Source: an uncultured Alphaproteobacteria bacterium (GTDB lineage Bacteria; Pseudomonadota; Alphaproteobacteria; JAPYRI01). From it: a DNA stretch of 42,873 nt. A model generated the notes under the pieces. The model saw only the letters and a list, made by a program, of their open reading frames with translations. It was not told the origin of the DNA and ran no database searches. The position numbers and the translations under genes were made by a program. This document shows, one piece after another, positions 1 through 42,873 of the stretch; the stretch's first letter is position 1; every line of letters begins with the position of its first letter. The stretch covers positions 1 through 42,873 of the forward strand of contig CAYOOG010000002.1 of assembly GCA_964405515.1 (NCBI GenBank). The letters run 5' to 3'.

Positions 1-1579
1 GGATGCCGTAGTCGCCTTCCTTGTAGTAGCCGGGCTCGTTGGAGACCACCATGCCCGGCTTTAACGCCACGCCCGCCCCGCGCACCGATACGCTTTGCGG
101 TCCTTCGTGGACGCGCAAGTAAATGCCAACGCCGTGGCCGACGCCATGGTCGAAGTTGACGCCCGCCTGCCAAAGCGCCGTGCGGGCCAGTGTATCCAAT
201 TGTGCGCCCGTGGTGCCCTTGGGGAAGCGTGCCGTGGAGATGGCGATATGCCCCTTCAATACACGGGTAAAGCGGTCACGGTGCTCGGCGCTGGGCTTGC
301 CGATGGCCACGGTACGGGTCACGTCGGTGGTGCCGTCGAAATACTGGCCACCGGAATCGACCAGGTACAGCCCACCAGGCGCCAAGGGCCGGTTGGCGCT
401 GCCGTTGTAGTGGGGTAGGGCGGCGTTGGGGCCGCTCGCGCTGATGGTCGGAAAACTGAGATCGCGGAGCTCCGGGTTGGCACTCCGGAATTCTTTCAGC
501 TTGGCGGCGGCGGTGACCTCGTCCACCGAACCATCCTGAGCCGAGGCGGCAAGCCAGCCCAGGAATTGAGTCAGAGCTCCACCATCGCGCACGTGGGCCG
601 CGCGAATGGATGCCAGTTCAACGTCGTTCTTGCAGGCCTTGGGCAACAGGCAGGGGTCGTCACCCTCTGTGATATTGGCGCCGCTTTCGCCCAGGCGGTC
701 AAAGACCCAGGATATTGTGGTCTTGGGGTCGGCGCGGACGGTCTTGCCGTCTCGGCCCAAGTCGGCCAGGGCGTCTCCGAAATCCTCCATCTCGTAAAGC
801 CCGACTTCGTTGCCAAGGTGCGGCAGAATTTCCTTGCCTACCTTGCGGCGGTCAATAAACAGGTCCACCGTGGCGTCGGCCTTCAGAAGCGCGAAGGAGA
901 GACTTACCGGTGTGCAGGGCAGGTCGTCGCCGCGCACATTCAATAGCCAGGCAATGGAATCCGGCGCCGTAATGACGGCGGCGTCGATTCCCTCTTTTTT
1001 AAGTTCCGCGGCCAGTTCTTCCCGCTTGTCGGCGGCGCTTTGGCCGCAATAGGCCATATCGTGGATGATCATCGGGGTCAGCGGCGGCGGCGGTATGTCC
1101 GTCCGCACGGCGTCGACCGGATTGTCCTCAACCGCCACCAATTCGGCGCCCGCTTTTTTCATGGCCTTGCGGAATTCCTTGAGGGCACCGGGTGTATGCA
1201 GCCAGGAATCGTAGCCAATGCGGTTGCCAGCGCCCACGTTGGTGCCCAGCCATTTCGCCACCGTGGTCTTGGGAACGTTCTGATGATCGTAATGCTCCGG
1301 GCTCACCTGCTCGCGGGCTTGTACCGTATAACGGCTGTCGATAAATAATGCCGCCTTGTCCGCCATAACCACGGCGCTACCGGCGGACCCGGTAAATCCA
1401 GTAAGCCATCTCAGACGCTGCCGGTGGGGCGGAATGTATTCGCCCTGGAATTCGTCGAACAGTGGCACGATGAATCCGGCGAGCTCGCGCCGGGCCAGCT
1501 CCGCACGCAAGGCTGCAAGGCGCGCTACCAGACTGTCCAGGTCCGTCTCCCCGGTTGATGTATTCGGATCAAAGGTCAT
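1..1579 (-). CDS. Xaa-Pro aminopeptidase (aminopeptidase P, M24B); 3' end runs off the window
   Basis: Not in the ORF track because it is open-ended. Manual translation from ATG 1579 gives MTFDPN...DEFQGEY...RLRWLTGFTGSAG...DSGGQYFDGTTDVTRT...HGVGHGVG...VHEGPQ...SNEPGYYKEGDYGI, which are M24B metal-site motifs. Confidence 0.93.
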   Translation of the reverse strand, partial: MTFDPNTSTGETDLDSLVARLAALRAELARRELAGFIVPLFDEFQGEYIPPHRQRLRWLTGFTGSAGSAVVMADKAALFIDSRYTVQAREQVSPEHYDHQNVPKTTVAKWLGTNVGAGNRIGYDSWLHTPGALKEFRKAMKKAGAELVAVEDNPVDAVRTDIPPPPLTPMIIHDMAYCGQSAADKREELAAELKKEGIDAAVITAPDSIAWLLNVRGDDLPCTPVSLSFALLKADATVDLFIDRRKVGKEILPHLGNEVGLYEMEDFGDALADLGRDGKTVRADPKTTISWVFDRLGESGANITEGDDPCLLPKACKNDVELASIRAAHVRDGGALTQFLGWLAASAQDGSVDEVTAAAKLKEFRSANPELRDLSFPTISASGPNAALPHYNGSANRPLAPGGLYLVDSGGQYFDGTTDVTRTVAIGKPSAEHRDRFTRVLKGHIAISTARFPKGTTGAQLDTLARTALWQAGVNFDHGVGHGVGIYLRVHEGPQSVSVRGAGVALKPGMVVSNEPGYYKEGDYGI

Positions 1580-1602
1580 GGCACATTCTAGCGCCCGAGC
1601 AG

Positions 1603-2511
1603 CTATCGTCCAAGCAACAGCGTGAGCCAGCCGTTCAAAACCCAGCGTTGCCGAATCACCAGCCCACGGGACCGGTAGGCGGCGCGGACCTGGGATTCTT
1701 GGGTGGCCAGCAATCCCGCCAAAACCACCAGGCCACGGGCGTCCAGGTGCCTCGAAACGGCTTCGGACAGTTCGGTCAGGGGATTTGCCAGAATGTTGGC
1801 GGTAATCAGGTCGTAGGGTGCCTGCCGGCGGATCTTTGGGTGCCGGAATCCCTCCGCCGTGACGGCTTGGACAAGGGAGCCCACGCCGTTCAACCTGGCA
1901 TTCATTCGGCATACCTCGACGGCGGCGGGGTCGTTATCGCCGGCCATGACCGGCACGCGCCAGGTCTTGGCCGTGGCAACCGCCAGAATGCCGGCGCCGC
2001 AACCCAAATCGAAGGGGCGCCGTATTTGCCGCCGTCTCGCCAGGGCGTCGAGGGCGAGCAGGCAGCCCCGGGTGGATTCATGATGTCCGGTGCCAAAGGC
2101 CCGCCCGCCGTTAAAGCGCAATGCAATACCCCCTGGCGCGGCCTCGGGCATGTGTTCGTCGTCGTGGATGTAGTAGCGCCCGGCCCGGATCGGCTCGAGC
2201 GGCGCCCCGCCGTCGCCGATCCAGTCGCGGAGGGGCAGGGGGCCGGTGTTCAGCGCCGGCTCGGCGCAACCTTCCCGGCTGGCGAGTCGGGCAAGAACGT
2301 CTTTGAGTAGCGCGATGTTGGGGGGCTGGTCGAACAGGGCTTCCACGCGCCATGCTTCCGCCGGGCCCGCAGTGGCCTGCACCTCGAAGGCGGACACGGA
2401 CAGCGCCTCTTCGCCGATGTTTTCGTCAAGGGCCTCCTCAAAGGCCTGCACCAGTGCTCTGGGAAGCACCGTCTCGGCCCGCCAGAGCTGGCCTTTTGCA
2501 TGATCCGTCAT
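1603..2511 (-). CDS. prmA: Ribosomal protein L11 methyltransferase
   Basis: AFGTGHHEST, DLGCGAG (SAM binding), DNDP and ANILA motifs; 4-nt overlap with the uvrD stop. Confidence 0.9.
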   Translation of the reverse strand: MTDHAKGQLWRAETVLPRALVQAFEEALDENIGEEALSVSAFEVQATAGPAEAWRVEALFDQPPNIALLKDVLARLASREGCAEPALNTGPLPLRDWIGDGGAPLEPIRAGRYYIHDDEHMPEAAPGGIALRFNGGRAFGTGHHESTRGCLLALDALARRRQIRRPFDLGCGAGILAVATAKTWRVPVMAGDNDPAAVEVCRMNARLNGVGSLVQAVTAEGFRHPKIRRQAPYDLITANILANPLTELSEAVSRHLDARGLVVLAGLLATQESQVRAAYRSRGLVIRQRWVLNGWLTLLLGR

Positions 2512-4742
2512 GCCGGGCGCACGAATGACGCGATAACCTTCTTGCGGCCGGTCTCGCGAAAGTCGACGGTCAGCTTGCTACCGTCCACTTCAACCACTTT
2601 TCCGTTGCCGAATTTCTTGTGGTGAACCCTATCACCCGGGCCGTAACCGACCTCGGCCGCTTCACCAAAGTCATAATCGGCCGCATCGAACCCCGCCGAA
2701 AACGTTTCGCCCTCGTGCAATCCCGCTCCCTTAATCTGGCGTGGCTGTTCGTAGACGCCGGGCTCCGAAATGCGCTCCACATGCTCGTCGGGCAACTCGT
2801 CAATGAATCGCGAGGGCAGGGTAGAGCGCCACTGGCCAAACATATGGCGGTTGGCGGCGAAACTGACCCGGGCCCTCTCCTGCGCCCGCGTCAGGCCGAC
2901 GTAGGCAAGCCGGCGTTCTTCCTCCAGTGATTCGTTGCCGCCTTCGTCGAGGGCGCGTTGGTGCGGAAATAACTCCTCTTCCCAGCCGGGCAGATAAACG
3001 GTGCGGAATTCCAGCCCCTTGGCGCTGTGCAGGGTCATCAGATTGACCTTGTCGGCGTCGGGCTCGCTATCGATGTCCATGACCAGGCTGACGTGGTCGA
3101 GGAATTCCTCAAGAGTGGAAAACTCCGCCATGGCGTGAACCAATTCGCTCAGGTTTTCCAGCCGTCCGGGTGCGTCCGCCGACTTGTCGTTCTGCCACAT
3201 CTCGGTGTAGCCGGATTCCTCGAGAATGACCTCGGCCAGTTCCGGGTGGGGGAGTGATTGCGACAGCTCCCGCCAGCGGCGGAAGTTCTCTAAAAGAGCG
3301 GCGAGCGCCTTGCGCGCCTGGGGCCGGATATCGTCGGTCTCCAACAGCGCGGCGGCGGCGCGGGTCAGTGCCATGCCGCCGCTTCGCGCCACGTGCTGCA
3401 ACGCCTTAACGGTGGTGTCGCCGAGGCCGCGTTTGGGCTTATTGACAATGCGCTCGAAGGCAAGATCATCGTCGGCGCGGGCGGCAACCCTTAGGTAAGC
3501 CACGGCGTCCCGTATTTCGAGGCGCGCGTAAAAGCGCACTCCACCGACCAGCCGGTAGGGGATTCCCAGGAGGTTGAAGCGCTCCTCGAACTCGCGGGTC
3601 TGATGAGAGGCGCGGACCAGAATCGCGACCTCGGCGAGCTTGTGCTCGCTGCCGCGCAGCGCGTCAATCTCTTCGGCGATGGTTCGGGCCTCGGCTTCAC
3701 CGTCCCAAAGGCCCTGAACTCTGATCTTGTCGCCTTCAGATACATCGGTCCAGAGTTCCTTGCCCAGGCGGCCCTGGTTGCCGGCGATCAGGCCTGATGC
3801 GGCCCCGAGGATATGGGGTGTCGAGCGGTAGTTGCGCTCCAGGCGGATGACCTGGGCGCCGGGGAAGTCATCCTCGAAGCGCAGGATGTTGCCAACCTCG
3901 GCGCCACGCCAACCGTAAATGGACTGATCGTCGTCGCCGACGCAGCAGACATTCTTGCGCTTGGCGGCCAGCAGCCGAAGCCACAGGTATTGCGCCACGT
4001 TGCTGTCCTGGTACTCGTCGACCAGGATGTATTTGATACGCTCCTGGTACTGGGTCAGAAGATCGGGTTGGCCCTTGAAAATGTCGATCGTGTGTAACAG
4101 CAGATCACCGAAGTCGGCGGCGTTGAGGGCGCGTAGCCTTTCCTGATAGGTCTTGTAAAGCTCGCCGCCCTTGCCGTTGGCGTAAGCGAAGGCCTCGCCG
4201 CGCGGTACAGAGTCCGGGCCCAGCCCCTGGTTCTTCCAGCGGTCGATAAGCGCCGCCAGGCCGCGGGCCGGCCAGCGTTTTTCATCGACATCGGCGGCGG
4301 CGATGACCTGTTTCAACAGCCGAAGCTGGTCGTCCACGTCGAGAATGGCGAAATCAGACTTCAATCCGACAATTTCCGCGTGTCGCCGCAGCATGCGCGC
4401 GGCCACCGAATGAAAAGTGCCGAGCCAGGGCATGCCCTCGACCGCGCCGCCGATGAATCCGGCCACTCGCTCTTTCATTTCCCGCGCCGCCTTATTGGTA
4501 AAGGTGACGCATAGAATTTGACCGGGCCAGGCCCGTCCCGTGGTCAGAAGATGTGCGAGCCGTGTGGTGAGCACCCGGGTCTTGCCCGTGCCCGCCCCGG
4601 CCAGCACCAGTACCGGCCCGTCCAGTGCTTCAACGGCGGAACGCTGCTCCGGGTTGAGGCCCTCCAGATAGGCCGGTTCCGATGCTGCCGCGGGTGGCGG
4701 CGCGGGTTCATCCAGGGCTTCAAGATCGAACGCGTCGGTCAT
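2508..4742 (-). CDS. uvrD: ATP-dependent DNA helicase UvrD/PcrA
   Basis: LAGAGTGKT, TFTNKAA, VDEYQD, VGDDDQSIY, LERNYRS, TLHSAKGLEF and EEERRLAYVGLTRA motifs; C-terminal Tudor-like GDRVHHKKFG. Confidence 0.95.
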   Translation of the reverse strand: MTDAFDLEALDEPAPPPAAASEPAYLEGLNPEQRSAVEALDGPVLVLAGAGTGKTRVLTTRLAHLLTTGRAWPGQILCVTFTNKAAREMKERVAGFIGGAVEGMPWLGTFHSVAARMLRRHAEIVGLKSDFAILDVDDQLRLLKQVIAAADVDEKRWPARGLAALIDRWKNQGLGPDSVPRGEAFAYANGKGGELYKTYQERLRALNAADFGDLLLHTIDIFKGQPDLLTQYQERIKYILVDEYQDSNVAQYLWLRLLAAKRKNVCCVGDDDQSIYGWRGAEVGNILRFEDDFPGAQVIRLERNYRSTPHILGAASGLIAGNQGRLGKELWTDVSEGDKIRVQGLWDGEAEARTIAEEIDALRGSEHKLAEVAILVRASHQTREFEERFNLLGIPYRLVGGVRFYARLEIRDAVAYLRVAARADDDLAFERIVNKPKRGLGDTTVKALQHVARSGGMALTRAAAALLETDDIRPQARKALAALLENFRRWRELSQSLPHPELAEVILEESGYTEMWQNDKSADAPGRLENLSELVHAMAEFSTLEEFLDHVSLVMDIDSEPDADKVNLMTLHSAKGLEFRTVYLPGWEEELFPHQRALDEGGNESLEEERRLAYVGLTRAQERARVSFAANRHMFGQWRSTLPSRFIDELPDEHVERISEPGVYEQPRQIKGAGLHEGETFSAGFDAADYDFGEAAEVGYGPGDRVHHKKFGNGKVVEVDGSKLTVDFRETGRKKVIASFVRPA

Positions 4743-4810
4743 CGCTGATTTATAGCACGGGTGATCGCACTATGGGGTTGCCGGAGGCTTCAAGGCGAAC
4801 GGGAATCTAC

Positions 4811-6586
4811 CTAGTGCCCCCGTTCCTCCGCCCGGGCGGCGATCAGGACCTTGTTGTAGGCCAGCAGTACCTCTTTATGATTGACCACCCCCACGACCTT
4901 CATGGTCATTAGACCGTCGACCACGGGCACGTGATCCTCACCGCTGACGTCCATGATGGCCAGTGCCCGTTCCAGGGAATCGTTGGCCTCTAGGACCGGC
5001 GGGTTGGCGCGGGCGACATCCTTGGCAACAATCAGCGGGTCGAGGCCTGAGTCGAAGGCGACTTCCTTGTATTCGGCGAATCCAATTACACCTGCAAGGC
5101 GACCTTCTTCGTCGACCACCATCAATTCTCCCTGGCGTGAATCGTAGAGGCGCTCGCGGATATGATCGATCGTGTCGATCTCGCTGATAAGCTGGAATTC
5201 CCTGGACATCAGGTCGCCGACGGTGGTCTGCCGCATCATGTGTTCTACCTGCCCGCCCCGAAGATGCACGCCGCGCCGCTCCAACTGCATATGAAAGAAC
5301 GAGCGGCCGAGCATTTGATGCGTGGCGATGGAGGCCATGGCGACCGTCACCATGACGACGATGGCCAATTGATAGTCACCGGTCAGCTCAAAAACGATAA
5401 GCGTGGTTGATATGGGTGCGCCCAGAATTGAGGCCGTTACCGCGCCCATGCCCGCTATGGCGTAAAGGCCGCTGTTGGCCGCCAACTCGGGGAAGGCCAT
5501 GGCCGCAAAAATGCCGAAAGCTCCCCCGGTCATGGCGCCAAGATAAAGCGAGGGGCTGAAGAGGCCGGCACAATAACGCCCGCCGAAGCTGATGACTGCC
5601 GCTACCATCTTGGCGGCGATAAGGGCCAGAAGCAGGGTCAGGGGAAGTTCTGCTTTAAGCGCCGCGTCGGTAGCTTCATAGCCCACCGACAGGACCTGCG
5701 GGAAATACAGGGCAATCGCGCCGACACAAAATCCGGCAATCGGGGGCCGCAGCCATTCAATGACACCTACGCGCTCAAAGACACGTTCCACCTTGGGCAC
5801 GGAAGTCATGAATGTCGCCGCGACAAGAGCAGAGACTAGCCCCAAAATCATGAAGGCCGGAAGTTGAAAAAAAGAACCGATGGGATAGTCGGGGATTGTA
5901 AAAGCGGGAAAGTCGCCCAGGTGGATGCGGCTGATTATGGTGGCGATAACGCCTGAAATGACGATGGGCGCGAAGGCGGGCAGGGCATAATGGCCCAGCA
6001 CCACTTCAAGCGCGAAAAATACACCGGCCAGGGGAGCGTTGAAGGAGGCGGCGACCGCTGCCGCAACGCCGCAGCCCAATACGGTGCGCGACAGATTGGG
6101 CGTCAGGCCCAGCCAACCGGCCACGCCGCCGGCGAGCGCGCCGCCCAAATGCACGACCGGCCCCTCGCGGCCGGTGGACGAACCGGTGCCGAGAGCCGTG
6201 GCATTAGCCACCGCATTCAAGAGGCCGGTTTTGATTGACATTCGGCCGTCCTTGACGGCGGCGGCTTCGATTACGTCCGCCGGTCCGTGGGTGCGGGTTC
6301 CGGGCATGCCAGCACGGACGAGGGCGCCGACGATCAACCCACCCAAGGTTGGTGCCAGCAACAAATGCCACCAGGGTAGTTCGGCGGCGGTGGCAATGAC
6401 ATTGTTGCTGAATGACTGGAACGCGGCAAACTGGGCGATCTCGATAAGTATTCGAAATCCAATGGCGGCGTAGGCCACGACCATGCCGATCACGACGGCA
6501 AGCAGGGCCAGCAGCACATGGTCGTTGCGGTAAACTTGCCGCCAACGATCCGAGAGCCAGCCAAGATGCGGCCTGCGGATAATCAT
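4811..6586 (-). CDS. ClC chloride channel/antiporter family protein with C-terminal CBS pair
   Basis: GREGPVVH, FNAPLAG, GLFSPSL and GAPIST motifs; many TM helices; CBS-like tail. Confidence 0.9.
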   Translation of the reverse strand: MIIRRPHLGWLSDRWRQVYRNDHVLLALLAVVIGMVVAYAAIGFRILIEIAQFAAFQSFSNNVIATAAELPWWHLLLAPTLGGLIVGALVRAGMPGTRTHGPADVIEAAAVKDGRMSIKTGLLNAVANATALGTGSSTGREGPVVHLGGALAGGVAGWLGLTPNLSRTVLGCGVAAAVAASFNAPLAGVFFALEVVLGHYALPAFAPIVISGVIATIISRIHLGDFPAFTIPDYPIGSFFQLPAFMILGLVSALVAATFMTSVPKVERVFERVGVIEWLRPPIAGFCVGAIALYFPQVLSVGYEATDAALKAELPLTLLLALIAAKMVAAVISFGGRYCAGLFSPSLYLGAMTGGAFGIFAAMAFPELAANSGLYAIAGMGAVTASILGAPISTTLIVFELTGDYQLAIVVMVTVAMASIATHQMLGRSFFHMQLERRGVHLRGGQVEHMMRQTTVGDLMSREFQLISEIDTIDHIRERLYDSRQGELMVVDEEGRLAGVIGFAEYKEVAFDSGLDPLIVAKDVARANPPVLEANDSLERALAIMDVSGEDHVPVVDGLMTMKVVGVVNHKEVLLAYNKVLIAARAEERGH

Positions 6587-6619
6587 GTACTCAAGCTTCC
6601 ACGAGAATGTCGCCGGCGG

Positions 6620-7141
6620 CTATTTGCACTGGCCAATTGAATCTTCGGCGCAGATTGTCTTGCCGTCGGTCCAGAGAGCACCAGAAAGATCGGCCTTTAG
6701 CAGGTCGGCGCCGCCGAGGCGGGCGCCGGACAAATCCGCCTCTCGCAATATGGCGCGAAACAGTTTGGCCCGGCGCAGGTCCGTTTTGCGCAACGAGGCG
6801 CCCGTCAAGTCCGCCTTGGTGAGGTCTGCCTCGGTCAGGTAAGCCTCGTCGAAGATGGCGCCCTTCGCTACCGTGGTGACAAACTTTGCCCGGCGGCCAT
6901 CGGCGCCGGTGAAGTTAGCGCCCGACAGGTCGCCCCGCGTAAAACGCGCATCGCGCAACTTGGCACGGCGTAGGTCGGCCCCGGCAAGGTTACGCCCGTC
7001 CTGGTAACAGCGCTGCCAATCCACATCCGGCCCATGGGGGTCGGTGCAGTCGGCCAAAGCCGGCGCGGCCATGAAACCGAGTGCGAGGGCAACCCAGGTG
7101 GCGCCCAAAAGCCGGCTACTTGGTGAAATTACCATTTTCAC
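6620..7141 (-). CDS. Exported pentapeptide repeat protein
   Basis: Signal peptide ending ALA-D followed by A(D/N)LxG-type five-residue repeats; start is GTG 7141 or ATG 7135. Confidence 0.88.
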   Translation of the reverse strand: MKMVISPSSRLLGATWVALALGFMAAPALADCTDPHGPDVDWQRCYQDGRNLAGADLRRAKLRDARFTRGDLSGANFTGADGRRAKFVTTVAKGAIFDEAYLTEADLTKADLTGASLRKTDLRRAKLFRAILREADLSGARLGGADLLKADLSGALWTDGKTICAEDSIGQCK

Positions 7142-7154
7142 TTCTGCTGAAATC

Positions 7155-7661
7155 CTACTGTTTCCGCGTCATACCAATACCGTGTCCGGCCTGTTCCGGC
7201 AACTCAAGGTGGCTGTGTGAGTCATAAATCCGTTTCAATTTCTCGTGCTTATCGGCGGGGAGCGGGGCGCTTCGCCGCGTCTCCAGATCCACGTGCAGGG
7301 AAATTTCCTCGTAGGTGGCCAGAACGTCGCCCGTCTCGCCGTGGATCATCCGCATGAACATGCGCACTCGCTTTTGGTCCAGATCGAGCAATTGCACTAC
7401 GATATTCAATGGATCGTTCAGCACGGCTTCCTTCAAATAGGTATGGTGGGACTCGAGCGCAAAAAAGGATTGTCCGCTCGCGGCATATCCGGGGCCCACA
7501 CCAAGTTCTTCAAAATAGCCATCGAAGGCCTCGCAAAAAGCCAAGGTATAATAGGCTAAATTCATTGTGCCATTGTAGTCGATCCATTCCGGGGGTACGC
7601 GGCGTTGATGAATTAGGCTGCCGTTTTCGCCAACCAAGTCTTCCCCTTGGGTATCGTTCAT
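7155..7661 (-). CDS. Hotdog-fold acyl-CoA thioesterase (4HBT-like)
   Basis: PEWIDYNGxMN, FALESH and HVDLETRRSAP resemble the 4HBT_2 thioesterase family. Confidence 0.8.
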   Translation of the reverse strand: MNDTQGEDLVGENGSLIHQRRVPPEWIDYNGTMNLAYYTLAFCEAFDGYFEELGVGPGYAASGQSFFALESHHTYLKEAVLNDPLNIVVQLLDLDQKRVRMFMRMIHGETGDVLATYEEISLHVDLETRRSAPLPADKHEKLKRIYDSHSHLELPEQAGHGIGMTRKQ

Positions 7662-7739
7662 GGATAGTGCTCTTGCAGTTGAAGGCGGGCGTTGGAGCCC
7701 GTAATGTAATAATTTAGTGGTACAGTCGGATTCATCACA

Positions 7740-9125
7740 ATGAGCCTTGCTAAAGAAAAAATGGATACCGTAACCGCCGAGCTAGGAGACTTGCTTGGCG
7801 ACCGCTTGTCAACGTCGACCTCGGTGCGAAAGCATCACGGTGACGATATTTTTCACCAGACGGACAATATACCGGATGCCGTGGTATTTCCTCAGTCTAC
7901 CGAGGAAGTGTCGGAAATCGTCAAGATTTGCGCCCGTCACAAATGCCCGCTCATCCCCTATGGCACGGGAACCTCGTTGGAGGGCCATATTTCCGCGCCC
8001 CACGGCGGTGTCTCGGTCGATATGGGCGAGATGAACCAGATTCTGCGCGTCAGCGTCGAGGATCTGGACGTCACTGTCCAGCCGGGCGTGACCCGAAAAC
8101 AACTAAACGAGCACCTGCGCGATACGGGGCTGTTTTTCCCCATCGACCCCGGCGCCGATGCCTCTTTGGGCGGCATGACGGCGACGCGGGCCTCGGGCAC
8201 CAATGCCGTGCGCTACGGCACCATGCGCGAGAACGTGTTAAACGTAACTGCCGTAATGGCGGACGGGCGGGTGATCAAAACCGCCAACCGCGCGCGCAAG
8301 TCCTCCGCCGGCTATGATCTGACGCGGCTCTTTGTCGGATCAGAGGGCACGCTCGGCGTCATTTGTGATGTCACACTTCGGCTTTACGGCATACCCGAGG
8401 CTATTTCGGCGGCGGTGTGCCAGTTCGATGACATCAGGGGCGCCGTGGATACGGTAATATCAACAATCCAGATGGGCATACCCATCGCCCGCATCGAGTT
8501 CCTGAACGATATCCAGGTTGGGGCCATCAACGACTATTCAAAGCTGGATTACGCCCTGAAACCCACACTGTTCTTGGAGTTTCACGGTACCGAGGCCGGT
8601 GTCGCCGAGCAGGTGGAATTATTCCGGGCACTTTCCGACGAGAACGGCGGTGGTGACTTCCAGTGGGCGGTGAAGACCGAGGACCGCAATCGCCTGTGGA
8701 AGGCGCGCCACGATGCCGCCTATGCCTGCGCCCAGATGCGGCCGGGCGCCGGCATGTGGCCGACAGACGTTTGTGTGCCCATATCACGGCTCGCCGACTG
8801 TATTCTTGCGACCGAACAGGATTTACAGGCCGAAGGCCTCACCGTGCCCATGGTTGGTCACGTGGGCGACGGCAATTTCCATTTGGTCATGCATTATGAT
8901 CCGGACGATCAGGCGGAACTGGACCTCGTAAAGGCCGTGAACCAGCGCCTGGTAGATCGGGCGTTGGCCATGGGCGGCACCTGCACCGGCGAGCACGGCG
9001 TCGGTGTTGGCAAGATGGAATTCCTGATCGCCGAGCACGGCGAGGCCGTTAGCGTCATGCGTGCGGTGAAAAAGGCGCTCGACCCCGATAACATCATGAA
9101 TCCGGGAAAGATCATCCGCGTATAG
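7740..9125 (+). CDS. FAD-linked oxidase, D-lactate dehydrogenase (cytochrome)/GlcD family
   Basis: GTGTSLEGH, DPGADASLGG, GSEGTLG, GHVGDGNFH, TGEHGVG and MNPGK motifs. Confidence 0.9.
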   Translation: MSLAKEKMDTVTAELGDLLGDRLSTSTSVRKHHGDDIFHQTDNIPDAVVFPQSTEEVSEIVKICARHKCPLIPYGTGTSLEGHISAPHGGVSVDMGEMNQILRVSVEDLDVTVQPGVTRKQLNEHLRDTGLFFPIDPGADASLGGMTATRASGTNAVRYGTMRENVLNVTAVMADGRVIKTANRARKSSAGYDLTRLFVGSEGTLGVICDVTLRLYGIPEAISAAVCQFDDIRGAVDTVISTIQMGIPIARIEFLNDIQVGAINDYSKLDYALKPTLFLEFHGTEAGVAEQVELFRALSDENGGGDFQWAVKTEDRNRLWKARHDAAYACAQMRPGAGMWPTDVCVPISRLADCILATEQDLQAEGLTVPMVGHVGDGNFHLVMHYDPDDQAELDLVKAVNQRLVDRALAMGGTCTGEHGVGVGKMEFLIAEHGEAVSVMRAVKKALDPDNIMNPGKIIRV

Positions 9126-9195
9126 GGCAGATGCAGCCAACGCTTGAGAATTTGAAGGCGCGAATTCGCGAAATGGAAGCCGAGTTAAAGGCTAA

Positions 9196-9882
9196 TCAGT
9201 CTGCCAACAAATAAGTCAAATCCGGCGCCCTTCTCCAAGCCGTGCTATCGCCGCTGTCGAGGCGTGGTACTGCGGCAATTGGTGTGCCGGCGGCGAAATT
9301 TCCGATGCTAGCTGCGGTTTCCTTCAGATCGACCGGGCTGTCCGGTGATTCGCAGACGATGATTGCGGTCACGGCGATGCCCTTGGCGAACAAGGTATTG
9401 AGCGCCGTCAAGGCATGGCTTATGCCGCCCAAATAGCTGCCCACTACCAGCAAGGCAGGCGCGCCGAGCGCCGCCATCCAATCAAGCACGGTCGCGGAAT
9501 CGCTGAGGGGCGCCATGACGCCGCCGACCCCTTCGATCAGCAGCAGGTTGCCGTCCGACTTTGCTTGTGTCGTGCAAAAGTCTACGACTTCGGAAAGGAC
9601 AATGGACTTGCCTTCTTGCGCCGCTGCCATATGGGGTGACAAGGGTGCGCCAAAACGCCAGGGCGAGATTTCCACGATGGCTGCCTCGTCCACGGGCTCT
9701 CCCGTGGCGGTCAATAGAATACCGGCGTCGCTTGCCGCCGCGTCGTCCACTTCGTAGCCGCTCATGACCGGCTTTATGGCGCGCGCTTGTTTCCCCTGTT
9801 GGCGGAGTTGGTGCACCAGCGCTGCCGTCACGAATGTCTTGCCTATCTCCGTGCCCGCTGACGTCACGAACAGACTTTTCAT
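9196..9882 (-). CDS. bioD: Dethiobiotin synthase
   Basis: TSAGTEIGKT P-loop, KPVMSG, SPHMAA and IEGVGG motifs; bio gene context. Confidence 0.93.
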   Translation of the reverse strand: MKSLFVTSAGTEIGKTFVTAALVHQLRQQGKQARAIKPVMSGYEVDDAAASDAGILLTATGEPVDEAAIVEISPWRFGAPLSPHMAAAQEGKSIVLSEVVDFCTTQAKSDGNLLLIEGVGGVMAPLSDSATVLDWMAALGAPALLVVGSYLGGISHALTALNTLFAKGIAVTAIIVCESPDSPVDLKETAASIGNFAAGTPIAAVPRLDSGDSTAWRRAPDLTYLLAD

Positions 9883-11033
9883 GCGACAAGGCCTAAATGC
9901 CGAACGGCCTCCGCCAGTTTTTCGATGTCGGCGTCCTCGTGCCCGGCGCTAAACGTAAAGCGCAGGCGGGAAGTGTCCTCCGGCACCGTAGGCGGGCGGA
10001 TGGCCGCCACCAGAAAGCCCTGTTCTTCCAGCAAGGTGGACGCCTTCAGCGCCGTTTCCGCATCGCCAACAATCATCGGCACGATGCAGCTCTCCGGAGC
10101 CGGCAGATTCAGAAGCTGTGCGAACCTGCGCGCCTTGGCCAATGGTGTCGCCGCCCACTGGGGATCGTCCTCAATCAACTCAAGCGCCGCGATGGCCGCC
10201 GCTGCCGCCGATGGAGGCAGGCCTGTTGTGTAGACGAAACTGCGGGCGCGGTTGCGAACCAAATCGATAACCGGGGCCGAAGCGCAAAGATACCCGCCAT
10301 AGGATCCAAGGGCTTTCGAGAGTGTGCCCATCTGCAGCGGCACTGGGCTCGCGCGCCCGTTTGCAAAGCAACTGCCCCGGCCGCCGCCCAGCACGCCAAC
10401 ACCATGGGCGTCGTCGGTCATCAACCAGGATTCATGGCGCGCGGCCAGATCGGTGAGTTCGTCAATCGGCGCCAGGTTGCCGTCCATGCTGAATACGCCG
10501 TCGGTAACGATCAGGCAGTGCTTGTGCCCCGATCTTTGTTCGCAAAGCAGGGCCTCCAGGGCGGCCATGTCATTATGGGCGAAGACGTCGATTCTGGCGG
10601 CGCTAAGGCGCGCGCCCGTGTGTATACAAGCGTGGCTCAATTCGTCGACCAAAAGCAGGTCTCCGGCGCCGACCAGGCAGGGAATGATACCGGTATTGGC
10701 CAGATAGCCGCTGCCGAAGACCATGGCCGATTGTGTGCCCTTCAGCCTTGCGAGCCGCGCCTCGAGTTCCGCGAACAGCGGGTGGCTGCCGGTCACAAGG
10801 CGTGATGAGCCGGATCCGGCACCGTAGCGCTCGACCGCCGCCTTGGCCGCCGCCTTGACCTTGGGGTGGTGGGTCAGATTGAGGTAGTCGTTGCAGCAGA
10901 AGGAAATCAGTTTCCTGCCGTTACGCATGACGTAGGCAGGCTCCAGGCGCTCGGTTTCCAGCACCTCGCGGCGCAAATGCCGCGATTCCAACTCTTGCAA
11001 CTGGTTCGCCGCGAAGCGATCGAGGGAGTCCAT
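9879..11033 (-). CDS. bioF: 8-amino-7-oxononanoate synthase
   Basis: [35 protein letters not shown] and AIRPPTVP motifs. Confidence 0.95.
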
Positions 11034-11129
11034 TTGGGCTGTCTTGTCTCCGTCTTTTTGTCCGTTTCGCTACCGCTCATACAGTGTTATGGTCCCGCCC
11101 GCAATTTCGATTTTCATGGGAATATCTTG

Positions 11130-12131
11130 ATGACCATTAGCGCCGTCAACAGCGCCAAGCCCGTCGAATCCACAGGCGACGGCCCTCGTCACGATTGGAG
11201 CCGGGAGGAAGTGGCGGCACTTTTCGATCTGCCGTTTAACGATCTGCTTCATCGGGCCCAAACGGTGCATCGTAGCCACTTCGACCCCAATCAGGTGCAA
11301 GTCTCCATGCTGCTGAGCATCAAGACCGGGGGTTGCACCGAAGATTGCAAGTACTGTTCCCAGTCCGCCGCCAACGACACCGATGTAAAGGCGACCAAAC
11401 TGATGTCGGTGGACGAGGTCGTGGCCGAGGCCGCGAAGGCGAGAGACGCTGGCGCGTCGCGCTATTGCATGGGTGCGGCCTGGCGCTCGCCCAAGGACCG
11501 CGACTTGGGCAAGGTCGAGGAAATAATCGGGGCGGTGAAGGCCATGGGGCTGGAGACCTGCGTCACTCTCGGCATGGTGGACCGTGAGCAGGCCGGGCGC
11601 CTGGCCGATGCGGGGCTCGACTACTACAACCACAATGTGGACACGTCTGAAAATTTCTACAGCGAGATCATCACGACGCGCAGCTACGCCGACCGTCTGG
11701 ACACGCTCGCCAACGTGCGCGAAGCGGGGATCAACGTTTGCTGCGGAGGCATTGTCGGCATGGGGGAGGCCCGCCGCGATCGCGTTGATATGCTGCACAC
11801 GCTGGCCACCCTCGACGAGCATCCGGAATCCGTACCCATCAATCTGTTGGTGCAGGTAGAAGGCACGCCCCTTGAGGGAACACCAGCCCTCGATAGTTTG
11901 GAATTCGTGCGCACCATCGCTGTGGCGCGCGCCTTGATGCCCAAGTCCTATGTGCGGCTTTCCGCTGGCCGAGAGGAGATGAGCGACGAAATGCAAGCGC
12001 TGTGTTTCTTTGCCGGCGCCAACTCCATCTTCGGTGGCGACCGCCTGTTGACCACGGATAATCCCGGCACCTCGCGGGACCAGGAATTGTTCGAACGCCT
12101 GGGGCTGAAGCCGGAGAGCGCGGAGCTTTAG
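11130..12131 (+). CDS. bioB: Biotin synthase (radical SAM)
   Basis: [15 protein letters not shown] and PESVPIN motifs. Start set at ATG 11130 because the longer ORF from 10866 overlaps divergent bioF. Confidence 0.95.
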
Positions 12132-12149
12132 ACAGGCCATGTTCAGGTC

Positions 12150-13442
12150 ATGACCGATCTCTATTCCGGCCAGGCGCCGGACTGGCAAGAGGACGGTTAT
12201 CCCAACATTTGGATGCCCTATACCCAAATGGCCACGGCGCCCTTGCCTGTGCCGGTTGTGGCCACCGAGGGCGTGCGCATGGAACTGGCCGACGGGCGCA
12301 AGCTCATCGATGGTTTGGCGAGTTGGTGGTGCGCGGTACACGGCTACAACCACCCGCATATTATTGGCGCGATGAAGGCGCAACTGGATGTCATGCCCCA
12401 CGTCATGTTTGGCGGCGTCAACCATGAGCAAGCCTTGAAACTTGCCCGGCGTCTGGCGGCGCTGACACCCGGTGATCTGAACCGCGTATTCTTTTCCGAC
12501 AGCGGCTCGGTCGCGGTCGAGGTGGCGCTCAAGATGGCGGTGCAGTTTTGGCTCAACCGGGGCGAGGAGGGCCGCCACAAGTTTGTCTGCTTTCGCCACG
12601 GCTATCACGGCGACACCACGGGGGCGATGTCGGTGTGCGACCCCACGGGCGGCATGCATTCCCGCTTCAAGGGCTTTCTGCTGGAGCAATACCCGACCGA
12701 AGTGCCCCTGGACGAGGCGGGCTTTGCCGGCTTTGACGAGTTTGTCGCGGCGCGGGCGGAAAGCCTTGCGGGCATCATCATCGAGCCCCTTGTGCAGGGG
12801 GCGGGCGGCATGCGATTTCATGGGCCCGAAACCTTGGCATCTCTGCGCGCCACTGCCGACCGTCATAACGTGCTTCTAATATTTGACGAAATCGCGACCA
12901 ACTTTTGCCGCACCGGGACCATGTTTGCCGCCGACCAGGCCGGTGTTGTGCCGGACATCATGTGCCTCGGCAAGGCGCTTACCGGCGGCGTGATGACTCT
13001 CGCCGCCACCGTGGCGACAGAACAGGTGTTCGCGGCCTTTCTGTCGCAAAACCCGGAGCACGCCCTGATGCACGGGCCGACCTTTATGGCCAACCCGCTG
13101 GCCTGTGCGGCTGCGAACGCGTCACTCGATTTGTTCGAGAGCGAGCCCCGGGCCGAGCAGGCCCTGGCCATGGAATCGCAGATGCGCGAGGAATTGGCGC
13201 CCGCCAAAGATCTGCCGGGGGTCGTCGACGTGCGCGCCAAGGGCGCCATCGGCGTTATTCAGGTGGCGGAGCTTAAGCATCTGGATTGGCTGAAGCGCCG
13301 CTTCATCGATGAAGGCGTCTGGGTGCGTCCCTTCGGCGACTGCATCTACATCACGCCGTCGCTGGTGATGTCGGCGGACGACCTCACGACGCTTACTGCG
13401 GCGCTGGTCACTGTAACGGTCGAATGGGCGGAGAAGGGGTAG
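12150..13442 (+). CDS. bioA: Adenosylmethionine-8-amino-7-oxononanoate aminotransferase
   Basis: IWMPYTQM, SWWCAVHG, SGSVAVEVALKM, YHGDT, GKALTGG and HGPTFMANP motifs. Confidence 0.95.
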   Translation: MTDLYSGQAPDWQEDGYPNIWMPYTQMATAPLPVPVVATEGVRMELADGRKLIDGLASWWCAVHGYNHPHIIGAMKAQLDVMPHVMFGGVNHEQALKLARRLAALTPGDLNRVFFSDSGSVAVEVALKMAVQFWLNRGEEGRHKFVCFRHGYHGDTTGAMSVCDPTGGMHSRFKGFLLEQYPTEVPLDEAGFAGFDEFVAARAESLAGIIIEPLVQGAGGMRFHGPETLASLRATADRHNVLLIFDEIATNFCRTGTMFAADQAGVVPDIMCLGKALTGGVMTLAATVATEQVFAAFLSQNPEHALMHGPTFMANPLACAAANASLDLFESEPRAEQALAMESQMREELAPAKDLPGVVDVRAKGAIGVIQVAELKHLDWLKRRFIDEGVWVRPFGDCIYITPSLVMSADDLTTLTAALVTVTVEWAEKG

Positions 13443-13546
13443 GTCAATGGAAGAGATTATGGACAGGCTCACAATGGCAAGGGTTGCCTACCTGGAATAC
13501 AGCGCCGAATTGGCATAAGATGCACCGCCCATAACGGGGGTTCCCA

Positions 13547-15007
13547 ATGTCGTACAGATCAATTCTGTTTGTAGCTGCGGGGCTTATCGTCTGGTCCCTA
13601 TCAGCAGTGCAAATTGCCAAAGCTCAGGAGTTCGATGCCGGTTGCGTTAAGGGCATTGACCGGGATGGCAATCCGATGCCCTGCGATGCCAAACCTGAAA
13701 CCGGAAGACCGTTGCAACCGATAGACCCTTCCAGTCTTTCCGGGCTTATAAAAAAATCCGGATCGGTGGGACCGGCGGGGGAGCTAAGCGAGGAAGAATC
13801 CGAGCGATACAACCGGGTGCTGGTGCTTTGGGACGCCGCTCTTGAAGCCTCCATTCGGGGCGAGATGCAAAATGCCCTTTCCCTTTACCGACAAGCACTG
13901 GCAACAGGTGATCTGTTCGGCACAGAATCGACGGTGCGGAAGAATATGTCGGCGATCTATGTGATCTTGGCGACAGATGCCTGGTATCGTGGCGAGCTTA
14001 ATCTCGCCCTGCATTGGCTTGATGAAGGGATCAGTAATGATCCCGCAAATACGGAGATGCCGTATATGCGGCGGGGTTATCAGGAAGTGTTCAATGTTGT
14101 AAGCGCCGGCTTGGATTCCAGCCGGCGTACCGACTGGCAGATCGCCGCTTACTACTATCATCAGGCGTTGGCGCTGGAAGATCTGTTTGGTTACGAGGAA
14201 ATGGTTAGAGTGAATCTTGTCCATGTCTACGGGAACCTGGCGCGCGAAGCGTGGATATCCGGCGAGTACAAGACCGCACTGTCTTGGTTGGAAAAGGCGC
14301 TCAAAATCGATCCCGACAATCAACGGGTGAACGATATGATTGCGGCCATCAGTCGGGCGCAATCTCAAAATGCACAAGCGCCGTCGCCGGAAGGATTCTT
14401 CAAGCGAGTTGGGACATCCGTTTTTGGTAAGGGTACTGCGAGCACGGCGCCGGTTTCCATCAAAGGCAGACGGCCAGCCCTAAGTGCTGGGCTTGTCAAT
14501 TTACCCACGGTGCGCCCGGGCCAGTTTTCGGGAAAACAGCCACCCGCAAGCAGCCCTACGACCTATCGGCGGCCACTTAAAACGGGCACCGCCAAAACTG
14601 CGGCTCAAGTCAAAGCGCAAGTTAAGGCCGCGTATTCTTTTGCCGAAGCGCTTGAGCGCGAAGGGCACTTGGGCTTGGCATTTGAATATCAGTCGGCGGC
14701 ACTTCAAGTGGATCCTGATTGCAAACCTTGCGACGAAGCGTGGAATCGCTTGCTGGCGAGGCAACCCCTTGGTCATGATCCAACTCGGAGCTCCGCCCCA
14801 AACGGTTTGTTCATTGACGGGCTTATGGCCGTCAAGGCCGACTATGTTCTGAACGCTCTCGAGTTTGGGCAGGACGATTGGCAGGCCAGCATCAAATATC
14901 TGAAAGATATGGAGCGCCTGTTTCCACACTCTCGGCCGGTAAAGGAAGCCTTGGCGGAAGTCCAGAAAGCCTGCCGGACCGATACCAATTCAAGATCCTG
15001 CAACTAA
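13547..15007 (+). CDS. Exported tetratricopeptide-repeat protein
   Basis: Signal peptide (AKA-Q); TPR-like helices such as ALSWLEKALKIDPDN and AALQVDPDC. Confidence 0.75.
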   Translation: MSYRSILFVAAGLIVWSLSAVQIAKAQEFDAGCVKGIDRDGNPMPCDAKPETGRPLQPIDPSSLSGLIKKSGSVGPAGELSEEESERYNRVLVLWDAALEASIRGEMQNALSLYRQALATGDLFGTESTVRKNMSAIYVILATDAWYRGELNLALHWLDEGISNDPANTEMPYMRRGYQEVFNVVSAGLDSSRRTDWQIAAYYYHQALALEDLFGYEEMVRVNLVHVYGNLAREAWISGEYKTALSWLEKALKIDPDNQRVNDMIAAISRAQSQNAQAPSPEGFFKRVGTSVFGKGTASTAPVSIKGRRPALSAGLVNLPTVRPGQFSGKQPPASSPTTYRRPLKTGTAKTAAQVKAQVKAAYSFAEALEREGHLGLAFEYQSAALQVDPDCKPCDEAWNRLLARQPLGHDPTRSSAPNGLFIDGLMAVKADYVLNALEFGQDDWQASIKYLKDMERLFPHSRPVKEALAEVQKACRTDTNSRSCN

Positions 15008-15147
15008 TCCCTCCCAGGCTTCAATTTAAGTTCACTTGTATGGCCGCACCGGCGGAGCATGTCGGTCGCTCTCTTGGTTTCCGGCGTGAAGTGCCGACCA
15101 GATCATGCTATAAGGGGGAGCAGTAGCTTTCTAGTTGTTCCCAAGGA

Positions 15148-16578
15148 TTGGAATTCATGTGGAAGCTGTTGCGTAATCCAGATCATAGGCCAGAATGCAC
15201 CGCGATTTCCGGGCGGTGTGAGCCGCGCCTGCGCTTTGTTGGTCGTTTGTTAGTCCCAATTACTTTTGCAATCTTCCTTGGTCTTACAAACGTTGTCACC
15301 GCCGAGTCTATTGATCTGCGGGCAGGCGGAAAGCCGGGTGATTCATACACCGACGAAGTAGCCATTTCGATCATTGCGGTTTTTTCCCCTTCGTCGCCAG
15401 GAGAACAACAAGCCCGCTTCGAGTTTCGGAACAACGATACCTTTCAGTTTTTGGTGACAAAGATCGGGCCGGGGGGCAACGTATTCACCAAATTGAAAAC
15501 CAGCCGCATTGGACGTTTTGTCAGTATGAACGGGGGTACGGTCCTCGACTTTGATTCTGCCAATCCTGCTCATCGGCAGAGTGGAAGCACGAATCCACAA
15601 GCGGCGATTTTTCTTAACATGCTCGATCTTGAAGTGACGCATGAGTCCGATGCCACCGGCAGCATCGTGAGTTACGACGTGCAAGCCATAGATCCGATGA
15701 TAGGCAAGGCGCTAAAACCAATGCTTGATCAGGTTTTGGACAGTAGCATCATGATTGTTCCCGGCGGCTCTATAGAGGTCGGGCAGGGCTGGAGGGCCGG
15801 TCGCCGAAAATTCCAGTTTTCGGGCATCGGCGTACTTGAATACGGGATAATTGCAAGATTGCTGCGCGTCGAGCGGCGAAGTGGCGAGCGCTTGGCAATA
15901 ATTTCCCTGGAAAGTAACAATCCGGTTTACACAGCCGGTTCTTCAGCACCCCCTGGAACATTCCAACTCAAGTCGTTCTCCTTCGACGGTCAGGTGCGTT
16001 TCTCCTTGGACCGTGGACGCATAATCGAGCAATCCTCGACCGGCAAAATGAGCGCCCGGATTCAGGAGCAAGGCGGCCGGGAGAACGGCATGGATATTGA
16101 ATTCAAGTTGCTGGACAAGGAAGTTTCCGGCAGCCGGAGCGCCGCCCTACATAAAGCGCCCAGCGAACAGGGCCGCCCGAGCGCGGGCTTTGCCTGCGAC
16201 CCTTACGGCTCGTTCTGCTCTAGCCTTATATGTCGGCCCAATTCGTACTGCCGAGATGCAGTTGAAGGCGACGCCAAAGCCCAAGCTGTGGTGGGCTTCT
16301 GGCACGAGATAGGAAGTAACGACGCCGCTAAAGACGATGAGGCGGCCGTTCACTGGTACCGCAAGTCGGCGGAACAGGGCAACGCCGTAGGCCAATTGGG
16401 TCTGGGACATATGTATAGTCGCGGTCGGGGCGGGCTTGATAAGGATCTTGCCACGGCTGTTCGTTGGCTTCGCAAGGCGGCTGCGCAAGGTGACGACGAA
16501 GCCAAAATCCGCCTGGATAATCTTGGTTGCTATTGGCCGTCGACGCCAGTCACACCGTCGACGCCGGAATACTGTTAG
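15148..16578 (+). CDS. Exported beta-rich domain protein (DUF6263-like by eye) with C-terminal Sel1 repeats; start uncertain
   Basis: Hydrophobic signal-like segment ending VTA-E; DFDS, PGGSIEVGQGW and GQVRFSLDRGRI motifs; Sel1 motifs WYRKSAEQG and WLRKAAAQG. Confidence 0.7.
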   Translation: MEFMWKLLRNPDHRPECTAISGRCEPRLRFVGRLLVPITFAIFLGLTNVVTAESIDLRAGGKPGDSYTDEVAISIIAVFSPSSPGEQQARFEFRNNDTFQFLVTKIGPGGNVFTKLKTSRIGRFVSMNGGTVLDFDSANPAHRQSGSTNPQAAIFLNMLDLEVTHESDATGSIVSYDVQAIDPMIGKALKPMLDQVLDSSIMIVPGGSIEVGQGWRAGRRKFQFSGIGVLEYGIIARLLRVERRSGERLAIISLESNNPVYTAGSSAPPGTFQLKSFSFDGQVRFSLDRGRIIEQSSTGKMSARIQEQGGRENGMDIEFKLLDKEVSGSRSAALHKAPSEQGRPSAGFACDPYGSFCSSLICRPNSYCRDAVEGDAKAQAVVGFWHEIGSNDAAKDDEAAVHWYRKSAEQGNAVGQLGLGHMYSRGRGGLDKDLATAVRWLRKAAAQGDDEAKIRLDNLGCYWPSTPVTPSTPEYC

Positions 16579-16611
16579 TACATTTGGGTTGCCGACTGTC
16601 AGGGAGGGAAA

Positions 16612-17148
16612 GTGAAAATGAAAAAGACAATACTTTTTGCGGCGGCCCTGACCCTTTCTGCTTGCGAACAGGAAACAAGCGCACCGGAACAAGGCTTTCA
16701 AGGTGAAAAGCCCCCCTTTGGCATTGCCATGGCAACTCCGGTCGGCAAACTGGATGTTAAGGAAGACACGGGGAACGGATGGTTCGTTCTGAATTCCGTG
16801 CCGTTTCCCTATTATCTGGCCAATAAATATTCAGCGCGTGCCTCCAAATCGGCCGGCGTTTGCCAAATCGTTGCGGAGGGTGATCCCATAAACGATGAAG
16901 AAAAGGGGCTCGAGCGGTGGCTGACCGCCAGGGCCGAGATAGGCACATCATACGGCGATCAGGGCACGGCAATGTTTATTGGTTTTGAATCCTGGAGTGT
17001 AGAGAAGGATCCACTGCTCAAGAAACACAACATCCAACAAATTGCCGTAACAGGTGCGGCGACACGGTCTTCAACACAGCCAGGCAGTGTCTGGTATCCC
17101 CTGGAAATTACGGTGTTCTTCGAAAACAGGGATGAATGCAATGACTGA
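16612..17148 (+). CDS. Hypothetical lipoprotein
   Basis: MKKTILFAAALTLSA-C lipobox; GGAGG RBS upstream. Confidence 0.75.
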   Translation: MKMKKTILFAAALTLSACEQETSAPEQGFQGEKPPFGIAMATPVGKLDVKEDTGNGWFVLNSVPFPYYLANKYSARASKSAGVCQIVAEGDPINDEEKGLERWLTARAEIGTSYGDQGTAMFIGFESWSVEKDPLLKKHNIQQIAVTGAATRSSTQPGSVWYPLEITVFFENRDECND

Positions 17149-17185
17149 TAAGGCGTAGCGCTTGAGTAAGAACGGAGTACTGCCA

Positions 17186-17944
17186 ATGATTAGGAATTTG
17201 ACCGTCGCGTTCTTGTGCGCGATTCTTTCAATTGAACTGGTTCAAACAGCTTTAGCCGATGTTAACGCCGGACTTGCGGCCCTCGAACGCAAGGATTACG
17301 CGACCGCGTACAGGGAATTTAAGCCGGCGGCGGATCGCGGGCATCTGGGCGCGCAATACAATATTGGCCAAATGTATTTGCAGGGCTTCGGCGTTCAAAA
17401 AAGCGACGCGGAAGCCGCAAAGTGGTATCGCATGGCGGCGAATAAGGGGCTTGCCGAAGCGCAATACATGATCGGGCTTTTGACTCTAAAGGGCAGGGGC
17501 GTAAAGAAAGACGAACTCGCGGCATTGGACTGGTACTCGAAAGCCGCCGGGCAAGGGTTACCGTACGCGCAAGTGGCCTTGGGCCGCATCTATGAAGACG
17601 GCCCACCATCGACAATGCTCGGTACCGACATCGTCACCCGTGGCAGGCCGGACTACAAGAATGCCAAGAAATGGTTTGAAAAGGCGGCAAAACAGGGTGA
17701 CCGCTGGGGCCAATTCAGTCTGGGAATGTTACACGCGAAAAGCATGAATCGCATGCTGTATCCCAATGATCCACGGAAAACGGAGGCTTTTGCTGAAGCC
17801 TACGCGTGGTGGAACCTGGCGGCGAAGCAAGGCATTTCGGAAGCCAAAACCAACATGGACGCGCTCAGTGGCGACATGATCGCCTGGGACCGGGCCAAAA
17901 GATTGGCGAAGGAGTACGAGGCGAAATACCCAATCGGAAAGTAG
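17186..17944 (+). CDS. Exported Sel1-repeat protein
   Basis: Signal peptide ALA-D; repeated AQYNIG/WYRMAANKG/WYSKAAGQG/WFEKAAKQG; GGAG precedes ATG 17186. Confidence 0.88.
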   Translation: MIRNLTVAFLCAILSIELVQTALADVNAGLAALERKDYATAYREFKPAADRGHLGAQYNIGQMYLQGFGVQKSDAEAAKWYRMAANKGLAEAQYMIGLLTLKGRGVKKDELAALDWYSKAAGQGLPYAQVALGRIYEDGPPSTMLGTDIVTRGRPDYKNAKKWFEKAAKQGDRWGQFSLGMLHAKSMNRMLYPNDPRKTEAFAEAYAWWNLAAKQGISEAKTNMDALSGDMIAWDRAKRLAKEYEAKYPIGK

Positions 17945-18033
17945 AGCTGCTGAGGCAATTCATTACCCTGGGCCGTGGAAAAGTGTTACGATTTTCAGAA
18001 GCTTCGAGCTTACTTGGGAAGTGTCGGATCGCA

Positions 18034-18885
18034 ATGGCGGGAAGAATCGACTTTGTAAGAAGGGCCTGGGAGGGTCGGGAACCGCTTGGTACAGTGTTTT
18101 GGATCTTCCTTGCGCTGATTTCTCCGTGCCTGATCATATTTCTATTCTTTGTTTCCGCCGAATTCACAGCCTCGGTCTGTCCTCGTATTTTTGGGCAGCC
18201 GCGAGTCGTTATCCCCTGCTACATATTTGGCTCTGCTGAGACAATTGCTCTCATTTGTTATGGTATTTGGGTCTGTGGAGCGACGTGGAGATGCGCTTCA
18301 AACGAGAAGAACTCGAACAATAGGATTTTTGCCAAGTCCTGCGTGGCTATTTATGCCTTGGTCCTAATGGTTGGAACACCAGCTTGGCTGTATTTTCTTC
18401 TGGCGGTAACGCTGGCGCAAGGCCCCTCTCAAGCGGCTGATCAAGAGCCTGCACAAGCGCAGCTTAATCTCGGAAATAAGCATCGCGAGGCTAAGAATAT
18501 TCCGCCGGAATATGCAAACGAGGTTGAGTGGGTTCGATCAGTCGCCGAACAAGGGGAAGCAAAAGCCCAATACAATCTTGCAGTTGCCTATCGGGATGGA
18601 CTGGGTGTCCCTCAGGACAATGCCGAGGCGGTGAAGTGGTTTCAACTGGCGGCGGATCAAGGGTTCGCAAAAGCGCATTTCAACCTCGGAGCCATGTATT
18701 ACCATGGTGCGGGGGTTCCTCAGGACTATGTAATGGCTCATATGTGGTTCGATATCGGCGCGCGTGGCGGCGATGAGGCTGCCAAGAGGAGCCGCGATAT
18801 CGTTGCGGAAATAATCAACCCGGCTGACGTTGCCGAAGCCCAGCGCCTTGCTCGTGAGTGGCTTGAGCAGCACGAAGAGAAATAG
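18034..18885 (+). CDS. Membrane protein with C-terminal Sel1 repeats
   Basis: N-terminal hydrophobic helices (RRAWEGREPLGTVFW...), then AQYNLAVAY..G.GVPQD and AHFNLGAMY..G.GVPQD. Start is inferred. Confidence 0.78.
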   Translation: MAGRIDFVRRAWEGREPLGTVFWIFLALISPCLIIFLFFVSAEFTASVCPRIFGQPRVVIPCYIFGSAETIALICYGIWVCGATWRCASNEKNSNNRIFAKSCVAIYALVLMVGTPAWLYFLLAVTLAQGPSQAADQEPAQAQLNLGNKHREAKNIPPEYANEVEWVRSVAEQGEAKAQYNLAVAYRDGLGVPQDNAEAVKWFQLAADQGFAKAHFNLGAMYYHGAGVPQDYVMAHMWFDIGARGGDEAAKRSRDIVAEIINPADVAEAQRLAREWLEQHEEK

Positions 18886-18930
18886 TCCCACCGCCATTTT
18901 GCGCAGCGGCCGTTACGCACTTGATTTTGA

Positions 18931-19006
18931 TGGTGGGCGATACTGGACTCGAACCAGTGGCCCCCGCGATGTGAACACGGTGCTCTACCAACTGAGCTAA
19001 TCGCCC
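18931..19006 (-). tRNA. tRNA-Val(CAC)
   Basis: Reverse complement is GGGCGATTAGCTCAGTTGGTAGAGCACCGTGTT-CAC-ATCGCGGGGGCCACTGGTTCGAGTCCAGTATCGCCCACCA: 76 nt, cloverleaf, encoded CCA. Confidence 0.97.
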
Positions 19007-19019
19007 GGAAGCCGGTTTT

Positions 19020-19048
19020 CTAATAGGCGCGGGGCCCATCTCTGTCAA
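19020..19048 (-). promoter_or_regulatory. Putative sigma70 promoter for tRNA-Val
   Basis: TTGACA-17 nt-TATTAG ending 13 nt upstream of the tRNA; the -35 overlaps the gph stop codon. Confidence 0.6.
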
Positions 19049-19716
19049 GAAATCCGCTTCAGCGCCGCCGGGAGCTGGGAAAATTCGTCGATGAGCACGT
19101 CGGCGGCCAGATTCTTGGCGCCATCGTGGGCGTAGCCGAATGAGACCGCGACAACGGGGATACCCGCCGCTCGGGCCGTGGTCATGTCGACGTTTGTATC
19201 GCCGACCATCACCGCTTGGGCCGGCTCGTAGCCCAGTCGGCGGACGGTTTCCAGCAGGTGCTCGGGGTCGGGCTTGTGAACTGGTAGGGTTTGGCCGCCG
19301 ACAATGGTCCCGAACAGATCCGCGACACCCAGATCAGCCAGGAGCTGGGCCGATAATTCCTCGGATTTGTTGGTGCAGATGCCGAACACCGCGCCCTTAG
19401 TCTTCAAAAAGTTGAGGATGTTAAGAGCACCAGGAAAAAGGCGGGTCTCCTTGGAAATATTGGCCCGGTAATGCTCCAGAAAAATGCCCACGTGGGCGGT
19501 TACTTCGTCCTCGTCGGGCGGGTTTTCGCCGTCTCCCAGGCCCAACTCAATAAGCCGCCGGGCGCCGTGCCCAACCATTTGGCGCACGTCGGCAAGGGCC
19601 ACTTTGGGCCTATTTTCGGTTTCCAACACCCAATTCAAGGCGTTGCAGAGGTCCGGGGCGCTGTCTACCAGCGTCCCATCAAGGTCGAAGACGATGGCCG
19701 GGCGGGAAAGAGACAT
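19045..19716 (-). CDS. gph: Phosphoglycolate phosphatase (HAD)
   Basis: FDLDGTLVDS, CTNK, KPDP and MVGD motifs; divergent from glmU. Confidence 0.88.
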   Translation of the reverse strand: MSLSRPAIVFDLDGTLVDSAPDLCNALNWVLETENRPKVALADVRQMVGHGARRLIELGLGDGENPPDEDEVTAHVGIFLEHYRANISKETRLFPGALNILNFLKTKGAVFGICTNKSEELSAQLLADLGVADLFGTIVGGQTLPVHKPDPEHLLETVRRLGYEPAQAVMVGDTNVDMTTARAAGIPVVAVSFGYAHDGAKNLAADVLIDEFSQLPAALKRIS

Positions 19717-19738
19717 GATTGGGTAAAATCCAGATTAT

Positions 19739-19768
19739 TTGACAATACAGGGTGATTTTGCCTAAGTG
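19739..19768 (+). promoter_or_regulatory. Possible sigma70 promoter for glmU operon
   Basis: TTGACA-18 nt-TAAGTG in an AT-rich intergenic region; the -10 is weak. Confidence 0.35.
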
Positions 19769-19819
19769 CCCCAATTGTGCCACTTTTTTCAAGTTAATTG
19801 CACTCGGAAGCGAGAATAA

Positions 19820-21166
19820 ATGGCCCCCTCTGATACAGCCGTCATCATCCTGGCCGCCGGCATGGGCACGCGCATGAAATCAGCGCTTCCCAAGGTCCTG
19901 CACGCGCTCGCCGGGCGGCCACTGATCGGCCACGTGATGGATGTCGCGGCCACGCTCAAGCCGCACAAAACGGTTCTGGTGCTGGCGCCCGGGATGGACG
20001 ATGTGGCCGAGGCCGCGACGGGCGCCGTGGTCGTGCTGCAGGAGCCGCAGTTGGGCACCGGCCATGCCGTACTTACGGCCCGCGAGGCGCTTGTGGGCTT
20101 TTCAGGCACGGTCCTGGTGCTCTACGGCGACACGCCCCTGGTGAGGGGCGAGACCCTGGCCAACATGGTGGCGGCGCGCGAGGCGGGTGCCGCAGTCGTG
20201 GTTTTGGGCTTTCGCCCAATTGACGCGGGCGGCTACGGGCGGCTTGTGGTGAGTGGCGAGGGCGGCGTTGAAGCCATCATCGAACACAAAGACGCGAACG
20301 CCGGGCAACAGAACATCGGCCTGTGCAATTCCGGCGTCATGGCTGTCGATGGCGGCGTTTTATTCGAGTTGCTCGAAAATGTAGGCAATGACAATGCCAA
20401 GGGTGAATTCTATCTCACCGATATTGTAGCAGAGGCGCGCAAGCGCGACCTTCACTGTGCCGTAGTGGAAGCCCCCGAGGATGAGGTCCTGGGCATCAAT
20501 TCCCGTGCCCAACTGGCCGATGCGGAAGCGATATTGCAAGACCGCCTGCGGGCCCAAGCCATGGCTGAGGGGGCTACGCTTACCGATCCGGATACGGTCT
20601 ATTTCAGCGCTGACACGGCGCTCGGCCGGGACGTGACGGTGGAGCCTAATGTGTTTTTTGGTCCCGGGGTCGAAGTGGGGGACGGTGCAGTCGTTCGCGC
20701 CTTCAGCCATCTGGAAGGCGCCACGGTGTCCGCGGGCGCCCAGGTCGGCCCCTTCGCGCGCCTGCGCCCGGGGACCGAGGTTGGGGCCGGCGCCCGCATC
20801 GGCAATTTTGTCGAGGTCAAGAAATCGGTGATTGAAGAAGGCGCCAAGGTCAACCATTTGACCTATATTGGCGATGCCAGGGTGGGCGCCGGGGCCAACG
20901 TCGGCGCGGGCACCATTACCTGCAATTACGACGGCTTCATGAAGCACCAGACGGACATCGGAGCGGGGGCTTCTATCGGCTCCAACACCTCGCTGGTGGC
21001 GCCGGTCAAGATCGGCGACGGGGCCATCACCGGCGCCGGAACCGTGGTCACCGGCGACGTCCCGACGGACGCCCTTGTGGTCAACCCGGCCGATCAGAAG
21101 CAAACCCCTGGCTTCGCCGCTGGCTACCGCGACCGCAAGACGCGCGAAAAGGAAGGCAACAAATAA
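19820..21166 (+). CDS. glmU: Bifunctional UDP-GlcNAc pyrophosphorylase/acetyltransferase
   Basis: LAAGMGTRMKS, QLGTGHA, YGDTP, GPFARLRP, GNFVEVK and TCNYDG motifs. Confidence 0.97.
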   Translation: MAPSDTAVIILAAGMGTRMKSALPKVLHALAGRPLIGHVMDVAATLKPHKTVLVLAPGMDDVAEAATGAVVVLQEPQLGTGHAVLTAREALVGFSGTVLVLYGDTPLVRGETLANMVAAREAGAAVVVLGFRPIDAGGYGRLVVSGEGGVEAIIEHKDANAGQQNIGLCNSGVMAVDGGVLFELLENVGNDNAKGEFYLTDIVAEARKRDLHCAVVEAPEDEVLGINSRAQLADAEAILQDRLRAQAMAEGATLTDPDTVYFSADTALGRDVTVEPNVFFGPGVEVGDGAVVRAFSHLEGATVSAGAQVGPFARLRPGTEVGAGARIGNFVEVKKSVIEEGAKVNHLTYIGDARVGAGANVGAGTITCNYDGFMKHQTDIGAGASIGSNTSLVAPVKIGDGAITGAGTVVTGDVPTDALVVNPADQKQTPGFAAGYRDRKTREKEGNK

Positions 21167-22990
21167 ATGTGCGGTATTTTCGGCGTTGTCGGTGAACAGC
21201 CCGCCGCGCCCGTCATTATCGAAGCGTTGCGGCGGCTCGAATACCGGGGCTACGATTCCGCGGGCATCGCTACGCTGGTCAACGGCGGCATCGAGCGCCG
21301 CCGCGCCGAGGGTAAGCTTGGTAACCTGGAAAAACTGCTGAAAGAGGAGCCTCTTGACGGCAATAGCGGCATTGGCCACACGCGCTGGGCCACCCATGGC
21401 GCCCCGAACCAGACCAACGCTCACCCCCATATCTCGGACGGCGTGGCCGTCGTGCATAACGGCATTATTGAGAACTTCCGGGAATTGCGCCGGGAATTGG
21501 AAGCCAAGAATCACAGTTTCGACAGTGACACGGATTCGGAAGTCGTCGCCCATCTGGTCACGCAGAATCTTCGCGACGGCATGGCGCCCGCCGAGGCCGC
21601 CGAGGCCGCCGTGCGCCGCCTGGACGGCGCCTTTGCGCTTGGCATTATATTCCACGGGCAGGACGCCTTGATGGTTGGGGCGCGCCAAGGCTGCCCCTTG
21701 GCCGTGGGCTACGGCGAAGGTGAAAACTTTCTCGGCTCCGACGCCTTGGCGCTGGCGCCGGTCACGCGAAAGATCTGCTACCTGGAAGAGGGCGATATCG
21801 CGGTGCTCAGCCGTGACACGGTTGTTATCCATGACGATTCGGGGGCGGAGGTGGCCCGCGAAATCAAGTTGAGCGATGTGGATTCAGCGGAGGTGAGCAA
21901 GGGCAACCACGCGCACTTCATGGCCAAGGAAATATTCGAGCAGCCAGCGGTCATCGGCGACACGCTCAATACCTATTTCAACCCTTTGAGCGGCAGCATC
22001 ACCTTGCCGGAATTGCCCTTCGATCTGGCGGCCATCGAAAGGGTAACCATCGCCGCCTGTGGCACCGCGTATTATGCCGGGCTGGTTGCCAAGTACTGGC
22101 TGGAGCGGATCGCCGGAATTCCGGTAGACATCGACGTGGCCTCGGAAGTGCGTTACCGCGAAGCGCCCGCGCCCGAGAACGCCATGGCACTGTTCGTCTC
22201 CCAGTCGGGGGAGACAGCGGACACCTTGGCGGCGCTTCGGCACGCCCGCGCGCAGGGCCAGCACATTGTCTCGGTCCTGAACGTGCCCGAATCCTCCATA
22301 CAGCGGGAATCAGACGCCGTGCTGCCCACACACGCGGGCACGGAAATCGGTGTTGCCTCCACCAAGGCCTTTACCTGTCAATTGACCGTACTGGCCAGCC
22401 TCGCCATCTATTTGGGCGTCACGCGCGGTCACATTGACCACGCCGAAGAAAAGCGGCTGACCACGGCGCTAAGTGAAGTGCCGGCGCTGGCGGCGGATGT
22501 GCTCAACCACGACGAAAGCATTCGCGTCATGGCCCGGGAAGTGGCAAAAGCCCGGGATGTCCTTTACCTGGGACGGGGCAGCAGTTTTCCGCTGGCCATG
22601 GAAGGCGCCCTGAAGCTTAAGGAAATTTCCTATATCCATGCCGAGGGCTACCCGGCGGGCGAGATGAAGCACGGTCCCATTTCGTTGATCGACGATGGTG
22701 TGCCGGTCATCGTCATTGCGCCCACGGATGCCTTGGCCGAAAAGACCCGCTCCAACATGCAGGAAGTCATCGCCCGCGGCGGCAAGGTGCTGTTGATATC
22801 CGACGCCGAAGGTGTAGCGTTAGGCAGCGACGGCGTCTGGGCCTCGGTCGAGTTGCCTACGGTGGATCCATTCGTGGCGCCGATCCTGTATGCAATACCG
22901 GTTCAGCTATTGGCCTATCATGCAGCGGTTGCCAAGGGCACGGATGTGGACCAGCCGCGCAATCTGGCGAAATCGGTCACGGTGGAGTGA
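21167..22990 (+). CDS. glmS: Glutamine-fructose-6-phosphate transaminase
   Basis: MCGIFG, LEYRGYDSAG, GHTRWATHG, SQSGETADT and PRNLAKSVTVE motifs. Confidence 0.97.
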   Translation: MCGIFGVVGEQPAAPVIIEALRRLEYRGYDSAGIATLVNGGIERRRAEGKLGNLEKLLKEEPLDGNSGIGHTRWATHGAPNQTNAHPHISDGVAVVHNGIIENFRELRRELEAKNHSFDSDTDSEVVAHLVTQNLRDGMAPAEAAEAAVRRLDGAFALGIIFHGQDALMVGARQGCPLAVGYGEGENFLGSDALALAPVTRKICYLEEGDIAVLSRDTVVIHDDSGAEVAREIKLSDVDSAEVSKGNHAHFMAKEIFEQPAVIGDTLNTYFNPLSGSITLPELPFDLAAIERVTIAACGTAYYAGLVAKYWLERIAGIPVDIDVASEVRYREAPAPENAMALFVSQSGETADTLAALRHARAQGQHIVSVLNVPESSIQRESDAVLPTHAGTEIGVASTKAFTCQLTVLASLAIYLGVTRGHIDHAEEKRLTTALSEVPALAADVLNHDESIRVMAREVAKARDVLYLGRGSSFPLAMEGALKLKEISYIHAEGYPAGEMKHGPISLIDDGVPVIVIAPTDALAEKTRSNMQEVIARGGKVLLISDAEGVALGSDGVWASVELPTVDPFVAPILYAIPVQLLAYHAAVAKGTDVDQPRNLAKSVTVE

Positions 22991-22998
22991 GAAGAGCG

Positions 22999-23460
22999 AT
23001 GAGCTTGGAAGAAATCTATAACTTCAGGCGTGTGGATGAGCGCGTCGTTACCGGCGGCCAACCCACCGAAGAACAGCTTGGCGACGTCGCGGCGGCGGGC
23101 GTGGAAGCGGTGGTGAACATCGCCACCGACGACCCGCGCTATTCATTGGATGACGAACAGGCAACAGTCACGGGCCTAGACATGGTCTACCACCATGTCC
23201 CGGTGGACTGGGACGCCCCCACGGCGGAAGACTATGCCGCGTTTTCCAAGATCATGGATGAATTGGCGGACAGACAAGTGCTGGTGCATTGCGCCGCCAA
23301 TTTCCGCGTCACCGCGTTTTACTCGCTCTACGGCATGGAAAAGCTTGGCTGGTCGGCGGCCGAGGCGGACGCATTTATCGCCGCCACCTGGACACCGGCT
23401 GAATATGAACCTTGGCCCGGCTTTATTGAAAGCCGCCGGGCGGAATTCACACAGGAATGA
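22999..23460 (+). CDS. PTP-like/DUF442 (BLH-type) phosphatase or sulfurtransferase domain protein
   Basis: TGGQP, HVPVDW and the HCAANFR (CX5R) motif; alternative GTG start at 22987. Confidence 0.75.
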   Translation: MSLEEIYNFRRVDERVVTGGQPTEEQLGDVAAAGVEAVVNIATDDPRYSLDDEQATVTGLDMVYHHVPVDWDAPTAEDYAAFSKIMDELADRQVLVHCAANFRVTAFYSLYGMEKLGWSAAEADAFIAATWTPAEYEPWPGFIESRRAEFTQE

Positions 23461-24923
23461 ATCGAATGGAATTGAATGACGCCGGATTGTTCCGGCAGCA
23501 ATGTTACATTGACGGCGCCTGGGCGGACGCGGACGGCGGCGATGTCATGGAGGTCACCAACCCGGCGACCGGGGAAGTGCTTGGCGCCGCGCCTAAGATG
23601 GGCGCGGACGAGGCGCGCCGCGCCATCGAGGCTGCCGATAGGGCCTGGCCATCGTGGCGGGCATTGCCGCCCAAGGAGCGGTCCGTGATCCTGCGCCGCT
23701 GGCATGACTTGATGCTGGAGCACGTCGACGATCTTGGCCTTATCATGACCTTGGAGCAGGGCAAGCCCCTGGCCGAGGCCAAGGGCGAGGTGGCCTATGC
23801 CGCCTCTTTCCTGGAATGGTTTGCCGAGGAAGGCAAACGTATCTACGGCGACACCATCCCGTCGTCCCAGCCGGATAAGCGGATCGTTGTGACTCGCCAG
23901 CCCATCGGCGTTGTCGCCGCCATCACGCCCTGGAACTTCCCCAGCGCCATGATCACCCGCAAGGTCGGCCCGGCCCTGGCCGCCGGCTGCACGGTGGTGG
24001 CCAAGCCCGCAAGCGCCACGCCCTATTCGGCGCTGGCCCTGGCCGAACTTGCGGAACGCGCCGGCGTGCCCGCGGGCGTGTTCAACGTGGTCACTGGCGG
24101 GGCGGGGGCCATCGGTGGCGAGCTGACCGGTAATGCGATCGTGCGCAAGCTGACCTTCACCGGCTCCACCGAAGTGGGTAAGGCGCTCATGGCCCAGTGC
24201 GCCGATACGGTGAAGAAAGTCTCCCTGGAACTGGGCGGCAACGCGCCCTTTATCGTTTTCGACGACGCCGACCTTGATGAGGCCGTGGCCGGCGCCATTC
24301 TTTGCAAGTACCGCAACGCCGGGCAGACCTGTGTTTGCGCCAACCGTATTTACGCCCAGGACGGTGTCTATGATGCCTTTGCCGCCAAGCTGGCCAAGGC
24401 CGTGGCCGGGCTCAAGGTCGCCAACGGCCTGGAAGAAGGCGCCACCGTCGGGCCGCTGATCGATATGGCGGGGGTGGAAAAGGTCGAGGAGCACATTGCT
24501 GACGCCGTCGGCGCCGGTGCCAAGGTCGCGGCGGGTGGCAGCCGGCACGCTCTCGGCGGGCTGTTTTTTGAGCCGACGATATTGACGGAAGTCACGCCCG
24601 ATATGCTGATCTCGCGGGAGGAGACCTTCGGTCCCGTGGCGCCGCTGTTTCGCTTCAGGGACGAAGAAGAAGCCGTTCGATTGGCCAACGATACTGAATA
24701 TGGCCTCGCGGCGTATTTCTTTAGCCGTGACGTGGGCCGCGTCTGGCGGGTCTCGGAAGCCCTGGAATACGGTATCGTCGGCGTCAACACGGGGATCATC
24801 TCCACGGAAGTGGCGCCCTTTGGCGGCGTCAAGGAATCCGGTATTGGCCGCGAAGGCTCGCGCTACGGCATCGATGACTTTGTTGAAATGAAATACATCA
24901 GCATGGGCGGCGTCGATCATTAA
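23457..24923 (+). CDS. gabD: NAD(P)-dependent succinate-semialdehyde dehydrogenase
   Basis: [38 protein letters not shown] and [13 protein letters not shown] motifs. Confidence 0.92.
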
Positions 24924-26278
24924 TGACCAAGTACGATTATGACCTTTTTGTGATCGGCGCCGGTTCCGGTGGCGTGCGGGCGGCGCGCATGGCGGCAGGT
25001 CACGGGGCCAGTGTTGCCATCACCGAGGAATACCGCGTTGGCGGCACCTGCGTCATTCGCGGCTGTATCCCCAAGAAGCTGTTCGTCTACGCCGCGCACT
25101 ACGCGCAGGATTTCGAGGACGCCGCCGGTTATGGCTGGAGCTTGGGCGAGGGTACTTTCGATTGGTCCACCCTTGTCGCCAACAAGGACAAGGAAATCGA
25201 TCGCCTCAATGGCATCTACATCCGTAACCTTGAGGCCAGTGGGGTCAAGATATTCGAAAAGCGTGGCGTACTCGTGAACGCTCACACCGTTGATCTTGAA
25301 GGCGAGCAAGTGACTGCCGAGACCATACTTGTCGCCACCGGTGCTCGGCCCATGATGCCCGACGTTCCGGGCATCGAGCACGCCATTACCTCCGATGAGG
25401 CGTTTCACCTTGAGCAACTCCCGGACCGCATAATAATTGTCGGCGGCGGCTATATCGCCGTCGAGTTCGCGGGGATTTTTCACGGCTTGGGCGTCGAGGT
25501 CACGCAACTATATCGGGGCGAACAAATCCTGCGCGGCTTTGACCGCGACATTCGCGATACGCTGGCCGGTGAAATGCGGCGCGAGGGTATTGATCTACGG
25601 GTGGATGCCCGCGTCACGGCGGTTGAAAAGACTGATGCCGGATTGACGCTCGAACTTGATGGCGGTGGCACACTGGAGACCGACATGGTCTTGTACGCCA
25701 CCGGCCGCGTTCCCAACACGGAGAGCCTGGGGCTGGAGGCCGCGGGTGTGGAGCTGGGGAACAATGGCGCCATAAATGTGGATGAATATTCCCAAAGCTC
25801 TGTCCCCAACATCTACGCCGTGGGAGACGTTACCGACCGCATGGCGCTGACCCCCGTGGCCATAGCCGAGGCCATGGCCTTTGCCGAAACGGTTTATGGT
25901 GGCAATCCAACGGCCATGGACTACGGCACCATCGCCGGCGCCGTGTTCAGCCAGCCCAGCGTGGGTACGGTCGGTTACACCGAAGAAGAGGCGAGGGCCG
26001 AATTCGGCGACCTGGACGTTTATAAATCCGGCTTCACGCCCTTGAAGCACACGCTGACCGGGCGCGGTGAGCGCACCATGATGAAGCTGGTGGTCGAGCG
26101 GGCGACGGACAGGGTCCTGGGCCTCCATATGGTGGGGCCGGAGGCGGGCGAAATCGCCCAATCCATGGCCGTGGCCCTCAAGATGGGCGCGACCAAGGCG
26201 CAATTCGACGCCACCGTATCCGTGCACCCCACGGCGGCGGAGGAATTTGTCACCATGCGTGAAAAGTTGCCAGATTAG
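24923..26278 (+). CDS. gor: Glutathione-disulfide reductase
   Basis: GAGSGG, GGTCVIRGCIPKK, GGGYIAVEFA, LTPVA and HPTAAEE motifs. Confidence 0.95.
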   Translation: MTKYDYDLFVIGAGSGGVRAARMAAGHGASVAITEEYRVGGTCVIRGCIPKKLFVYAAHYAQDFEDAAGYGWSLGEGTFDWSTLVANKDKEIDRLNGIYIRNLEASGVKIFEKRGVLVNAHTVDLEGEQVTAETILVATGARPMMPDVPGIEHAITSDEAFHLEQLPDRIIIVGGGYIAVEFAGIFHGLGVEVTQLYRGEQILRGFDRDIRDTLAGEMRREGIDLRVDARVTAVEKTDAGLTLELDGGGTLETDMVLYATGRVPNTESLGLEAAGVELGNNGAINVDEYSQSSVPNIYAVGDVTDRMALTPVAIAEAMAFAETVYGGNPTAMDYGTIAGAVFSQPSVGTVGYTEEEARAEFGDLDVYKSGFTPLKHTLTGRGERTMMKLVVERATDRVLGLHMVGPEAGEIAQSMAVALKMGATKAQFDATVSVHPTAAEEFVTMREKLPD

Positions 26279-26334
26279 GGGATTGCGGCTTATAAGAGCG
26301 GCCCGACGCGCAGAAATCAGCCCCCGAGGCCAAA

Positions 26335-27720
26335 ATGAGCGGCAAATGGACACCCGATAGCTGGCGGTCAAAGCCGGCCCAACATCTGCCCAGTTACCCG
26401 GACGAAGGGTCGCTGGAGGCTGTGCTCGGCAAGATCAGGAATTTCCCGCCGCTGATATTCGCCGGAGAGGCACGTGATCTGCAGCGCAATCTGGCCGAAG
26501 TTGCGTCGGGCAAGGCGTTCCTGCTGCAAGGCGGTGACTGCGCCGAGAGCTTTGCCGAATTCCACCCGGACAACATCCGCGACACTTTCCGCGCGCTGCT
26601 GCAAATGTCCGTGGCCCTGATCTACGCCGGCTCCTTCCCTGTCTACAAGGTGGGCCGTTTGGCCGGTCAGTTTGCCAAGCCGCGCAGCACGCCCACGGAA
26701 ACGAAGGACGGCGTCGAACTGCCGAGTTACTTGGGCGACATCATTAATGGCGGCGAGTTCACGGCGGAAGCCCGTACGCCCGACCCCGACCGGTTGTGGC
26801 AAGCGTACAGTCAGGCCGCGGCCACTCTAAATCTGCTGCGCGCCTTCGCCCAAGGCGGTTACGCGGATCTGCAACGGGTCAGCCAATGGACGCGCGGCTT
26901 TCTGGCCAGCAGCCCCCAAGGGGAGCGCTATCAGCACATTGCCGACCGTGTCGAGGAGGCGCTAGAGTTCATGGCGGCTATCGGCGTCACGCCGGAGACC
27001 ACGCCGGCCATGTGCAATACGGATTTTCAGACCTCTCACGAGGCTCTGTTGCTGCCTTATGAACAGGCTTTGACGCGGATCGATTCAACCAGTGGCGACT
27101 GGTACGACACTTCAGCGCATATGCTTTGGGTCGGAGACCGCACGCGCGACATTGACGGCGCGCATGTGGAATTCCTGCGCGGCATCGCCAACCCCTTGGG
27201 CGCCAAGATCGGTCCGACTTGTCCGCCGGACGAATTGCTGGCGTTGATCGATGCGCTGAACCCTAAGGACATTCCCGGGCGCCTGACGTTGATTTGCCGC
27301 ATGGGCGCCGACAAGGTGGCGGAGAAGCTTCCGCCCCTCATTCGCGCGGTGGAGAGGGAAGGGCGCACCGTCGTCTGGTCCTGCGATCCCATGCACGGCA
27401 ACACCGTGCGCTCGGCCAGCGGCTACAAGACCCGGCGTTTCGACCAGATCTTGGCCGAAGTACATACCTTTTTGGACGTGCATCAGGCCGAGGGCACTCA
27501 TGCGGGCGGCGTACACCTGGAAATGACCGGTCAGGATGTAACCGAGTGCACCGGCGGCGCCCAGGAGATCAGCGATACCGGGCTGGCCGACCGATACCAT
27601 ACCCATTGTGATCCGCGGCTCAACGCCAGCCAGGCGCTGGAACTGGCCTTCCTCGTCGCCGACACCATCAAGAAGGCGCGGCTGGAAAACGGAAAGGCGA
27701 GCATCACCGCGACATCGTAA
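26335..27720 (+). CDS. Class II DAHP synthase
   Basis: [33 protein letters not shown] and CDPRLN motifs. Confidence 0.95.
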
Positions 27721-27760
27721 ATCGCCGGTTCATCTGGTTCCGGCAAAACGGGGGCAAACC

Positions 27761-29221
27761 ATGACGGCTTCTTCAGTTCGGCGATCTTTTTTCTTTCTTC
27801 TGGCATTTGTCATTTGTCTGGCGCCTCCCGCGTCGCGTGCAGCGGAAAACTCTGGCACGCTTATGATCAAGGCGGACGTGTTGCGCGACAAGATTCATGG
27901 CGGGTTCCTCGGCCAGTTATTCGGCAATTTGAACGGCCTGCCTCACGAGTTTGCCTACATACCAGAGCCCGGCAACGTCAGCGGCTACGTGCCAGGACTT
28001 GCATACGCTTTCACGGATGACGACAACGATATCGAGTGGGTCTACATCACCGAGATGGAGAAGAGTGGGAATGCAATCATTCCCTACGACCGAATCAAGG
28101 AACTCTGGTTCAAGCATCTCAACCGGGGCATTTTTGCCTCAAACGCCTGGGCTCGGGGCCTTATGGGTATGGGAATCGATCCCCCCATGACAGGTCATCC
28201 GGGGCTCAACCCCAGGGCTCACTATAATATTGCCGGGCAGTTCAACATCGAAACCTTCGGGTTGATCGCGCTGGGCATGCCGCAGACCGCGGCCCGCATC
28301 GGCGACCATTACGCCCATGTTGTTGTGGACGGAGAGCCGGTTCAGGCCGCGCAGCTCTATACCACCATGATCGCCACGGCGTTCCTTACCGATGACCTCA
28401 ATGAAATACTTGATGCCGGATTGGCCGCTGTTGACCCATTGTCTCAGATTTATGAAATCGTCAATCAGGCGCGAGCTTGACATAGGGCCGACCCAAAGGA
28501 CTGGCGCGCCACGCGAAAGCTCATTCAGCAAAAATATGAATCCTACCCGGGTATTGGCAATGGCTACGGCGTGATTACCGCCTGCACCATCACCGCGCTG
28601 CTGTATGGCGAGGGTGACTTGGCCCGTACCATCGAATTTGGTTTTAACCTGGGCTGGGACGCCGACAACACCGCCGCCACGGCTGGCACAATCATTGGGG
28701 TGATTAAGGGCCGCGCCTGGATGGAGGCCCAGGGCTGGGAGATCGGCACCGAGTACCATAACTACTCCCGCGACGACATGCCCATGGACGAGACCATCAA
28801 CGGCTATGCCGACCGGATCGTGGCCGTCGCGTCGCGGGTGATTGAGGAAAACGGCGGCCGTGTGATCGAGAAAGACGGCGCCAAGACTTTTGAAATCAAA
28901 TTGCAGACCCCGGCTGTCGTCGAGCCCCTGGTCGATACGGCTGCCAAGACTAAGGCATACCATGATGCCGCCCGGAAAAGAGTCGAGGCAGAGATTTACA
29001 GCGACAGTCTGGAGGTGCGCCGCCAAGCGGTTCTCGACGCCTTCATTCTTGGATTCGGCCATGATCTGATGCGGGGTCACCCGGCGCAAATGAACACGGC
29101 CCGCGTGGAATTCCAAAAGTGGATGGTGACCAATCGGGACATGGGCGCGCGTCTGTTGTTCAACGAGATCATGTTCCGGCTCTCGTCCAACATCGGTGTC
29201 GTTGTAACGAACAAGAAGTAG
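27761..29221 (+). pseudogene. Exported ADP-ribosylglycohydrolase-family protein interrupted by one in-frame TGA (28478-28480)
   Basis: Signal peptide, TDDDNDIE and GWDADNTAATAG motifs. ORFs 27608..28480 and 28571..29221 are in the same frame, separated only by a single TGA. Confidence 0.8.
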
Positions 29222-29232
29222 GGGAGAAGGCA

Positions 29233-29685
29233 ATGAGCGACGAAAAGGATATCGGCGCACAGCCCACCGAACGGCAACTGTCGTTCATGCGCGTCATAAC
29301 GGCCTTCAACGTCTTTATCTACCGGATCAGCGGCGGGCGATGGATGGGCTCCGTGGGCGGCATGGATGTTTGCACCGTAACCATGACCGGCGCCAAGACG
29401 GGCAAGGTGCGGCGCATCGCCATGATGTACGTACCCTGGCAGGAAGGCGTGTTACTGGTGGGCTCCCAGGGCGGCGCCGACCGCAACCCGGGCTGGACTT
29501 ACAATCTGAAGAAAAATCCGGAGATCACCGTGCAGTTCAAGGACAAGACGCTGTCCTTGAAGGCGCGCCTTGCGAGTGCGGAAGAAAAAGCCGAGGTCTG
29601 GCCGACCTGTCTAAAGTATTATCCTCTCTACGAGGACTACCAGCAGCGCACCAGCCGCGATATTCCGGTGTTCATTTGCGAATAG
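29233..29685 (+). CDS. Deazaflavin(F420)-dependent nitroreductase (Ddn) family protein, copy 1
   Basis: TMTGAKTGKVR, GSQGG, NPGWTYNL..NP and YPLYEDYQQRTSRDIPV motifs; GGAG RBS. Confidence 0.88.
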   Translation: MSDEKDIGAQPTERQLSFMRVITAFNVFIYRISGGRWMGSVGGMDVCTVTMTGAKTGKVRRIAMMYVPWQEGVLLVGSQGGADRNPGWTYNLKKNPEITVQFKDKTLSLKARLASAEEKAEVWPTCLKYYPLYEDYQQRTSRDIPVFICE

Positions 29686-29695
29686 GGGGAAATCG

Positions 29696-30139
29696 ATGAG
29701 CGGAGAGCATAGCGCCGCTCCAGCACCGCCTAAATGGATCGTGCGGGCGGTGACCGCCCTTAACGTTCTTGTCTACAATCTGAGCGGCGGCCGGATCATG
29801 AATTCCGTAGGTGACTGCGACGTCTGCATTGTCACCATGAAGGGCGCCAAGACGGGAAAGGCAAGGCGGCTAGCGCTGATGCACATGCCCTGGCGGGGCG
29901 GCTTGCTCCTGGTGGCGGCTCAGGGCGGGTCCGAGGAGAACCCGGGTTGGTACTTCAACCTAATGAAGAACCCCGAGATCACCGTTCAATACAAGGGCAA
30001 GACTTCGAGCATGACGGCGCGCCTCCTGGACGGGGAAGAAAAGGCGGCGGCCTGGCTCGTTTGCGTCGACTACTTCGCCAATCTGGAGGTTTTTCAGCAG
30101 CGCACAACCCGCGACATCCCGGTGTTTACCTGCGAGTAG
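29696..30139 (+). CDS. Ddn family protein, copy 2
   Basis: TMKGAKTGKAR, AAQGG, NPGWYFNL..NP and QRTTRDIPV motifs; clear paralog of the upstream gene. Confidence 0.85.
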   Translation: MSGEHSAAPAPPKWIVRAVTALNVLVYNLSGGRIMNSVGDCDVCIVTMKGAKTGKARRLALMHMPWRGGLLLVAAQGGSEENPGWYFNLMKNPEITVQYKGKTSSMTARLLDGEEKAAAWLVCVDYFANLEVFQQRTTRDIPVFTCE

Positions 30140-30159
30140 GGGCGAAGTGGCCGCCGGGC

Positions 30160-30524
30160 TTACTTGTAATTGATTGCCTGTAAATAACCCTTGAAGTCCA
30201 AGTCGGACTTCAACAGGTCATCGTAAAACAACTTATTCATGGAAAGCTGGCATTCGCTGCCTCGGCACTCGCCGGTACCGCCGCGTGATCGCGTTTATGG
30301 TCCCGGGTTTCTTTGTAACCGAGTTCGGTCATTACTTCGACTTCAGTCCTGAAGTGAATCTTCAGGGTTTTGCCGACATGGTCCAAGGCCGCCGTGCAGG
30401 CCGGCATATCACCTTCCTCGTGGCTTTCGTGCCACTGGCGAATTAGTTTCACTAAATGCTCGTGATCGGCGTCAATCTCGGGATGCCCAATCAAGAGACC
30501 GTCGGTAAATACTATACTCTTCAC
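30160..30524 (-). pseudogene. Hemerythrin-like protein, frameshifted
   Basis: GTG 30524 with GGGGAGA RBS; IGHPEIDADH, HFRTE and HKRDH motifs. A plausible C-terminus (LFYDDLLKSDLDFKGYLQAINYK*) lies in another frame and ends at 30160. Confidence 0.7.
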
Positions 30525-30566
30525 GTAGTTTCTCCCCAGACCGCTCCGCAAGCGGCGACTTATATA

Positions 30567-31589
30567 CTACTTCGAGGGGTCGTCACCAACCTGCACAAGC
30601 ATTTTTCCGATATTTTCGCCGGCCAACAATCCGATGAAAGCCTCGGACGCCGCCTCCAGGCCCTGTCTAACTGTCTCCCGGTACTTGACCTTGTCCTCAG
30701 CGATCCAGGGGCCCATATCCGCGAAGAATTGCGGGTAGAGGTGGTCCCAGTCAGGCACCAAAAAGCCCCGCATGGTGGCCCGTTTGACAATAAGAGCGCT
30801 GAGATTCGACGGCCCGGGCGACCGCATGCCGTCGTTGTAGAGCGAGATCATGCCGCACACGGCAATGCGGGCGTTGAGGTTGATGTTGTTGAGCACGGCT
30901 TCCAGAGTCTCGCCGCCGACGTTTTCGAAATACACGTCGATGCCGTTGGGGCAGGTCTCGGCGATGGCGGCGCCGATTTTGCCGTCCTTGTAATTGAAGG
31001 CGGCGTCGAAGCCCAATTCACCCGTCAGATAGGCGATTTTTTCGGCGCTGCCGGCGCTGCCCACGACGCGGCAGCCCTTGATTTTGGCAATTTGGCCGAC
31101 AACGCTGCCGACGGCGCCGGAGGCGGCGGAAACAAAGACATTGTCGCCTTCCTTCAATTCGGCGACGTGCAGTAGCCCGGCGTAGGCGGTCAGGCCGGGC
31201 ATGCCGAGGACACCCAAAAATGTGGATAGGGGCGCGATCGACGCATCCAGCTTCTGGACCGCCTGACCGTTGATGGTGAAGTATTCCCGCCAGCCCAGCA
31301 TGGAAAGCACGAATTCCCCGGCCGCGATCTTGTCGTTGTTGGAGGCCACAACCTGACCGACGGCGCCGCCTTCCATGGGTTCGCCCAATTCGAAGGGGGG
31401 AATGTAGGATTTCACGCCCGGAGTCATGCGCCCGCGCATGTACGGGTCCACGGACATGTAGATATTGCGTACCAGGATTTCGCCGGGGCCGGGCTCCGGC
31501 ATGGCCGCTTCCAATATCTTGAAGTCGCCGGGTTTAGGCGCGCCCTCCGGATAGGCGGCAAGGGCGATCAGGCGATTAACGTCTGTCAT
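30567..31589 (-). CDS. NADP-dependent oxidoreductase (CurA/LTB4DH-like MDR)
   Basis: SVDPYMRGRM, LGMPGLTAY, SAASGAVGS, YFENVGG, CGMIS and NIGK motifs. Confidence 0.92.
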   Translation of the reverse strand: MTDVNRLIALAAYPEGAPKPGDFKILEAAMPEPGPGEILVRNIYMSVDPYMRGRMTPGVKSYIPPFELGEPMEGGAVGQVVASNNDKIAAGEFVLSMLGWREYFTINGQAVQKLDASIAPLSTFLGVLGMPGLTAYAGLLHVAELKEGDNVFVSAASGAVGSVVGQIAKIKGCRVVGSAGSAEKIAYLTGELGFDAAFNYKDGKIGAAIAETCPNGIDVYFENVGGETLEAVLNNINLNARIAVCGMISLYNDGMRSPGPSNLSALIVKRATMRGFLVPDWDHLYPQFFADMGPWIAEDKVKYRETVRQGLEAASEAFIGLLAGENIGKMLVQVGDDPSK

Positions 31590-31602
31590 GGCTACTCCCC
31601 GA

Positions 31603-32034
31603 TTAAATGACTTCCAGCGCCAGACGCACCATCATGACGCCAAGGACGATGCTGCTTGCGGCATAGGCGTAAAACCGATGCATCACGGCGTTATAGGTGC
31701 AGTGTATGAAGCTATGTACGCCACGCAGGGCGACAAAAGCCCAGGCCAGCCAAAGCCCCGTGTTGCCGACATTGGCGCTGATCAGCATGAGAATGCAGAC
31801 GATGTAGAACAGTACCGGCGCCTCAAACAGGTTGCGGAAATTGGCAGCCGTGCCGTCGTTGAACTCCGCCGGCAAATTCACCGGATCACTTTCGAGCTTT
31901 GAGTGGTCAAACGACCCGGAGCGGGCCAAATTGATGCGAATCCAATACATGCGCAGCCACACGATGGCGGTAATACCCATCATGGCAAGCATGGGTTGCA
32001 ATATTGCCGTTCCGAACATGACTTTCTCTCCCAT
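31603..32034 (-). CDS. MAPEG family membrane protein
   Basis: NFRNLFEAPVLFY, AWAFVALRGVHSFIH and HRF motifs. Confidence 0.85.
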   Translation of the reverse strand: MGEKVMFGTAILQPMLAMMGITAIVWLRMYWIRINLARSGSFDHSKLESDPVNLPAEFNDGTAANFRNLFEAPVLFYIVCILMLISANVGNTGLWLAWAFVALRGVHSFIHCTYNAVMHRFYAYAASSIVLGVMMVRLALEVI

Positions 32035-32101
32035 TGCGGCCCAAATGGCCCTGTTGCGGCCCTATCATGACAGAGATTGGGCAAACTGCTAAACATCTGT
32101 C

Positions 32102-33766
32102 ATGGCAAGCGATTTAACCATAGCTCTGGCTCAGATCAACCCCGTCGTCGGCGATGTGGCGGGCAACGCCAAGGCCATCCGCGAGGCCCGCGCCCGCGCC
32201 GCCCAGGCGCGCTCGGACCTGGTCGTCTTCAGCGAGTTGGTGTTGGCCGGTTATCCGCCCGAGGACTTGGTTCTGAAGCCCGCCTTCCAAAAGGAGGTGG
32301 AGGCCGCCGCCAAGACCCTGGCCAAGGAAACCGCCGACGGCGGCCCCGCCGTGCTGCTCGGGGCTCCGTGGATTCATGACGGGCATTTGTACAATGCGGC
32401 GCTGTTGCTGGATGGCGGCAGGATCGAGGCCGTGCGCATGAAGCATCACCTGCCCAATTACGGGGTGTTCGATGAAAAGCGGGTCTTCGAGGAAGGTCAG
32501 ATGCCGGAGCCGATGACCTGCCGCGGTGTCAAGCTGGGTGTCATGGTCTGCGAAGACATGTGGATGGGCGACGTCACCGGCCATCTGGCCGAGGAGGGCG
32601 CGGAAATTTTGGTGATCCTCAACGGCTCGCCTTTCGAGGATGAAAAAGGCGACGAGCGCCGCTCGCTGGCTGCCGCCCGCGTGGCAGAGACCGGCCTGGG
32701 GCTGGTCTACGTCAATCAGGTTGGCGGCCAGGACGAACTGGTCTTTGATGGCGCATCTTTCGTGATGAACGGCGATGGCACCATTGCCGCTCACACGCCC
32801 GATTGGGTGGAGGACGTGGTCGCGACCGACTGGCGGCACCTGGGCGACGGGCGTTGGGTGTGCGAGCCCGGGCCCGTGGCGCCGACCGCCGAGCGGCTCG
32901 AATCCTTGTACCAGGCCATGGTCATGGGTTTGCGCGACTACGTGAACAAGAATCGCTTCAGCGGCGTGGTTTTGGGACTCTCGGGTGGTATCGATAGCGC
33001 GCTTTCCGCCACCGTGGCCGTGGATGCCCTGGGCCCCGCCCGTGTTCATTGCGTTCTCATGCCGTCCAAGATCACCTCCAAGGCGAGCATCGACGATGCG
33101 ACGGAGTGCGCCAGACTTCTTTGCGCCGCAGCCGATACCGTGCCCATCGGCGCCAGCGTTGATGCTTTTGGCGGTATGCTGGCGGATGTATTCAAGAATA
33201 CCGAGGCGGACACCACCGAGGAAAACCTGCAGGCTCGCGCCCGCGGCGTCGTGTTGATGGCCCTGTCCAATAAGTTTGGATACATGGTGCTGACAACGGG
33301 TAATAAATCCGAGGTCTCGGTGGGTTATTCGACCTTGTACGGCGATCTTTGCGGGGGCTATTCGGTATTGAAGGACGCTTACAAGACAACGGTTTATAAG
33401 CTCGTGGACTGGCGCAACAAACACGTGCCCATAGGGGCGATGGGCCCCAAAGGCCGCGTCATACCCGAGAATATCGTCACCAAGGCGCCCAGCGCCGAAT
33501 TGAAACCGGACCAGACCGATCAGGACACGCTTCCGCCCTATGAGGAACTTGACGATATTCTTCATTGCCTGATCGAGCAGGACATGGCGGTGGACAAGAT
33601 CGCCGCCCGTGGGCACGCGCCTGAGCTGGTGGCGCGCATCGAGCACATGCTTTACGTCGCCGAGTACAAACGCCGCCAGTCGCCACCCGGAGTCAAAATC
33701 ACCCGGCGAAACTTCGGCCGCGACCGCCGCTACCCGATCACCAACGGCTTCCGGGACGCGACATGA
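32102..33766 (+). CDS. nadE: Glutamine-dependent NAD+ synthetase
   Basis: Nitrilase domain (SELVLAGYPPEDL, LPNYGVFDEKR, CEDMW) plus SGGIDS, ENLQAR, GNKSE, PSAEL and EYKRRQ. Confidence 0.95.
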   Translation: MASDLTIALAQINPVVGDVAGNAKAIREARARAAQARSDLVVFSELVLAGYPPEDLVLKPAFQKEVEAAAKTLAKETADGGPAVLLGAPWIHDGHLYNAALLLDGGRIEAVRMKHHLPNYGVFDEKRVFEEGQMPEPMTCRGVKLGVMVCEDMWMGDVTGHLAEEGAEILVILNGSPFEDEKGDERRSLAAARVAETGLGLVYVNQVGGQDELVFDGASFVMNGDGTIAAHTPDWVEDVVATDWRHLGDGRWVCEPGPVAPTAERLESLYQAMVMGLRDYVNKNRFSGVVLGLSGGIDSALSATVAVDALGPARVHCVLMPSKITSKASIDDATECARLLCAAADTVPIGASVDAFGGMLADVFKNTEADTTEENLQARARGVVLMALSNKFGYMVLTTGNKSEVSVGYSTLYGDLCGGYSVLKDAYKTTVYKLVDWRNKHVPIGAMGPKGRVIPENIVTKAPSAELKPDQTDQDTLPPYEELDDILHCLIEQDMAVDKIAARGHAPELVARIEHMLYVAEYKRRQSPPGVKITRRNFGRDRRYPITNGFRDAT

Positions 33767-33769
33767 CTA

Positions 33770-33943
33770 GGGTCCAGACTCATAGACAGGATCAAATTGG
33801 CCATATCCTCAAGGACGCGTGGAATCGCTTCAAGCTGCGGTGTCGAAGGGATCAACCGGGCGGCAAGCCTGCTTTTCACCCTTCTCCTAGCATCTTTTTG
33901 CGATTCACAGCGCCATTTGGACCCTGTCTATGAGTTTGGACCC
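33770..33943. mobile_element. Non-autonomous MITE-like element (174 bp, ~32-bp imperfect TIRs, TA target duplication)
   Basis: Left end GGGTCCAGACTCATAGACAGGATCAAATTGGC versus reverse-complemented right end GGGTCCAAACTCATAGACAGGGTCCAAATGGC (28/32 match). TA at 33768-33769 and 33944-33945. Removing the element restores ATG ACT AAA GCC CTG GTA CGC. Confidence 0.85.
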
Positions 33944-35282
33944 TAAAGCCCTGGTACGCTTTGCTCCCAGTCCCACTGGGCTTCTGCACGTCGGCAATCT
34001 GCGCGGCGCCCTGGTCAATTGGTTGTTCGCGCGGCAGACCGGCGCGGACTTCTTGCTGCGCATTGACGACACCGATACGGAACGCTCGACCGCCGAATAC
34101 AATGCTGCCATTGAGCGCGACCTGATGTGGCTCGGCCTCGAGTGGGACCAGTCGGCTCGCCAGTCGGAGCGCTTGGGGCGTTATTCAGAGGCCGAAAGCA
34201 AGCTGGTCGAGGCCGGGCGGCTCTACCCCTGTTATGAAACGCCCGAAGAACTCGAGACCAAGCGCAAGTTGCAGATGGCGCGGGGCAAGCCGCCGGTTTA
34301 TGACCGCGCGGCACTTGATCTGAGCGACGAGGAAAAGTCCGCCTTGGAGGCCGAGGGCTGCAAGCCGCATTGGCGGTTTCTGCTGGAGCGCGAGGTCGTT
34401 GCCTGGGAAGATATCGTGCGGGGGCCGTCTCACATCGACATGGCCAGCCTCAGCGACCCGGTGCTCATTCGCAGCGACGGGCGGCCCTTGTACATGCTGC
34501 CCTCGGTAGTGGATGACATGGACCATGGCGTCAGCCACGTCATTCGCGGCGAAGACCACGTCACCAACACGGCCGAGCAGGTACAGATATTCCAGGCTCT
34601 TGGCGGAGAGGTGCCGGCCTTCGGGCACTTCCCGTTGCTAACCGGCGCCGCCGGCGAAAGCCTGTCGAAGCGGTTGGGCTCCCTCAGCCTGGCGGCCATT
34701 CGCGACGAGGGCTATGAGCCTTTGGCGCTGCTCTCCCTGGTGGCCAAACTTGGCACGGCGGATCCGGTGGAGCCCTTCACCAGCCTGGACGCCCTGGTGA
34801 GCAGCTTCGACATCACCCGCTTCAGCCGTAGCGCCGCGCATTTCGACATGGAGGAACTCAAGCACCTTAACGCCAAGCTTTTGCACCTGCTGTCCTTTGA
34901 AGACGTAGCCGAGAAGCTGGCGGACCTGGGGCTGGAAGGGGCCGGGAAAGACTTCTGGAACGCCGTGCGGCCCAACCTTGGTGTCTTGGCCGACGCCGCC
35001 GGCTGGTGGCAGGTGGTCAACGGCGAGATCACCCCACACATCGACGACGCGGATTTCATGGCGGCGGCGGTTGGTGAACTGCCCGATGAGCCCTGGGACG
35101 ATACCACCTGGGGCGTCTGGACCAAGGCCGTGGCGGCGGCTACGGGGGCCAAGGGCAAGGCCCTGTTCCGGCCCCTGCGTCTGGCCCTCACCGGGCGCGA
35201 ACATGGACCGGAAATGAAGAATCTGCTACCTCTCATCGGCCCGGCCCGGGCGGTTGCCCGGCTGAGTAGTGAATCGGTTTAA
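33930..35282 (+). CDS. gltX: Glutamate-tRNA ligase
   Basis: [29 protein letters not shown] and PLRLALTG motifs; the present start lies inside the MITE right TIR. Confidence 0.95.
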
Positions 35283-35315
35283 AAAGTCAATAATTTCAGG
35301 ATGTTGTGAGGGAGC

Positions 35316-36719
35316 ATGGGGCTCGTACTCTACAATACGGCGGAGCGCCGGAAACAGGAATTCGCGCCGCTGAAGGCGGGGCGCGTGGGCATGTACGTCT
35401 GCGGGCCCACGGTCTACAGCGAGGCGCATATCGGTAACGCCCGCCCGGTCATTGTTTTCGACGTGCTTTACCGGTTGCTCAGGCGCGAGCATGGCGTGGC
35501 CAACGTAAAATATGTGCGCAACATCACCGACGTGGATGACAAAATCATTGCCGCCGCGGCGGAAAGCGGCGAGCCCATCGACGAGTTGACCACGCGCACG
35601 ACAAGAATCTATCACGAGGACATGGCGGCCTTGGGCGCTCTGCCGCCCGACGAGGAGCCCCGCGCCACGGCCCATATCAAGGAAATGCTGGCCCTGGTGG
35701 AAGACCTGATCGCCAAAGGCAATGCTTACGAGGGCAAAGGCGAAGGAAAAGGCCACGTGCTGTTCGAGGTATCCTCCATGGCCGACTACGGCGCGCTTTC
35801 CGGCCACAACCGCGATGAGCTGATCGCCGGGGCCCGGGTTGAGGTGGCATCCTATAAGCGCGACCCGGCCGATTTCGTGCTCTGGAAACCGTCCAGCGAC
35901 GATCAGCCGGGCTGGGACAGTCCCTGGGGCCGGGGGCGGCCGGGCTGGCACCTGGAATGTTCAGCCATGAGCGAGATCTATTTGGGGCGCACCTTTGACA
36001 TCCACGGCGGTGGCCAGGATTTGATCTTCCCTCACCATGAAAACGAGCGCGCGCAATCGACCTGCGCCCACGGTCAGGGCAGCTTCGCGCAATTCTGGAT
36101 GCACAACGCCTACCTCATCGTCGAGGGCGAGAAGATGTCCAAGTCCCTTGGCAACATTCGCACCGTGCGTGAGTTATTGGCCGAAGCACCGGGCGAGGCC
36201 ATCCGCCTCAACATGCTCTCCACCCACTACCGCCAACCGCTCGACTGGACGGCGGAAGGCTTGACCCGCGCCAGGACCAATCTTGACCGCCTGTATACGG
36301 CGCTTGGCCGGCTGTCGGACGTGGCGGTGGACGTGGGCCCCGATGATGTGCCGGCGGTCGTGCTGGCGGCCCTGGAAGACGACCTCAACACGCCCCAGGC
36401 GCTGACCGAGATTTACGCCCTCGCCGGCGTGGCCAACAAGGCGGAGGGCGAAGCCGATCAGGCTGCCGCTAAGGCAGCGCTCCTGGCGGCGGGTGACCTC
36501 TTGGGCCTGTTGCAGCAGGACCCGGGGTCTTGGCTGAAGGACGCCAGGGAAGGGGAAATCAGCAGTGAAGAAATCGAGGCCTTGATCGAGCAGCGCGGCG
36601 CCGCGCGGGCGCAGAAGAACTTTGCCGAGGCCGACCGGATTGGAGATTTGCTGAAGGTTCATGTCGATCTGTTTGATGGCAGTGACCCAATGGCAACGGG
36701 CTGGAGGCGCAAGCGATGA
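35316..36719 (+). CDS. cysS: Cysteine-tRNA ligase
   Basis: YVCGPTVY, HIGN, NITDVDDK, GRPGWHLECS, FPHHENE and KMSKS motifs. Confidence 0.97.
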   Translation: MGLVLYNTAERRKQEFAPLKAGRVGMYVCGPTVYSEAHIGNARPVIVFDVLYRLLRREHGVANVKYVRNITDVDDKIIAAAAESGEPIDELTTRTTRIYHEDMAALGALPPDEEPRATAHIKEMLALVEDLIAKGNAYEGKGEGKGHVLFEVSSMADYGALSGHNRDELIAGARVEVASYKRDPADFVLWKPSSDDQPGWDSPWGRGRPGWHLECSAMSEIYLGRTFDIHGGGQDLIFPHHENERAQSTCAHGQGSFAQFWMHNAYLIVEGEKMSKSLGNIRTVRELLAEAPGEAIRLNMLSTHYRQPLDWTAEGLTRARTNLDRLYTALGRLSDVAVDVGPDDVPAVVLAALEDDLNTPQALTEIYALAGVANKAEGEADQAAAKAALLAAGDLLGLLQQDPGSWLKDAREGEISSEEIEALIEQRGAARAQKNFAEADRIGDLLKVHVDLFDGSDPMATGWRRKR

Positions 36720-38344
36720 GCCTGGGCAAGAGCAAAGAGCGCGTCTACCTTTACGACACCACCCTGCGGGACGGCGCCCAGACCCAAGGCGTTGATTTCG
36801 GCGTCGAGGACAAGCGCCTGATCGCCGAGGCGCTGGACAGGCTGGGCATTGATTACGTGGAAGGCGGATGGCCCGGGGCCAACCCCACGGACACGGCCTT
36901 TTTCGAGAATCCACCCAGACTTGAGCAGGCGACGTTCACGGCCTTCGGCATGACGCGGCGAGCCGGGCGCAGCACGGACAACGATCCCGGCCTGAATGCG
37001 CTCTTGGATGCGGGGGTCAAGGCCGTCACCGTTGTCGGCAAGGCGTCCGATTTTCATGCCGAAAAAATCCTCGGCATCAGCCAAGAGGAAAACATCGCGC
37101 TAATCCGCGATAGTGTCGCAGCGGTTGTGGATGCAGGGGCCGAGGCCCTTTTCGACGCCGAACATTTCTTCGACGGCTACAAGTCCAATCCAGAGTTCGC
37201 CGTAACCTGCCTTGAGGCGGCGGTGGATGCGGGCGCGCGCTGGGCCGTGCTGTGCGACACCAACGGCGGTGCGCTGCCCGAGGAAGTCGTGCAGATCGTT
37301 GGCGAGGTCACGTCCCGCGTGCCTGGGGACAAGCTCGGCATTCATGCCCATAACGATACCGATAACGCGGTGGCCATCAGTCTGGCCGCGCTTGGCGCCG
37401 GCGTGCGTCACATCCAGGGCACTCTGAACGGCCTGGGCGAGCGTTGCGGCAATGCCAATCTGGCGTCAATCATTCCGACCCTGTTGCTGAAGCCGGGTTA
37501 CGCGGACAAATACGAGACCGGCATTACGGCCGACGGCCTTGCACAGTTGACGCATACTTCACGGCTCCTGGATGAGCTATTGACCCAGGCGCCGAGCCGC
37601 AACGCACCCTATGTGGGTACCGCCGCCTTCGCCCATAAGGGCGGCTTGCACGTCTCCGCCGTGGAAAAGGATCCGGCCAGTTACGAGCACGTGCCGCCGC
37701 GGGCCGTGGGCAACGAGCGCCATATTCTGGTGTCCGACCAGTCGGGCCGCGCCAATATCCTCGCCCGTCTTGCCGAGATCGGCATGGACCTGAATCCCAA
37801 GGACGACAAGGTCGGGCGGCTGTTGGAGGAGGTCAAGGAGCGCGAATTTCAGGGCTATGCCTACGACGGCGCCGAGGCCAGCTTCGAGTTGCTGGCCCGC
37901 AATGCCATGGGCCAAGTACCGGAGTACTTCCGCGTCGACAGCTTCCGCGTGCTGGTTGAAACCCGCCACAACGCCAGGGGCGACCTGGGCACGATTTCGG
38001 AAGCTACGGTAAAGGTCAACGTGGATGGCGAGAGCATCATGTCGGTAGGCGAGGGCAATGGCCCCGTGAATGCGCTCGACATGGCCCTGCGCAAGGATTT
38101 GGGCAAGTACGCACCGTTCCTCAAGGACATGGCCCTGGTGGACTTCAAAGTACGCATTCTCACCCATGAGGGCACCGATGCCGTCACGCGCGTGATGATC
38201 GAGTCCGCCGACGGTGAGGGTAACCGCTGGTTCACCGTGGGCGTCTCGCCGAACATCGTCGAGGCCGCCTTCAACGCGCTGTTCGACTCGATTACATACA
38301 AATTCTACCGTGACGGCGCTCCCGCCGGCGCCTTTGGCTCTTGA
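36716..38344 (+). CDS. cimA: Citramalate synthase
   Basis: DTTLRDGAQ, EGGWPGANP, DAEHFFDG, HAHND, GERCGNA and FAHKGGLH motifs. Confidence 0.9.
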   Translation: MSLGKSKERVYLYDTTLRDGAQTQGVDFGVEDKRLIAEALDRLGIDYVEGGWPGANPTDTAFFENPPRLEQATFTAFGMTRRAGRSTDNDPGLNALLDAGVKAVTVVGKASDFHAEKILGISQEENIALIRDSVAAVVDAGAEALFDAEHFFDGYKSNPEFAVTCLEAAVDAGARWAVLCDTNGGALPEEVVQIVGEVTSRVPGDKLGIHAHNDTDNAVAISLAALGAGVRHIQGTLNGLGERCGNANLASIIPTLLLKPGYADKYETGITADGLAQLTHTSRLLDELLTQAPSRNAPYVGTAAFAHKGGLHVSAVEKDPASYEHVPPRAVGNERHILVSDQSGRANILARLAEIGMDLNPKDDKVGRLLEEVKEREFQGYAYDGAEASFELLARNAMGQVPEYFRVDSFRVLVETRHNARGDLGTISEATVKVNVDGESIMSVGEGNGPVNALDMALRKDLGKYAPFLKDMALVDFKVRILTHEGTDAVTRVMIESADGEGNRWFTVGVSPNIVEAAFNALFDSITYKFYRDGAPAGAFGS

Positions 38345-38347
38345 TTT

Positions 38348-39127
38348 ATGGCCGGCACCGATAGCACTCGGGATCAACCCGCTGGCGGCGCGCCGGCCAT
38401 TATTCTGGTAGCGCCGCAAATGGGCGAAAACATCGGCGCCGCGGCGCGGGCCATGCACAATTTCGGCCTGCACGACCTGCGCCTGGTTCGGCCCCGGGAC
38501 GTTTGGCCCAATCCCAAGGCGGTTCATATGGCCTCGGGGGCCGACCATATTCTAGAGGCTGCACAGGTTCACGCCACGGTGGAAGAGGCCATCGGCGACC
38601 TGCACCACGTATTCGCCGTAACCGCGCGCAGCCGCGAGGTGCTGAAGCCGGTGGTTGAGCCGGCCCGCGCCGCCGCCGACATGGAAGGCTGGATCGCCGT
38701 GGGCGAGAGCTGCGGGCTGTTGTTTGGGCGGGAAAAGGCCGGGCTCAACAACGATGATGTGGCTCTTTCGGATGCCATTCTCAGCATTCCAGCGAATCCG
38801 GCATTCTCCTCCCTCAATCTGGCCCAGGCCGTGGTGGTACTGGCCTATGAGTGGATGCAGGTGTGCGGCGGCAGCCCGGTGATGGCCCCCGCCAACGATA
38901 CGGTGCGCCCGGCCACCAAGGATGAACTGGTGGGGCTATTCGAGCAGCTGGAAGGCGCGCTGGAGGTTTCGGGTTTTCTTCATCCGCCGGAGCGCATCCC
39001 CGCCACCATCCGCACGCTCCGCAACATGTTTCAGCGCTGGCGGCTCAACGAGCATGATGTGCGGGTGATGCGCGGGATCGTCAGTTCACTCTCCGATTCC
39101 AATGGCGATGACGGGCCCAAGTCATGA
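38348..39127 (+). CDS. trmJ: tRNA (cytidine/uridine-32 2'-O)-methyltransferase, TrmJ/LasT SPOUT family
   Basis: PQMGENIGAAARAM, FGREKAGL and SSLNLAQAV motifs. Confidence 0.85.
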   Translation: MAGTDSTRDQPAGGAPAIILVAPQMGENIGAAARAMHNFGLHDLRLVRPRDVWPNPKAVHMASGADHILEAAQVHATVEEAIGDLHHVFAVTARSREVLKPVVEPARAAADMEGWIAVGESCGLLFGREKAGLNNDDVALSDAILSIPANPAFSSLNLAQAVVVLAYEWMQVCGGSPVMAPANDTVRPATKDELVGLFEQLEGALEVSGFLHPPERIPATIRTLRNMFQRWRLNEHDVRVMRGIVSSLSDSNGDDGPKS

Positions 39128-39175
39128 GCCTGCCAAGAGCCCCAGAAACCCTGGAATTCAGGGTAGACTTGGCGT

Positions 39176-39203
39176 TTGACATGGGGGTGCGGGTGAGTAT
39201 AGT
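39176..39203 (+). promoter_or_regulatory. Putative sigma70 promoter of rpsD
   Basis: TTGACA-16 nt-TATAGT about 50 nt upstream of the start. Confidence 0.65.
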
Positions 39204-39255
39204 ACGCGCTCGCCGGGCCCTAGTCCCGGCACCGGCCATAATCTGGACCTGCTAA

Positions 39256-39873
39256 ATGACGAAACGGTTGAATTCGAAGTACAAAATCGACCGCCGCCTT
39301 GGGGAAAACCTCTGGGGCCGGCCCAAGAGCCCTGTCAATAAACGGGAATACGGGCCGGGAGAGCATGGCCAGCGACGTCGCCAAAAGATTTCCGACTATG
39401 GTATTCAGCTTCGCGCCAAGCAGAAGCTGCGTGGCTATTACGGCAATATTACCGAAAAGCAGTTCCGCCGCACTTACGACGAAGCCGTCAAGCATCGTGG
39501 CGACACGGGCGAGAACCTGATCGGCCTTTTGGAGCGGCGCCTTGATGCCGTAGTCTACCGCATGAAGTTCGTGCCCACGGTTTTTGCTTCGCGCCAGTTC
39601 GTCAATCATGGCCACGTTTTGGTCAACGGCAAGCGGGTCAATATTCCCAGCTACCGGGTCAAGGAAGGCGACGTCATCGAGGTGCGTGAAAAATCCAAGC
39701 AGATGGGCTTGGTGCTTGACGCCGTGGATTCAGCGGAGCGGGACGTGCCCGAATACATCGACGTCGACCACGCCAAGATGACCGGCAAGTTCCTGCAGAC
39801 ACCGAAACTGGCCGACGTGCCCTATCCGGCGCACATGGAGCCCAACTTGGTGATCGAGTACTACTCTCGCTAG
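39256..39873 (+). CDS. rpsD: 30S ribosomal protein S4
   Basis: [38 protein letters not shown] and IEYYSR motifs. Confidence 0.98.
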
Positions 39874-39896
39874 GGACACAACCATGGCAATGACAG

Positions 39897-39920
39897 AGGC
39901 CGCTTTATGCGGCCTTTTTT
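39897..39920 (+). terminator. Rho-independent terminator after rpsD
   Basis: AGGCCGC-TTTAT-GCGGCCT stem-loop followed by a T-run. Confidence 0.8.
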
Positions 39921-40803
39921 AATGAGCGCCGCCGGTCAATCCCGTGAGTTTTTCGCTCAACGTCCATAGTCTTTGCGCGTCGCCTTCGTCCAGCGCGCCA
40001 TCCGAGGGCTGTTGTTCCTTGCAGTCGGAAAAAAATCTTCCGCTTACTCCGTCGACCTCGGGTGATGAGCACAGATAGATGCTGGTTGCCGCGCCTTTTT
40101 CGATGCTGCGGAATAACGGCTTAAAGCATTTCCACAGCACCGGGAAAAAACCTTTGCTGGCCCTGTCGATGTCTGTCTTGACCACGCCTGGGCATAGGGC
40201 GTTGACGGTTACACCCGTGCCTTCAAGTTGAGCTGAGAGTTCGCGGGTAAACAGGATGTTCGCAAGTTTTGATTGTCCGTAAGCGCGCATGCCGTCGACG
40301 GGCGTAACGCCTTCCAGGTCTTCAAATTCCATACGGCCACCGCCCATCTTATGGGCGTTTGAGGCGACGTTGACGATTCTGGCGGGCGCGCTTGCCTTGA
40401 TGCGGTCAAGGAGGAGGTTTGTCAGCAAGAAGTGCCCAAGATGATTGACGCCGAAATTCATCTCGATGCCGTCCTGGGTATTCTCGCCATCAAAAGCCAT
40501 GAGCCCGGCGTTATTCAGCAGAATATGAAGATCATGGCCGCCATCCAGGAATTCCTGCGCGGCCCGGCGAATCTGCTGCTGCGAGGCCAGGTCCGCGACA
40601 ATTACTTCAACGTCTTGATTGCCGGTGGTTTCTCTTATTTCCTTGACCGTTTGTTCGCCGCGCGTCTTGCTGCGGCAAAGAACAAACACTCTGGCGCCCA
40701 TTTGGGCCAGTTTGACGGCTGCAAACTTGCCGATACCGCTGTTGGCGCCGGTAATCAGGCAGGTCTTGTCCGTAAGGTCGGGTGCCATTTCCGCTTGCGC
40801 CAT
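39919..40803 (-). CDS. SDR oxidoreductase (retinol dehydrogenase/WWOX-like)
   Basis: TGANSGIG, NNAG, NHLGHFLL and YGQSKLAN motifs. Confidence 0.9.
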   Translation of the reverse strand: MAQAEMAPDLTDKTCLITGANSGIGKFAAVKLAQMGARVFVLCRSKTRGEQTVKEIRETTGNQDVEVIVADLASQQQIRRAAQEFLDGGHDLHILLNNAGLMAFDGENTQDGIEMNFGVNHLGHFLLTNLLLDRIKASAPARIVNVASNAHKMGGGRMEFEDLEGVTPVDGMRAYGQSKLANILFTRELSAQLEGTGVTVNALCPGVVKTDIDRASKGFFPVLWKCFKPLFRSIEKGAATSIYLCSSPEVDGVSGRFFSDCKEQQPSDGALDEGDAQRLWTLSEKLTGLTGGAH

Positions 40804-40969
40804 AATAGTCTCCGGTTGGTTGACGAAATCCCTGGTAGCACGACAGCCGGATTTTGTCCTACAATTCTAGGCAAGCACATCCGCATCATTGGCGGATTGA
40901 TCACGGTCATTCTTCTGTTAGCCAGCACGATCAAGCAATTGGTAAGGCGGAATCTGGAGATTGCCTAAG

Positions 40970-42001
40970 ATGACTCGCACCATGAAGGCTCTGCACGTCG
41001 TTAGACACACCGACCCCGAGGCGCCACATTCGGCGCGGCTCGAAGTGGTGGAAAAAGAAATTCCCCAACCCGGCCCGGGCCAGCTTCTGATCCGCATGGA
41101 GGCCGCCTCCTGCAACCCCTCCGACCTGATTTACTTGAAGGGCGGTTACTTGTCTCCGACCGTGTACGATGAGGCGGCGGGGCTGGAAGGTTGCGGCGTG
41201 GTTGAAAAGTCGGGCGGCGGATTCATGGCGGGCCGCATGGTGGGCAAGCGGGTTGCCTGCGCCGGGAGCACCGACGATGGCGGCACCTGGTCGGAATACT
41301 ATTTGGCCTCGGTAATGGGTTGCATGCCGATCAAAGGCCCATTGCCCGCCGAGCAGGCCTCGACCCTGATGGTCAATCCTTTCACCGCTTTCGGCCTTTT
41401 GGACCGGGCCAAGGAACTCGGCAGCCCTGCGGTTGTGCAGAACGCCGGGGCCGGTCAATTGGGGCGTCAGGTTATCGCCGTGGCCAAGTTACGCGGCGTT
41501 CCGCTGATTTCAACCGTGCGCAGGCCCGAGCAGCGGGAAATTCTAAAATCCCTGGGCGCCAAGAACGTTCTTGTAACCAGCGATAGCGACTTCGCCGACT
41601 CATTGAAGGAACTTGCGGAAGAACTCGATGCCCGGGTGGCGCTGGATGCCGTTGCTGGGGAAGACACGGCCCGGCTGCTTCGAAACATGCCCAGCCGTTC
41701 GACGGCACTTGTCCTCGGTGGCTTGTCCATGAAGCTTGGCGACCCCCTTGGCGGGCAGTTCTCGGTCCTGGAAATAGTTCTTCGCGGCTCGAGGATCGAG
41801 GGCTTCGGCGTGATCGATTCCCTGACCAAACTGGGGACCCTGGGCATCATGCGGCGGGCGCGGCAAATTCAGCGCTTGTTTCGGGATGGTGTTCTGGAGA
41901 CCGCAATTCAAAGCGTCTCAGGTATCGAGGACTACGCCACCGCCATCGATCAGTACGCCGCGAACATGAGCGGCGGTAAGCCCATCCTGAAATTCGAGTA
42001 G
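40970..42001 (+). CDS. MDR-family NAD(P)H oxidoreductase (enoyl/quinone reductase-like)
   Basis: NPSDL, GLEGCG, VNPFTA, GAGQLG and LDAVAG motifs; GGAGA RBS. TTG 40961 is an alternative start. Confidence 0.85.
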   Translation: MTRTMKALHVVRHTDPEAPHSARLEVVEKEIPQPGPGQLLIRMEAASCNPSDLIYLKGGYLSPTVYDEAAGLEGCGVVEKSGGGFMAGRMVGKRVACAGSTDDGGTWSEYYLASVMGCMPIKGPLPAEQASTLMVNPFTAFGLLDRAKELGSPAVVQNAGAGQLGRQVIAVAKLRGVPLISTVRRPEQREILKSLGAKNVLVTSDSDFADSLKELAEELDARVALDAVAGEDTARLLRNMPSRSTALVLGGLSMKLGDPLGGQFSVLEIVLRGSRIEGFGVIDSLTKLGTLGIMRRARQIQRLFRDGVLETAIQSVSGIEDYATAIDQYAANMSGGKPILKFE

Positions 42002-42027
42002 GTTAGCTGGCCGAGCTGGCGCCCGGC

Positions 42028-42375
42028 TCAAGCCTTGGCCTGGGCCTCCAGGGGGATGTCCTTGGACTTGAAGAATTCTTGTAATTCTCCGGCCTCGAAC
42101 ATTTCACGCAGGATATCGCAGCCGCCCACGAACTCGCCTTTGACATAGAGCTGGGGGATGGTCGGCCAGTCGCTGTAGGCTTTGATGCCCTCGCGGATTT
42201 CCGGATCCATGAGCACGTCCACACCTTTGAACTGCACGCCCAAATGGCTCAGAATCTGCACCGCCTGCGATGAAAATCCGCACTGCGGGAACACCGGCGT
42301 GCCCTTCATGAACAGAACCACGGGAAATTCACCTGTTTCCTGCTCGATACGCTGAAAAACTTCGTTCTCACTCAT
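42028..42375 (-). CDS. grxD: Monothiol glutaredoxin (Grx4)
   Basis: [18 protein letters not shown] and GGCD motifs; start at ATG 42375 with AGGAG RBS. Confidence 0.95.
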
Positions 42376-42439
42376 CGGGTTGTTACTCCTTGGAAATCCA
42401 TTCTCCCGCCCGTGGCGGATCAATCATCAAATTCGCACT

Positions 42440-42673
42440 CTATTCCGGTACGGCGGTTTGCAATGCCAGCGCGTGTAGGGCTTCGCCCATATTGCCCTTG
42501 AGCGCGGCGTAGACCATCTGGTGCTGCTGGACCCGGCTCTTGCCCTTGAATGCGGGTGAGACCACCAGCGCCGCGTAATGGTCGCCATCGCCGCGCAGGT
42601 CCTCGATCGTTACCACGGCATCCTCGACGCCCTCTTCAATGAGGCGTTTGATCTCGGCGGCGTCCATGGCCAT
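42440..42673 (-). CDS. bolA: BolA family protein
   Basis: DLRGDGDHY, FKGKSRVQQHQMVY and LHALAL motifs. Confidence 0.93.
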   Translation of the reverse strand: MAMDAAEIKRLIEEGVEDAVVTIEDLRGDGDHYAALVVSPAFKGKSRVQQHQMVYAALKGNMGEALHALALQTAVPE

Positions 42674-42710
42674 GGCTGTGCTTTCCTCTTCTCGGGCCTT
42701 TTGTTCGGGG

Positions 42711-42873
42711 CTAGCCGGTTGGTGACGAAGACATATATCCAGGCATCCACCCCTGGTGCGCCTGGGCCAGGCTCTCCACGGATATGGTGAACAGCCCCTC
42801 GACTTTCAATTCCCCGCTACCGCTAACGCCGATTTGTACGGCCGGCACGCCCGAATCTTTGGCTGCCTTCAAG
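42711..42873 (-). CDS. purL: C-terminus of phosphoribosylformylglycinamidine synthase subunit PurL (partial)
   Basis: Manual translation LKAAKDSGVPAVQIGVSGSGELKVEGLFTISVESLAQAHQGWMPGYMSSSPTG*; purL-bolA-grxD order is typical of Alphaproteobacteria. Confidence 0.75.
   Translation of the reverse strand, partial: LKAAKDSGVPAVQIGVSGSGELKVEGLFTISVESLAQAHQGWMPGYMSSSPTG

Follow-up and report, generated by a model that had tools for sequence, protein, structure and literature searches.

A MITE at the nadE-gltX junction that probably supplies gltX with a start codon from its TIR

Introduction

IS elements can switch on neighbouring genes via outward-facing promoters. Small palindromic elements such as RPE, ERIC, YPAL and the 107-bp Correia element persist within genes by carrying an open, in-phase reading frame, and YPAL contributes part of a signal peptide (excerpts of PMC2229807 and PMC10969869); the phrase 'start codon' has 0 occurrences in these two reviews. 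The reading frames of IS870 and ISMt1 are completed by their CTAG target (excerpt of PMC13630536, citing Fournier et al. 1993). Between adjacent cistrons, ATGA overlaps support termination-reinitiation, and the melting of structures by the upstream ribosome has been discussed (excerpt of PMC6728339).

Here we describe a 174-bp MITE at the junction of nadE and gltX in an uncultured alphaproteobacterium, within a window of 42,873 nucleotides (the whole stretch of DNA that was analysed). The MITEs known from bacterial genes are for the most part in-frame passengers (RPE, ERIC), whereas here the frame is broken at codon 2/3 and the gene apparently survives. Unlike RPE, the element at gltX, and at a second gene, padH, is not translated within the host protein; it comes between the gene and its original start codon and appears to supply a new one from the TIR. 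As in IS870 and ISMt1, the element terminus and a TA-containing target jointly form a translation signal (PMC13630536, in part), theirs being a stop codon for their own transposase and this one a candidate start codon for a host gene. Like promoter-bearing ISs, the element would use its terminus to give the neighbouring host gene a signal for expression, but the signal would be translational (a start codon) and not transcriptional, and the MITE showed no promoter-like site. The two successive ATGA overlaps, with the downstream start in a structure that the upstream ribosome would melt, resemble known ATGA/TAATG coupling (PMC6728339, in part), except that the middle cistron is a mobile element and not a gene, and that coupling here is inferred from sequence alone. 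The element, its family, its insertion site, the in-frame ATG, the predicted hairpin, the open frame and the recurrence are documented below by sequence and comparison. On balance we favour a reading in which a MITE insertion was followed by use of the TIR ATG as start, with a relay of ribosomes as the likeliest route to it.

Results

The MITE lies between codons 2 and 3 of gltX

An inverted-repeat finder reported arms at 33768-33801 and 33912-33945 (34 nt each with the TA counted, 88% complementarity, 110 nt spacing), which without the TA are 32-nt TIRs matching at 28 of 32 positions and bounding 174 bp, as had been proposed in the original prediction (Table 1). The borders read ...GACATGACTA|GGGTCC...GGACCC|TAAAGCCCTGGTACGC, with the TA duplicated. 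Removal of the element and one TA gives ATG ACT AAA GCC CTG GTA CGC TTT (MTKALVRF), a normal gltX start whose ATG (33763-65) overlaps the nadE TGA (33764-66), again as predicted, and this places the insertion point at the TA straddling gltX codons 2/3 (ATG AC[TA] AA). The element has no transposase gene, nor does its 264-bp counterpart on contig C131, and its sole long frame is a 56-codon ORF, hereafter the relay ORF.

The occupied site is not an assembly artefact, because Logan unitigs bridge the left (33398-33841 and 33712-33841) and right (33917-34400) junctions with 0 differences; these unitigs come from four runs of a single study, from which the assembly (219 contigs, 93% complete) may itself derive. 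The empty-site joint was not found in the unitigs of these four runs.

Table 1 Features at the nadE-gltX junction (positions in the window).
Feature	Coordinates	Strand	Evidence or remark
nadE, glutamine-dependent NAD+ synthetase	32102..33766	+	Pfam NAD_synthase 229.5 bits, CN_hydrolase 116.9 bits
nadE stop TGA	33764-33766	+	overlaps old gltX ATG
Ancestral gltX ATG (ATGA with nadE stop), now start of relay ORF	33763..33765	+	sequence
Relay ORF, 56 codons, spanning whole MITE	33763..33933	+	ORF list; TGA 33931-33933 overlaps new ATG (ATGA)
Left TA, target-site duplication	33768..33769	.	sequence; TA at all 39 IS ends
MITE, 174 bp, putative non-autonomous derivative of an IS5-family / IS427-group IS	33770..33943	+	other copies, IS-end identity
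Left TIR of MITE	33770..33801	+	inverted-repeat finder
Right TIR of MITE, carries candidate new start codon	33912..33943	+	inverted-repeat finder
TIR-borne ATG, first in-frame start of present gltX	33930..33932	+	sequence; inside 23-bp basal stem (predicted)
Right TA	33944..33945	.	T = base 3 of Pro CCT, A = base 1 of AAA
gltX, glutamate--tRNA ligase, intact 450 aa, nadE-linked paralog	33930..35282	+	Pfam, TIGR00464
cysS, directly 3' of gltX	35316..36719	+	Pfam tRNA-synt_1e 388.5 bits

Among class-level relatives, nadE adjoins gltX at 15 of the 27 loci examined. At all 15 the MITE is absent, the junction is short or overlapping (ATGA overlap in three) and gltX starts 2-8 codons ahead of RFAPSPTG, with native starts such as ATGACT or ATGACC. 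The expectation of empty nadE-gltX sites in relatives was thus borne out at class level but not within the lineage, where no such site was found: identity reaches 62-66% in the best metagenome relatives, and the sole same-family genome lacks the nadE-gltX adjacency. No copy of the MITE turned up in 400 further genomes from the class. Judged from sequence features and these comparisons, the MITE very likely inserted between codons 2 and 3 of gltX.

The cognate IS matches the IS427 group

The MITE left end is identical to one end of an IS (end A) over 16/16 nt (TA + 14 nt), which provides the autonomous partner that had been sought. End A occurs at 20 contig termini and the other end (end B) at 19, all 39 preceded by TA, and the genome carries about 20 IS copies; the IS body is unassembled here, about 50 nt per end being visible at the contig termini. 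In public genomes the TIR pattern was matched in at least 105 stretches, and the 80 among the matches listed are mostly from Alphaproteobacteria. Complete elements in related genomes are 835-854 bp long with TA on both sides and encode a transposase in two frames, OrfA (DUF4096, PF13340, 86.9 bits) and OrfB (DDE_Tnp_1, PF01609, 66.7 bits; DDE_Tnp_1_2, PF13586, 59.2 bits), which overlap in L133 (3189-3578 and 2824-3192, respectively).

In length (~835-854 bp), TA duplication, short TIRs starting GG, overlapping DUF4096 OrfA and DDE OrfB, and multicopy occurrence in Alphaproteobacteria, these elements resemble IS1248, ISPaes1 and ISPpa6 of Paracoccus, whose IS427-group ISs are described as 832-865 bp long with a 2-bp DR and two ORFs with a frameshift (excerpt of PMC3281130). 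By its domains and ends the cognate IS therefore matches the IS5 family / IS427 group. The original prediction had named IS5-group and IS630 elements as candidates; the former stands on the DUF4096 and DDE_Tnp_1/DDE_Tnp_1_2 matches, and IS630 was rejected, DDE_3 not being among the models matched.

Both IS ends bear an ATG at the same offset. At end A this ATG shares bases with the stop codon of the transposase (...VIWWI* TAATG), and TIR symmetry would copy it to end B; the TIR ATG has therefore probably arisen as a by-product of transposon biology. The inner TIR of the MITE reads CATAGA, compared with CATTAA in the IS, a difference that removes a stop which would close the host reading frame.

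Gene-start insertions recur in this genome

A search for further copies, as originally suggested, found two on other contigs, C20:16184-16361 (93% identity) and C131:3665-3930 (95%, 264 bp). The MITE is thus present in low copy number, with three copies dispersed over unrelated settings and a solo TIR scar on contig C6. TA flanks the gltX and C20 copies on both sides, and the C131 copy is flanked by TG and TA, one base having changed. The C131 copy sits after ATG GCT of padH (NF045765, 631 bits; residues 8-425 corresponding to model positions 2-416 of 416), in the same orientation as in gltX, and the old padH ATG is located 8 nt past the stop of the upstream gene. The inserts of 176 bp (gltX) and 266 bp (padH) are both 2 mod 3, so the host frame is broken and the TGA in the TIR terminates the old frame. 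An RPE-type in-frame fusion was accordingly rejected for these two genes.

Such a fusion is seen only in the C6 scar, in a glycosyltransferase (GT4) gene that reads ATG CCT A followed by 14 nt of TIR in frame (MP-RVQTH-NPVAF, with the 15-nt RVQTH scar); the modal N-terminus of its homologs is 5 residues shorter, and its start overlaps the upstream stop (TAATG). The gltX, padH and GT4 cases have in common an ATG-NCT-A geometry at codon 2/3 and the relay-competent orientation. In a fourth case, on contig C78, end B of a full IS copy is joined in frame to the 5' end of a lipoprotein gene, the lipobox Cys being residue 23 compared with about 19-24 in homologs. A database protein identical to this fusion exists, and the pre-insertion start codon of the gene was not located. 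In-frame TIR starts at gene 5' ends therefore do recur within this genome, as the original prediction had anticipated. The majority of IS copies here are away from gene starts, and some interrupt other genes (mgtE, and fliQ at model position 19 of 74). With the gltX case set aside, a crude null resting on an ORF-based gene set gave P = 0.003-0.013 for one of the two other MITE copies at a gene start and P = 0.0005-0.01 for at least 2 of 24 other elements.

It might be supposed that targeting of gene starts is an evolved trait of the element family, with the TIR ATG an adaptation for safe colonisation of 5' ends. The presence of three or four gene-start cases in a single genome and the ATG shared by both IS ends would suit such a strategy, as would the ATG retained in 155 of 156 TIR ends in other genomes, though the search pattern required CAT at one end per locus. 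We nevertheless consider this very unlikely. Of 44 complete elements in other genomes, none is preceded by an ATG at a distance of two codons or lies at codon 2/3 of a gene, so a general start-donating strategy, raised in the original prediction, is unsupported outside this genome. An in-frame GTG two codons upstream was found in two of the 44, both within longer open frames, mid-gene; seven have a long downstream frame, and in five of these the old frame is closed after 5 codons by a TAA internal to the TIR. The target logo specifies no more than A-Y-TA, and of 154 flanks in other genomes one has an ATG at -7..-5, which is not a gene start. The bulk of the IS copies in this genome also lie elsewhere, and the overlap of the ATG with the transposase stop at end A, together with TIR symmetry, offers a simpler origin.

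The gene-start cases are instead most likely survivors locked in by selection, and lock-in best explains the excess of copies at gene starts. A copy serving as the only start of a needed gene could not be lost, barring an in-frame deletion of the kind that the C6 scar would represent, while neutral intergenic copies would decay or be deleted.

The TIR ATG as a candidate start of gltX

The ATG of the right TIR is in frame with gltX, as predicted, and is the first ATG/GTG/TTG past an in-frame TAG at 33888-90. It lies 14 nt inside the TIR, and the new 5' end reads ATG AGT TTG GAC CC|T AAA (MSLDPK... compared with MTK... before), adding only 5 TIR-encoded residues (MSLDP) to the protein. The product matches tRNA-synt_1c (246 bits) and Anticodon_2 in Pfam and scores 369.9 bits against TIGR00464 (cutoff 289.95). 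The TIR ATG is probably the working start of gltX.

A second gltX on contig C118 scores higher (TIGR00464, 498 vs 370 bits), and GluQRS is also encoded in the genome. Given this paralog, the window gltX is perhaps not uniquely essential and could be dispensable or poorly expressed. It may even be that the insertion crippled the gene, with the C118 paralog giving GluRS activity, the in-frame TIR ATG a one-in-three coincidence and too little time elapsed for decay. A second bona fide gltX and GluQRS would permit this, a TIR ATG that is predicted to be fully base-paired and has no recognisable Shine-Dalgarno sequence would be a poor start, and IS copies do interrupt other genes in this genome. 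We regard crippling as unlikely. The 450-aa frame is intact and above the equivalog cutoff, and insertions into dispensable genes would be expected anywhere, yet gltX, padH and the GT4 scar were all hit at codon 2/3 (P about 0.0005-0.01 for the two extra codon-2/3 cases under the same crude null). Moreover, none of the 3 PF00749 matches in the genome is of the glnS type, so both GluRS paralogs are perhaps needed, presumably for the Glu/Gln-tRNA pathways.

A hairpin and an open frame at the new start

The MITE region was predicted to fold at -99.6 kcal/mol, compared with -71.5 +/- 5.1 for 200 shuffles (z = -5.56, 0 shuffles as stable). The predicted probability of being unpaired was 0.00 for the TIR ATG in both gene-start copies, and for the old ATG it was 0.98 in gltX and 0.39 in padH. 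The frame beginning at the old ATG is open to the ATGA in 3/3 MITE copies, including the 264-bp one, and these are 93-95% identical and hence not independent evidence for an open frame. With the MITE flipped, the old-ATG frame stops after 22 codons. Interior shuffles kept the relay frame in 35% (C2, the gltX copy), 41% (C20) and 14% (C131) of cases, and the open frame taken alone is not statistically improbable. The hairpin over the new ATG and the old-ATG frame ending in ATGA had both gone unmentioned in the original prediction.

No recognisable Shine-Dalgarno sequence precedes ATG 33930, and no sigma-70-like promoter was found in 33300-34200. The two overlaps, of the nadE TGA with the old ATG (33763-66) and of the relay ORF TGA with the TIR ATG (33930-33), are codirectional, and the exit ATGA is present in the C131 copy too. 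Both gene-start MITEs have retained a length of 0 mod 3, the open frame and the ATGA, and both sit within operons, at old starts that are tightly coupled. These features point to termination-reinitiation as a route to the TIR ATG, a serious possibility that falls a little short of being probable.

The TIR ATG might be used without any relay, if RNase III-type processing of the hairpin, as in Correia elements, or a MITE promoter produced an mRNA 5' end near 33930 for ordinary or leaderless-type initiation. The long, near-perfect hairpin with its 23-bp basal stem would suit a double-strand RNase, and the open relay frame is statistically ordinary. For the full IS at the C78 gene, furthermore, a relay is excluded by the TAA in its TIR, which ends the old frame after 5 codons, and another route must exist if that gene is expressed. 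Such initiation nonetheless seems improbable to us, in view of the lack of sigma-70-like promoters in the region searched, of the requirement that stem cleavage place the AUG at the 5' end or close to it, of the length divisible by 3, open frame and ATGA kept by both gene-start MITEs, including the 264-bp copy (kept in 14% of shuffles), and of the operon-internal sites with their tightly coupled old starts.

Discussion

In the favoured relay reading, an IS5-family / IS427-group transposase would have mobilised the 174-bp MITE into the TA at gltX codon 2/3, severing the body of the gene from its start, and gltX would then be read from the TIR ATG to give MSLDPK.... Ribosomes ending nadE would reinitiate at the old ATG through the ATGA overlap and translate the 56-codon frame across the MITE, thereby melting the hairpin; they would terminate at the TGA overlapping the TIR ATG (the second ATGA) and reinitiate on gltX.

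As a more tentative possibility, the MITE lineage may be a self-contained translational relay cassette, with an accessible entry in phase with host codon 2, a stop-free frame of 0 mod 3 and an exit ATGA that restarts the host gene from a hairpin-locked TIR ATG. Such a cassette would occupy the first codons of operon-internal genes irremovably and tie their translation strictly to that of the upstream cistron; the sole exit would be an in-frame collapse that leaves a 15-nt scar. If true, this would open a new niche to selfish DNA and add a new means of rewiring operon stoichiometry.

If confirmed, the gltX case would provide a concrete route for exapting transposon ends as translation-initiation signals, and an insertion locked in at a needed gene would amount to a constructive-neutral ratchet whose escape scar is visible. 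It would also be a natural hairpin-gated coupling device between cistrons, reusable in synthetic operons. For annotation, N-termini of the forms MSLDP... and MGPDP... are already predicted by gene callers.

Insertion of a MITE between gltX codons 2 and 3

The nadE-gltX junction of the window reads ...CGGGACGCGACATGACTA|GGGTCCAGACTCATAGACAGG...CCTGTCTATGAGTTTGGACCC|TAAAGCCCTGGTACGCTTTGCTCCC and encloses a MITE (see table). As originally predicted, this is a 174-bp element (33770-33943) whose TIRs are 32 nt long and whose TA target is duplicated, and the same arms were recovered by a repeat finder (33768-33801 and 33912-33945, 34 nt with the TA, 88% complementary). Deletion of the element and one TA indeed gives ATG ACT AAA GCC CTG GTA CGC TTT, the ATG (33763-65; hereafter, old ATG) overlapping the nadE TGA. 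With the MITE in place, there is an in-frame TAG at 33888-90, and the next ATG, GTG or TTG is the ATG at 33930 in the right TIR (hereafter, TIR ATG), from which the protein would begin MSLDPK. Both MITE junctions were crossed with 0 differences by unitigs from four metagenome DNA runs, all from a single study that is possibly the source of the assembly of this genome (G000). In the contigs of these four runs we found neither the empty-site joint nor a single contig spanning the whole MITE. Of the sequencing runs listed as carrying the region, none is an RNA run. A scan of 33500-34200 against Rfam revealed no known RNA family, the sole match being a sub-threshold one to a eukaryotic lncRNA model (16.1 vs 50 bits).

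At the class level, nadE is directly followed by gltX in 15 of 27 loci. A start codon lies 2-8 codons ahead of RFAPSPTG in all 15 of these, the MITE is present at none of the 15 junctions, and in three the gltX start overlaps the nadE stop as ATGA; several of the genes begin ATGACT or ATGACC. The adjacency is absent from the one same-family genome (G001), and the best segments of gltX relatives in metagenome contigs are 62-66% identical, thus a same-lineage empty site is not available among them. Given that the class-level junctions are MITE-free and that MITE copies are dispersed, insertion at gltX codons 2/3 appears to be the only reasonable reading of the sequences compared.

Features of the nadE-gltX region, MITE copies, gltX paralogs and related MITE families (C and L numbers are contigs of G000 and retrieved loci, respectively)
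Feature	Location	Size	Remarks
nadE	32102-33766		upstream of MITE
gltX	33930-35282		downstream of MITE
cysS			after gltX
MITE copy	C20:16184-16361		93% identical
MITE copy	C131:3665-3930	264 bp	95% identical over shared part
Second full gltX	C118:1521-2924	467 aa	TIGR00464, 498 bits
GluQRS	C9:5221-6144	307 aa
Other MITE families, TIR GGGTCCRGACYCATTAA	L077, L079, L089, L095, L101, L103, L113, L140, L141	~262-278 bp
Other MITE families, TIR GGGTCCRGACYCATTAA	L080, L094, L117	~160-167 bp

The cognate IS of the MITE

The G000 assembly (219 contigs, 2.58 Mb, 93% complete) contains two further copies of the MITE, which was not found in the 400 other genomes of the class searched. The first 16 nt of the MITE (TA + GGGTCCAGACTCAT) recur on 20 contigs, ~35-50 nt in from the terminus, where the sequence (end A) runs on as ...TTAAATCCACC, and another terminus (end B, GGGTCCGGACCCATTAACGGG) is located at 19 further contig termini. 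TA precedes all 39 of these ends. Together they mark an IS of about 20 copies at which the assembly broke off, the IS body being absent from the contigs. The original prediction allowed that the sequence could be an ancestral spacer; this is rejected because the same element occupies unrelated loci and its ends match an IS.

The exact 37-nt IS end had 0 matches in public genome contigs. A degenerate TIR pattern had at least 105 matching stretches across public genomes, and the 80 matches listed were mostly from Alphaproteobacteria. TA-flanked TIR pairs in those loci delimit both complete elements (835-854 bp) and MITEs (160-278 bp). The MITE families with GGGTCCRGACYCATTAA TIRs occur in several alphaproteobacterial genomes, with TA flanks in most. 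The copy with ends most like those of G000 (L133:2811-3664, 854 bp) has two overlapping ORFs, OrfA with DUF4096 (86.9 bits) and OrfB with DDE_Tnp_1 / DDE_Tnp_1_2 (66.7 / 59.2 bits). Because these elements share their size, 2-bp duplication and two-ORF layout with the IS427-group members of the IS5 family tabulated for Paracoccus (PMC3281130, Table 2), we assigned the cognate IS to that group. IS5-group and IS630 elements had both been suggested originally; the transposase bears out the former and, by its type, excludes IS630 membership, which the TA duplication also suggests.

The transposase is encoded in the direction from end B towards end A. Its C-terminus is ...VIWWI*, and the TAA overlaps the outward TIR ATG by one base (TAATG). 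Most simply, the TIR ATG is a side effect of the transposase stop codon at end A, copied to end B through TIR symmetry. Transposase translation could in principle be coupled to whichever host frame follows end A.

Elsewhere in G000, two TIR stubs abut at C195:2608-2640 (TA + 14-nt end-A TIR + TA + 12-nt palindrome GGGTCCGGACCC + TA), and the outward 134-aa frame there has no Pfam match. The stubs may have been left by an excision or a deletion.

Recurrence at other gene starts in G000

We read outward from every TIR ATG in G000 (47 ends), and three long frames begin at true N-termini, i.e., gltX, padH on C131, and a lipoprotein gene on C78. On C131 the MITE, whose left TA is mutated to TG, sits after ATG GCT of a 425-aa gene in the same orientation and phase as at gltX. 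The product scores 631 bits as a PadH equivalog (NF045765), with residues 8-425 aligning to model positions 2-416 of 416. The old ATG of the gene follows the upstream stop by 8 nt, within a por/pad-type operon (C131:1078-6049) encoding 2-oxoacid:ferredoxin-oxidoreductase-type subunits with overlapping stops and starts. On C78, a full IS (end B) is joined to a 431-aa lipoprotein gene (MGPDPRLSYTAICAVVSFSLSGC), the lipobox Cys being residue 23 compared with about 19-24 in homologs; for the old start of this gene, C172 and C206 are both plausible partner contigs. A database protein (P0001), 100% identical to the IS-fused lipoprotein, begins MGPDP..., thus gene callers already annotate TIR ATGs as starts.

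A fourth gene carries a solo TIR. At C6:7474-7494 (L171 ~1975-1995, minus strand), a GT4 glycosyltransferase gene, whose ATG overlaps the TAA of the upstream gene, opens ATG CCT A + GGGTCCAGACTCAT + AATCCC. The solo 14-nt TIR yields five in-frame extra residues (RVQTH) in the N-terminus MP-RVQTH-NPVAFILKGYP. The motif K.YP..SE.F was detected in 114 of 120 homologs, with 5-33 residues before the K (mode 9, 18 sequences), and the C6 protein has 14, five above the mode. The extra 15 nt look like an in-frame deletion scar, left by an earlier insertion likewise placed at codons 2/3.

The C20 copy of the MITE lies between genes, with GTG as the start in each TIR. Elsewhere, full IS copies break genes mid-way, namely a fliQ-type gene (C103:37-255), in which the Bac_export_3 match begins at model position 19 of 74, and an mgtE gene (C193:15-506), which is cut just ahead of the MgtE membrane domain; in both, the TIR ATG happens to share the reading frame.

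Predicted translation of gltX through the MITE

A hairpin of -99.6 kcal/mol (z = -5.56) is predicted for the MITE RNA, with the TIR ATG within its 23-bp basal stem. The predicted probability of being unpaired is 0.00 for the TIR ATG in both gene-start copies, and 0.98 and 0.39 for the old ATG in the window contig (C2) and C131, respectively. No clear Shine-Dalgarno was seen ahead of the ATG at 33930, and a scan found no promoter-like site, nor a terminator-like site within the MITE. With its ATG paired and neither a clear Shine-Dalgarno nor a promoter-like site, de novo initiation at 33930 looks unfavourable.

From the old ATG, still over the nadE stop, a 56-codon frame runs through the MITE and ends at TGA 33931-33, overlapping the TIR ATG. 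This frame is also open in the C20 copy and in the C131 copy (86 codons), the latter being 90 nt longer than the other two and still 0 mod 3 in length. With the MITE reversed, only 22 codons precede a stop. The host frame is ended after five codons by a TIR-internal TAA (CATTAA) in the full IS and in the other tested MITE families, whereas this MITE has CATAGA. Since the TIR ATG is buried, the old-ATG frame is open to ATGA, and CATAGA avoids the stop, we propose a translational relay. Termination on nadE would be followed by reinitiation at the old ATG, ribosomes would then translate through the MITE hairpin, and termination at ATGA would be followed by reinitiation on gltX. Experiments have validated termination-reinitiation at ATGA overlaps, and structure melting by an upstream ribosome has been discussed (PMC6728339). 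As statistical evidence the open frame is weak, being kept in 35% (C2), 41% (C20) and 14% (C131) of shuffles.

In-frame MITE-ORF fusions are established for RPE, ERIC, YPAL and the 107-bp Correia element (PMC2229807, PMC10969869), and in IS870 the IS end and CTAG target together make a stop codon (PMC13630536). A TIR-borne start codon replacing the host start, with a relay frame, was not found by exact-word matching in open-access full text, and 'start codon' occurs 0 times in the MITE reviews PMC2229807 and PMC10969869. The proposed TIR start donation with a relay is moderately surprising and directly testable, and has been deduced from sequence in a single metagenome-derived genome.

Target preference and retention

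Under crude null models, the per-insertion probability of the gene-start geometry is 0.0013-0.0064. With the gltX case left out, its occurrence in one of the two other MITE copies has P = 0.003-0.013, and in 2 of 24 other elements P = 0.0005-0.01. The original prediction had weighed a general start-donating strategy against a lucky survivor. The gene-start pattern recurs within G000 but is absent from the 44 complete elements outside G000, none of which has an ATG two codons upstream; the in-frame GTG at this position in two of them lies within longer open frames and was read as mid-gene.

Sequence preference was rejected as the cause of the gene-start excess, the target logo being only A-Y-TA with no ATG component. 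Among 154 distinct flanks of TIR ends outside G000 (L063-L167), ATG is enriched at -9 (9 flanks) and -8 (6 flanks), counted upstream from where the element inserted, against ~2.4 expected. Sixteen distinct flanks have ATG at -9, -8 or -7, and the 11 that could be reconstructed have ORFs of only 1-27 codons, indicating that these flanks are not gene starts. Frame statistics from stop-free runs (11/7/0) were discarded as biased by GC-rich antisense long runs and by TIR stops in the two other frames. Simple survivorship fails as well, because ~15,000 intergenic TA sites were on offer. We favor differential retention, in which a copy serving as the only start of a needed gene could be deleted only in frame, as in the C6 scar, and neutral copies would be lost from the small genome.

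gltX paralogs

Three PF00749 matches were detected in G000: the window gltX (TIGR00464, 370 bits vs a cutoff of 290), a second full gltX on C118, and GluQRS. None is of the glnS type, which suggests that Gln-tRNA is made by transamidation, with two paralogs of GluRS present. The possibility raised originally, that a second gltX covers the function, is borne out as far as the paralog itself. The C118 gene outscores the window copy on TIGR00464 (498 vs 370 bits) and may cover its function. However, the window gltX is intact and is an orthologue of a widely conserved nadE-linked gene, and the exact codon-2/3 placement at three genes argues for retained function.
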